Source of the DNA: a bacterium
GTDB lineage: Bacteria; Omnitrophota; Gorgyraeia; Zapsychrales; Fredricksoniimonadaceae
Direction: 5' to 3'
Assembly: GCA_021783915.1 (NCBI GenBank)
Contig: JAJXTI010000003.1
Span: 9,712 to 46,718, forward strand
DNA length: 37,007 nt
Positions within the stretch are counted from its first letter, which is position 1, and every line of letters starts with the position of its first letter. Positions 1 through 37,007 of the stretch are shown here, in pieces. A program made the position numbers and the translations under genes. The notes under the pieces were generated by a model, which was not told where the DNA came from, did not search any database, and worked only from the letters and a program-made list of their open reading frames with translations.

Positions 1-1
1 A

Positions 2-739
2 CGTTGTTCTTTTATGACCAATGAAACTGTTTTTATCGACAAGGCGCTTATCCCCCATCATTTGAACTTTGGTAATTTCGCCGTTGCGTGGACAAAAGGT
101 AATTTCGCCGTCTATTTTTTAAATAGCGTTATTTACACGGTGTGTGTCGTTACGGGAATTGTCTTCATTTCATCCCTGGCCGCGTTTGCTTTTTCTCGGT
201 TAAAATTTCCCGGTAAAAACATCATTTTTTATATGTTTGTGGGGGCGATGATGATCCCTTTGCCGGGTTCCTTTGTGGCCCTGTTCGTACTCGTGACTAA
301 ACTGCATTTGGTCAATACCCGTTTCGGCTATATTCTATGCATGATCAATGTCGGGCTTTCCATGAGTATTTTATTATTGAAGACTTTTTTTGATAAAATG
401 CCCCCTGAGCTTGAAGATGCCGCTCGTATCGACGGTTGCGGTAAGTTGGGAATTTGGTGGAACATGGCCATGCCCTTTGCTCGTCCGGCCATTGCGGTCA
501 TCGTGATTTTTAATTCACTTAACGTATGGAATGAGTATATTTTGGCTATGTTACTTTTGGAAGATACTAAATTGATGCCCTTGCAAAGAGGCCTTGTGGT
601 CTTTCAGGGGGCCAACAGTACTGATTATCCGGTTCTGATGGCAGGCCTAACGATGGCAGCTATACCTATCATTTTGATATGCCTGGCCATGCAGAAATAT
701 ATTGTCAAAGGCCTTTCTTCAGGAGAAGTGGTAGGATGA
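2..739 (+). CDS. Carbohydrate ABC transporter permease (MalG-like), 5'-truncated by the window edge
   Basis: Frame is open to the window start. Multiple TM segments, EAA motif 'ELEDAARIDG', and 'WNEYI' and 'QKYIVKGL' signatures. Confidence 0.93.
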   Translation, partial: RCSFMTNETVFIDKALIPHHLNFGNFAVAWTKGNFAVYFLNSVIYTVCVVTGIVFISSLAAFAFSRLKFPGKNIIFYMFVGAMMIPLPGSFVALFVLVTKLHLVNTRFGYILCMINVGLSMSILLLKTFFDKMPPELEDAARIDGCGKLGIWWNMAMPFARPAIAVIVIFNSLNVWNEYILAMLLLEDTKLMPLQRGLVVFQGANSTDYPVLMAGLTMAAIPIILICLAMQKYIVKGLSSGEVVG

Positions 740-3099
740 TGCAAAACCCCCCCATAATGGTAGACAACTTGACAAGGTTGAAGCAATTGGGCTTTTTGCG
801 CGTTTACGTTATTTTATTTGTTTTTTTATTTTTGGGAGCGTCGTACGTACAAGCACAGGATTTTGTTTCCGATCAGGCAAGTTCAAAGAGGGATTCCTCC
901 GAAATTGTTCGTTTATCATGGAAAGCCTCCAGGTCTGGAGATCTCAAGACACTCTCCAGCTTGACTGACGAAATAATTAAGACCTATGGAGATAGGGCCA
1001 AGGCTTTGGCTTCCGAATTAAGCAATTTCCCCCCTCGTAACAAGATTAGCCATTATAAAATCATGTGTGATGTGGCTACTGCTTTGTTTATTAAGGCCGA
1101 GGCTTTAATGCATCAAGGGAAAAAAGAAGAGGCGATCAAGGAGTTTAAGAGTATTATTGCCCAATATCCCGGGTCCCAGTGTTTCGACCCCAGCCGGGGT
1201 GCTTATTGGTCGGTGGCGGAAAAGTCACAGGCCAGTATTGATGTCATGTTAGGAGTTACCGGTCCAATAAAAGAAACTGTTGATTTGAGACCACAAACTA
1301 TGCCTACTTTGGCTTTTCCTGGTAAAGAAAAAGAGGTGGATTACACTAAGTATGGCAATTTTCTTAATGTAGGAACCAGGGATTATCATTATCAAATTAC
1401 CGACCGAAAAGGGCTCATCGCCGCTTTAGGTGAGGGTATTTATCCTAATATATCAGATGTTTATGAAGATCCACAATATAAGAAAGCATTGAAAGAAGGG
1501 CGTTTAAAGGGAAGTCACTGGGATTTTATTAACACCCCAGACTTGCAAGCTGCTTTATATAAATGGATTACTGCCCCTGAGTCTTGGGGGGTACGTTTGT
1601 TTTATATGGGTATTGTTTTTGAAAAGGCCAAAATGTATTATGAGGCCATTAAATGTTACCATGCGGCCATTGTGCAATTTCCAGGGACTTTAGCTTGGAC
1701 GTATTGGCATACACCGTGGTTCCCATCTCAGGCCGCGATTGCTAAAATCCATTACATCATTCGCACACACCCTGAACTTAAACTAGAATTTAAAGGGGCA
1801 AAAATTAAAATTCTCAATTTTTTTGATAATGACCCTTCCAATAAAATTCCAGTTACAAATCCAGGAGAAATCCGACAGCTTGATAGTGTTGAACTTGCCA
1901 AGGAAGCTTCAGATGTAGAAAAACAAAAGAATCTTTTAGGAGAACCAGTTAAAAGTTTAGGGCATGGGGTTGTCCATTTTGTCAAATATGCCAACGGCCA
2001 TTGGCAGCTTATTGTCGATAATAAACCTTTTCTCATTAAAGGCGTTACTTATACGCCGACGAAGGTCGGACAAAGTCCCGATGATGGTACGTTGGCTAAT
2101 TGGATGGATGACGACCCTAATCCTGCCTATACGGCTTGGGTCGATAAAAATGGTAACGGTAAACAGGACCCTGATGAACCTAACGTGGGTGATTTTACTC
2201 TTATGAAGGAAATGGGAGTAAACACCCTTCGTATTTACTATAATCCTATTAAACCTAAAAAAGAATTTTTAAGAAAAATGTATAAAGATTATGGTTTTAT
2301 GGTTTTAATGGGCAATCTTATTGGTAAGTATGCGGTTGGTTCCGGCGCTTCCTGGTCAGATGGGACCGATTATGAGAACCCTGAGCAACAGAAAAATATG
2401 ATGGAGTCTGTCAAGCGTATGGTCATGGAATTTAAAGATGAACCTTATATTTTGATGTGGCTGTTAGGTAATGAAAATAATTATGGGGTGGCATCCAATG
2501 CTGATAAAAAGCCTGATGCTTATTATAAATTTGTTAATGATGTCGCCAAAATGATTAAATCGATTGATCCAAACCACCCCGTTGCTATTTGTAATGGGGA
2601 CACTTTATTTTTAGATAAATTTGCTAAATATGCACCTGATGTGGATGCGTATGGTGCCAATGTTTATCGTGGGGATTATGGATTTGGTTCTTTTTGGCAG
2701 GAAGTGGCGGAATTGACAGATAAACCGGCTTTTATTACTGAATATGGGGCCCCATCTTACAGTGGGCCTGGTATGAGCACGCAAGAAGCCCAGGACGCAC
2801 AGGCTGCTTATCATAAAGGTAACTGGTTGGACATACTTTACAATAGTGCAGGCTACGCCAACGGAGAAGGTAACGCCGTTGGTGGAGTTGCTTTTGAGTG
2901 GTTAGATGAGTGGTGGAAGAATTATGAGCCTGCAATTCATAATACTAATGTTGATGTAGTGGGTCCTTTTGCTGGCGGTTATTATTATGAGGAATGGTTT
3001 GGTTTATTTGGCCAGGGAGACGGTAGGGATAGCCCATACTTGCGCGAACCCAGGAAAGTATATTATACTTATAAAGAACTCTGGAACTCCAAGGAGTAG
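736..3099 (+). CDS. Secreted or membrane-anchored clan GH-A glycoside hydrolase (GH2-like/GH158-like TIM barrel) with N-terminal TPR-like helical modules
   Basis: Start is probably ATG 736 or 739, overlapping the permease TGA (the ORF track starts at 679). Hydrophobic N-terminal segment ending 'VQA-QD'. 'WLLGNENNY' (acid/base Glu), 'ITEYG' (nucleophile Glu), 'FEWLDEWWK'. DxNxNG Ca-binding-like loop 'DKNGNGKQD'. Confidence 0.8.
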   Translation: MMQNPPIMVDNLTRLKQLGFLRVYVILFVFLFLGASYVQAQDFVSDQASSKRDSSEIVRLSWKASRSGDLKTLSSLTDEIIKTYGDRAKALASELSNFPPRNKISHYKIMCDVATALFIKAEALMHQGKKEEAIKEFKSIIAQYPGSQCFDPSRGAYWSVAEKSQASIDVMLGVTGPIKETVDLRPQTMPTLAFPGKEKEVDYTKYGNFLNVGTRDYHYQITDRKGLIAALGEGIYPNISDVYEDPQYKKALKEGRLKGSHWDFINTPDLQAALYKWITAPESWGVRLFYMGIVFEKAKMYYEAIKCYHAAIVQFPGTLAWTYWHTPWFPSQAAIAKIHYIIRTHPELKLEFKGAKIKILNFFDNDPSNKIPVTNPGEIRQLDSVELAKEASDVEKQKNLLGEPVKSLGHGVVHFVKYANGHWQLIVDNKPFLIKGVTYTPTKVGQSPDDGTLANWMDDDPNPAYTAWVDKNGNGKQDPDEPNVGDFTLMKEMGVNTLRIYYNPIKPKKEFLRKMYKDYGFMVLMGNLIGKYAVGSGASWSDGTDYENPEQQKNMMESVKRMVMEFKDEPYILMWLLGNENNYGVASNADKKPDAYYKFVNDVAKMIKSIDPNHPVAICNGDTLFLDKFAKYAPDVDAYGANVYRGDYGFGSFWQEVAELTDKPAFITEYGAPSYSGPGMSTQEAQDAQAAYHKGNWLDILYNSAGYANGEGNAVGGVAFEWLDEWWKNYEPAIHNTNVDVVGPFAGGYYYEEWFGLFGQGDGRDSPYLREPRKVYYTYKELWNSKE

Positions 3100-3163
3100 T
3101 CTTTTTTTCTTGTCTAGAGGGGACATAAATTTGTTTAACATAATTAGTTCAAGGGAGGTTCGT

Positions 3164-4150
3164 ATGAAGAAGTTGTTAGGATTTTTTTTGATTTTAGTGA
3201 TGACCCCTGTGGTTTATGCTGAGGACAATGTCCAACCAGAAGCACAGGCCAGTACCCAAGTGCAGGTTGCACAACCGTTGCCGGCAGATCAGCCGCAAGT
3301 ACAGGGAGATCAGTCTTCAGGTCCGTCAGACCAGCCTCAAGCGCAAGGACCGAAAGCCCAAGCGTACAATTTTGGGGACTATCGTTCCTCAACTTTAGTA
3401 TCGAAAGCATGGGGTGCTCTTGATAAAAATGACATTGAAGCGGTCTTAGCTTACACTAACAAATGTATCGAGCTTTACGCTGAAAAAGCCCGACAAATGC
3501 AAACCAGTCTTAAGGATTATGTTACGGGAAGCAATGATGATATCTTTAAATATTGGGCTCTTAATGATGTGGCGACTAGTTACTATATTCAAGGAGAAGC
3601 CTATCGTAAAGCCAATATGAAAGATGAAAGTAAAGAAGCTTTTAATAAACTCATTAAAGATTTTTCTTTTGGTCAATGCTGGGACATCAAAGGCTGGTTC
3701 TGGAAACCGGCTGAAGCGGCCAAAGAAAAATTGGCCATGATCAAATCCGGGGTCAACATTGATTTCGGTGATTATTCTTCTAGCCAATTAGTACAAAAAG
3801 CCTGGGCAGCCTTGGCCGCCAATGATTTAAATGCGGTGATTGCCTATGTCAATAAAACTACGGATCTTTATTCTGCTAAAGCCAAAGAAATGCAGGCTTC
3901 TTTGAAAGAATATCCTTGGGAATCCAAAGAAAAAACGATGAGCTACTGGGCTCTTAATGATGTGGGGACGGCCCTTTTTATCCTAGGTGAAGCCTACCGT
4001 AACGCCGGTAATAAAGGAGAAGCTGCTAAAGCCTATAAGCAACTGATCGACCAGTATTTTTATGCTCAATGTTGGGATCCACAAGGTTGGTTCTGGAAAC
4101 CTGCAGAAGCTGCTCAACAAAAATTGGGTGAAATGGAAAACGCCACCTAA
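3164..4150 (+). CDS. Secreted protein with two tandem ~125-aa TPR-like helical repeats
   Basis: SD GGGAGG at 3153-3158 before ATG 3164. Signal peptide MKKLLGFFLILVMTPVVYA, then a Q/P-rich linker. Two copies of FGDY.SS..V.KAW...YWALNDV...GEAYR...QCWD..GWFWKPAEAA..KL. Confidence 0.85.
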   Translation: MKKLLGFFLILVMTPVVYAEDNVQPEAQASTQVQVAQPLPADQPQVQGDQSSGPSDQPQAQGPKAQAYNFGDYRSSTLVSKAWGALDKNDIEAVLAYTNKCIELYAEKARQMQTSLKDYVTGSNDDIFKYWALNDVATSYYIQGEAYRKANMKDESKEAFNKLIKDFSFGQCWDIKGWFWKPAEAAKEKLAMIKSGVNIDFGDYSSSQLVQKAWAALAANDLNAVIAYVNKTTDLYSAKAKEMQASLKEYPWESKEKTMSYWALNDVGTALFILGEAYRNAGNKGEAAKAYKQLIDQYFYAQCWDPQGWFWKPAEAAQQKLGEMENAT

Positions 4151-4173
4151 TTTAATTATTTATCTTTTTAATG

Positions 4174-4218
4174 TTTTGATCTCTTTACCCCCAATCTGTT
4201 GGGGTAAAGAGATCAAAA
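4174..4218. terminator. 18-bp perfect inverted repeat (terminator or mRNA-stabilising hairpin)
   Basis: TTTTGATCTCTTTACCCC (4174-4191) pairs with GGGGTAAAGAGATCAAAA (4201-4218), with a 9-nt loop, just after the stop at 4150. Confidence 0.7.
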
Positions 4219-4237
4219 GAGTTTTAGAAGTTTTTCT

Positions 4238-4840
4238 ATGAAATTTATTTATTTTTTATTTTGTGCATTTTTTGTCGTGCCGGTTTTAGCTCAGGCCCAA
4301 ACTAACGAAAATAAACCCTTTCCGAAATTTATCGTCTACCAAGATAAAGGGTCCCTTAATCGTTATACTCCTTCAGGTTACATGCCTACAGGAGAGTGTA
4401 TTAAAATGAATGACGGCTGGCAACAGGATTGTCACGAAGGTAAGACCTGTATTAAAGTCATATACGACGTAACTTGTTCTGCCAAAAGTCGACATTGGGC
4501 AGGGGTCTATTGGCTTAATCCTGCAGATAATTGGGGAGACAAAAAAGGCGGTTATAATTTGACTGGCGCTACAAAATTAGTTTTTTGGGCCAAGGGAGAA
4601 AAAGGCGGTGAACAGATTGCCGAATTTAAAGTTGGAGGGGTAGGACAAAATCAAGACTATCCCGACTCAGATACGGCATCCATTGGTCCAGTCATCCTTT
4701 CTAAAAATTGGCGGAAATATTCTATCGACTTGCGTGGCAAAGATTTATCTTATATTAGTGGTGGTTTTGCATGGATAGCCAATGTGGATAACAATCCTGA
4801 TTCCTGCACCTTTTTTCTCGACGACATTCATTTTGAATAG
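4238..4840 (+). CDS. Secreted carbohydrate-binding-module-like protein (galactose-binding-domain-like beta sandwich)
   Basis: Signal peptide ending 'AQA'. Trp/Gly-rich motifs 'WAGVYW', 'YNLTGATKLVFWAKG', 'W.KYSIDL' and C-terminal 'FFLDDIHFE', typical of CBM11/CIA30-like jelly rolls. Confidence 0.65.
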   Translation: MKFIYFLFCAFFVVPVLAQAQTNENKPFPKFIVYQDKGSLNRYTPSGYMPTGECIKMNDGWQQDCHEGKTCIKVIYDVTCSAKSRHWAGVYWLNPADNWGDKKGGYNLTGATKLVFWAKGEKGGEQIAEFKVGGVGQNQDYPDSDTASIGPVILSKNWRKYSIDLRGKDLSYISGGFAWIANVDNNPDSCTFFLDDIHFE

Positions 4841-4927
4841 ACTCTTAAGAAAATCATAAAATTTCTTGTGTTGCTTTAATACCTTTGTTATATTTAATAT
4901 TAAATAAAACCTTTTTTTGGAGGCGTT

Positions 4928-6256
4928 ATGTCCCAAGCAATCCAGCGTGGTATTATAATTTTAACGGTTCTGTTAGTGGCTGCTATTGGGATTGCTGTGT
5001 TTGCCCTATATCAAAAGAAAGTGATTGAAGAAAGAAATTTAAGCCTCCAAGATGAACTTACCGATGTGAAAGGTAAACAAGAAAAAGCTCTTGCCGATTC
5101 TAAGAAATATCAACAAGACATTGCTGATCTGAAGAAGAGTCTTACGGATAAAGGTAGGGAAAATGACCAATTACAAAGTTCTTTGGACGATTTAAAAAAG
5201 AAAGCGGATGATTTAACAAGTCAAATCAATCAAGCCAATCAAGAACGTGATGATTGGAAGAATCGTCTGGAGACAGTTCGTAAAGAACGTGACCAGTTGA
5301 TGACCAAATTGCAACATCAACCTGTGAAAATTGTTTACAAGGAGAAACCTGTTCAGCTAAAATCTGAAGATACGTCTTTAACTTCCGTTGTGCCTGCTGC
5401 TACTCCAGCAACAGGGGATCCGTATTGGGCTGGTATTCTTAAACAAAAGGCCGAACTCGAAGTACAATTAGATAAAGCCAAATCAGACTTGGATGCTGCT
5501 GGTTTACAGGTCGCTGACTTAAGGAAACAAAATTCTGATTTACAACTCCAAATCAAAAGTTTGAATAATGATAAATTAGAGGTGGAACGTCGTTTGACTA
5601 ATGAAAAGAAAATGATGGCTGATAATTTCGATAAAGAAATACAAGACTTGCAACGTAAAGTGAAAGATGGAGACGATTTAGCTAGTAATTTATCTATGGA
5701 AGCGGCCCGCGCCCGGTCAGATCAAAAAGTTGCCAATGATTTTGTAACTAAGGTCAAAGAGGACAACAATCAGTTACAGTCTGATGTAAGACAGTTGGTA
5801 TCGACCAAACTTGCGCTTGAAAAAACAGTAGCACGTTTGAAACAAGAAAAAGATGATATGAGTAAAAAACTGGCAGATACAGAAGGGGTCATACAAGATC
5901 GTATTAATGAAATTTGGCAGATTAAACAAAATCTTGATCAAAAGATTTCTCAAATTAAACAAGTCAAAAACAATAAAGAAATAGAGTTGCCTCCGATTGT
6001 TGTCAACGCTTCAGGTAATGACCAATCTCAAACTCAAGCCCGGGCCCATAAGATCATTAGCATTAACGAGAAAAATAATTTTGTAATCATTGACTGGGGT
6101 GAAGCTCAAGGCAGCAGCATAGGACGAGTTCTCAAAGTTTATCGTGATGGTAGTGAAATTGCCCTTCTACAGGTAATTCAAGTGCGTCGCGACATTTCCG
6201 CAGCTGATATTAAGGATCAAAAGGCCAAGTTACAAATTGGCGACCAGGTTCGATGA
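4928..6256 (+). CDS. Single-TM-anchored long coiled-coil protein with a small C-terminal beta domain
   Basis: SD GGAGG upstream. N-terminal TM helix, about 300 aa of heptad-like K/E/Q/L-rich sequence, and a C-terminal 'NFVIIDWG...G...KVYRDG...LQIGDQVR' beta-rich domain. Confidence 0.8.
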   Translation: MSQAIQRGIIILTVLLVAAIGIAVFALYQKKVIEERNLSLQDELTDVKGKQEKALADSKKYQQDIADLKKSLTDKGRENDQLQSSLDDLKKKADDLTSQINQANQERDDWKNRLETVRKERDQLMTKLQHQPVKIVYKEKPVQLKSEDTSLTSVVPAATPATGDPYWAGILKQKAELEVQLDKAKSDLDAAGLQVADLRKQNSDLQLQIKSLNNDKLEVERRLTNEKKMMADNFDKEIQDLQRKVKDGDDLASNLSMEAARARSDQKVANDFVTKVKEDNNQLQSDVRQLVSTKLALEKTVARLKQEKDDMSKKLADTEGVIQDRINEIWQIKQNLDQKISQIKQVKNNKEIELPPIVVNASGNDQSQTQARAHKIISINEKNNFVIIDWGEAQGSSIGRVLKVYRDGSEIALLQVIQVRRDISAADIKDQKAKLQIGDQVR

Positions 6257-7263
6257 AAGCTTCCAAGAAAGTCAGCATTACTGATGTAGCCCAAAAGGCC
6301 AATGTATCAATCACTACTGTTTCTCGCGTTATCAATAAAGTTCCTACCGTTGATAAGAAAATAGTCGCGAGAGTCGAAGAAGCGATTGCTGCATTGAAAT
6401 TCAGGCCTAACCCTACAGCTCAGCGTTTAGCTAGAGGGGGCATGGGTACTGCAGTAGGGTTTGTTATCCCAGGATTTCCGGGTATTTTCCATTCTTTTTA
6501 TGCCGTAGAGTTGATGCGCGGGATCGGCCATGGTTGTGAGACTTCCCACCTGGATTTAATTTTTTACATCACTGACGGGAAAAATCCTTTACGTTCAAGC
6601 TACGCTGGCGGGCTTATTTTTGCAGACATTATTGAAAATCGTTCCCAGGTGGAGGATGCTTTATCCGATGGCACGCCATGTTTGGTTATTAATCATTTGG
6701 TCAAAGATTTAGGAGTCAGTTATATTGCTGTTGATAATGTTAAAGGAGGCATGATTGCTGCGGAGTATTTGATTAGTTTAGGCCATAAACGTGTTGCCAC
6801 AGTTACCGGCAATATGCAAACACAAGCTGGCATGGACAGATATGAAGGATTTCAAAAGACCTTGATGAAAAACGGTATTGCTTTTGAACCGGAGTATTTT
6901 TATAAAGGGGATTATTCCAGACGATCTGCAAGGGACGCTGCCGGGCACTTTTTTTCTTTAGATAATCCACCCACTGCCATTTTTGCCGCTAGCGACGATA
7001 TGGCCTTGGAAATCATATCAGTGGCCCATGAAAATGGTATAAAAGTCCCTGAGGATATTTCTGTTATCGGGTTTGATGATAACCCTGCCGGTATTTTTGG
7101 TGCGGTGGCCCTAACGACAATAAAACAACCTTTGTTTGCCATGGGGGAAGAAGCAGTCAACATTATTTATGAAATTATGCAAGGCAAGCTAACTGGTTTA
7201 GTCCAGAAAGTTCTGGAACCCAATTTAATCATCCGCGAATCCTGTGCCCCTCCATCTTCATAA
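6253..7263 (+). CDS. LacI-family transcriptional regulator
   Basis: HTH 'SITDVAQKANVSITTVSRVIN', then 'PEDISVIGFDD', 'LTTIKQP', 'IIRES'. ATGA overlap with the upstream gene. Confidence 0.96.
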   Translation: MKASKKVSITDVAQKANVSITTVSRVINKVPTVDKKIVARVEEAIAALKFRPNPTAQRLARGGMGTAVGFVIPGFPGIFHSFYAVELMRGIGHGCETSHLDLIFYITDGKNPLRSSYAGGLIFADIIENRSQVEDALSDGTPCLVINHLVKDLGVSYIAVDNVKGGMIAAEYLISLGHKRVATVTGNMQTQAGMDRYEGFQKTLMKNGIAFEPEYFYKGDYSRRSARDAAGHFFSLDNPPTAIFAASDDMALEIISVAHENGIKVPEDISVIGFDDNPAGIFGAVALTTIKQPLFAMGEEAVNIIYEIMQGKLTGLVQKVLEPNLIIRESCAPPSS

Positions 7264-7287
7264 ATCTTTCTATCGACGCGTAAACAT

Positions 7288-7316
7288 TTGACAATTCAAC
7301 ACTTTCGTTGTAAATT
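7288..7316 (+). promoter_or_regulatory. Sigma70-type promoter for mnmG-cysK
   Basis: TTGACA (7288-7293), 17-bp spacer, TAAATT (7311-7316). Confidence 0.65.
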
Positions 7317-7325
7317 CTTTCGTCT

Positions 7326-9197
7326 ATGAATTCTTTTGATTGCGTCATTATAGGTGGCGGACACGCCGGGGTTGAAGCTGCTTTGGCCAGTGCGCGTATG
7401 GGGGCTAAGACGCTCATGGTGACCTTGTCTTTTGAAACTATTGGCCAGATGAGCTGCAACCCTGCGATTGGCGGGGTAGGCAAGGGCCAATTGGTCAAAG
7501 AAATCGATGCTTTAGGAGGTGAAATGGGCCTTGCGGCTGACCGTACAGGCATTCAATTTCGCCAACTCAATGCTTCTAAAGGCCAAGCTGTTCGTTCTTC
7601 CCGCTGCCAAAGCGACCGCAAACAATATAAATTGTATATGCAGTCAGTGGTGCGCCAACAATCGAATTTATATATTAAAGAAGATAAGGTTCGAGAGATT
7701 TTAGTTGCCTGTGGGCATGTAGCAGGCATCAAAACAGCCGATGGAAACGCCATTGCTACAAAAGCTTTAGTTATCACCACAGGAACATTTTTAAACGGTC
7801 GTATACATATGGGCACTCACATTACCCCTGGCGGTCGTATTGGCGAACAGGCTTCCAACCGCCTAGCTGATTCTATACGTGCTTTGGGTTTTACCGTACG
7901 TATGTTTAAGACCGGGACACCTCCTCGATTAGACGGACGTACCATTGATTTTACGGATTTAGAACGACAGGACTCCGATAATCCACTGGTACCGTTTTCT
8001 TTTCGCACAGCTTTTATTCCCAAAGAACAAAAATTACTACCATGCCATATCACACGCACGACCAAAAAGACCCACGATATTATTCGTGCCAATTTTCACC
8101 TCTCGCCTATGTATTCAGGTCAGATTCAGGCTACCGGCGTGCGTTATTGTCCCTCTATCGAGGATAAATTAAAGAAATTTGCCGATAAGGACACTCATCA
8201 TGTTTTTCTGGAACCAGAAGGGCTGGGGACTTTTGAATATTACCCTAATGGGATCTCAACCGGCTTACCAGCGCATGTGCAAGAGGCGATGGTGCATTCT
8301 ATCCCAGGTCTGGAGAAAGCAATTATTGTCCGTCCTGGCTATTCCATTGAGCATGGTGTTATTGATGCGACAGATTTAAAATCCACCCTTGAAGCGAAGA
8401 AAGTCAAAGGTCTGTTTATGGCCGGACAAATCAATGGGACAACCGGTTATGAAGAGGCTGGGGCTCAAGGGCTCGTGGCTGGAATCAATGCGGCACTTTC
8501 TGCCAAAGACAAGGAGCCGTTTGTTTTGGGACGGCAATCGTATGTTGGCGTGCTGATAGATGATTTAGTTACTAAAGGCACTGAAGAACCTTATCGCATG
8601 TTCACCTCGCGTGTAGAGTATCGTTTAATTGTACGCGAAGATAATGCAGATAAGCGTTTGTCTGGGTTGGGCCATCGGCTGGGGTTGCTTTGCGATGAGG
8701 ACTATATGAAAGTCCAAAGTAAATATGAAATGATTGAGCGTGAGATTGAACACTTGCGTCATACGAAAATCAATCCCGGCACGGAATTAGATAAAATTTT
8801 GGAAGAGAATGATTCAAGCCCTTTGCGTCAGCCGACAAGTTTATATGAACTTTTAAAGAGACCGCAGGTCAGTTACCAGATGATTGCTTCTTTTGACGGT
8901 ACGTTAAAAGACCAAGGCCCACAGGTGATAGCTCAGGTTGAATACGAGATAAAGTATGAAGGCTTTATCAACCGTCAGAATAAAGATGTAGAGAAATTCA
9001 AGCACATCGAGCATATCCGGATCCCACAGACAATGAATTTTGACCAAATTCCAGGGCTTTCTAAAGAAAGTTGTGAAAAATTTAAGAAATTCTCGCCGAT
9101 GACCTTAGGCCAGGCTAACCGTATTTCAGGAGTGACCCCGGCGGCGATCACGTTAATGATGGTTTATTTGAGAAAATCAAAGGAGGCAGATAAATGA
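7326..9197 (+). CDS. mnmG: tRNA uridine-5-carboxymethylaminomethyl modification enzyme MnmG (GidA)
   Basis: '[12 protein letters not shown]', 'MSCNPAIGG', 'FKTGTPPR', 'RYCPSIEDK', '[13 protein letters not shown]', 'EPYRMFTSR'. Confidence 0.98.
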
Positions 9198-10126
9198 GAA
9201 TCGCAAACGACATCACAGAGTTAATCGGCAATACGCCACTAGTTAAAATCAACAAAGTCACCAAAGATTGCCAAGCGACCATTGTCGGTAAATTGGAATT
9301 TTATAATCCACTGGGTTCGGTCAAAGACCGCATTGGTTTTAATATGATCAGGGCTGCCGAGAAGACGGGAAAAATCAAGAAGGATACGGTTATCGTTGAG
9401 CCGACTTCCGGCAACACCGGTATTGCTTTGGCTTTTGTTTGCGCCGTCAAAGGGTATAAACTGCTTTTGACCATGCCTGAGACGATGTCTTTGGAACGAC
9501 GGGCTCTTTTAAAAGCTTTAGGGGCTGAACTAATTCTGACTCCAGGACCGGAAGGAATGAAGGGGGCCATCAAAAAAGCTAAAGAATTGTCTGAGAGTGA
9601 TGCTAAATATTTTATGCCTCAGCAATTCGACAATCCGGCAAATCCGGAGATTCACCGTCTGACTACAGCTGAGGAAATTTGGCGTGATACCGATGGGAAA
9701 GTTGATGTCTTTATCTCAGGGGTAGGTACTGGCGGGACCATCACAGGTGTGGCCCAAGTCATTAAATCTCGTAAACCTTCTTTTAAGGCCATTGCTATTG
9801 AGCCTAAGGGTTCACCTGTTCTGTCCGGTGGCCAACCTGGCCCTCATAAAATTCAAGGGCTTGGCGCTGGTTTTATTCCTAGTATCGTAGATATGAAACT
9901 CATTGATGAGGTCGTTCAGGTAGATAATGACGAGGCTTTTGCTATGGCCAAACGTTTGATTCGGGAGGAAGGTATCCTCTGTGGTATTTCCTCAGGGGCT
10001 GCCGTCCACGCCGCTATCCAAGTAGGCAAACGCCCTGAGAACAAAGGTAAATTAATTGTGGCCATCCTTCCATCGACTGGCGAACGTTATTTATCCACTG
10101 ATTTGTTCGCTGAATACAGAAGTTAA
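9194..10126 (+). CDS. cysK: Cysteine synthase A
   Basis: '[10 protein letters not shown]' (PLP Lys), 'EPTSGNTG', 'QQFDNPAN', 'GVGTGGT', 'HKIQG', 'GERYLST'. Confidence 0.97.
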
Positions 10127-10174
10127 TCTATTGTTGGTCCCCCTGTCTTACTTAGGCGAGACGGGGGAGTTCAT

Positions 10175-11674
10175 ATGCTTGCCCATTGGTTATTCCCATT
10201 TACAACTGATTCCGTTATTTATGTCAGCACCGCCGAGAATATCAGCCATTTCAAAGGGCTAGTCTTTAGCAATTTTTTCGTGCAACCAGCAATTCCAGAT
10301 AGCCTGCCAACTATTTTTGAACCACCCGGCTATCCCATTCTTATTGCGGCACTTAAATTTTTTGGAATCAATGCGTACACAGCCAGTCTTGTTTGGCCAC
10401 GAATAGGGTTCTTATTTTTACCATTCCTGTTTTTTATAGTCTTTAGGAAATTGATGCCCTCTATTGTGGCTTGGGTGGCTTCATTTGTGTGCACATTTAT
10501 GTTTCCTGTTGTCAAGTGTTCACTTATGGCCTGGACAGATGTACCGTATTTATGTTTTAGCTTAATAAGCTTGGCCATGGTATTTCATATCATCGAAAAG
10601 AGGACCAAGGTCCCAATTTTTTTTATTTTTTTGACGGGGATTATTACCGGGTATGCATTTCTTATTAGGTATGTTGGTCTGCCCCTGAATTTAAGCATCG
10701 GTATAGGTTTGATAGGGGCTTTTGTCATCGGGCTGATAAATTTTAAAGATTTCCTAACAACAACAGCTGTGTATGTCCTGGGGGTTTTCTTGGTCGTTGC
10801 TCCCTATGTCATTCGCAATTTAATTGTTTTCGGAAGAATACAGCCTCTTTCGATGCGGCCTTCCAAGATTTCTTTGCAGGTCAGTCTACATGATTACTTC
10901 CGAAGCTTGGCGGAGATGGTTTTTACAAACCGTATTTTTGAAGGCGTAGTTTTTATCCTTATGGCGGGGCTGATAGCAGGTTTTGTTCTTTTTGCCTGGA
11001 ATACAGTCAAACACGAGAAAACCGTCTTTATTTATGCGCTCATCCTTTTGGTCTATTTTGTCCTTGATTCTGTCTTTCTCATTGGCTTTAAAACAATCTA
11101 TTTGACTCCGGAATCTATCGATGAGCGTTTTCTTATCCAGCTGGCTTGGATTTTTATGGGAGGCCTGGTATATGCTGTTCATGCCGTACTTAAAAGATTA
11201 AATGCGTTTGTTGCTTTAGATATTAAATCCATTACAGCCCTTATCCTTTTTGCGTTTGTTCTGGTACAGGTTTTCCCGGCGGTCGATTTTTATTACACTC
11301 AAAAGACAATCAAGAAAGTATCAGAGAAAATAGAGCAGTATGCTCCTCTTGTGCAAAGATTACCTAAGGATTGTGTGATCGTTTCAAATGTAGCTGAAAT
11401 AACCTACTATTTTGCGAAACGCAATGTGCGTATGTTGGGCAATTATACCCCTTATGGTTTGCTTAAGGTTTTTGGGACCAAAAGGAGATTTGTTGTCTTT
11501 ATTATTAAAGAAGACGAATTCTTAAGCCCAGCTTGGGAATATCCAAGAATGTGGCAGAACCCGCAAGGGTATTACAAGTTTTTTTCTGATAAAAATGTAG
11601 ATTTGTTTATACCTCTCCCTTTAGGGTATATTTTAAGAGGGGCAGGTCATGTGCCTGTGATCATCGAGCCGTGA
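10175..11674 (+). CDS. Polytopic membrane protein, GT-C/ArnT-PMT-like glycosyltransferase
   Basis: About 10-12 hydrophobic segments. 'TDSVIY', 'PPGYP', 'WTDVPY', 'LIRY' and 'PYVIRNLIVFG' motifs are typical of GT39/GT83-like proteins. Confidence 0.65.
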   Translation: MLAHWLFPFTTDSVIYVSTAENISHFKGLVFSNFFVQPAIPDSLPTIFEPPGYPILIAALKFFGINAYTASLVWPRIGFLFLPFLFFIVFRKLMPSIVAWVASFVCTFMFPVVKCSLMAWTDVPYLCFSLISLAMVFHIIEKRTKVPIFFIFLTGIITGYAFLIRYVGLPLNLSIGIGLIGAFVIGLINFKDFLTTTAVYVLGVFLVVAPYVIRNLIVFGRIQPLSMRPSKISLQVSLHDYFRSLAEMVFTNRIFEGVVFILMAGLIAGFVLFAWNTVKHEKTVFIYALILLVYFVLDSVFLIGFKTIYLTPESIDERFLIQLAWIFMGGLVYAVHAVLKRLNAFVALDIKSITALILFAFVLVQVFPAVDFYYTQKTIKKVSEKIEQYAPLVQRLPKDCVIVSNVAEITYYFAKRNVRMLGNYTPYGLLKVFGTKRRFVVFIIKEDEFLSPAWEYPRMWQNPQGYYKFFSDKNVDLFIPLPLGYILRGAGHVPVIIEP

Positions 11675-11736
11675 ACCTGCCGATTTTAAGCGAACTGCAG
11701 CAGAAATTACAAGCTCCCGTGCCTGCCATGACCTAA
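11651..11736 (+). pseudogene. Probable frameshifted relic of the C-terminal tail of a GGIDL-family modular protein
   Basis: VPVIIE (11651-11668) is followed in a shifted frame by VNLPILSELQQKLQAPVPAMT* (11671-11736). The family assignment is from memory. Confidence 0.45.
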
Positions 11737-11738
11737 CT

Positions 11739-12353
11739 TTAAGAAATTTTGATTCCTAGAGTAACATCCAGCACGACCTCCGCCATCATGGCAGCACAGG
11801 CAGTCACACGGGGGGCCATAGGAGGGTGTCCCTGGTGGGAGTCGGTGGTACGGTCACCGCAAATATACACATTGCCTACTTTTTTAACCGACATGGGTTC
11901 TTTTTGGGTCAACCCTGCCATGCCAACGCCGCTTATAATAATAGAAAAGCGCGGGGCGTAGTACTGCACGAAGCGATATTTCCAATCCACAATATCGAAA
12001 GCTTCCACAATAAAGTCATAGCCCTTAAAGAATTGCCCCCCCTTTGCTTCATTCCATTGGGTTTGGTGGATGAGGACATCAGCATCGGGATTGATATCTA
12101 AGAGGCGTTTTTTGGTGACCTCGACCTTGGGTAAACCTACTTCATTGCCAAAGTACTGCTGGCGGTTTAAATTGGATGCATCAATCACGTCCTGGTCGAT
12201 GATTTCTAAATGTTTAAATCCAGTGCGTACGAGCATCATGGCGCAGTTAGACCCCAACCCTCCGGCCCCACCAATACCAATTTTCTTGGATTGGATGAGG
12301 GAGAGTTGTTCGGGTTTGAGGTAGCGTAAAAGGCCTTGTTCTAAAATATTCAT
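11739..12353 (-). CDS. thiF: Sulfur carrier protein ThiS adenylyltransferase
   Basis: 'IGIGGAGGLGS', 'D.D....SNLNRQ', 'VEAFD'; last gene of thiSGHF. Confidence 0.92.
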   Translation of the reverse strand: MNILEQGLLRYLKPEQLSLIQSKKIGIGGAGGLGSNCAMMLVRTGFKHLEIIDQDVIDASNLNRQQYFGNEVGLPKVEVTKKRLLDINPDADVLIHQTQWNEAKGGQFFKGYDFIVEAFDIVDWKYRFVQYYAPRFSIIISGVGMAGLTQKEPMSVKKVGNVYICGDRTTDSHQGHPPMAPRVTACAAMMAEVVLDVTLGIKIS

Positions 12354-13369
12354 GCAGTATTTTCAATTCTTCGCCAGTCGGTAAAGACGGGGTCGAAGTC
12401 TTTGGATTTTAAAAGCGCAATTATCTCGGCCACCGAACGTTCGTCTTTGATGTCGAATTGAGGATCCTGCTCTTGTTCAGATAACAGGGCATAGCCTCCA
12501 ACGGATGTGTTCGACCCTGCCGACATGCGGGTGACGGCAATTTCCAACAAATGATCGCGTAATTCCGGCGTCTCGCGGGTGGAGAGATTTATCCCTACGC
12601 GCGGAAAAAGAACACGTGTTAAGGCGATAATTTTAGTCAAAGCAATATCATCCACATCGCAATGGGCGAATTCTTGTGTCTTAATAGTACGTAAACGGGG
12701 GAAGGACACGCTATATTCAACGCCTGGATAATTTTTTTCCATTTCCCGCAAATGGGTGTATAGTTCAAGCAAATCTTCAGCGATATTACTTAAGCCCAAA
12801 AGGATTCCCAGAGAGATCTGACGCATGCCTCCCTCCGCTGCACGTACAGAAGTTTTTCGACGGAAATCATAGTCTTTCTTGTGGCCGGACAAATGCACTT
12901 GAGCGTAGCGTGTACGATCATAGGTTTCTTGGTAGATGGTGATTCCATCCACACCGGCGAAAAAAAGTTCTTTATATTCCTGTATGCGCATGGGATGCAC
13001 TTCCAGAGAGATGCCTTGAAAGTATTCTGAAGCGATCCGTGCCGCTTCTTTCAGATATTCCATAGGAGTATGTTGATAAGATTCACCGGTTAACATCAAA
13101 AGGTTACGGATACCTTGTTTGTAGATGACTTGCATTTCTTTGCGGTATTGTTCAGGCGTTAACTTTATCCGTTGGATTTTATTATGGCTGTGAAACCCGC
13201 AATAGGTACAATGGCTGCTGCAGAAATTAGATAGATACACCGGTGCGTAAAGCACGATGGCTCGACCGAAGTATTGGCGGGTTATACGTGCAGCCTCTTG
13301 GGCCAATTCTTCTAGTGATTCTGATCTAGAATCATTTAATATGTCTTTAATTTTTTGCAGGGATATCAT
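12350..13369 (-). CDS. thiH: 2-iminoacetate synthase (tyrosine lyase), radical SAM
   Basis: '[19 protein letters not shown]' (CxxxCxxC), 'YQETY', 'SFPRLR', 'LSTRE', 'SAGS.T.VGGY', 'QF.I.DERS'. Confidence 0.93.
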
Positions 13370-14132
13370 ATAAAAATCCCGTCAGCGGGGAAGAGGGGGT
13401 TGCTAAATTCTTTTGACCTGACAGTTGGCTTAAATAAGCCAGATGCCCGGCCTCGACCGCCCACGCGAATGCTTTGGCCAAAAGGGCCGGATTTCCGGCG
13501 GTGGCGACCGCAGTATTTGCCAATACAGCATCAGCACCCGATTCCATTGCTTCGGCCGCTTGTGAAGGAGCGCCGATGCCCGCATCGACGACAACAGGCA
13601 AATCAATTTCATCGATAAGGATTTTAATAAATTCGCGCGTTTTCAGACCTCGGTTACTTCCGATTAATGAACCGAGAGGCATGATAGTGGCGGCCCCGGC
13701 TTTCATCAAAGCTTGTGCTGCGTAAAGATCTGGGTACATGTAAGGCAACACCACAAAACCTTCCGCGGCCAAAATTTCAGTGGCTTTGATGGTTTCAGCG
13801 TTGTCCGGCAACAGATATTTACTATCATTGATGACTTCAATTTTGACCCAATTGCCGTGGCCGGAAGCTTTGGCCAAGCTGGCAATGCGCACGGCCTCTT
13901 GGGCGTTACGCGCACCGGAGGTGTTAGTCAAAAGTGTGACATTTTTAGGAATATAATCAACAATATTATCCTCGTGATGTTCCAGGTCAATACGGCGTAA
14001 GGCCACGGTAACAATTTCTACACCCGAGGCTTCGATGGAGTCTTTCAAGTCTTTTTTGTTTTTGAATTTTCCGGTACCCAGGAAAAAACGACTTTTGAAT
14101 TGTTTGCCAGCGATCATTAAAGAAGAGTCCAT
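13347..14132 (-). CDS. thiG: Thiazole synthase
   Basis: 'SRFFLGTGK', 'TVALRR', 'NTSGAR', 'WVKIEV', 'LLPD', 'VDAGIG.PS', 'SSPLTG'. Confidence 0.97.
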
Positions 14133-14134
14133 TA

Positions 14135-14335
14135 TTAACCGCCTCCGACAAAGGCGACCAGTTCAATTTGATCCCCCTCTTTGATGCTCGTATGGTTCCA
14201 GTCATTGGAGGTAATGATATGACCGTTGACTTCCGTGATGATATTCTTGGGTTGTTTACAAAACTGGGAGACAATATCCGATAAACAAGAACTGTTGGTC
14301 AGTTCTTTCATTGTTCCATTGATCGTGACTTTCAT
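14135..14335 (-). CDS. thiS: Sulfur carrier protein ThiS
   Basis: 66-aa ubiquitin-like protein ending 'FVGGG'; SD AAGGAG upstream on the - strand. Confidence 0.96.
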
Positions 14336-14580
14336 AGGATCCTTCTCCTTAATTTTTAGGATACAGCAGTTTGCCGTAATACGGTATGTAGAGCTTTTAG
14401 AGTGTCCATTTTAGTGTATTTGTTTTAAAAAATCAAATGTCGTGTGAGAGGTAAAATTTCATAAAATTATTACTTTATATGATTTTATTTGTTATAAAAT
14501 ACAACCGTTTACTAAGTTAAGCGCTGGATAAAAAATACTTTTATTTTGTAGGGCTTTTTGTATAATATATCGTTTTTTCA

Positions 14581-14600
14581 TGGTTCGACAAAGCTCACCA
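14581..14600. repeat. Short imperfect palindromic element (TGGTTCGACAAAGCTCACCA)
   Basis: TGGT...ACCA arms enclose TCGACAAAGCTC. It resembles a dispersed intergenic REP-like motif I recall from many bacteria; single copy in this window. Confidence 0.4.
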
Positions 14601-14628
14601 CTGCGTCTGGGCGTTGGACCATATAGGG

Positions 14629-14655
14629 ATGCAGTTAACAATCCAAGGGCCGTAA
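14629..14655 (+). promoter_or_regulatory. Candidate leader uORF MQLTIQGP* upstream of speD
   Basis: ATG CAG TTA ACA ATC CAA GGG CCG TAA lies in a GC-richer structured leader and ends 43 nt before the speD ATG. TATAAT at 14561-14566 upstream. Confidence 0.45.
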
Positions 14656-14698
14656 AGGTTCCTTCGCCAGAGTGAGGCTGGCAGAAAAGAGAGCGTAG

Positions 14699-15121
14699 AT
14701 GAGCAAAGCTGGGGTATTCGGGTATGAATTATTGTTAGACCTCTATGATTGTAAACCCGGTGTGTGTGATGATTTGACCCTGTGCTACAATTTTCTCGAT
14801 GAAATCGTAGGATTCTTAGGGATGGAGAAACAAGCTCCTCCGTCAATATTTAAAAGCGACGGTGTGCGTTTCCCGGACAAAGCTGGCCTCTCAGGATGGG
14901 TACCTTTAATTGAAAGTTCCATAGTTATCCATACATTGACCCCTAAAGACTTCATCACCGTAGACATTTATTGCTGCCGTGCCTTTAGTAATAAAAAAGC
15001 AGAGGAGTTTTGCCGCCGGTTCTTTTCTCCTAAACGTGTGGAAGCGCAGTTTGTCGAACGCGGAATGAACTATTATGCGCAAGAAAATGCAGCGACTCAG
15101 AAAGAATTAGTACATAAATAG
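14699..15121 (+). CDS. speD: Pyruvoyl-dependent decarboxylase, S-adenosylmethionine decarboxylase (class 1B) family
   Basis: 'GYELLLDLYDC', 'GLSGWVPLIESSIVIHT' (self-cleavage E-S site), 'VDIYCC', 'ERG'. Confidence 0.8.
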   Translation: MSKAGVFGYELLLDLYDCKPGVCDDLTLCYNFLDEIVGFLGMEKQAPPSIFKSDGVRFPDKAGLSGWVPLIESSIVIHTLTPKDFITVDIYCCRAFSNKKAEEFCRRFFSPKRVEAQFVERGMNYYAQENAATQKELVHK

Positions 15122-15147
15122 CTCTATTTTATAGAGAGGGAGTTTAA

Positions 15148-15186
15148 GAGGGGGATTGTTTTACAACGATCCCCCTTTGATTTTAA
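15148..15186 (+). terminator. Intrinsic terminator-like hairpin after speD
   Basis: GAGGGGGATTGTT (15148-15160) pairs with AACGATCCCCCTT (15165-15177), followed by a T-rich tract. Confidence 0.6.
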
Positions 15187-15239
15187 TTCGTTTCTTTAAG
15201 TAAAATCACTTCTGAACAAAGCGAAGGGTTTCCTCAAAT

Positions 15240-17810
15240 ATGCCTTATACAACCAACGATATCAAATCTATTGAAGCCAAGTGGCAAGAGTACTGGGATA
15301 GACACCAGACCTTCAGGGTGGAAGCTGACAGTACAAAAAAGAAATATTATGTGCTGGAGATGTTTCCTTACCCATCGGGAAAGATTCACATGGGTCATGT
15401 GCGCAACTACACCATCGGTGACGTGATTGCCCGTTACAAAATAATGCAAGGCTTTAATGTTTTACACCCGATCGGCTACGATGCTTTTGGCCAACCGGCG
15501 GAAAATGCCGCTATCAAACATAAAACCGACCCAGGGGAATGGACCTATCGCTGCATCGACCAGATGCATGAAGAATTAAAACGCATGGGCTTTTCCTATG
15601 ATTGGGATCGCGAGATTTCTACTTGCGACAGTGAATATTACAAATGGAACCAGTGGGTTTTTTTGAAGATGTTTGAGCGCGGTCTGGCATATAAGAAAAC
15701 TTCCTCGGTCAATTGGTGTCCTAGTTGCCAGACGACTTTGGCCAATGAAGAAGTCATCGATGGTACTTGTTGGCGTTGTAAATCCCTAGTGGTACAGAAA
15801 GATTTGGAACAGTGGTATTTGAAAATCACGCATTATGCCGAAAGCCTTTTGAAAGATTTAAAGCAGCTTCAAGACTGGCCGTCTCGCGTACGGATCATGC
15901 AACAGAACTGGATAGGCAAAAGTTTCGGTATGGAAATTTATTTTAAGGTCAAAGATAGTCAAGAGGTGATTACTGTTTTTACCACACGTCCCGATACTAT
16001 TTTCGGCGCCACTTATGTAGTACTGGCCCCCGAGCATCCATTGGTAAAGAAATGGGTTTCAGGTATTAAAGAAGAAAAAGATGTTTTGGCTTTCATTGAG
16101 AAAACGGCCAATAAAAGTAAGAGCCTTCGCATGTCCGGCGACCAGCGCAAAGAAGGAGTTTTTATAGGCCGCCATGCGATCAACCCCGTCAATGGTGAGA
16201 CAATCCCTATTTTTATAGGTGACTATGTTTTAATGGAATACGGGACAGGGGCCATTATGGCGGTGCCTACCAACGACCAGCGCGATTTCGAATTTGCCCG
16301 TCAATATCATCTGCCCATGCGTATTGTCATCCAAGACCCTAAAAATCTTAAAATCAACATTGAACAAATGGCTGAAGCTTACGAAGGCACAGGGGTCTTG
16401 GTGAATTCCAAACAGTTCGATGGTATCAATAACGAAGAAGCTAAAGAAAAGATTGCCCAGTGGATGCAAAAAGAGCATATGGGTAAAATCAGTGTGCATT
16501 GGCGTTTGCGTGATTGGCTAATTTCCCGTCAACGTTATTGGGGAACGCCGATACCTGTTATTTATTGTGAATCCTGCGGTGCAGTTCCGGTTCCGTATGA
16601 CCAATTACCTGTCCATCTACCTAAAAATGTGGAAATTACCGGCCAGGGTGGAAGCCCGTTAAATCGTATCGAAACATTTGTAGAAACAATCTGTCCTAAG
16701 TGTTTTAAACCTGCCCGTCGGGAGACTGATACCATGGCAACTTTCTTTGATTCATCATGGTATTTCTTACGGTTTTGTTCGGCACATAATAATAAAGAAA
16801 TTTTTAAAAAACAAGAGGCCAAATACTGGATGGAAGTGGACCAGTATATCGGCGGCATTGAACATGCGATTTTGCATTTATTGTATTCGCGTTTTTTTAC
16901 CAAATTCTTCAAAGATTTAGGTCTGGTTGATTTTAACGAACCGTTTAAGCGTCTTTTGACCCAAGGCATGGTTCTTAAGGACGGGGAAGTGATGTCTAAA
17001 TCCCGCGGCAATACTGTGGATCCTGATGAGGTCTTAAGTAAATACGGGGCCGATACCTTGCGTTTGTTTATTTTGTTTGCCGCACCTCCAGAAGACCAGC
17101 TAGAATGGAACAGCGATGGATTAGAAGGTGCGTGGAAATTCTTAAATCGTATTTATCAAATGGTAGATAAGCCTATAGGAACTGATGTCGTTCAAAGCGA
17201 ACGTACTATTGAAAATATACGAAATGAGCTATCAAATTACATTTTGAATATCTCTGAGATGGATGATAATGATAAAGGACTCGAACGTGCAAGAAATTTA
17301 GCGATAAAACAAATTACCCAATCCTTTGAAGAAGGCTATAAGTTTAATACGGCCATTAGCCAGATCATGATTTTAGCTAATGCCATTGATAAATATACTT
17401 TTCATATGAGAGTTGCTATGGAAGGGGGGAGCCCTTCAGAAAGATTCCTAGTTTTTCGTAGAAAATTATTCTTACAAACTCGATCTATAGAAACTTTGAT
17501 TTTATTACTTGCCCCTTTCACCCCACATTTATGCGAAGAGCTTTGGCAGATGATAGGAAAGAAAGACTCCACCGTCTGCAAGGTTGCCTGGCCCAAATTT
17601 GATGCAGCGGCCCTTAAACAGACCGAAGTGATTTATGCCGTTCAGATTAACGGTAAGATCCGTGGCCAATTCACTGCCCCTGTCACAGCTAGTCAAGAAC
17701 AACTGTGTGAACTTTGCATGACAGACACTAACGTTACCCGTTATTTGCAAGGGGCTACAATAAAAAAATTCATTGTCGTTCCCAATAAATTGGTTAGTAT
17801 AGTTGTTTAA
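15240..17810 (+). CDS. leuS: Leucine--tRNA ligase
   Basis: 'MFPYPSGKIHMGH', 'TTRPDT', 'GTGAIMAVP', 'DWLISRQRYWG', 'GGIEHAILHLLY', 'VMSKS'. Confidence 0.98.
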   Translation: MPYTTNDIKSIEAKWQEYWDRHQTFRVEADSTKKKYYVLEMFPYPSGKIHMGHVRNYTIGDVIARYKIMQGFNVLHPIGYDAFGQPAENAAIKHKTDPGEWTYRCIDQMHEELKRMGFSYDWDREISTCDSEYYKWNQWVFLKMFERGLAYKKTSSVNWCPSCQTTLANEEVIDGTCWRCKSLVVQKDLEQWYLKITHYAESLLKDLKQLQDWPSRVRIMQQNWIGKSFGMEIYFKVKDSQEVITVFTTRPDTIFGATYVVLAPEHPLVKKWVSGIKEEKDVLAFIEKTANKSKSLRMSGDQRKEGVFIGRHAINPVNGETIPIFIGDYVLMEYGTGAIMAVPTNDQRDFEFARQYHLPMRIVIQDPKNLKINIEQMAEAYEGTGVLVNSKQFDGINNEEAKEKIAQWMQKEHMGKISVHWRLRDWLISRQRYWGTPIPVIYCESCGAVPVPYDQLPVHLPKNVEITGQGGSPLNRIETFVETICPKCFKPARRETDTMATFFDSSWYFLRFCSAHNNKEIFKKQEAKYWMEVDQYIGGIEHAILHLLYSRFFTKFFKDLGLVDFNEPFKRLLTQGMVLKDGEVMSKSRGNTVDPDEVLSKYGADTLRLFILFAAPPEDQLEWNSDGLEGAWKFLNRIYQMVDKPIGTDVVQSERTIENIRNELSNYILNISEMDDNDKGLERARNLAIKQITQSFEEGYKFNTAISQIMILANAIDKYTFHMRVAMEGGSPSERFLVFRRKLFLQTRSIETLILLLAPFTPHLCEELWQMIGKKDSTVCKVAWPKFDAAALKQTEVIYAVQINGKIRGQFTAPVTASQEQLCELCMTDTNVTRYLQGATIKKFIVVPNKLVSIVV

Positions 17811-17838
17811 GGAAGCCCCGCTTTAGCGGGATTCATTT

Positions 17839-19125
17839 ATGCGATTCTATGCAGACCTTCACATCCATTCTAAATACTCCCGTGCAACGGCTAAAAATCT
17901 TGATTTAGAAAACCTTTATCTTTGGGCTCAATATAAAGGAATACAGGTTGTTGGTACCGGTGATTTTGTTCATCCCGTTTGGATGAAAGAACTCGAGGAG
18001 AAATTAGAGCCTGCCGAAGAAGGTCTATTTAAACTCAAAGATAAATATGCCAAGCCTATTGACGCTCAAGTGCCGAAGGCCTGTTACGGTAGCGTACGTT
18101 TTATGCTCACGGTCGAGATTTCCAATATTTATAAACGCCTGGACAAAGTCCGTAAGGTCCATAATTTGATTTGGTCCCCGTCGTTTGCAGCGGCCAAGAA
18201 GGTGCAGGCCAAACTGGGTGGCATCGGCAATATTAAAAGCGATGGGCGACCGATTTTGGGATTGGATTCTAGGGATCTTTTGGAAATCACCCTTGAGGCC
18301 GATAAAAAAAATATTTTTGTGCCTGCCCACATATGGACGCCATGGTTCTCGGCTTTGGGATCTATGGGAGGGTTTGACCGCATGGAAGATTGTTTTGCAG
18401 ATTTAACGGACCATATTTTTGCCGTCGAAACTGGCCTATCATCGGATCCTTTAATGAACTGGCGTTTAAAGCAATTGGATCCTTTTATTCTGGTTTCGAA
18501 TTCCGATGCACATTCGCCTTCAAAATTAGGCCGCGAAGCCAATATTTTTGATACCGATCTTTCCTATCCGGCTATTTATAGGGCATTATCTGATAGCAGA
18601 GATAACGGCTTGTTGGGCACCGTGGAATTCTTCCCAGAAGAAGGTAAATATCATTATGACGGCCATAGGCTTTGTCATGTACGCTGGCATCCCCAACAGA
18701 CCATAGAAAATAATGGTTTGTGTTCGGTGTGCGGTAAGCCTGTGACCGTAGGGGTCATGGCCCGTGTAGCAGAATTGGCTGACCGGAAAGAAGGGGAAAA
18801 AAGTAAACGGCATCGTCCTTATTGGAACACAGTGCCATTGCCTGAGGTGATTGGTGAAGCCAAGGGCGTAGGCCCTGCCAGCAAAGCCGTTCAGGAAGCT
18901 TACATGAACATGCTGGCCAAAATAGGCAGTGAATTTTATATCCTTCTGGATGCCCCCATAGATAAAATTCGCCGAAACGCCGGAGAGATGATTGCCGAAG
19001 GAATAAGCCGTATGCGCAAGGGCAAGGTCAAAATTGCCGCCGGTTATGATGGGGAATACGGCACCGTTGAGATTTTTAAAGAGGGTGAACGGGACAAAAT
19101 CGAGAAGCAGTTAGCCTTATTTTAG
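17839..19125 (+). CDS. Endonuclease Q family (PHP-domain) nuclease
   Basis: 'DLHIHSKYS', 'PAHIWTPWFS', 'ETGLSSD', 'NSDAHS', 'GKYHYDGH', Zn-binding 'CSVCG', 'GYDGEYG'. Confidence 0.9.
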   Translation: MRFYADLHIHSKYSRATAKNLDLENLYLWAQYKGIQVVGTGDFVHPVWMKELEEKLEPAEEGLFKLKDKYAKPIDAQVPKACYGSVRFMLTVEISNIYKRLDKVRKVHNLIWSPSFAAAKKVQAKLGGIGNIKSDGRPILGLDSRDLLEITLEADKKNIFVPAHIWTPWFSALGSMGGFDRMEDCFADLTDHIFAVETGLSSDPLMNWRLKQLDPFILVSNSDAHSPSKLGREANIFDTDLSYPAIYRALSDSRDNGLLGTVEFFPEEGKYHYDGHRLCHVRWHPQQTIENNGLCSVCGKPVTVGVMARVAELADRKEGEKSKRHRPYWNTVPLPEVIGEAKGVGPASKAVQEAYMNMLAKIGSEFYILLDAPIDKIRRNAGEMIAEGISRMRKGKVKIAAGYDGEYGTVEIFKEGERDKIEKQLALF

Positions 19126-19127
19126 TT

Positions 19128-20693
19128 ATGAATAAACCCGCTGATCTTAATGAAGCACAGTGGCAGGCGGTCTCCCACGAAGGTTCTCATTTAATCATCG
19201 TCGCCGGCCCTGGAACCGGTAAAACGCATACTTTAATCCACCGCATCATCCGTACTCTTAAAACCTTAGAGCAGGATCAAAGAATTTTAGCCATTACTTT
19301 TACCAATAAAGCTGCGCACCAAATGCGTGAGCGTCTGGAAGCTAAAGTGCCGCAATTGTGGCGTCGTGTGACCGTGGGAACATTTCACTGGTTTGCCCTA
19401 AGCCTTTTACGTGAATTTAGCGAATATACACCTTTACCTAAAGATTTCCAAATCGCCCTACCCGAAGACATCCAAGGTTTTATGGGGGAGATTTTCTCAG
19501 AAAAAAGTCCTGTCCAACATAAGCAAGTCCTGGAGGAAATATCTTTGATCAAATCTACCAGACTTGTCGTTGATGCGGATGACAATTATCAAAAGTATCA
19601 TCGTTTTCTACGCGCTAAAGGGCTTATTGATTTTGATGACATCTTACGGGAGGCTTTTATTCTTCTAGAAAATGAAGATATCTCTTTCAAAGTGCGTCAA
19701 CGGTATCGTTATTTATTTGTGGATGAGTATCAGGATATCAATTTGGTTCAAAACGCCTTGCTTAAGATTTTGACCCAAGAGGGTGTTTTATTAACGGCCA
19801 TCGGAGATCCCAATCAATCCATTTACGGCTTTCGGGGCAGCCAGGTCAAATTGTTTCATCGTTTTATCGATGATTTCCTTGGGAGTGTCAAACTTTCTTT
19901 AACGGAGAATTACCGTTCAACGGTCAATTTATTATCGGCCAGTTCTCAGGTCATTAGTAAAGATTGTGGGCATGAAGTCCCCCAGGCAACAGCCAAAATT
20001 TATGATCAAGGAAAACTCGTGATTCATGAGGCCGCGACTGACCGGGCCGAGGCTGAGTTTGTGGCCCATCAAATTGAACAGTTGGTTGGCGGTATCAGTA
20101 TGTTTTCGCAGGATTCCCATAGAGTGGAGACTTATCGTAAAGCCCAGCGTAGTTTTGGAGATATCGCTGTTTTGTATCGGCTTAACGCACAAAAAAATGT
20201 CATCATTGAAGCGTTGGAACATTTGGGGATTCCTTATACCGTTTCATCTAAACCAAAGGTAAAAAAGGAAGATTTGAAAGAATTGAGACAAGATGAAAAA
20301 GACGAGATTTTATTACAGCAGTTTGAAGAAACGTTGTCTTATAACATCGAAAAAGTGTCCTTGTCGACCTTGCATGCCGCTAAAGGCTTGGAATTTCATG
20401 TCGTTTTTATCATAGGTTGTGAGGCCAAACTCCTACCACTGGATTTAGCGGACATGAAAGGAGATCCTCAGGAGGAACGCAGATTGTTTTATGTAGGGAT
20501 GACGCGTGCCAAAGAACATTTATATTTGACGCGTGCCGGTCGCAGGCAACTTTTCGGGCAGACTTTTTTTAATCCTCCTTCGATATTTTGGGAGGATATT
20601 GAAGAAGACTTGAAAGCGTACGAAAACTCTAAATTGCACCGAAGATTATCTAAAGGAAAAGAAGCCGAAAAACAGCAATTGAAATTATTTTAA
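19128..20693 (+). CDS. UvrD/Rep-family SF1 helicase, short form
   Basis: 'LNEAQ', 'AGPGTGKT', 'TFTNKAA', 'VDEYQD', 'GDPNQSIYGFRG', 'NYRS', 'TLHAAKGLEF', 'EERRLFYVGMTRA'. Confidence 0.95.
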   Translation: MNKPADLNEAQWQAVSHEGSHLIIVAGPGTGKTHTLIHRIIRTLKTLEQDQRILAITFTNKAAHQMRERLEAKVPQLWRRVTVGTFHWFALSLLREFSEYTPLPKDFQIALPEDIQGFMGEIFSEKSPVQHKQVLEEISLIKSTRLVVDADDNYQKYHRFLRAKGLIDFDDILREAFILLENEDISFKVRQRYRYLFVDEYQDINLVQNALLKILTQEGVLLTAIGDPNQSIYGFRGSQVKLFHRFIDDFLGSVKLSLTENYRSTVNLLSASSQVISKDCGHEVPQATAKIYDQGKLVIHEAATDRAEAEFVAHQIEQLVGGISMFSQDSHRVETYRKAQRSFGDIAVLYRLNAQKNVIIEALEHLGIPYTVSSKPKVKKEDLKELRQDEKDEILLQQFEETLSYNIEKVSLSTLHAAKGLEFHVVFIIGCEAKLLPLDLADMKGDPQEERRLFYVGMTRAKEHLYLTRAGRRQLFGQTFFNPPSIFWEDIEEDLKAYENSKLHRRLSKGKEAEKQQLKLF

Positions 20694-20707
20694 CCAGTGC
20701 ATGGCTT

Positions 20708-21616
20708 ATGGAACACAATGGATATAATCTGTATAGGGACCGCTTCTCACGCAGCATACGCGGCGTCTTGATCGGCCTTGTCTGCAACGTGGTTCTGGCC
20801 GCTGTCAAGACCATTGTCGGTATCATAGGGCATTCTTATGCCTTGATTGCAGATGGTATCGAATCGATCATGGATATTTTTTCATCAGCGATAGTTTTAG
20901 GCGGCATAAAGATCGGCTCCATCCCTGCAGATGAAAACCATCCTTATGGCCATGGTAGAGCTGAATCTTTGGCCGCGATGATTGTTTCATTGGCCCTTTT
21001 AATGGTCGCAGCGGGGATTGCTGTTGAAAGTGTCCGCGAAATCTTTAACCCCCATCACATGCCTGCAGCGTTTACACTGGTCGTTTTGGTTATTGTTGTT
21101 TTTATTAAGGAAACTTTGTTTCGTTTTCTTTTTTCCGTTGGGAGAGATGTCGACAGCCTTTCAGTCAAGACGGACGCATGGCACCATAGATCCGACGCGT
21201 TGACCTCTATAGCTGCGTTCATAGGTATTTCCATGGCGTTAATAGGCGGTAAAGGTTACGAGTGTGCTGATGATTGGGCAGCCTTGGCTGCCAGTACTAT
21301 CCTCGCTTTTAACGGGAGTATATTGTTAAAAAAGGCCGTTGCTGAAATTATGGACCATGCGCCCAATCCACGAACAGAAGAGGCCGTCCGTGCCATTGCT
21401 TCCCAGGTTTCCGGGGTCGTCACCATTGAAAAATGCAGGGTGCGCAAAAGTGGACTGCAGTTATTTGTCGATATTCATGTGGAAGTCAATGCCAACATGC
21501 AGGTCATTGAAGCCCACGGTATTGCTCATCGTGTCAAAGATGCTTTGATGTTGTCCTCTTTTGGGGTGGCAGATGTTCTGGTTCACATTGAACCGGCTTT
21601 AAGCGATAAACATTGA
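20708..21616 (+). CDS. Cation diffusion facilitator (FieF-like) transporter
   Basis: 'ALIADGIES..D', 'PADENHPYGHGRAE', 'DAWHHRSD', C-terminal 'VHIEP'. Confidence 0.95.
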   Translation: MEHNGYNLYRDRFSRSIRGVLIGLVCNVVLAAVKTIVGIIGHSYALIADGIESIMDIFSSAIVLGGIKIGSIPADENHPYGHGRAESLAAMIVSLALLMVAAGIAVESVREIFNPHHMPAAFTLVVLVIVVFIKETLFRFLFSVGRDVDSLSVKTDAWHHRSDALTSIAAFIGISMALIGGKGYECADDWAALAASTILAFNGSILLKKAVAEIMDHAPNPRTEEAVRAIASQVSGVVTIEKCRVRKSGLQLFVDIHVEVNANMQVIEAHGIAHRVKDALMLSSFGVADVLVHIEPALSDKH

Positions 21617-21707
21617 ACCCTTGAATTCTTTTGATAAAATAGATTTCATTGTTAAGTCATTTCCCATGGCTTTATAAATAACAATTCCCCTACGTTTAAT
21701 TCTAAAA

Positions 21708-22043
21708 GTGTTTTGTTGGACACCTCAAGAAAAGTCTGTTGTCAGAGGTCTTTGTATCATTATTTTTGCCGGTACATTGATCAACATTGGGCTTCAAAGA
21801 AATCTTTGTATTTTTGACTGGCTCCATACAGCCCAAAAGAAATCTCTGGCAACAGCTATCAACATTAACCGTGCCAGCATTGATGACCTGCTGAAGGTCC
21901 CGGGTATCGGACCTAAGACGGCTGAATATATTATGGCCTATCGTCACACACAAGGGGCCTTTATCAGCCTGGACCCTTTGCTTAAAGCCAAAGGCATGTC
22001 ACCTCAACGTTATGAACGTATTATCAAATATCTTAAAATTTAA
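21708..22043 (+). CDS. comEA: ComEA-family helix-hairpin-helix DNA-binding protein
   Basis: N-terminal TM, then 'ININRAS..DL.KVPGIGPKTA..I..YR...G.F'; adjacent to comEC. Confidence 0.88.
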   Translation: MFCWTPQEKSVVRGLCIIIFAGTLINIGLQRNLCIFDWLHTAQKKSLATAININRASIDDLLKVPGIGPKTAEYIMAYRHTQGAFISLDPLLKAKGMSPQRYERIIKYLKI

Positions 22044-23568
22044 TCAATATACCCACCGTCCTTGTTTTTATTTAGGCCTTGCTATGGGCCTAGGTATTTT
22101 CTTGGGAAGATATGGACCATGGAGTTGGCCTGTTTGGAGTATCTTAAGCGGTGTTTTTATTATTTTGAGTTTACCGAGGACCAGGGTATCTGTTTTTTTG
22201 TTGTGCTTAAGTCTTGTTTGCTTAGGGGCTTTTTCTTACCAGAATGTTTATCTTTTACCCTCTGATCATATCGGTTTTCTTTCTTACAAAGACCAAAAGA
22301 AAACCAAAGCTATTGAAGGAACCATAGATTCCGATGTGCAGATAAAGCCGACGACATTCGGGACAAAACAAATGTTTGAACTTCAAATCATTCGAGTCAA
22401 TTTGAATGACAATTGGCATAAAGCCACAGGCAGGATATTGGTCAATTGTTATCAGCTTCAAAAGTTGGGCTATGGGGATCATGTGGTTCTGGAGGGGACT
22501 TTATACAAGGCCTTTAGCAGTCCTTTAAGTCGTTTTTCCTATCAACAGTACCTGGAAGACCACGGGTTATTCTTTATTTTTAGTGTGGGGAAGAGAAAGA
22601 CCATCAAAGTGCTTTCCTCCAATAACGGCCATAGCTGGCTTAGCTTTTCTTTTAAAATAAGACACAAATTTAAAACTATTTTAGCGCAGTATTTGGAACC
22701 TCAAGAAACAAGCATGATCCAAGCCATGGTTTTAGGGGACCGTTCTTTTTTAACAAAAGACATTTATGCGCTTTTTAGCAAGACCGGAACATCCCATATC
22801 CTGGCCATCAGCGGGATGAACATGACCCTGATAGCTTCTATTGTCCTATTTATTCTGAAAGTATTACGATTGCCTCGCAAGGGACAATTTGTTCTGGCCA
22901 GCTTGTTTTTATTTGCCTATGCGATTCTTAGCGGTTGGACAGCATCGGTGGTACGGTCAGTACTTATGGCCATTGTTATTTTAAGCAGCTTTTGTTTGGA
23001 ATACGAAGTGGACACAGCCAATTCTTTGGGATTCGCTGCTCTTATTTTGTTTTTATTAAATCCTTTGAACCTTTTCGATATAGGATTTCAATTATCTTTT
23101 ATTTGTGTGGCTATTATCATATATCTCAACGTTCTTTTGGGGCCCTTGCTCAATCAATTTATTAAGGCAAGAATCCTAAAGTATTTGGTACAGGCCTTGA
23201 GTGTATCCTTGGTAGCCTGGGTAGGCATCAGTGGCATAATAGTATACGAATATGACATCATCTCACCGGTTGCCATTATCGCCAATATTCCTATTGTTCC
23301 GTTAGCGGATTTAGTGATAGCCTTAAGTTTGGGACTAGTAGCTGTGGGGCTTTTTTGTCCATGGCTGGCAGTTGCCTTTGCCTGCACGCTTAAGGCAGTG
23401 TTTAATTTTACTTTGCTTTTAACTTCCTGGTTTGCTCAAATTCCATACGGATATTTTTATGTTCACCACTTAAACGGATGGTACATCTTTTTTTATTATT
23501 TAATTTTATTAGGTGGCATGGCCATTTTAAAAAAATGGTTAATTAAGCCAGGAGACTTTACAAGATAG
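22012..23568 (+). CDS. comEC: ComEC/Rec2 competence channel (OB/DUF4131 plus Competence domain; no C-terminal beta-lactamase domain)
   Basis: 'TGTSHILAISGMN', 'ASVVRS..M', 'DIGFQLSF', 'IIANIPIVP'. The protein ends after the TM region. Confidence 0.92.
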   Translation: MNVLSNILKFNQYTHRPCFYLGLAMGLGIFLGRYGPWSWPVWSILSGVFIILSLPRTRVSVFLLCLSLVCLGAFSYQNVYLLPSDHIGFLSYKDQKKTKAIEGTIDSDVQIKPTTFGTKQMFELQIIRVNLNDNWHKATGRILVNCYQLQKLGYGDHVVLEGTLYKAFSSPLSRFSYQQYLEDHGLFFIFSVGKRKTIKVLSSNNGHSWLSFSFKIRHKFKTILAQYLEPQETSMIQAMVLGDRSFLTKDIYALFSKTGTSHILAISGMNMTLIASIVLFILKVLRLPRKGQFVLASLFLFAYAILSGWTASVVRSVLMAIVILSSFCLEYEVDTANSLGFAALILFLLNPLNLFDIGFQLSFICVAIIIYLNVLLGPLLNQFIKARILKYLVQALSVSLVAWVGISGIIVYEYDIISPVAIIANIPIVPLADLVIALSLGLVAVGLFCPWLAVAFACTLKAVFNFTLLLTSWFAQIPYGYFYVHHLNGWYIFFYYLILLGGMAILKKWLIKPGDFTR

Positions 23569-23613
23569 AATTTTCTTGTTAAAGTTATACGTTTTTATAA
23601 GCACTCCTCTATT

Positions 23614-24759
23614 ATGAATCCAAAAGAAAAAGTCCATATCCGTATAGTCCCTTTTGAAGAAACATCCGTCCAGCGTAAATTTACAATCATCTTTTTGATC
23701 ATCTCGATTATTCCGATGGTACTACTTTATTATGTTTACCTAAAGAATACAGGGATTGGATACGTCAATATTCCCACCACGGGCTTTACAATTGCCATGA
23801 ATTTTATGGTTATCGGGGTCCTGGTCGGGTATTTCTTCATACGTTCTTTGTTAGTGAAAATCAATGATATTTCTAATAAAAACCGTAAAGCGATCGAACC
23901 ATTTTTAAGCCCGGAAGTCATCAATGAGCTTGGGCATGGAGAAAATGAAATAGTTGTTTTAGGACGTTCTTTCTCTGCTGTTATAAAACAGTTAGAAAAA
24001 GATATTAATGAATTACGAGAAAAGAATGAAAAACTCAAATCCTTAGACCAACTCAAGGATGATTTTGTTAGCAATGTTTCTCATGAATTACGTACCCCCT
24101 TAACTATTATCCAAGAGAGCATTTCCCAGGTTTCAGAGGGGATGTATGGTTCTCCTAATGAACAACAACTTAAATATTTAAATATGTCCCTGAAAAATGT
24201 CGAGCGGTTAAGGGAATTAATTGATAATTTATTGGATCTTTCCAAGATGGAAAAAGGGCGATTGGAGATTGTTAAGAAAAATGTAGACCTTGTAGAGATA
24301 GTCAAAGAAGTCATATCTGATTTTATGCCAAAAATTCAAAAAAAAGGTTTGGAAATAAGGTGTAATTGTCCAGCAAAAAAAGTAGAAGTGTTTGCGGACA
24401 AGGCAAAGATTATTCAGGTTTTATTTAATTTGCTCAGCAACGCGTGTAAATTTACCGATAAAGGCCACATTGAAATATCTGTAAAACAAACTGATAGGCT
24501 TGTAGAGTGTGGAGTTGCCGATACTGGCCTAGGCATTACCCCAGAAAATTTGCCTAATCTTTTTTCGAAATTTTATCAAGTTCGTCAACAGATCAGCCCT
24601 AAAGAAAAAGGGACGGGATTGGGCTTGGTTATTTGTAAAAATATTGTTGAATTGCACAACGGGAAGATTTTTGTGGAAAGCATAAAATCCAAGGGCACAA
24701 AATTCACATTTACTCTTCCTAAAGGGGACATAAATGAAGAAAATATTAATAGTCGATGA
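23614..24759 (+). CDS. Membrane sensor histidine kinase (2 TM, HAMP-like linker, HisKA, HATPase)
   Basis: 'SHELRTPL', 'NLLSNACKF', 'DTGLGI', 'GTGLGL'. Confidence 0.95.
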   Translation: MNPKEKVHIRIVPFEETSVQRKFTIIFLIISIIPMVLLYYVYLKNTGIGYVNIPTTGFTIAMNFMVIGVLVGYFFIRSLLVKINDISNKNRKAIEPFLSPEVINELGHGENEIVVLGRSFSAVIKQLEKDINELREKNEKLKSLDQLKDDFVSNVSHELRTPLTIIQESISQVSEGMYGSPNEQQLKYLNMSLKNVERLRELIDNLLDLSKMEKGRLEIVKKNVDLVEIVKEVISDFMPKIQKKGLEIRCNCPAKKVEVFADKAKIIQVLFNLLSNACKFTDKGHIEISVKQTDRLVECGVADTGLGITPENLPNLFSKFYQVRQQISPKEKGTGLGLVICKNIVELHNGKIFVESIKSKGTKFTFTLPKGDINEENINSR

Positions 24760-25114
24760 TGACGTGGATATTATTGACTTGCTGGAACACAGATTGAAAA
24801 AGAGTAATTATGAAGTCATATTTTCTAGCGATGGAGATAAAGGGGTCAGAAAGGCCGTTGAACAAAAACCAGATTTAATCATTATGGATGTTATGATGCC
24901 AAATATGCCAGGAGGAGAAGCGGTAAAGCTTTTAAAATCAGTTGAGGTCACAAGAAATATCCCCGTTCTGTTTTTTACTTCTATTAATACATATTTGCCT
25001 AAAGGAACAGACCTCAACCAAATCAATGTGGATGGCCAACTTTACCCAGCTATCACTAAACCTTTTGAGCCAGCGAAGTTGTTAACAGTCATAAAAACAT
25101 TGATAGGGCAGTAG
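24734..25114 (+). CDS. Single-domain response regulator (receiver)
   Basis: 'ILIVDDD', 'PDLIIMDVMMP', 'TKPF'. Confidence 0.94.
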   Translation: MKKILIVDDDVDIIDLLEHRLKKSNYEVIFSSDGDKGVRKAVEQKPDLIIMDVMMPNMPGGEAVKLLKSVEVTRNIPVLFFTSINTYLPKGTDLNQINVDGQLYPAITKPFEPAKLLTVIKTLIGQ

Positions 25115-25146
25115 AAAAAATAGAATATTCGAGTAAAAATAGAGAC

Positions 25147-25174
25147 TTGACAAATTAAAAATTTGTGGTAAATT
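25147..25174 (+). promoter_or_regulatory. Sigma70-type promoter of the hsp20-clpB-hsp20 operon
   Basis: TTGACA (25147-25152), 16-bp spacer, extended -10 TGgTAAATT (25166-25174). Confidence 0.7.
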
Positions 25175-25199
25175 ATCACTCAGATTTAAAGAGTGCTAA
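25173..25199. promoter_or_regulatory. CIRCE element 1 (HrcA operator)
   Basis: TTATCACTC-N9-GAGTGCTAA; one mismatch to TTAGCACTC-N9-GAGTGCTAA. Confidence 0.92.
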
Positions 25200-25280
25200 T
25201 AGTTTTCACCCGGGAGTTTATTCTTGGGTATCTTGGTGAGGATATGATTAGGAGAAATCCTCATTTTTTTGGCATGGGTA

Positions 25281-25307
25281 TTAGCACTCTAGTTATTAGA
25301 GTGATAA
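25281..25307. promoter_or_regulatory. CIRCE element 2 (HrcA operator)
   Basis: TTAGCACTC-N9-GAGTGATAA; one mismatch to consensus. Confidence 0.92.
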
Positions 25308-25347
25308 TTATTTCTTAATAAACAACACTTTAAACAGGAGGTGGGTT

Positions 25348-25794
25348 ATGTCATTGATTCAATATCGTAAACACCAAATAGACCCATTACGGGAAATCTT
25401 GAATGATGAATTCTTTAGTCCATTTTTCCCTTTAGTGGGGAGATCGCTGGTAAGAAATGCTTCACAATGGTTCCCGGCTTTGGATGTCTTAGAAGAGAAA
25501 GAAAGCTATACCATTAAGGCTGATTTGCCAGGTATTAAAAAAGAGGATGTACGTGTTTCCTTTGAAAATGGCCTTTTGACCATTGAAGGTGAACGTAAAG
25601 AGGAAACGGAACAGAAGGATAAAAATTATCACCGCCTGGAGCGGACCTATGGCCATTTCGTACGTTCTTTTAATTTAGGTACAGGCGTAGATGCTAGTAA
25701 AATTCAGGCCAACTATAAAGATGGGGTCTTAGAGATAGTCGTAGCTAAATCCGAAAAGGCCAAACCCAAAGCCATTGATATTCAGGTTGGATAA
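25348..25794 (+). CDS. Hsp20/alpha-crystallin small heat-shock protein (cytoplasmic)
   Basis: 'ADLPGIKKED', 'LTIEGER', 'ERTYGHFVRSF', 'ANYKDGVLEI', C-terminal IxI 'IDI'; SD AGGAGGT. Confidence 0.96.
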   Translation: MSLIQYRKHQIDPLREILNDEFFSPFFPLVGRSLVRNASQWFPALDVLEEKESYTIKADLPGIKKEDVRVSFENGLLTIEGERKEETEQKDKNYHRLERTYGHFVRSFNLGTGVDASKIQANYKDGVLEIVVAKSEKAKPKAIDIQVG

Positions 25795-25806
25795 TGGGTA
25801 TTGTGT

Positions 25807-25835
25807 AGTAGGGGCGATTTATCATCGCCCCTACT
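25807..25835. repeat. GTAG-type REP-like palindrome
   Basis: AGTAGGGGCGAT (25807-25818) pairs with ATCGCCCCTACT (25824-25835), a 12-bp perfect stem between hsp20 and clpB. Confidence 0.7.
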
Positions 25836-25852
25836 GAAAGGAAATGGTATAA

Positions 25853-27976
25853 ATGCAATCGCAAGAGCAGAACATACAAAAACCTTTAGAAAAATTCGGT
25901 AAAGATTTAACAGATTTGGCCAGTAAAGGTAAGCTTGACCCCGTTATCGGGCGCGACGAAGAAATTCGCCGTGTTATTCAAGTGCTATCGCGCCGGACCA
26001 AGAATAATCCTGTTTTAATCGGCGAGCCGGGGGTTGGCAAAACGGCGATAGTCGAAGGTCTGGCGCAGCGGATTTTTTTAGGAGACGTTCCTGAAGGCCT
26101 TAAACACAAAAGGGTCGTTGTTTTGGACATGGGAGCTTTGGTGGCCGGAGCAAAATTCAGGGGAGAATTTGAGGATCGGCTTAAAAGTGTTTTAAAAGAG
26201 GTGGAGTCTAATGATGGAGCCATTATTTTATTCATTGATGAGCTACACACTATTGTCGGCGCAGGGCGGGCAGAGGGAAGTGTAGACGCCGCTAATTTAC
26301 TTAAACCCGCCCTAAGCCGTGGGATGTTGCGTTGCATTGGCGCAACCACATTGGATGAATACCGTCTGTATATTGAAAAAGATGCGGCCTTAGAAAGACG
26401 GTTTCAGCAGGTCATGGTCAATGAACCGACGGTGGAAGACACCATTGCCATTTTACGTGGCCTTAAGGAAAAATATGAGGTGCATCACGGCGTACGTATT
26501 CAAGACTCCGCAATTATTGCCGCGGCGGTAATGAGCCAGAGGTATATTACAGATCGTTTCTTACCGGACAAGGCCATTGACTTAATTGATGAGGCGGCTT
26601 CCCGATTGCGTATTGAAATCGATAGCATGCCTCAAGAGTTGGATCACAATGAACGAGAAATCCGCCGGCTTGAAATAGAACGACAGGCCCTTAAGAAGGA
26701 ACAGGATGTCTCCTCTAAAGAGCGTGTCAAGACAATCGAAGAAGAATTAGCAATTTTAAAGGAAGAAAATAAAAAGATGCGCATACGCTGGCAAAATGAA
26801 AAGGTGGTTATTGACCGGATCCGTACCATTAAAGCGGATATTGAAGAACGTAAAATTGAAGAGGCCAAGGCTGAGAAAGTGGGGGATTTGGATAAAGTCG
26901 CTCAAATCCGCTACGGTGTTCTGGTCCAGTTACAAAGGGAATTGGAAGTTAATAATAAAGAACTCTCCAAAGTACAAAAAAATGGAGCCATGCTTAAAGA
27001 GGAGATTGATGACCAGGACATTGCGGAAATTATTTCTAAGTGGACAAAAATTCCCTTGTCAAAATTGATGCAAGCAGAGACAGAAAAATTAGTATATATG
27101 GAAGAAGCCTTAAAGAAAAAGGTCGTTGGTCAGGACAAAGCCATTGAAGCGATTGCTTCTTGCATTCGCCGCTCTCGCACAGGTTTAAGCGACCCGCAGA
27201 GGCCCTTGGGTTCATTTATTTTTGTGGGGCCCACAGGGGTCGGTAAAACCGAGTTGGCCAAGGCCTTGGCTTGGTTTTTATTTGATGATGAAAGTGCCAT
27301 AGTACGTATTGATATGAGCGAATATATGGAAAAACACAGCACCTCGCGTCTTATTGGTGCCCCACCGGGTTATGTCGGTTATGATGAAGGAGGCCAGTTG
27401 ACCGAGGTGGTACGCCGTAAACCTTATGCGGTGGTACTTTTTGATGAAATAGAAAAAGCCCATCCGGATGTTTTTAACGTACTTTTACAACTGCTTGACG
27501 ACGGACACCTGACCGATTCCCAAGGCAGGGTCATTAATTTTAAGAATACAATTGTGATTATGACTTCCAATATTGGGACGGAACAGATAACGGATTTGAC
27601 GGATCAGCAGAAAATAGAAGACCATGTACAAAGGGCTTTGCGGGTGCATTTCCGCCCAGAATTCTTAAACCGTGTGGATGAGATAATCGTCTTTTCACGT
27701 TTGACAGAAGCCCAGATAAAGAAAATCGTTGATATTCAGTTAGGCATCTTGGCAAGCCGTTTAAATCAGAAAGAAATAACATTGGAGGTTTCCGAGCAGG
27801 CCAAACAATTCTTGGCCAGGCAGGGTTACGATCCTGTTTATGGGGCCAGGCCTTTAAAAAGGACGATTCAAACTTTGGTTCAAGACCCTATTGCCTTTCG
27901 CCTTTTGCAAGGAGAGATCAAAGAAGGCCAGAAGATTAAGGTGGATGCTCAAGGTGAGGGTCTAGTTATTGTATAA
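25853..27976 (+). CDS. clpB: ClpB disaggregase lacking the N-terminal Clp-repeat domain
   Basis: '[13 protein letters not shown]', 'GEPGVGKT', 'FIDELH', long coiled-coil M domain, 'GPTGVGKT', 'GAPPGYVGY', 'FDEIEKAH'. Confidence 0.95.
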
Positions 27977-27999
27977 GTGATAAAATCAGGAGGTGTCTT

Positions 28000-28629
28000 A
28001 TGCAAACGACAAAACTCAATCGAATCACTACTGTTTTTTTATTGACAGCCGGGATGGTTGTATTGATTCATGCCACTGCCAGGGCCAATGAAACACAGGA
28101 CTTGAAGAATCAGGTTCAGGCCCTACAGCAGAAGGTGGATCAATTGGAAAAACAACTGGCCAACCGGTCTTCGTCACAAGTTAATGCACAGCTTCCCAAT
28201 GCAGGATCTTTTTATGATCAGTGGGATCCCTTTGCCCAGATGCAAATGATGGAACACCAAATGGGGCATATGATGAAGGAGAACGCGGTGGATTTTAACC
28301 CGCGTGAGGACATCAAACAGATGCCCCATGCTTATATTGTCAGCATGGACATCCCCGGGATGCAAAAAGACAAAATTAACCTGGAAGTCAAAAATGGGGT
28401 ACTTGTTGTCTCTGGCCAGCGTGAGAGCGAAGTCAAAGAGCAAAGGCCAAATCAATACTATCGTCAGGAACGTTATTTTGGTAATTTTTTAAGGACCGTA
28501 CCGCTTCCTGATGATGCTAAGACGGATAATATCAATGCCCAGTATAAGGACGGTGTTTTAACTATTACGGTTCCGCGAACTAAAGTAGGAAACAAAGGTT
28601 CAGAAGGGCAAAAAATAACAATTCGTTAA
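28000..28629 (+). CDS. Hsp20/alpha-crystallin-domain protein with predicted Sec signal peptide and coiled coil
   Basis: Basic n-region, hydrophobic h-region and A-R-A cleavage motif; heptads 'LKNQVQALQQKVDQLEKQL'; alpha-crystallin domain 'MDIPG', 'ERYFGNF.R', 'AQYKDGVLTI', 'ITI'; SD AGGAGGT. Confidence 0.88.
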   Translation: MQTTKLNRITTVFLLTAGMVVLIHATARANETQDLKNQVQALQQKVDQLEKQLANRSSSQVNAQLPNAGSFYDQWDPFAQMQMMEHQMGHMMKENAVDFNPREDIKQMPHAYIVSMDIPGMQKDKINLEVKNGVLVVSGQRESEVKEQRPNQYYRQERYFGNFLRTVPLPDDAKTDNINAQYKDGVLTITVPRTKVGNKGSEGQKITIR

Positions 28630-28675
28630 AAGTAGAAATATTTTTATTTTGACGAAAGGTATTGTTCCAAGCTAG

Positions 28676-29035
28676 ATTGGTGACTGTGTATCGGTATTCA
28701 CTGCCGGTATACCGATACTTTTATGTTCCTGTGGGGCCATTTCTATGGCTATATCTTTGATCCAAAATGGATCCAGTCAGGGATCCACTTTAGCTTTGCT
28801 TGATCCTATTATGGCGGGCTCCCATCCATTAGCGGCCTTTATGATGGTTATTCTTGTTGGTATCTTTATTGATCATGTTTATGAAGACCTGGAATTGATG
28901 TACCCTTTGGTCAGATGAGCCGTTGTCATCAATAAGAGTCACATCACAAACCGTAAGCCTGATGATTTGCCGTTGTTTTTCTGGAACATTGAATATTTGA
29001 CTTCTGAAACAAAAGAAGGATTGACAAAAAAATAG
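28676..29035 (+). pseudogene. Deletion-collapsed relic of an ArsP/SO_0444-type permease fused to fragments of a PfpI/DJ-1 gene
   Basis: One frame reads AGIPILLCSCGAISMAISLIQNGSSQGSTLALLDPIMAGSHPLAAFMMVILVGI-FIDHVYEDLELMYPLVR*AVVINKSHITNRKPDDLPLF. Confidence 0.7.
28688..28724 (+). terminator. Terminator-like hairpin downstream of the hsp20-clpB-hsp20 operon
   Basis: GTATCGGTAT (28688-28697) pairs with ATACCGATAC (28709-28718), followed by TTTTAT. Confidence 0.5.
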
Positions 29036-29048
29036 GACATGTTATACT
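29021..29048 (+). promoter_or_regulatory. Sigma70-type promoter of the hrcA operon
   Basis: TTGACA (29021-29026), 16-bp spacer, TATACT (29043-29048) with an upstream TG. Confidence 0.78.
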
Positions 29049-29075
29049 TTAGCAGTCGTATATTTAGAGTGCTAA
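29049..29075. promoter_or_regulatory. CIRCE element 3 (HrcA operator)
   Basis: TTAGCAGTC-N9-GAGTGCTAA directly after the -10 box, upstream of hrcA. Confidence 0.92.
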
Positions 29076-29123
29076 TCCCGGGGGCAGTACTTTTATGGAG
29101 GGTTTCACAGGGAGAAAAACAAT

Positions 29124-29849
29124 ATGGTTAAACAAACTGATTTACAACAACGTAAAGATTTAATTTTAGCCATAGTGGTCAATCAATACATCAAGACCAT
29201 TACTCCGATAGGTTCGCATTTTATCACTGAGGAATTTAGGCTGGATGTGTCACCGGCCACTGTGCGCAATATTTTAGCGGAACTAGAAGAGGAAGGTTAT
29301 TTGAGTCATCCGCATACCTCTGCTGGGCGCGTCCCTACCCAGCGTGGGTATCGCTATTATGTCGATCATCTGATGAATGAAATCCAGCTTTTAGAAGAAG
29401 AGAAGCGCCGCATTCAATTGGAATATAAAAGGCACGTGGATCAGTTAGAGATTTTGATGGAGAAAACCACTGAGGTGATCTCTGATTTGACTCATTATAC
29501 GAGTATTATTTCAGTGGATGGCTGGGACAGTAAAATTATTCTCAAAGGGACCAGCCATGTGGTCGGCTATCCTGAAAATACGAATATATTAAAAATACAG
29601 GCAATCTTAAGAATTCTCGAGGAGAAGGAGCGTTTGTTGGCCTTAATCAACCGTGACTTGAATCATAAAATCGAAATTTATATCGGTCATGAAATGGCAT
29701 TGAAAGAAATAGAAGGTTGCTCCTTGGCCGTGTCTAGTTTTGAAAAGGGTAGCTTAACCGGACGCATTGCGGTTTTGGGGCCAACACGCATGAATTACAA
29801 CCGTGTGGTCTCTGCCCTTGAGTATATCTCGGATTTATTTAGCCATTGA
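29124..29849 (+). CDS. hrcA: Heat-inducible transcription repressor HrcA (short form)
   Basis: 'SPATVRN....LEEEGYL.HPHTSAGRVPT..GYRYYVD', C-terminal 'VLGPTRMNY'. Confidence 0.95.
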   Translation: MVKQTDLQQRKDLILAIVVNQYIKTITPIGSHFITEEFRLDVSPATVRNILAELEEEGYLSHPHTSAGRVPTQRGYRYYVDHLMNEIQLLEEEKRRIQLEYKRHVDQLEILMEKTTEVISDLTHYTSIISVDGWDSKIILKGTSHVVGYPENTNILKIQAILRILEEKERLLALINRDLNHKIEIYIGHEMALKEIEGCSLAVSSFEKGSLTGRIAVLGPTRMNYNRVVSALEYISDLFSH

Positions 29850-29872
29850 TGGAAAGGTTATAGATCAAGGTT

Positions 29873-30433
29873 ATGGACGAAAACGTTCAACAGCCTACAG
29901 AAGAAGTTTTGTCGCCTCAAGAAAACCAGCCTCAATTTTCACCGAGAATCGAGCAGGAGGTGCCACAGAAAGTTGATGTTTTTGACGGATTAAAAGGGCA
30001 GTTGGCGGCTGAAAAAGAAAAATATGTACGGCTTTTGGCCGAGTTTGACAATATGCGAAAGCGTCACCAGCGCGAGCGCGAAGATTTAATCAAGTATGCG
30101 CATGAAGAAGTCATCATTGAGTGCCTGAAACTTTATGATAACTTGGAACGTTCTTTGAATGCATTTAAAACCAAAGAAGGGGTAGATACAAATTTGGTCA
30201 AAGGCCTTGAGATGGTTTTTAACAACATGAAAGAGCTCATGAACAGGTACGACGTCAAATCCATTGAATCTGTCGGTAAACCGTTTGATCCCAATGCCCA
30301 AGAGGTCTTGATGCAGCAGGAAACAAAGGATTTTCTTGATGGGGTTGTGATGGAAGAATTTGAAAAAGGTTATACCTTAGGAGGACGGGTAGTACGTACG
30401 GCTAAGGTAAAGGTGGCAAAGAATAATACGTAA
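29873..30433 (+). CDS. grpE: Nucleotide exchange factor GrpE
   Basis: '[12 protein letters not shown]', 'DNLER', 'FDPN', 'KGY.L..RVVR.AKVKV'. Confidence 0.96.
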
Positions 30434-30467
30434 GGGCGTTGGTCCGCCCTTAAAGGAGGATACTATT

Positions 30468-32405
30468 ATGGCACGTGTTATAGGTATTGATTTAGGAACA
30501 TCGAATTCTGCGGCAGCAGCCATGGAAGGCGGCAGACCGGTGATTATCCCTTCAGCCGAAGGGGCTGGGGTTGCTTCAGGAAAAGCGTTCCCTTCATTTG
30601 TGGCTTTTACCAAGGATGGGCAATTACTCGTTGGAGAACCAGCTCGACGACAGGCGCCCATCAATTCCGAGGGCACCATCTATGCCTCCAAACGTAAAAT
30701 GGGCCTGGATTTTAAATTTAAAGTTTTTAGCAAAGAATACACGCCGCAACAAGTAGGTTCTTTTATTTTACAGAAAATCAAAAGCGACGCTGAGAAATTT
30801 TTAGGCGAGACAATAGAAGGTGCGGTCATTACCGTGCCGGCGTATTTTAATGACAATCAGCGCCAGGCAACCAAGGATGCGGGAGAAATCGCGGGTTTAA
30901 AAGTTTTGCGCATCATCAACGAACCTACGGCAGCGTGTTTGGCGTATGGTCTGGATAAAGCCGGTAAGGAACAAAAGATTATGGTGTTTGATCTCGGCGG
31001 AGGAACGCTGGACGTGACTATTTTGGAAATGGGCTGGGATGAAGCCCATAAGGCCGCTACATTTGAAGTGTTGGCTACATCAGGAGACAATCAATTAGGC
31101 GGTACCGATATGGACAATGCCTTGATTGATTATATCGTTGCTGAATTCAAAAAAGAAAGCGGCATTGATTTACGCAATGATAAAATGTCGTTCCAGCGTC
31201 TGCGTGAAGCAGCGGAGAAGGCCAAGGTGGAGCTGTCCAGCACTGTCTCCACAGAAGTTAATCTTCCTTATATCACCGCCGATGCCACGGGGCCTAAGCA
31301 TTTGAACATCAAAATTGACCGTGCTAAGCTCGAAAATTTAATTGCACCGTTGGTAGACCGTTGCCGTGGCCCGGTGCGTCAGGCTATTAAAGATGCGTCC
31401 TCTAAGCTGGGGGAGGAAGTCAAGATTGACCGTGTTGTTTTAGTCGGAGGCCCTACCCGTATGCCTGTTGTTCAGGCTTTTTTAGAAAAGGAAGTTGGTC
31501 AGAAAATCGAAGGCGGTATTGACCCCATGGAATGTGTGGCTTTAGGTGCCGCGATTCAGGCGGCCATTATTACTGGGGACGCCAAAGAAGTCCGTTTACT
31601 CGACGTTACACCTTTGTCGCTTGGCATCGAGACCATGGGAGGTGTGTTTACTAAATTGATTGATCGTAACACTACCATTCCGACAAAGAAAAGTCAGGTT
31701 TTTTCAACGGCGGAAGATAACCAACCCGCTGTGACGATCCGTGTTTTACAAGGCGAGCGCCAGATGGCTAATGATAATACGGAACTAGGCCGTTTTGACT
31801 TAGTAGGTATCCCACCGGCACCCCGTGGAGTTCCACAGGTGGAGGTGACTTTTGATATCGACACTAACGGTATCGTACATGTGGGGGCCAAAGATAAAGC
31901 GACCGGCAAAGAACAAAAAATTCAAATAACGGCCAAGACCAAATTATCTGATGACGAAATTCAGAAAATGGTCAAGGAAGCAGAGAAGTTTGCCGAAGAA
32001 GATAAAAAACGCCGTGACGAAGCTGAGCTTTTTAATCAAGGCAATGCCTTAGTGTATTCGACGGAAAAAGCGCTAAAAGATTATGGCGATAAAGCCCCCG
32101 CGTCTGATAAAGAAAACGTGGAGAAAGAATTGACGGCACTCAAGGATGCCATCAAGGATAAGAATCACGACAAAATTAAATCTTCGATGGAGTCATTGCA
32201 GAAAGTAAGCCATAAATTGGCCGAAGAAATGTATAAGGCCACATCTGCCCAAGGTCAAGCTGGTGCCGGCACTACAGGCGATGCAGGTGGACCGCAACAA
32301 CCTAATGATGCCGATGGCCAACAGCAACCATCGTCAGGGGATACGGGTACTAAGGGCAAGGATGATGTGATTGATGCGGATTTTAAGGCGACAGATAAAA
32401 AATGA
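30468..32405 (+). CDS. dnaK: Molecular chaperone DnaK
   Basis: '[10 protein letters not shown]', 'TVPAYFND', 'NEPTAA', 'DLGGGT', '[11 protein letters not shown]', 'STAEDNQP'. Confidence 0.98.
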
Positions 32406-33535
32406 AGAAAGATTATTACGAAATTCTTGGTGTCACAAAAACGGCAAGCCTTGCGGATATAAAGAAGGCTTACCGTTCTTTGGCGCTTAAACATCATCCT
32501 GACCGCGTGGCCGTAGGTGAAAAAAAAGGAGCTGAGGAAAAGTTTAAAGAAATTTCCGAAGCCTATGGGGTTTTGTCTGACCCACAAAAACGACAAACGT
32601 ATGATCAATTTGGTCATCAGGGCATTGACCAGAATTATACGTCTGAAGATATTTTCCGCGGAGCTGATTTTTCCAGTATTTTCGAAGGGGCTGGGTTAGG
32701 AGACATTTTAGGCCGCATGTTCGGGGCAGAATTTGATGTTTTTGGCGGCGGTGGTGGCGGCCGTTCCAGCAGGCATTCACGAGGCAGAGACATTCAATAT
32801 GAAATTGAACTGCCCCTGGAAGAAGCTTTTTCAGGCGTTAAAAAAGACATTCGTGTGCCTCGTCACGAGTTTTGTAAACAGTGCAACGGCACAGGAGCTA
32901 AAAACGGGACGGCCTTAAAGACATGTCCCCAATGCCGTGGCCAGGGGCAAGTGGTGATGTCTTCCGGCTTCTTTCGCATGGCTCAAACCTGTGGGCATTG
33001 TCGCGGGACAGGAAAGGTCATTACGGAACAATGCCCTGAATGTTCCGGCCAGGGACTAAAGCGTGTGGTAAGGAACATTGAGGTCAATATTCCAGCCGGT
33101 GTAGATAATGATTCTCAGCTACGCGTGCGCGGTGAAGGTGAAATAGGCCAAGGCGGCAGCGGTGATCTTTATCTTTTTATCAGAGTCCGTGAACATGATG
33201 TTTACAAACGAGATGGCCAGGATTTGTACATGGATGTTCCTATGAGTTTTACCAAGACTGCTTTGGGAGGAGATATCCAAGTCAAGACCCTTAAGGAAAC
33301 GGTGGAGATGAAGATCCCTGCCGGTACCCAAGGTGGAAAAATGTTTAGGCTCAAGGGGCAAGGGATGCCTGGAGTACATGGCCAGACACCAGGAGACCTT
33401 TATGCACGAGCTATGATTGAAGTCCCCACCAGTTTGAATAGCCGCCAGCGAGAACTTCTGGAAGAATTTGCTAAAGAATCAGGGGAAACCACCAAGGGGT
33501 CATTTAAGGACCGGATTAAAAAAGCATTTAAGTAG
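32402..33535 (+). CDS. dnaJ: Molecular chaperone DnaJ
   Basis: J domain with HPD, G/F-rich region and four CxxCxGxG repeats. Confidence 0.98.
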
Positions 33536-33560
33536 GGGACCTGTACGGGAGGATTATTAT

Positions 33561-33830
33561 ATGCCAACTTACCAATATGAATGTGAAGCTTGTGGCCATG
33601 AGTTCGAGGCCTTGCAGTCCATGATCGAAGCTAAATTTAGAAAATGTCCTAAATGCAGTAAAAATAAATTAGCGCGTCTTATCGGAAGCGGTTCAGGCAT
33701 GATATTTAAAGGCCCAGGCTTTTATGCCACTGACTATAAGAAAAAAACGTCTTCTGATTCTAAAATCGAAGCCAAGCCTGTTCCAACCCCTGGCCCTTGC
33801 GGCAGCAGTTGTTCCTGCCATCCTCATTAA
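33561..33830 (+). CDS. FmdB-family zinc-ribbon protein
   Basis: SD GGGAGG then ATG 33561; 'MPTYQYECEACGHEFE', 'CPKC', 'FKG.GFYATDY'. Confidence 0.92.
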   Translation: MPTYQYECEACGHEFEALQSMIEAKFRKCPKCSKNKLARLIGSGSGMIFKGPGFYATDYKKKTSSDSKIEAKPVPTPGPCGSSCSCHPH

Positions 33831-33993
33831 GTAATCAAATTTTAAGTTAAGACACAATAATTACAAATTACTGTAAATCAATAGGTTAAGGCAGTCATAA
33901 AATTTGCTTTTTTTAAAAAATATGTTACTCTTGCTTTAATTTGTAAAACCACCCTAAAATTGATCTTATTAGTTTTCTGGAGTTTGATTTACT

Positions 33994-36522
33994 ATGACAT
34001 TGCGGCAAATTTTTGTTATTGCGGCATTGGTTTCTTTTTCCCTGGGTAACCTGGACCCCGTACCTATGTCTTATGCTCAGGAAGCTGCTGATTTGCCTAT
34101 ACCCGGGGCCATGATTAACTTAAGCCCTGCTTTTGAACCCGTACTTATCAAAGGTTTGAAGATCCATCCTGAAAACCCTTTTGCTTTTGATTTTATTATT
34201 GATACAGGTAATACTAATTTAACTGCAAGCAATAGCAAAAAACATTTCCTTCAGGAAGAATCTATCAAGTTAATCAAATATTTCCTGGCTGCGATGACCA
34301 TACCTGAAAAAGATTTATGGGTAAATTTATCTCCTTATGAAAAAAAACATATGATAGCTTCTAATTTAGCGGAAACCAGGATGGGACGGGACATGCTGGC
34401 CCAGGACTATATTCTTAAACAATTGACGGCTTCATTGATTTACCCCGAAAAAAAACTTGGGAAAATCTTTTGGAATAAGATTTATACCAAAGCTCAGCAG
34501 TTATACGGAACGACCCAGATACCAGTCAATACATTTAACAAAGTATGGATAGTAGCGGATAGAGCAGACGTGTTTGAACAGGGTAATGTTGCTTATGTGG
34601 TAGGTGCGCATTTGAAGGTAATGTTGGAAGCAGATTACTTAGCGATGCATAAGGCAAATGTTTCCCAAGGCATCTTACGAAATCAAACGCAAAAGCAATC
34701 GGATGGAACAGAATTACCACGGGAGACTGATGTGCAGCAGATAGGTTCTCAAATGGTACGGGATCTCATCCTTCCTGAACTTGAGAAAGAAGTTAATACC
34801 GATAAAAATTTTGCCACCTTACGCCAGATGTTTTATTCCATGATCCTTGCCAGTTGGTACAAAATGGTGCTCAAAGATTCAATATTGACTCAGATTTATG
34901 CGAATCAATCAAAAGTTAAGATAGGTATTGGCCAGGACGATCCTCAAGCTAATGAAGAAATATTCGACCGATACCTAAAAGCATACAGAAAAGGGGTGTT
35001 TAATTACATCAAAGAAGATATTAATAAAGCGACAGGGCAGAATACTCCTAGAAAGTATTTTTCAGGTGGATTAGAAATTTTTCCTGGAGGAGATGCGGCA
35101 CAGGTCATCTATCGACACCAACCTTGGCGGACAGGGACGATAGTAGGAAGGGCTTTTGATGTAACGGTATTAGTGAAGGCTAAAACAGAAGCGGGTATGC
35201 AGGAAGACCACGCCATGATGAATGAGGGTGATTCAAGAGGGGATGGCGCAGGGGCTTTGTTAAGAGGTGAACGCAAAGAGGTCTACCTGGCCATTAATGA
35301 ATTGACCCAAGGAAATGCTCTTGTTGAAGTGACACGACCAGAGGTCAACGATATAGCCAGGAAATTAAAATTACCACCCAGTCGAATTATAGAGATTATG
35401 GAAAACACTTTAGGGTTATGGGGTACGGAGGCAGAGACCTGGGTGGGTTTTGATTCCAAGTTGACAGGCGGTATTCAATTCATACAAGATCTGCGCTGGG
35501 CAGAATTTCCAGGGCAGAAAGGTACACACATTGTTCCAGACCAAATTAAAGTAAGAACAGGAAATTTAGAATTTCAATTGGCATTACGCTGGCAAGGTGG
35601 ACAATTTAATCCTAGCGGTAAAGAAAACGAAGATTTGAGGTATTCCCTTACAAATCAAGATGAAGGTGTTATCTTGGGGCTGACGCGTGTAGAAAAGAAG
35701 GCCCAACAACGATGGGCATTTGATCTTACCCCTGAACAGCGTGGAGAAATGATAGATTATTTGAGAAGAAACCAACAATATGGGCGACAAGACAAGTCGA
35801 TGAACGCTCAATCATTAAGGCAGGAGGCTGCCCAAATTATCCAAATGGCTAAAACTAATTTTTTAAGCAAACCGGACGTTTTAGTCATAGGATCTGATAT
35901 TTTTTCATCAACGGCGCATATGATCGAAACGATTTATCAAAGAAAAGTTGTGCGGGTTCCTACTAATCAGGCCGCGTTAGCATTATTAAATGGTAGAGGA
36001 AAGGCCGCGGGGAAAATTGGTTTGGTTTTATCTGTCAATGCCTTTGACGAACAGGCTTTCGTTCAAAACATATATCAAAACCGTCTTTTAATACCTATTA
36101 TTATCGCACCTTCTTGGGAGGGGGATCAAGGGCCTGTTGGTGAGCTCCCTCCCAACGTATTGTTTACTCCATCAAGAGTGCTATGGAATAAAGTTGTTTC
36201 TAATATTTTAGATGGCACGATTATAGATAACAGACCTGAATTCAGATCTGCAGTAGCTGCTGTTACAACACAATTAAAACAGTTACCTTCTGTGGAGGGT
36301 TCTTCGATGGCAATGCCGGGAGGTATCGATCTTGACCGTAATAAAATGCAATTGAACACGCGCAAAGAAGAAGGTATTACAATGCACTTCGATGCCGCCA
36401 TGGTTGGGCGTATCAGGCGTGAGGGTTTTGATGGCTTGGAATTTCAAATACAATCTATTGTGCCTGTTACAGATTTGTCGCTGTTGCTCGGCACAACCCC
36501 TAAACAACACTTCAGGCATTGA
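33994..36522 (+). CDS. Large secreted modular protein of unknown function (conserved-looking N domain, internal segments, GGIDL C-terminal motif)
   Basis: 842-aa ORF with an N-terminal signal-like segment; 'HPENPFAFDFIIDTG', 'DLWVNLSPYE', 'GRDMLAQDYILKQLTASLIYPE', 'PRKYFSGG'; C-terminal 'AMPGGIDL'. Confidence 0.8.
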   Translation: MTLRQIFVIAALVSFSLGNLDPVPMSYAQEAADLPIPGAMINLSPAFEPVLIKGLKIHPENPFAFDFIIDTGNTNLTASNSKKHFLQEESIKLIKYFLAAMTIPEKDLWVNLSPYEKKHMIASNLAETRMGRDMLAQDYILKQLTASLIYPEKKLGKIFWNKIYTKAQQLYGTTQIPVNTFNKVWIVADRADVFEQGNVAYVVGAHLKVMLEADYLAMHKANVSQGILRNQTQKQSDGTELPRETDVQQIGSQMVRDLILPELEKEVNTDKNFATLRQMFYSMILASWYKMVLKDSILTQIYANQSKVKIGIGQDDPQANEEIFDRYLKAYRKGVFNYIKEDINKATGQNTPRKYFSGGLEIFPGGDAAQVIYRHQPWRTGTIVGRAFDVTVLVKAKTEAGMQEDHAMMNEGDSRGDGAGALLRGERKEVYLAINELTQGNALVEVTRPEVNDIARKLKLPPSRIIEIMENTLGLWGTEAETWVGFDSKLTGGIQFIQDLRWAEFPGQKGTHIVPDQIKVRTGNLEFQLALRWQGGQFNPSGKENEDLRYSLTNQDEGVILGLTRVEKKAQQRWAFDLTPEQRGEMIDYLRRNQQYGRQDKSMNAQSLRQEAAQIIQMAKTNFLSKPDVLVIGSDIFSSTAHMIETIYQRKVVRVPTNQAALALLNGRGKAAGKIGLVLSVNAFDEQAFVQNIYQNRLLIPIIIAPSWEGDQGPVGELPPNVLFTPSRVLWNKVVSNILDGTIIDNRPEFRSAVAAVTTQLKQLPSVEGSSMAMPGGIDLDRNKMQLNTRKEEGITMHFDAAMVGRIRREGFDGLEFQIQSIVPVTDLSLLLGTTPKQHFRH

Positions 36523-36610
36523 TTAAAATTTTGGTTTCCCTTTTGGGGTGATTCTGGTATTATGGCTGATATTTTTAAAATGTTAAAATTAGGTCAAAGA
36601 AAGATGGATC

Positions 36611-37007
36611 GTGGCTACGATTAAACCATTTAATGCTGTTTTTTATAATAAAGACAAGATAGATAACCTTTCATTGGTTATTTGCCCTCCTTATGACATT
36701 ATTTCCAAGGAGCAGCAGGAAGCCTATTATAAACAGCATCCGTTTAACTTTATCCGTTTGGAATTAGCCAAAGAAACTCCTAAAGATACTGCTAAAGACA
36801 ATAAATATACCCGTGCGAAAAAGACATATGAAGATTGGTTGGCCAAGGGCATCTTGAAGCAGGATGAAGCTTACTGTATCTATTTTTATAAACAGGATTA
36901 TACTTATTTTGGCCAGAAATATACCCGTACAGGTTTTTTAGCCCTCTTGAATCTCAATGAAGACGCTGGTGTTAAGATTTTGCCTCATGAGAACACTCAT
37001 TCGGCCG
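36611..37007 (+). CDS. DUF1015-family protein, 3'-truncated by the window edge
   Basis: Translated by hand from GTG 36611: MATIKPFNAVFYN...VICPPYDIIS...HPFNFIRLEL...RTGFLA...ILPHENT. Open to the window end and absent from the ORF track because it has no stop. Confidence 0.88.
   Translation, partial: MATIKPFNAVFYNKDKIDNLSLVICPPYDIISKEQQEAYYKQHPFNFIRLELAKETPKDTAKDNKYTRAKKTYEDWLAKGILKQDEAYCIYFYKQDYTYFGQKYTRTGFLALLNLNEDAGVKILPHENTHSA

Follow-up and report, generated by a model that had tools for sequence, protein, structure and literature searches.

A conserved two-hairpin leader module upstream of an AdoMet_dc-family decarboxylase gene in uncultivated Omnitrophota

The locus and its gene

The window, i.e. 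the whole stretch of 37,007 nucleotides that was analysed, carries a gene for a small pyruvoyl decarboxylase proenzyme, preceded by a leader with several candidate regulatory features (Table 1). The label 'speD', given to the gene in the original prediction, is uncertain. Against the model TIGR03330 (NCBIfam SAM_DCase_Bsu) the 140-aa protein scores 53.6 bits, below the equivalog cut-off of 75.65, and the solved AdoMetDC structures match it weakly (2iii, E 6.7e-6). Alignment to both 2iii and 1tlu places a Thr at the Pro of the HTWPE motif, a residue that, according to the accessible part of PMC10407285, all genuine AdoMetDC enzymes conserve. The window protein thus shows neither the equivalog-level score nor the Pro of AdoMetDC (SpeD) proper. 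The accessible part of the same paper describes SpeDC, an AdoMetDC-fold ornithine decarboxylase (ODC) with four diagnostic residues (Gln, Thr, Phe and Tyr), and reports that a homologue from Omnitrophota had been demonstrated to be an ODC (PMC10407285). The central region of the window protein contains Q45, T81, F85 and Y91, whose equivalence to the diagnostic positions of SpeDC is a guess, and the columns E72-S73-S74, H78 and C92/C93 are invariant in 30 homologues. Judged by its sequence, the gene product may be an ornithine decarboxylase (SpeDC) and not an AdoMetDC, and we refer to the gene as the speD-family gene.

Of 34 close sources, 32 carry a TGTATAAT-type box ahead of the gene; the two misses are an N-masked locus (L017) and one at a contig end (L025). 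A simple promoter scan left the box unlisted because it is not accompanied by a good -35 hexamer. From the spacing to this -10 box, transcription would start at about 14573. A second promoter in tandem, also directed at the speD-family gene, may be formed by the more distal box TGTTATAAAAT; by pattern searching, 24 of 34 close loci have a similar box about 75–80 nt ahead of their TGTATAAT box. In the window, 132 nt separate the -10 box from the ATG; the corresponding spacing is 81–132 nt in the seven leaders that bear the motif described below and have a readable promoter, and 40–81 nt in 25 short-leader relatives. Downstream, the gene is followed by a terminator-like hairpin, which suggests a monocistronic unit.

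Table 1. Features of the speD-family locus in window coordinates
Feature	Position	Strand	Remarks
Upstream extended -10-like box TGTTATAAAAT	14490..14500	+	Read in the sequence
Extended -10 element TGTATAAT	14559..14566	+	TATAAT at 14561-14566; preceded by A/T-rich tract 14526-14555
5' leader of the speD-family mRNA, about 126 nt	14573..14698	+	From the inferred start to the ATG
Accessory 5' hairpin H0	14580..14622	+	From minimum-energy folds; loop CCACTGCGTC contains CTGCGTCT
uORF MQLTIQGP-stop	14629..14655	+	ATG CAG TTA ACA ATC CAA GGG CCG TAA; not conserved
TTAACA box 5' of the module	14635..14640	+	In 7/8 motif leaders, absent from L031
Hairpin H1	14645..14664	+	5' arm 14645-14651, loop 14652-14656, 3' arm 14657-14664
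Linker C between H1 and H2	14665	+	Single nucleotide, invariant in 8/8
Hairpin H2	14666..14682	+	GCCAG 14666-14670, loop AGTGAGG 14671-14677, CTGGC 14678-14682
Purine tract AGAAAAGAGAG	14683..14693	+	Degenerate Shine-Dalgarno (SD) region
AdoMet_dc-family pyruvoyl decarboxylase proenzyme, 140 aa	14699..15121	+	Pfam PF02675, E 2.2e-17
Terminator-like hairpin (14 pairs)	15147..15188	+	From terminator scan; T-rich tail GATTTTAATT

Two adjacent hairpins are conserved before the gene

The original prediction had drawn two hairpins in the 3' half of the leader, and both are present as drawn: AAGGGCC/GTAAA/GGTTCCTT, here called H1, with the Gly-Pro-stop codons of a short uORF in its 5' arm and loop, and GCCAG/AGTGAGG/CTGGC, here called H2. 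Together with the linker C they form a module of 38 nt. We compared 81 sources, namely the window and 80 loci, the latter being 80 of 256 relatives, so that the distribution of the motif is under-sampled. The module occurs in 8 of the 81 sources, each time directly upstream of the speD-family gene through which the loci had been chosen. The exact pattern was found in 7 of the 80 loci. A covariance model of the module (R1) gave eight matches with E < 1e-17 in the 81 sources, with no members beyond its eight seed sequences; the next match (L035; E 0.64, or 0.014 when two loci were searched) was rejected, as it does not contain H2. With up to three mismatches allowed, the 37-kb window holds a single copy of H2, and each motif-bearing locus holds one; within these sequences, this is not the pattern of a REP- or MITE-like repeat. 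The module is dispensable for the gene, because 26 of the 34 close sources lack it.

H1 keeps its pairing while its sequence changes. All eight pairs form in seven species and seven pairs form in the window, where a deletion of one nucleotide leaves a bulged T. In a register-aware count this amounts to 63 of 64 pair cells, a value reached by 24 of 5000 column shuffles. Two pairs show double changes, pair 3 from C-G to G-C and pair 7 from C-G to T-A, and there are many G-T/G-C/A-T changes, with wobble-mediated ones at pairs 4–7. As the eight sequences represent one clade and one outlier, the independent events are few, perhaps the two double changes. The loop varies in both sequence and length (5–7 nt). 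In the MAFFT and cmalign alignments the H1 5' arm of L001, L015 and L031 is shifted by one column, and the count of the tools therefore understates the pairing; in this misregistered alignment 93% of cells are paired, compared to 23–49% for slid partners, and the covariation score was reached by 7 of 500 shuffles. RNAalifold recovers both hairpins. Since the G-T pairs of H1 would be C-A on the other strand, the helix can form only in the RNA of the plus strand.

H2 behaves differently. Its 17 nucleotides are identical in seven of the eight species, the exception (L031) differing at two loop positions (AGGGAGA). As the five stem pairs never vary, the pairing itself has no covariation support. 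The 3' end of H2 lies 13–16 nt before the ATG in 8/8 leaders, and comparison with the distance between promoter and ATG, which varies by about 50 nt among the motif leaders, indicates that the position of the element follows the start site rather than the promoter. In the adjoining gene, the mean identity at 4-fold sites is 0.39 and none of the 28 shared 4-fold columns is invariant, i.e. these sites are saturated. Because both hairpins recur before the same gene in seven other species over saturated synonymous sites, they are conserved far beyond chance.

This judgement rests on comparison rather than on folding energy. The whole leader of the window folds no better than its shuffles (z = 0.16), which is not informative. 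For the module cores alone, the minimum-energy fold consists of H1 and H2 in 8/8 cases, with z from -1.0 to -3.1. In folds of the full leaders, the pair probability of H2 exceeds 0.95 only in the window and L012, is 0.16–0.43 in L017, L023, L015 and L031, and is close to 0 in L001 and L021. The predicted accessibility of the SD ranges from 0.23 to 0.94 over the eight leaders with no common pattern.

The sequences bordering the module are also informative about its position. The SD region reads AAGGAG in six of the eight leaders, AAAAGAGAG in the window and AAAGAAGAG in L015. In at least eight distant loci without the module (L028, L036, L042, L050, L054, L060, L066 and L067) TTAACA is found a short way 5' of the SD, and in some module-less distant loci the two abut, e.g. 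TTAACAAGGAGG; the module thus has the appearance of an insert placed between the TTAACA box and the SD. A scan of the leader (14573-14698) detected no terminator-like site, and H2 is followed by a purine tract instead of a T-run, from which we conclude that the leader is not an attenuator.

The short open reading frame varies between species

Pro-stop slows termination, and arrest-peptide leaders occur both before speF in Gammaproteobacteria (SpeFL) and in the uORF of eukaryotic AdoMetDC (MAGDIS). With these precedents, the original prediction offered an arrest peptide as one of two options, the other being a structured RNA switch. In the first, the uORF of the window would stall ribosomes at its Pro-stop in response to polyamines and thereby remodel the downstream hairpins. 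The resemblance is that of a short ORF upstream of a polyamine-pathway decarboxylase gene, and the window ORF, which was found exactly as predicted, does end in Pro-stop, with the stop codon inside the H1 loop. However, while the SpeFL and MAGDIS peptides are conserved in sequence and position, the start codon, peptide, frame and stop all vary among the eight homologous leaders. The ATG is present in four of them (the window, L001, L017 and L021), and the other four (L012, L015, L023 and L031) have TTTATTAACA or a similar sequence at that place. The four peptides are MQLTIQGP, MQLTSNRPMKGLFARVRLA and MQLTTQRAVQACSPE, each followed by a stop, and a fourth that reads on, out of frame, into the speD-family gene. 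They are alike only in MQLT, which is shared because the nucleotides ATGCAGTTAACA are conserved, and their stop positions differ; the reading frame is broken by the changes in H1 loop length. QGP-stop, whose conservation with synonymous changes had been named as the sign of a functional peptide, is found in the window only among the eight leaders.

Two cautions attached to the original prediction were borne out. The uORF has no well-spaced SD, as AGGG abuts its ATG directly, and short ORFs arise easily by chance: when the 127-nt leader was shuffled 5000 times with its dinucleotides preserved, 1513 of the shuffles (30%) contained a closed uORF that starts with ATG and has eight codons or more. 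A Pro-stop uORF was uncommon (129 of 5000), which is in favour of a functional peptide. Nevertheless, the comparison of leaders largely refutes the arrest peptide, which we regard as very improbable, and the uORF is most likely incidental. Its Pro-stop would then be a by-product of the conserved RNA sequence, a caution for predictions based on uORFs.

No alternative pairing is conserved across the eight leaders

The leader had also been proposed to switch between two pairings of CTGCGTCT (14601-14608). It can indeed pair with GGATGCAG (14627-14634) over 8 bp at -10.3 kcal/mol and with AGAGCGTAG (14690-14698), though less well, with six pairs at -6.6 kcal/mol. Conservation of this switch is lacking: CTGCGTCT is confined to the window and L001, and L001 keeps the GGATGCAG partner with no AGAGCGTAG-like partner before its ATG. 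Of the suggested structured RNA, therefore, the two hairpins are upheld by their conservation and, for H1, by compensatory change, and the CTGCGTCT switch is not. The hairpin H0, whose loop includes CTGCGTCT, was seen in 2–3 species only. L001 has the same loop with a changed inner stem, in L017 the 3' half is visible and the 5' half is N-masked, and H0 is absent from L012, L015, L021, L023 and L031.

Across the eight leaders we found no conserved alternative pairing and no conserved SD-sequestering helix. A search for pairings among the two flanks, both loops and the first 30 coding nucleotides gave no pairing and no pseudoknot shared by these leaders, and the flanks, loops and SD/AUG form no helix of 5 bp or more that is common to all eight. 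Three candidates were discarded on the way. Pairing between the U-tract and the SD is frequent but uninformative, as U pairs with both A and G; GAUGC:GCAUC is found in only 2–3 of 8 leaders; and AACAR:YUGUU, an alternative pairing to the 3' arm of H1, is found in five (L001, L012, L017, L021 and L023) and not in the window, L015 or L031.

The module and known RNA families

Searching Rfam 15 with cmscan at E up to 10, SAM clan included, gave no family in 13800-15400 of the window or in 2880-3060 of L021, and no family was found over the whole window at gathering score. Literature searches on speD, Omnitrophota, spermidine and orphan riboswitches yielded no description of the leader. On this comparison, the leader is a strongly conserved folded RNA of no described family, carried by a small set of Omnitrophota that have not been cultivated. 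Comparative genomics has yielded orphan structured-RNA candidates, reportedly including those of Weinberg and colleagues in 2017. Like such candidates, the leader is rare, lineage-restricted and conserved, and it is consistently associated with the same gene. It differs from them in its absence from Rfam 15 and in having eight representatives, too few for covariation statistics on the whole structure.

Interpretation of the module

We propose that the functional core of the leader is the H1-H2 module and not the uORF. Fixed-sequence hairpins next to the SD are known as protein-bound translational operators, among them the thrS operator hairpins of E. coli and the coat-protein operator hairpins of phages. 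The module shares with these a hairpin of fixed sequence that adjoins the SD, keeps a constant spacing to the start codon and is supported by a second helix. It differs in that its gene encodes a metabolic enzyme and not an RNA-binding protein, and in being a candidate operator known from sequence. Mimicry of a tRNA anticodon arm by the 5-bp stem and 7-nt loop of H2 was considered and rejected: the loop has no U at position 2 and does not show the U33-type features of an anticodon mimic, and the gene is not a synthetase gene.

We tentatively suggest that H2 acts as a sequence-specific translational operator beside the SD that is bound by an effector and tunes synthesis of the decarboxylase, a reading that we hold to be plausible but short of probable. 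H2, with its short stem and purine-rich loop, would lie within the space needed by the 30S subunit. A trans-acting factor that binds H2 would set ribosome loading on the neighbouring SD and thereby the level of decarboxylase synthesis, in a direction that could be either up or down. H1 would serve as a structural helix, its pairing kept and its sequence free to drift, that holds H2 in a defined presentation, and H0 and the uORF would be lineage-specific additions. The effector would most likely be a protein and less likely a small ligand.

A small ligand is at the centre of a related explanation. Variant SAM-I aptamers act as spermidine riboswitches before polyamine genes and, in the accessible part of the paper, appear as the sole validated polyamine-sensing RNA, a re-used SAM-I fold (Salvail, Balaji, Roth and Breaker 2023, PMC10853860). 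As far as that part describes them, they and the present leader are both structured 5' leaders before polyamine-making genes and plausibly feedback devices; the spermidine riboswitch, however, uses a four-stem SAM-I junction and transcription termination, whereas here two simple adjacent hairpins sit at the ribosome-binding site of a leader with no terminator and no SAM-family Rfam match. With this precedent, H1-H2, possibly together with the TTAACA box and a 5' U-tract, might form a small aptamer that binds a metabolite of the pathway, such as putrescine, spermidine, ornithine, SAM, dcSAM or MTA, and thereby changes access to the SD. Such a riboswitch would account for a conserved structured leader before a polyamine-pathway gene in 8/8 loci, which were chosen via that gene, and for a covarying stem that adjoins invariant nucleotides. 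In the predicted folds of L021, L017 and the window, a 5' U-rich or GAUGC segment pairs with the 3' arm of H2 and the SD, and this pairing could represent an expression platform. The potential platform parts in the 5' region differ between species, however, and the eight leaders share no expression platform with mutually exclusive pairings and no junction, just as they share neither pseudoknot nor SD-sequestering helix. What stays invariant is a single plain hairpin, which is small for a selective pocket and whose stem shows no covariation, and no Rfam family, the SAM classes included, matches the leader. A riboswitch is in our view unlikely, and the narrower idea that the module is the aptamer of a new, very small riboswitch class, sensing a polyamine or a precursor and gating translation, is distinctly doubtful.

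The hairpins might also sense nothing and act constitutively, as a 5' stabiliser against RNases, a processing site, or a standby or decoy site for ribosomes. They are stable and lie directly 5' of the SD, the H2 loop is SD-like in both of its versions (GAGG, and GGAG in L031), the SDs of the window and L015 are weak, and unrelated GC-rich hairpins precede the SD in L062 and L064. Under a purely structural role, though, H2 would be expected to drift and compensate as H1 does, rather than keep its 17 nt identical over saturated divergence, and the loop matches the usual anti-SD sequence (the 16S rRNA lying outside the window) over 4 nt only. We therefore give a constitutive element a low probability. 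An operator at the level of DNA, in which a dimeric transcription factor binds GCCAG-N7-CTGGC and blocks elongation or acts on the promoter, would explain why H2 is a perfect 5-7-5 palindrome with invariant arms. Yet the 7-nt spacer is as conserved as the arms, the site lies well downstream of the inferred transcription start at a distance kept to the ATG and not to the promoter, and it is one nucleotide away from H1, whose G-T pairs make sense in RNA only. Such a DNA operator is improbable.

Most of what is known about how bacteria control polyamine synthesis comes from a few model systems. Here, in a phylum with nearly no cultured members, strong purifying selection acts on a compact and different leader that sits at the ribosome-binding site of a gene for a polyamine-pathway decarboxylase. 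If the module is bound by a protein, as in the translational operator that we favour, it marks a new post-transcriptional regulator; if it is bound by a metabolite, it represents a new riboswitch class. A small riboswitch for a polyamine or a precursor would be a second RNA sensor of the polyamine pathway, structurally unrelated to the one derived from SAM-I. Either way, the 38 nt are a defined target for simple reporter and binding assays.

Other features at related loci

Several relatives show other features at the same gene. L034 and L035 have other long conserved leaders, L062 and L064 carry a GC-rich hairpin of unrelated sequence just before the SD, and AUU or AUC start codons were noted in related lineages. 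Searching 40 further loci with Rfam returned only a tRNA (L047) and a c-di-GMP-I aptamer (L037, 1712-1798), the latter about 1.2 kb upstream of the gene.

Genomic context and identity of the decarboxylase gene

A database search recovered 1095 relatives of the decarboxylase protein at E ≤ 1e-5, and those named were Candidatus Omnitrophota. An alignment of 30 relatives was then the query for a scan of genome contigs, which gave 256 relatives. We kept 80 loci for analysis, nearly all from Omnitrophota MAGs, so that all loci compared here (L001 and so on) were picked via the decarboxylase gene and cover 80 of 256 relatives. The order thiG-thiS, decarboxylase gene, leuS is common to most of them. 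No other polyamine genes were found within the 37,007-nt window.

The protein scored 53.6 bits against the NCBIfam AdoMetDC equivalog, below the cut-off of 75.65. It matches solved AdoMetDC structures weakly and has Thr at the place of their HTWPE Pro, a residue that PMC10407285 describes as fully conserved in true AdoMetDC. The same source reports L-ornithine decarboxylase activity (SpeDC) for the SpeD homologue of the omnitrophotan Ca. Velamenicoccus archaeovorus. Given this precedent, the gene product in the window may make putrescine, not dcSAM.

Positions of features in and around the decarboxylase leader of the window
Feature	Position	Strand	Remark
442-aa ORF	4928-6256		sub-threshold match to PF00038
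thiS	14335-14135	minus	followed by thiG, thiH and thiF on the same strand
Divergent intergenic spacer	14336-14698		between minus-strand thi genes and plus-strand decarboxylase gene
Upstream side of thiSGHF operon	14336-14560	minus	
Extended -10-like box TGTTATAAAAT	14490-14500		
Extended -10 box TGTATAAT	14559-14566		
Predicted mRNA start	near 14573		from position of TGTATAAT
H0 (accessory 5′ hairpin)	14580-14622		
Second leader ORF, 31 codons	14580-14675		ATG at 14580; stop is TGA in H2 loop
uORF	14629-14655		MQLTIQGP-stop
H1	14645-14664		8-bp helix
H2	14666-14682		GCCAG AGTGAGG CTGGC
Decarboxylase gene	14699-15121	plus	140-aa AdoMet_dc family protein, PF02675, E 2.2e-17
Terminator-like hairpin	15147-15178		downstream of decarboxylase gene; leuS next

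On the thi side of the spacer, no match to a TPP riboswitch or thiS-motif was obtained with Rfam at 13800-15400 at E up to 10 or in the whole window at gathering score, and none in the 40 related loci scanned at gathering score. Elsewhere in the window, the 442-aa ORF scored 36.7 bits against the eukaryotic intermediate-filament rod domain (cut-off 40) and probably encodes a coiled-coil protein.

A subset of loci carries a long leader

The extended -10 box TGTATAAT lies upstream of the decarboxylase gene in 32 of 34 close sources; in the other two, one locus is N-masked and one truncated. In 25 close relatives with a readable promoter, the leader is short (40–81 nt from this box to the ATG), and its ribosome-binding region is of a conserved AAAGGACGGC type. 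A long leader of 81–132 nt with a common module is found in the window, L001, L012, L015, L017, L021, L023 and L031. A similar box on the same strand, TGTTATAAAAT, precedes TGTATAAT by about 70–80 nt, with an A-tract/T-tract between them. The pair is kept in many loci although the remaining intergenic sequence has diverged between species, and the two boxes may be tandem promoters.

The module consists of hairpins H1 and H2, joined by one invariant C. The exact H2 pattern occurs in 7 of 80 loci, one copy each, and in the window H2 is single-copy even with three mismatches allowed. A covariance model built from the eight module copies found only those eight among the 81 sources (471,724 bases). 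The next match, with an E value of 0.64, lacked H2 and was rejected. The module evidence thus comprises eight sequences, one clade plus one outlier: thiS identity to the window is 67–80% in seven of the eight module-bearing sources versus 45–59% in short-leader loci, and thiG identity is also higher, which sets these seven apart as a clade and leaves L031 as the outlier. Rfam 15 gave no matching family for this element, whether searched with the leader of the window, that of L021, the window as a whole or 40 related loci, and our literature search found no published description of this decarboxylase-gene leader. An unrelated c-di-GMP-I riboswitch aptamer (46.6 bits, above gathering score) lies in L037 at 1712-1798, about 1.2 kb upstream of the decarboxylase gene.

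H1 conserves its fold and H2 its sequence

Both hairpins of the original prediction are present in the window. In a register-aware count, H1 keeps 63 of 64 pair cells: all eight pairs form in seven species, whereas the window has seven pairs, one T being bulged out owing to a 1-nt deletion. Six species have C-G at pair 3 and two have G-C; pair 7 occurs as C-G, T-G or T-A, pairs 4–6 vary among A-T, G-T and G-C, and the loop differs in every species. Column shuffling reached 63 paired cells in 24 of 5000 trials. Automatic alignments placed three sequences off by one column; even so shifted, 93% of cells were paired versus 23–49% for slid partners. RNAalifold predicts both hairpins, and H1 plus H2 is the minimum-energy fold in all eight cores (z -1.0 to -3.1). 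Because many H1 pairs are G-T, the helix can form only in the plus-strand transcript.

H2 is the same in seven of eight species. In L031 the loop reads AGGGAGA, changing the central GTGA to GGGA; in this single observation both tetranucleotides match GNRA, and an SD-like purine run is retained in either loop. The 4-fold degenerate sites of the adjoining gene have a mean pairwise identity of 0.39 across these eight species, with no invariant column among the 28 shared, indicating that neutral sites are saturated. Against this background, the 17-nt H2 block common to seven species, flanked by TTC and A, indicates strong purifying selection on sequence and fold, whereas H1 behaves as a purely structural helix in these same genomes. 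The module is very probably a real, selected RNA structure.

Alternative pairings are not shared

As had been proposed, CTGCGTCT has two possible partners in the window (8 bp, -10.3 kcal/mol; 6 pairs, -6.6 kcal/mol). It lies in the loop of H0, a hairpin that both the window and L001 possess, loop included; in L017 half of the copy is N-masked, and H0 is absent in five species. The GGATGCAG partner is preserved in L001 (8 bp, -11.3 kcal/mol). The AGAGCGTAG-like partner is not conserved before the L001 ATG, where CTGCGTCT forms at best a weaker, interrupted duplex (-6.4 kcal/mol) with the preceding 13 nt. No helix of at least 5 bp among flanks, loops, SD and the first 30 coding nucleotides is common to all eight. 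Full-leader folds favour H2 in some species and a competing 5′ pairing in others, with SD unpaired probabilities from 0.23 to 0.94. The predicted fold of the window leader is no more stable than those of shuffled sequences (z = 0.16), a single-sequence statistic that says little. The postulated RNA switch is thus supported as a conserved structure but not as a defined switch.

The upstream ORF is not conserved

The predicted uORF exists in the window, with its Gly-Pro-stop codons in the 5′ arm and loop of H1 and no well-spaced SD before its ATG. The upstream-region alignment of homologues, put forward with the prediction as its test, speaks against an arrest peptide. The ATG is found only in the window, L001, L017 and L021, and the other four module leaders read TTTATTAACA or similar at this site. 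The peptides are MQLTIQGP in the window, MQLTSNRPMKGLFARVRLA in L001 and MQLTTQRAVQACSPE in L021, each followed by a stop, and in L017 the ORF extends into the main gene in another frame. The common MQLT reflects conservation of the nucleotides ATGCAGTTAACA, and variation in H1 loop length (5, 6 or 7 nt) shifts the frames against each other. Shuffling the leader 5000 times yielded a closed ATG uORF with eight or more codons in 1513 cases and a Pro-stop uORF in 129. SpeFL and MAGDIS need a conserved peptide, which is absent from the decarboxylase-gene leaders here. With the ATG in four of eight leaders, differing frames and a Pro-stop confined to the window, we regard an arrest peptide as highly improbable. 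The second leader ORF of the window is neither preceded by an SD nor conserved; the L021 uORF ends at the same TGA by chance.

The module is positioned at the ribosome-binding site

In each of the eight sources, 13–16 nt separate the 3′ end of H2 from the ATG, and H2 lies directly 5′ of the SD. Six sources have AAGGAG as the SD; the window and L015 have AAAAGAGAG or AAAGAAGAG instead. The distance from the -10 box spreads by about 50 nt among long leaders, since some species have the extra hairpin H0. Steady spacing to the ATG and variable spacing to the promoter tie the element to the translation start. In distant loci without the module, the TTAACA box, elsewhere 5′ of the module, lies near the SD on its upstream side, abutting it in some (TTAACAAGGAGG, e.g. 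L050 and L066), so that the module looks like an insertion between both boxes.

The main clue to mechanism is the contrast between H1, whose fold is kept, and H2, whose sequence is kept. We propose that the module would be a cis-acting 5′ UTR element working on translation initiation, with H2 being the hairpin that a trans-acting factor recognises and H1 its scaffold. We tentatively favour a protein as the partner, because the sequence of H2 is fixed in the stem as well as in the loop and because a small ligand would find a poor pocket in a single simple hairpin. The latter point also weighs against a riboswitch, which we consider unlikely. With the validated spermidine riboswitch, a four-stem SAM-I aptamer variant that terminates transcription (PMC10853860), the module shares only its gene neighbourhood. 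No terminator was found in the leader, and H2 is followed by purines without a T-run, which excludes a classical attenuator. A constitutive stabiliser or standby site beside the SD seems about as doubtful as a riboswitch, and a DNA operator quite improbable.

Other leaders and start codons at the decarboxylase gene

In L034 and L035 (2760-2980 in both), the decarboxylase gene is preceded by a different leader, about 200 nt long; it is almost identical in the two species (…GATGAAGGATGCGCGGCTAA[TC]GCCAACCTTCCTCGATCCCTCGAGGCAAGCCGTGGTCCAAGTTACAAGGAG…) and offers several possible hairpins. L045, L052 and L064 have yet another common leader. It seems that structured leaders emerged at this gene repeatedly.

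In L040 (2198-2290), L068 and L070 (about 2950-3010), the stop-bounded frame contains no ATG, GTG or TTG before the conserved FGY, and in L050 and L053 such a codon occurs only upstream of the SD. The pattern AAGGAGG-N6-7-AT[TC]-AAR is conserved in distant relatives, including L050, L053, L066 and L079 just upstream of 3001, which points to AUU or AUC as the start codon; in NCBI, the L040 protein (P0083) starts at such an ATT. If true, weak start codons would be a further translation-level control. In L008, L019, L024, L026 and L029, an in-frame ATG lies 33 nt (11 codons) upstream of the annotated start (ATGGCNAAAAAAC…AAAGGACGG…ATG). It is kept in a subgroup of short-leader loci and could be a genuine N-terminal extension or a gene-caller artefact; some database proteins (149–152 aa) begin there.

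Follow-up and report, generated by a model that had tools for sequence, protein, structure and literature searches.

An apparently undescribed family of modular, probably exported proteins in Omnitrophota: constant ends, replaced cargo and a D-x-A-M linker motif

The MARTX toxins of Vibrio and its relatives have constant N- and C-terminal regions that serve export and translocation, and it is the central effector domains that vary by strain; processing takes place in the inter-domain linkers, where the toxin's own cysteine protease domain cuts after Leu. They are exported by type I secretion, have no Sec signal and carry glycine-rich RTX-type repeats. CdiA and other polymorphic toxins use delimiter motifs (VENN, PxxxxDPxGL or similar) and TpsA/TpsB two-partner secretion (TPS); in CdiA the C-terminal tip alone varies, as a toxin accompanied by an immunity gene, and the N-terminal domain is a beta-helical TPS domain that needs TpsB. 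Cargo of the type IX secretion system (T9SS) combines a signal peptide, a variable cargo and a conserved C-terminal sorting domain of ~70 aa, and LapA adhesins have an N-terminal retention module with a di-alanine site for LapG and no Sec signal.

For the phylum Omnitrophota, passages of two preprints (10.1101/2023.11.21.568195; 10.64898/2026.06.07.730766) describe a host-dependent lifestyle and long proteins that tile cytoplasm-type domains (receiver, NUDIX, HAD, kinases, sugar-metabolism enzymes, TPR/HEAT) behind a signal peptide, an arrangement that puzzled their authors. The giant proteins among them (Archaeovorin, Dockerin-type and multi-enzyme) reach at least 10,000 aa and have many transmembrane (TM) helices and C39, S8, SecA-like or dockerin domains. 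It has been suggested that such chains are cut into several products, at sites that are not known, and one of the two preprints states that absent cleavage-point information blocked the parsing of long proteins (10.1101/2023.11.21.568195; 10.64898/2026.06.07.730766). Many long Omnitrophota proteins are read as membrane-anchored, with cytoplasmic domains, in passages of the second (10.64898/2026.06.07.730766).

Here we analyse a protein encoded in a 37,007-nucleotide stretch of a bacterial genome (GCA_021783915.1 JAJXTI010000003.1:9712-46718; hereafter the window). It belongs to a very large family of apparently exported proteins that is limited to a subset of Omnitrophota and whose layout is fixed: signal peptide, N domain, one to many autonomous modules, and tail. 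The family is apparently undescribed; the literature searched held no description of it (the motif words GGIDL, YFSGG and DxAM brought up unrelated papers only), and the N domain, D-x-A-M and the GGIDL tail are absent from the passages of the two giant-protein preprints.

The window protein and the extent of its family

The gene is a single reading frame, open throughout, of 842 codons plus stop in a 1.74-Mb genome (Table 1), and no RNA run is listed with it. No Pfam family reaches the cut-off in the product and no NCBIfam model matches; at E<=1, Pfam returns a weak IF2_N match alone. A first-pass annotation of the window had placed the ORF, its motifs, two cargo segments and GGIDL at coordinates that map exactly on the translation. 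It had also listed three internal delimiters, among which only DHAM is a strict D-x-A-M, DKSM and SMAM being degenerate, and it had missed the DAAM inside the tail.

Table 1. Features of the window protein and their positions in the window
Feature	Window coordinates	Strand	Residues (aa)	Remark
Whole ORF, family member	33994..36522	+	842 aa	followed by stop
Predicted Sec signal peptide	33994..34077	+	1-28	cleavage inferred after SYA28, before 34078
Conserved N domain	34078..35070	+	29-359	alignment A1
Post-YFSGG extension	35071..35205	+	360-404	sub-clade-specific, reaching first D-x-A-M
DHAM	35206..35217	+	405-408	strict D-x-A-M delimiter
Cargo module 1	35218..35790	+	409-599 (191 aa)	
Winged-helix domain in module 1	35251-35466	+	about 420-491	
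DKSM	35791..35802	+	600-603	degenerate delimiter
Cargo module 2	35803..36303	+	604-770 (167 aa)	receiver-like
SMAM	36304..36315	+	771-774	degenerate delimiter, just before tail
Conserved C-terminal tail domain	36319..36519	+	776-842	tail alignments
GGIDL	36319-36333	+	776-780	tail start, 62 aa after
DAAM inside tail	36391..36402	+	800-803	at start of tail helix

The N domain spans ~330 aa and runs through the landmarks LPxPG ... WVNLSPYE ... GRDMLAQDYxLKQ ... NKVWI ... LKVMLE ... EVNxGKNF..LRQ ... PRKYFSGG, with YFSGG at aa 355-359 of the window protein; the residues kept in the most distant N domains are W109-V-N-L, T128, D138, K142, E212, N268, R277 and K290 (A1 numbering). The A1 profile scores 561.7 bits on the window protein (E 5.7e-164) and matches 8,335 representative clusters at 50% identity, and in all of the best 150 of these 8,335 the match starts at residue 1-54. 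Its own genome encodes the domain in 12 ORFs, and N domains of paralogs are 45-63% identical in protein; relative genomes hold up to 81 matches (in a 2.6-Mb genome), and a sample of the phylum has the domain in 26 of 201 Omnitrophota genomes. The Omnitrophota family with constant ends and variable cargo that the first-pass annotation had proposed exists. Its members are mostly 500-5,000 aa long.

What kind of fold is the N domain? The AF2 model (pLDDT 71.8) is a mix of long helices and hairpins, with no beta-helix, and is closed by a hairpin at 336-357. The domain has no detectable known fold; nothing among PDB sequences matches at E<=1, the best Foldseek E is only 0.16 and the best Z in a wide VIA search only 4.2. 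Among Atlas structures, one row for DUF1598 (PF07643, Planctomycetota) aligns with TM 0.52 over 254 residues, and the 84-position DUF1598 profile finds nothing in the protein's own genome at E<=10. The extension that follows YFSGG, modelled at pLDDT <50, is common only to P0004, P0015, P0020 and P0083, and its matches to these four proteins end at or near the first D-x-A-M.

At the other end, the tail reads GGIDL-x(20)-F-DAAM-helix ... GFDGLEFQIQSIVPV ... LLG over ~65 aa and is modelled at pLDDT 73-79 (53 for the C-terminal half of the protein as a whole), its helix being model residues 396-405, that is, aa 801-810. The tail profile matches the window protein at aa 762-841 (E 1.9e-29) and finds 843 proteins; a median of 5 aa separates the end of the tail from the C-terminus, and 48 of the 60 tail-profile proteins of at least 700 aa have the N domain. 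Against PDB sequences the best E for the tail is 0.37. In 101 aligned tails the D, A and M of DAAM stand in 91, 84 and 73, and the motif is missing from some tail sub-types; two columns upstream of the tail have D and A, respectively, as their most frequent residue (44 of 101 in each case), and many relatives have a strict D-x-A-M up to about 25 aa before GGID.

A constant frame around replaced cargo, probably exported

The two ends of the protein diverge together as one frame, and the cargo between them is replaced wholesale. In 207 full-length proteins, N-domain identity and tail identity are correlated (Spearman 0.55), and any cargo match at all was found in only 5.3% of the 171 pairs whose N domains are at least 80% identical; the homologs are not collinear. 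Homology between close relatives breaks mostly at YFSGG and just before GGIDL, not at a motif: N-domain matches end a median of 9 aa after YFSGG, and 13% end within 6 aa of the first motif. These breaks, which fall exactly at YFSGG and just before GGIDL, together with the in-step divergence of the ends, the hairpin that ends the N domain, the position of the tail at the extreme C-terminus and the nearly constant co-occurrence of the two, would be expected if N domain and tail were halves of one fold in which YFSGG and GGIDL form neighbouring strands and the cargo sits in a loop, so that the frame would be a scaffold that displays or carries cargo, whatever happens at the motifs. We consider such a split domain unlikely, as common descent by itself would equally make the ends diverge in step, none of the short family members is an N-plus-tail protein free of cargo, and small ORFs consisting of the tail only do exist.

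The cargo of the window protein is a winged helix in module 1 and a receiver-like domain in module 2. A search of 8,000 word-sharing candidates, 463-1,474 aa long, gave no homolog of this cargo at E<=0.001, and both assignments come from modelled structure. The winged helix is modelled at pLDDT 74-94 over model residues 21-70, and winged-helix DNA-binding domains make up most of the top VIA rows (best, the DpnI winged helix, Z 7.2, 63 aa, 2.2 A); the remainder of module 1 is strand-rich and poorly modelled. Module 2, which has no Pfam hit, alternates strands and helices in the model and resembles a receiver (CheY-like fold) over about aa 620-745: an Atlas structure search gave TM 0.51-0.54 with receiver-type signalling clusters in 10 of 10 rows, nine of them with PF00072, and VIA gave the 4xlt receiver at Z 5.9. 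By eye, the usual phospho-acceptor position of module 2 appears not to be Asp.

Elsewhere in the family the cargo includes phosphoglycerate kinase (PGK), PFK, transaldolase, adenylate kinase, protein kinases, HD, HAD, AAA+, HTH, TPR, ankyrin and receiver domains, and all cargo Pfam families are of types that are normally cytoplasmic. These are extra, divergent, nearly Cys-free copies beside the housekeeping genes. For example, each of the 41 genomes of the taxonomic family encodes a stand-alone PGK, and one of the 41 a fused, divergent copy.

That such proteins leave the cytoplasm is suggested by both their N-termini and their composition. The window protein begins with a hydrophobic run (a helix at aa 2-20 in the model) followed by SYA|Q, and at least 90% of 36 aligned N domains share Ala28, in keeping with the signal-like N-terminus noted in the first pass. 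By crude home-made rules, which also define the signal-like and cytoplasm-like (that is, exported or not) classes used below, a hydrophobic 10-mer is present in 203 of 209 complete relatives and a small-x-small site before LPxPG in 199 of 209. The window protein has no cysteine in its 842 aa. Cys amounts to 0.127-0.13% of residues in the family vs 1.25% in other ORFs of at least 200 aa, and 117 of 345 family proteins are Cys-free vs 3.3% of other ORFs of at least 400 aa; within its own genome, the crudely defined classes have 0.70% (other signal-like proteins) and 1.28% (cytoplasm-like proteins). This depletion, about 10-fold across the family, points to export. It includes the cargo: the 4,760 aa of Pfam cargo domains include 5 Cys, and the fused PGK, PFK, TAL and ADK domains none, vs 3 in the 377 aa of the stand-alone PGK. 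Export of the family, and with it the first-pass description of the protein as secreted, is thus supported by the signal peptide and the tenfold depletion, and the purge of Cys from PGK, PFK, transaldolase and adenylate kinase may be read as a sign of work outside the producer's cytoplasm.

Could the hydrophobic N-terminus instead anchor the chain in the inner membrane, with the cargo as tethered metabolic or regulatory modules on the cytoplasmic face? The exclusively cytoplasmic types of the cargo families and the additional hydrophobic segments in 58 of 209 members would suit such an arrangement, and a reading of this kind is discussed for TM-only long proteins in passages of one preprint (10.64898/2026.06.07.730766). 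The charges, positive before the hydrophobic run and acidic after it, and the conserved A-x-A-type site at Ala28 argue against it, as do a hydrophobic run that in the window protein falls short of the 19-residue TM threshold and a loss of Cys that extends to enzyme domains and goes beyond that of the genome's other signal-like proteins. We regard retention in the cytoplasm as very unlikely, and continue with export as the preferred reading.

D-x-A-M between the modules

The motif, in its wider form [P/A/S/G]-D-[A]-A-M-[T/A]-[A/S/T], reads D-A-A-M in 34% of instances. In the protein's own genome D.AM occurs 31 times in the 14,876 aa of the family ORFs vs 38 times in the 536,881 aa of other ORFs of at least 150 aa, an enrichment of ~30 times; D.SM is enriched only about 3 times. 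The middles of the 207 full-length relatives contain 418 instances vs 21 after per-middle shuffling. At least one strict D-x-A-M lies in the middle of 162 of these relatives and none in the other 45, and one 3,077-aa paralog is without any. Within N domains the motif is at background level (4 in 75,240 aa), and it never falls inside Pfam envelopes (0 of 88, although these make up 23.4% of the middles; p = 6.6e-11); models place it in low-confidence coil between domains. In the window protein, DKSM and SMAM lie in unstructured linkers of a low-confidence model, DKSM in coil between two helices (pLDDT <50).

Modules that are shared between otherwise different proteins are bracketed by the motif. 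Residues 313-406 of P0082 match 766-860 of P0114 between consecutive motifs, and two stretches of P0117 (50-367 and 391-664) match P0097 with motifs as bounds; match ends cluster at motifs, in a tally that takes in the motif just before the cut at GGID. The homologs are non-collinear, and the motif is enriched between domains, as the first-pass annotation had expected of processing sites or recombination joints.

Is the motif kept as DNA or as peptide? Shuffling between proteins, with matches bounded by motifs, is what one would see if D-x-A-M were the translated footprint of a conserved site for cassette exchange. Against such a footprint, the 34 instances use either Asp codon (GAT 22, GAC 12) and every Ala codon (GCG 15, GCC 13, GCT 4, GCA 2), and they have no sequence in common over the 18 bases that precede the motif or the 12 that follow it; moreover, the N domains of the paralogs are too distant for present homologous exchange, and the gene is identical in four DNA runs of one study, whose contigs showed no variant. 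We therefore hold DNA joints to be hardly credible. Nor does the identity of the gene in the four runs support the active turnover suggested in the first pass. The stretch at 11651-11736, taken there for a probable relic, encodes the C-terminal end of a 499-aa ORF that is unrelated (ending HVPVIIEP and stop) and matches neither the tail nor the N-domain profile at E<=10. With its variable codons and unconserved flanking DNA, the motif is kept as a peptide, and D-x-A-M is a linker motif that separates modules and is selected at the peptide level.

A peptide motif between modules may be cut or may serve the intact chain. In the second case the proteins would be uncleaved beads on a string, a periplasmic or surface scaffold in which D-x-A-M is a structural linker (a helix cap) or a docking motif for a partner or for the N domain. 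The tail motif stands one residue before the modelled helix and DKSM just before another, and the position at the start of the tail helix allows a structural role; tandem motifs 10-40 aa apart (75 of 357 gaps) would suit multivalent binding. Searches for a protease are in line with this as well. LapG-like peptidase C93 exceeds the cut-off in none of 21 genomes, its sole sub-threshold hit there being in a genome without the family, and the distribution of peptidase C39 does not track the family. TpsB (PF03865) was not found in the family-bearing genomes G000, G004, G005, G006, G007 and G011, including genomes with 81 and 35 matches, and was found in all three genomes without the family (genome completeness 74-96%). 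No recurrent dedicated neighbour gene was found in the protein's own genome, where the only pairs (PNPase with ribosomal protein S1, and two histidine kinases) were put down to chance. The co-occurring protease and secretion genes that the first pass had suggested looking for did not emerge; for the family, neither a protease nor a secretion partner nor any product of cleavage was identified. On the other side, a helix cap rarely needs three fixed residues in four, the motif lies in low-confidence inter-domain coil and stays at background level within the N domain, and several cargo domains that start 6-12 aa past the motif Met resemble complete proteins (in P0084, a full-length PGK profile match begins at 765, the motif Met being M758). 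An uncleaved string is possible, in our view, and still doubtful.

The reading that we prefer, and to which we give an even chance as a whole, is that of an exported modular family with a constant frame and replaced cargo, in which D-x-A-M is a peptidase site and the cargo acts outside the producer. The entire chain would leave the cytoplasm via Sec; the constant ends would serve a common machine for export, anchoring or delivery; D-x-A-M would be the recognition site of a putative endopeptidase, most simply one cutting A|M; and the cargo would act beyond the producer, with the inside or surface of another cell as the likeliest place. A cut at A|M would free modules with a Met start, as in stand-alone proteins, and action on other cells would fit the host-dependent lifestyle described in passages of the two preprints (10.1101/2023.11.21.568195; 10.64898/2026.06.07.730766). 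In its most specific form, which we put forward tentatively as a rather improbable proposal, this would be a Sec-dependent polyprotein delivery system confined to part of the Omnitrophota, in which dozens of genes per genome would export Cys-free versions of cytoplasmic enzymes and regulators within the frame of N domain and tail, a dedicated putative protease would cut at D-x-A|M and Met-starting, native-like modules would act in or on host or prey. If that is true, D-x-A-M would be the first known processing code for multi-domain proteins of Omnitrophota. If there is delivery to other cells, host-dependent Omnitrophota would have in this family their main repertoire of effectors, and the family would also be a natural library of Cys-free, export-compatible enzyme variants. 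The family in any case offers a testable grammar: signal peptide, N domain, modules separated by D-x-A-M, and GGIDL tail.

Comparison with described systems

How does the family relate to what has been described? The giants share with it the phylum, the signal peptide and the tiling of cytoplasm-type domains, but the window protein has 842 aa, no TM-like 19-mer and no Pfam hit to C39, S8, SecA-like or dockerin domains. Relatives of its own genome encode giants of 17,411-85,816 aa with a C39 domain. One of them, a 39,654-aa ORF of the congener G005, contains neither a YFSGG nor a GGIDL word and has eight D-x-A-M (0.20 per 1,000 aa), of which six fall within a single stretch of 450 aa; with an enrichment as slight as this, a link between the family and the giants is weak.

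CdiA and the polymorphic toxins resemble the family in their signal peptide, a conserved N-terminal domain of ~300 aa, a short motif at the border of constant and variable parts, and large paralogous or polymorphic repertoires. Unlike CdiA, the Omnitrophota family has a constant C-terminus and a variable part that is internal and multi-modular; the window protein has no Pfam TPS-domain hit at E<=1, and VENN occurs in 4 of 345 family proteins. The combination of signal peptide, variable cargo and conserved C-terminal domain recalls T9SS cargo, although the window protein has no Pfam or NCBIfam match to T9SS C-terminal domains of the Por_Secre_tail type, and a folded N-terminal module followed by a short Ala-rich site recalls LapA/LapG, from which the family differs in its Sec-type signal peptide and in the C93 result given above.

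The MARTX toxins differ in that the Omnitrophota family has a Sec-type signal peptide, other end domains and another linker motif; the window protein has no Pfam match to RTX repeats or to peptidase C80 and is free of cysteine, and GG.G.D words number 0 in it and only 6 in the 345 family proteins. What the two have in common is their architecture, that is, constant ends with a string of unrelated, exchangeable domains between them.

The window protein and its family

The ORF under study is open over its whole length, its product contains no cysteine, and all of the motifs that the first-pass annotation had placed in it are present in the translation at the positions claimed. Against Pfam, the protein yields a single, sub-threshold match (IF2_N, E 0.16, aa 451-474), and against NCBIfam none. 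A heat-shock cluster lies 5' of the gene and a DUF1015 gene 3' of it; no dedicated gene context is found around the ORF.

Features of the window and of related loci (G000, genome under study; G005, its congener; C and L numbers, contigs and loci)
Feature	Position	Strand	Remark
ORF	window 10175-11674		499 aa; no Pfam match at E<=1e-5
ORF	window 17839-19125		428 aa; no Pfam match at E<=1e-5
Heat-shock cluster	window 25348-33830	+	compact; HSP20, ClpB, HSP20, HrcA, GrpE, DnaK, DnaJ, then Zn_ribbon_8 zinc-ribbon protein
Window protein	window 33994-36522	+	842 aa
PRKYFSGG	last residue aa 359		window protein
DHAM	aa 405-408		window protein
DKSM	aa 600-603		window protein
SMAM	aa 771-774		window protein
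GGIDL	aa 776-780		window protein
Tail-only small ORF	G000 C9:4903-5154 (L019:1146-1397)	-	just downstream of a family gene
Tail-only small ORF	G000 C117:12153-12515 (L035)
Split paralog	G000 C27:10108-14039 (L021)		N-domain ORF and cargo-plus-tail ORF in different frames
Split point of L021	~C27:12089-12095		run of seven G
Paralog	G000 C2:3-1562 (L031)		5'-truncated
Open frame	G000 C20:13847-29686 (L032)		5,280 aa; cut by contig end; three D-x-A-M
Giant open frame	G005 C2:190456-309417 (L085-L091)		39,654 aa; C39 peptidase match near start

The family that the annotation had described exists, and it is very large. Within the assembly of this genome (1.74 Mb in 142 contigs, 88.8% complete), 12 ORFs match the first 370 aa of the window protein (E 3e-249 to 3e-40); their open frames span 186 to 3,077 aa, and contig ends truncate six. 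A phmmer search with the last 77 aa finds seven ORFs, and the word GGID flags further tails. Among 8,000 scored public candidates, 3,277 match the window protein at E<=0.001, and in the best 120 of these the alignment covers only 33-58% of the query, namely the N domain; where a name is given, it is 'hypothetical protein, Candidatus Omnitrophica/Omnitrophota' or derives from a cargo domain. Searching with a profile built from 36 N domains brings up 8,335 representative clusters at E<=0.001 (6,700 at E<=1e-30), and the domain starts at residue 1-54 in all of the 150 best matches listed. Family matches occur in 18 of 21 related genomes, with 81, 65 and 35 in the richest, although matches per genome are not exact copy numbers. 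Across a sample of the phylum, the N domain is present in 26 of 201 Omnitrophota genomes, all in the window's class (its own order and four further taxonomic families); 63 genomes of a single large taxonomic family gave no match. Literature searches on the motif words and on family descriptions returned nothing relevant, and the family is apparently undescribed.

A constant frame around variable cargo

A short basic stretch opens the N-terminus, and a hydrophobic run and an A-x-A-type site come after it; Ala28 is conserved in at least 90% of the 36 aligned sequences and is followed by a near-invariant LPxPG; by crude rules, complete relatives carry a hydrophobic 10-mer in 203 of 209 cases and a small-x-small site in 199. 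The N domain has 47 invariant columns in the same alignment, and WVNL, T128, D138, K142, E212, N268, R277 and K290 are retained in ten far more distant members. AlphaFold2 models it as three hairpins plus long helices (pLDDT 71.8, pTM 0.63) and leaves aa 355-407 unstructured. What fold is this? PDB sequences gave no match, Foldseek nothing convincing (best E 0.16) and VIA-align no match among 48,161 chains (best Z 4.2), and an Atlas search returned unnamed Omnitrophota clusters plus one structural lead, to Planctomycetota DUF1598 (TM 0.52), which the Pfam profile did not confirm.

At the other end, 101 tails give the consensus pGGIDLN..nMqmnV.KDG.GVeM.FDPAMIeRIkreGFDGLefvI.sItPv, which has no match among PDB sequences. 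A tail profile finds 843 proteins, in which the C-terminus lies a median of 5 aa beyond the end of the tail. An N domain is also present in 48 of 60 tail proteins of at least 700 aa; of the other 12, most are on contigs <5 kb and four lack an initial Met, and they may thus be 5'-truncated. A tail relic had been proposed within the window, where we find the C-terminal '...HVPVIIEP' of the 499-aa ORF; relics of the kind sought are the tail-only ORFs on C9 and C117, both outside the window, and a DLAM word supplies the likely start Met of the former.

How are the two ends related? Both are complete in 207 of 345 proteins, the remaining 138 lacking an end or being truncated, and in these 207 tail identity tracks N-domain identity (Spearman 0.55). 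Among 171 pairs with at least 80% N-domain identity, just 5.3% have any cargo match and 2.9% have a match that spans half the shorter cargo, which bears out the expectation of constant ends with variable cargo. N-terminal matches stop a median of 9 aa past YFSGG, and tail matches begin a median of 6 aa ahead of GGID. Judged from these alignments, the two ends are one frame between which cargo is replaced. The window protein's own cargo has no homolog at E<=0.001. In the N-domain tree (n=36), this genome's eight copies are dispersed among those of other genomes, and the paralog lineages are therefore old; the active turnover suggested earlier is not in view, as no exchange in progress is seen and the gene is identical in four DNA runs, all of one study. 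An assembly error, a pseudogene or a tract prone to slippage could account for the split in L021.

The C-terminal half of the window protein is poorly modelled (pLDDT 53), but aa 420-491 form a confidently modelled winged helix, and winged-helix DNA-binding domains make up most of its leading VIA rows (best Z 7.2). Residues ~620-745 are receiver-like: ten of ten Atlas rows are receiver-type signalling clusters (TM 0.51-0.54; PF00072 in nine), and the 4xlt receiver scores Z 5.9. Cargo in relatives includes enzymes of metabolism (PFK, PGK, transaldolase, adenylate kinase, Glu/Leu dehydrogenase, histidine phosphatase, fructose-bisphosphate aldolase, PGM), hydrolases and transferases (HAD, HD, NUDIX, methyltransferases), signalling domains (receiver, GGDEF, HATPase_c, protein kinase, PP2C-like, FHA, sigma-54 AAA+, HPr) and DNA- or protein-binding domains (HTH, RNA polymerase alpha CTD, DnaJ, TPR, HEAT, ankyrin, WD40). 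The cargo enzymes are extra copies; for example, a stand-alone PGK (~400 aa, ~500-537 bits) occurs in all 41 genomes from the taxonomic family, split by contig ends in two, whereas a second, divergent PGK (79 bits), in a 2,193-aa frame, occurs in only one. Additionally, a HELAH (HExxH) word suggests that the L031 cargo may be a zinc peptidase module, and together with a precomputed peptidase M48 domain in P0232, a protein from the tail search, it points to proteases among the family's cargo.

The D-x-A-M motif

D-x-A-M occurs 2.08 times per 1,000 aa in the family and 0.07 elsewhere in this genome; in 228 relatives, the density is 2.78 in the middles against 0.05 in the N domains, and 207 middles hold 418 motifs against 21 after shuffling. 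In its wider form the motif reads [P/A/S/G]-D-[A in 34%]-A-M-[T/A/L/V]-[A/S/T/V], and motif-to-motif gaps are bimodal (<=40 aa in 75 of 357; median 174 aa). Motif codons vary and the DNA on either side has no common sequence, which places selection on the peptide and speaks against the idea of recombination joints at the DNA level. The motifs do mark module borders, as had been proposed. A precomputed Pfam domain was available for 34 relatives, 30 of which returned a family at E<=1e-5, and in these 30, 0 of 88 internal motifs fall within Pfam envelopes, which make up 23.4% of the middles (binomial 6.6e-11); matches between unrelated members commonly span the interval between two successive motifs, at positions that differ from protein to protein. 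A motif lies within 15 aa of 45% of match ends versus 13% at random, the former figure being inflated by the motif just before the GGID cut. Pfam domains start 6-12 aa past the motif's Met in 7 of 27 cases, as in stand-alone proteins; in P0084, a full-length PGK profile match begins at 765 and the motif Met is M758.

Our best reading is a Sec-exported, polyprotein-like carrier in which the constant frame would serve a shared export or delivery step and the D-x-A-M linkers would be processing sites, cut most simply A|M; processing and delivery are hypotheses. Its chief rival is a scaffold that stays uncleaved, as beads on a string, with the motif a structural or docking site. Strict D-x-A-M is absent from 45 of 207 proteins and from a 3,077-aa paralog, and the tail's own motif caps a helix in the model. 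Is there a partner to do the cutting or the export? None was found by co-occurrence of C93, C39 or TpsB or among neighbours in this genome, which are housekeeping genes: a LapG-like C93 peptidase is not found above its cut-off in 21 genomes, C39 peptidases occur in relatives' giant ORFs (17,411-85,816 aa) yet also in genomes without the family, and the distribution of TpsB does not follow it. The G005 giant has only eight D-x-A-M, six of them in a 450-aa stretch (aa 7233-7678) and two elsewhere; the L032 frame weakly matches aa 337-415 of the window protein (E 7e-4) and is possibly a piece of this genome's own giant gene.

Cysteine avoidance and known systems

Cysteine makes up 0.13% of family ORFs in this genome versus 1.25% of its other ORFs of at least 200 aa, and 0.127% of 345 public family proteins (352,454 aa); the genome's 71 other signal-like proteins have 0.70% and its 296 cytoplasm-like proteins 1.28%. 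Cysteine-free chains account for 117 of the 345, versus 3.3% of other ORFs of at least 400 aa. The purge includes enzyme domains: Pfam cargo domains hold 5 Cys in 4,760 aa, and no Cys is present in the fused PGK, PFK, transaldolase and adenylate kinase domains, against 3 in 377 aa of the stand-alone PGK. Such avoidance is typical of proteins that cross the envelope unfolded or work outside the cytoplasm, such as autotransporter passengers, RTX proteins and secreted proteins of Gram-positive bacteria. Combined with the signal peptide, this composition is an argument for export of the entire chain, with its cargo, from the cytoplasm. Of the earlier interpretation overall, the family, its constant ends and its variable cargo stand, whereas the relic, the DNA joints and turnover in view are not supported.

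In function, the closest systems are MARTX toxins and polymorphic toxins with delimiter motifs. The family lacks the defining features of both: Pfam and word searches find no RTX repeats and no C80 protease, there is no TPS domain or matching TpsB, and its C-terminus is constant. In biology, the closest are the 'multi-enzyme' long proteins of Omnitrophota, for which two preprints describe signal peptides and receiver, NUDIX, HAD and sugar-kinase tiles, and propose cleavage at points not known (10.1101/2023.11.21.568195; 10.64898/2026.06.07.730766). Their passages on these proteins make no mention of the N domain, tail or motif. The module grammar and the cysteine purge are new, testable facts.
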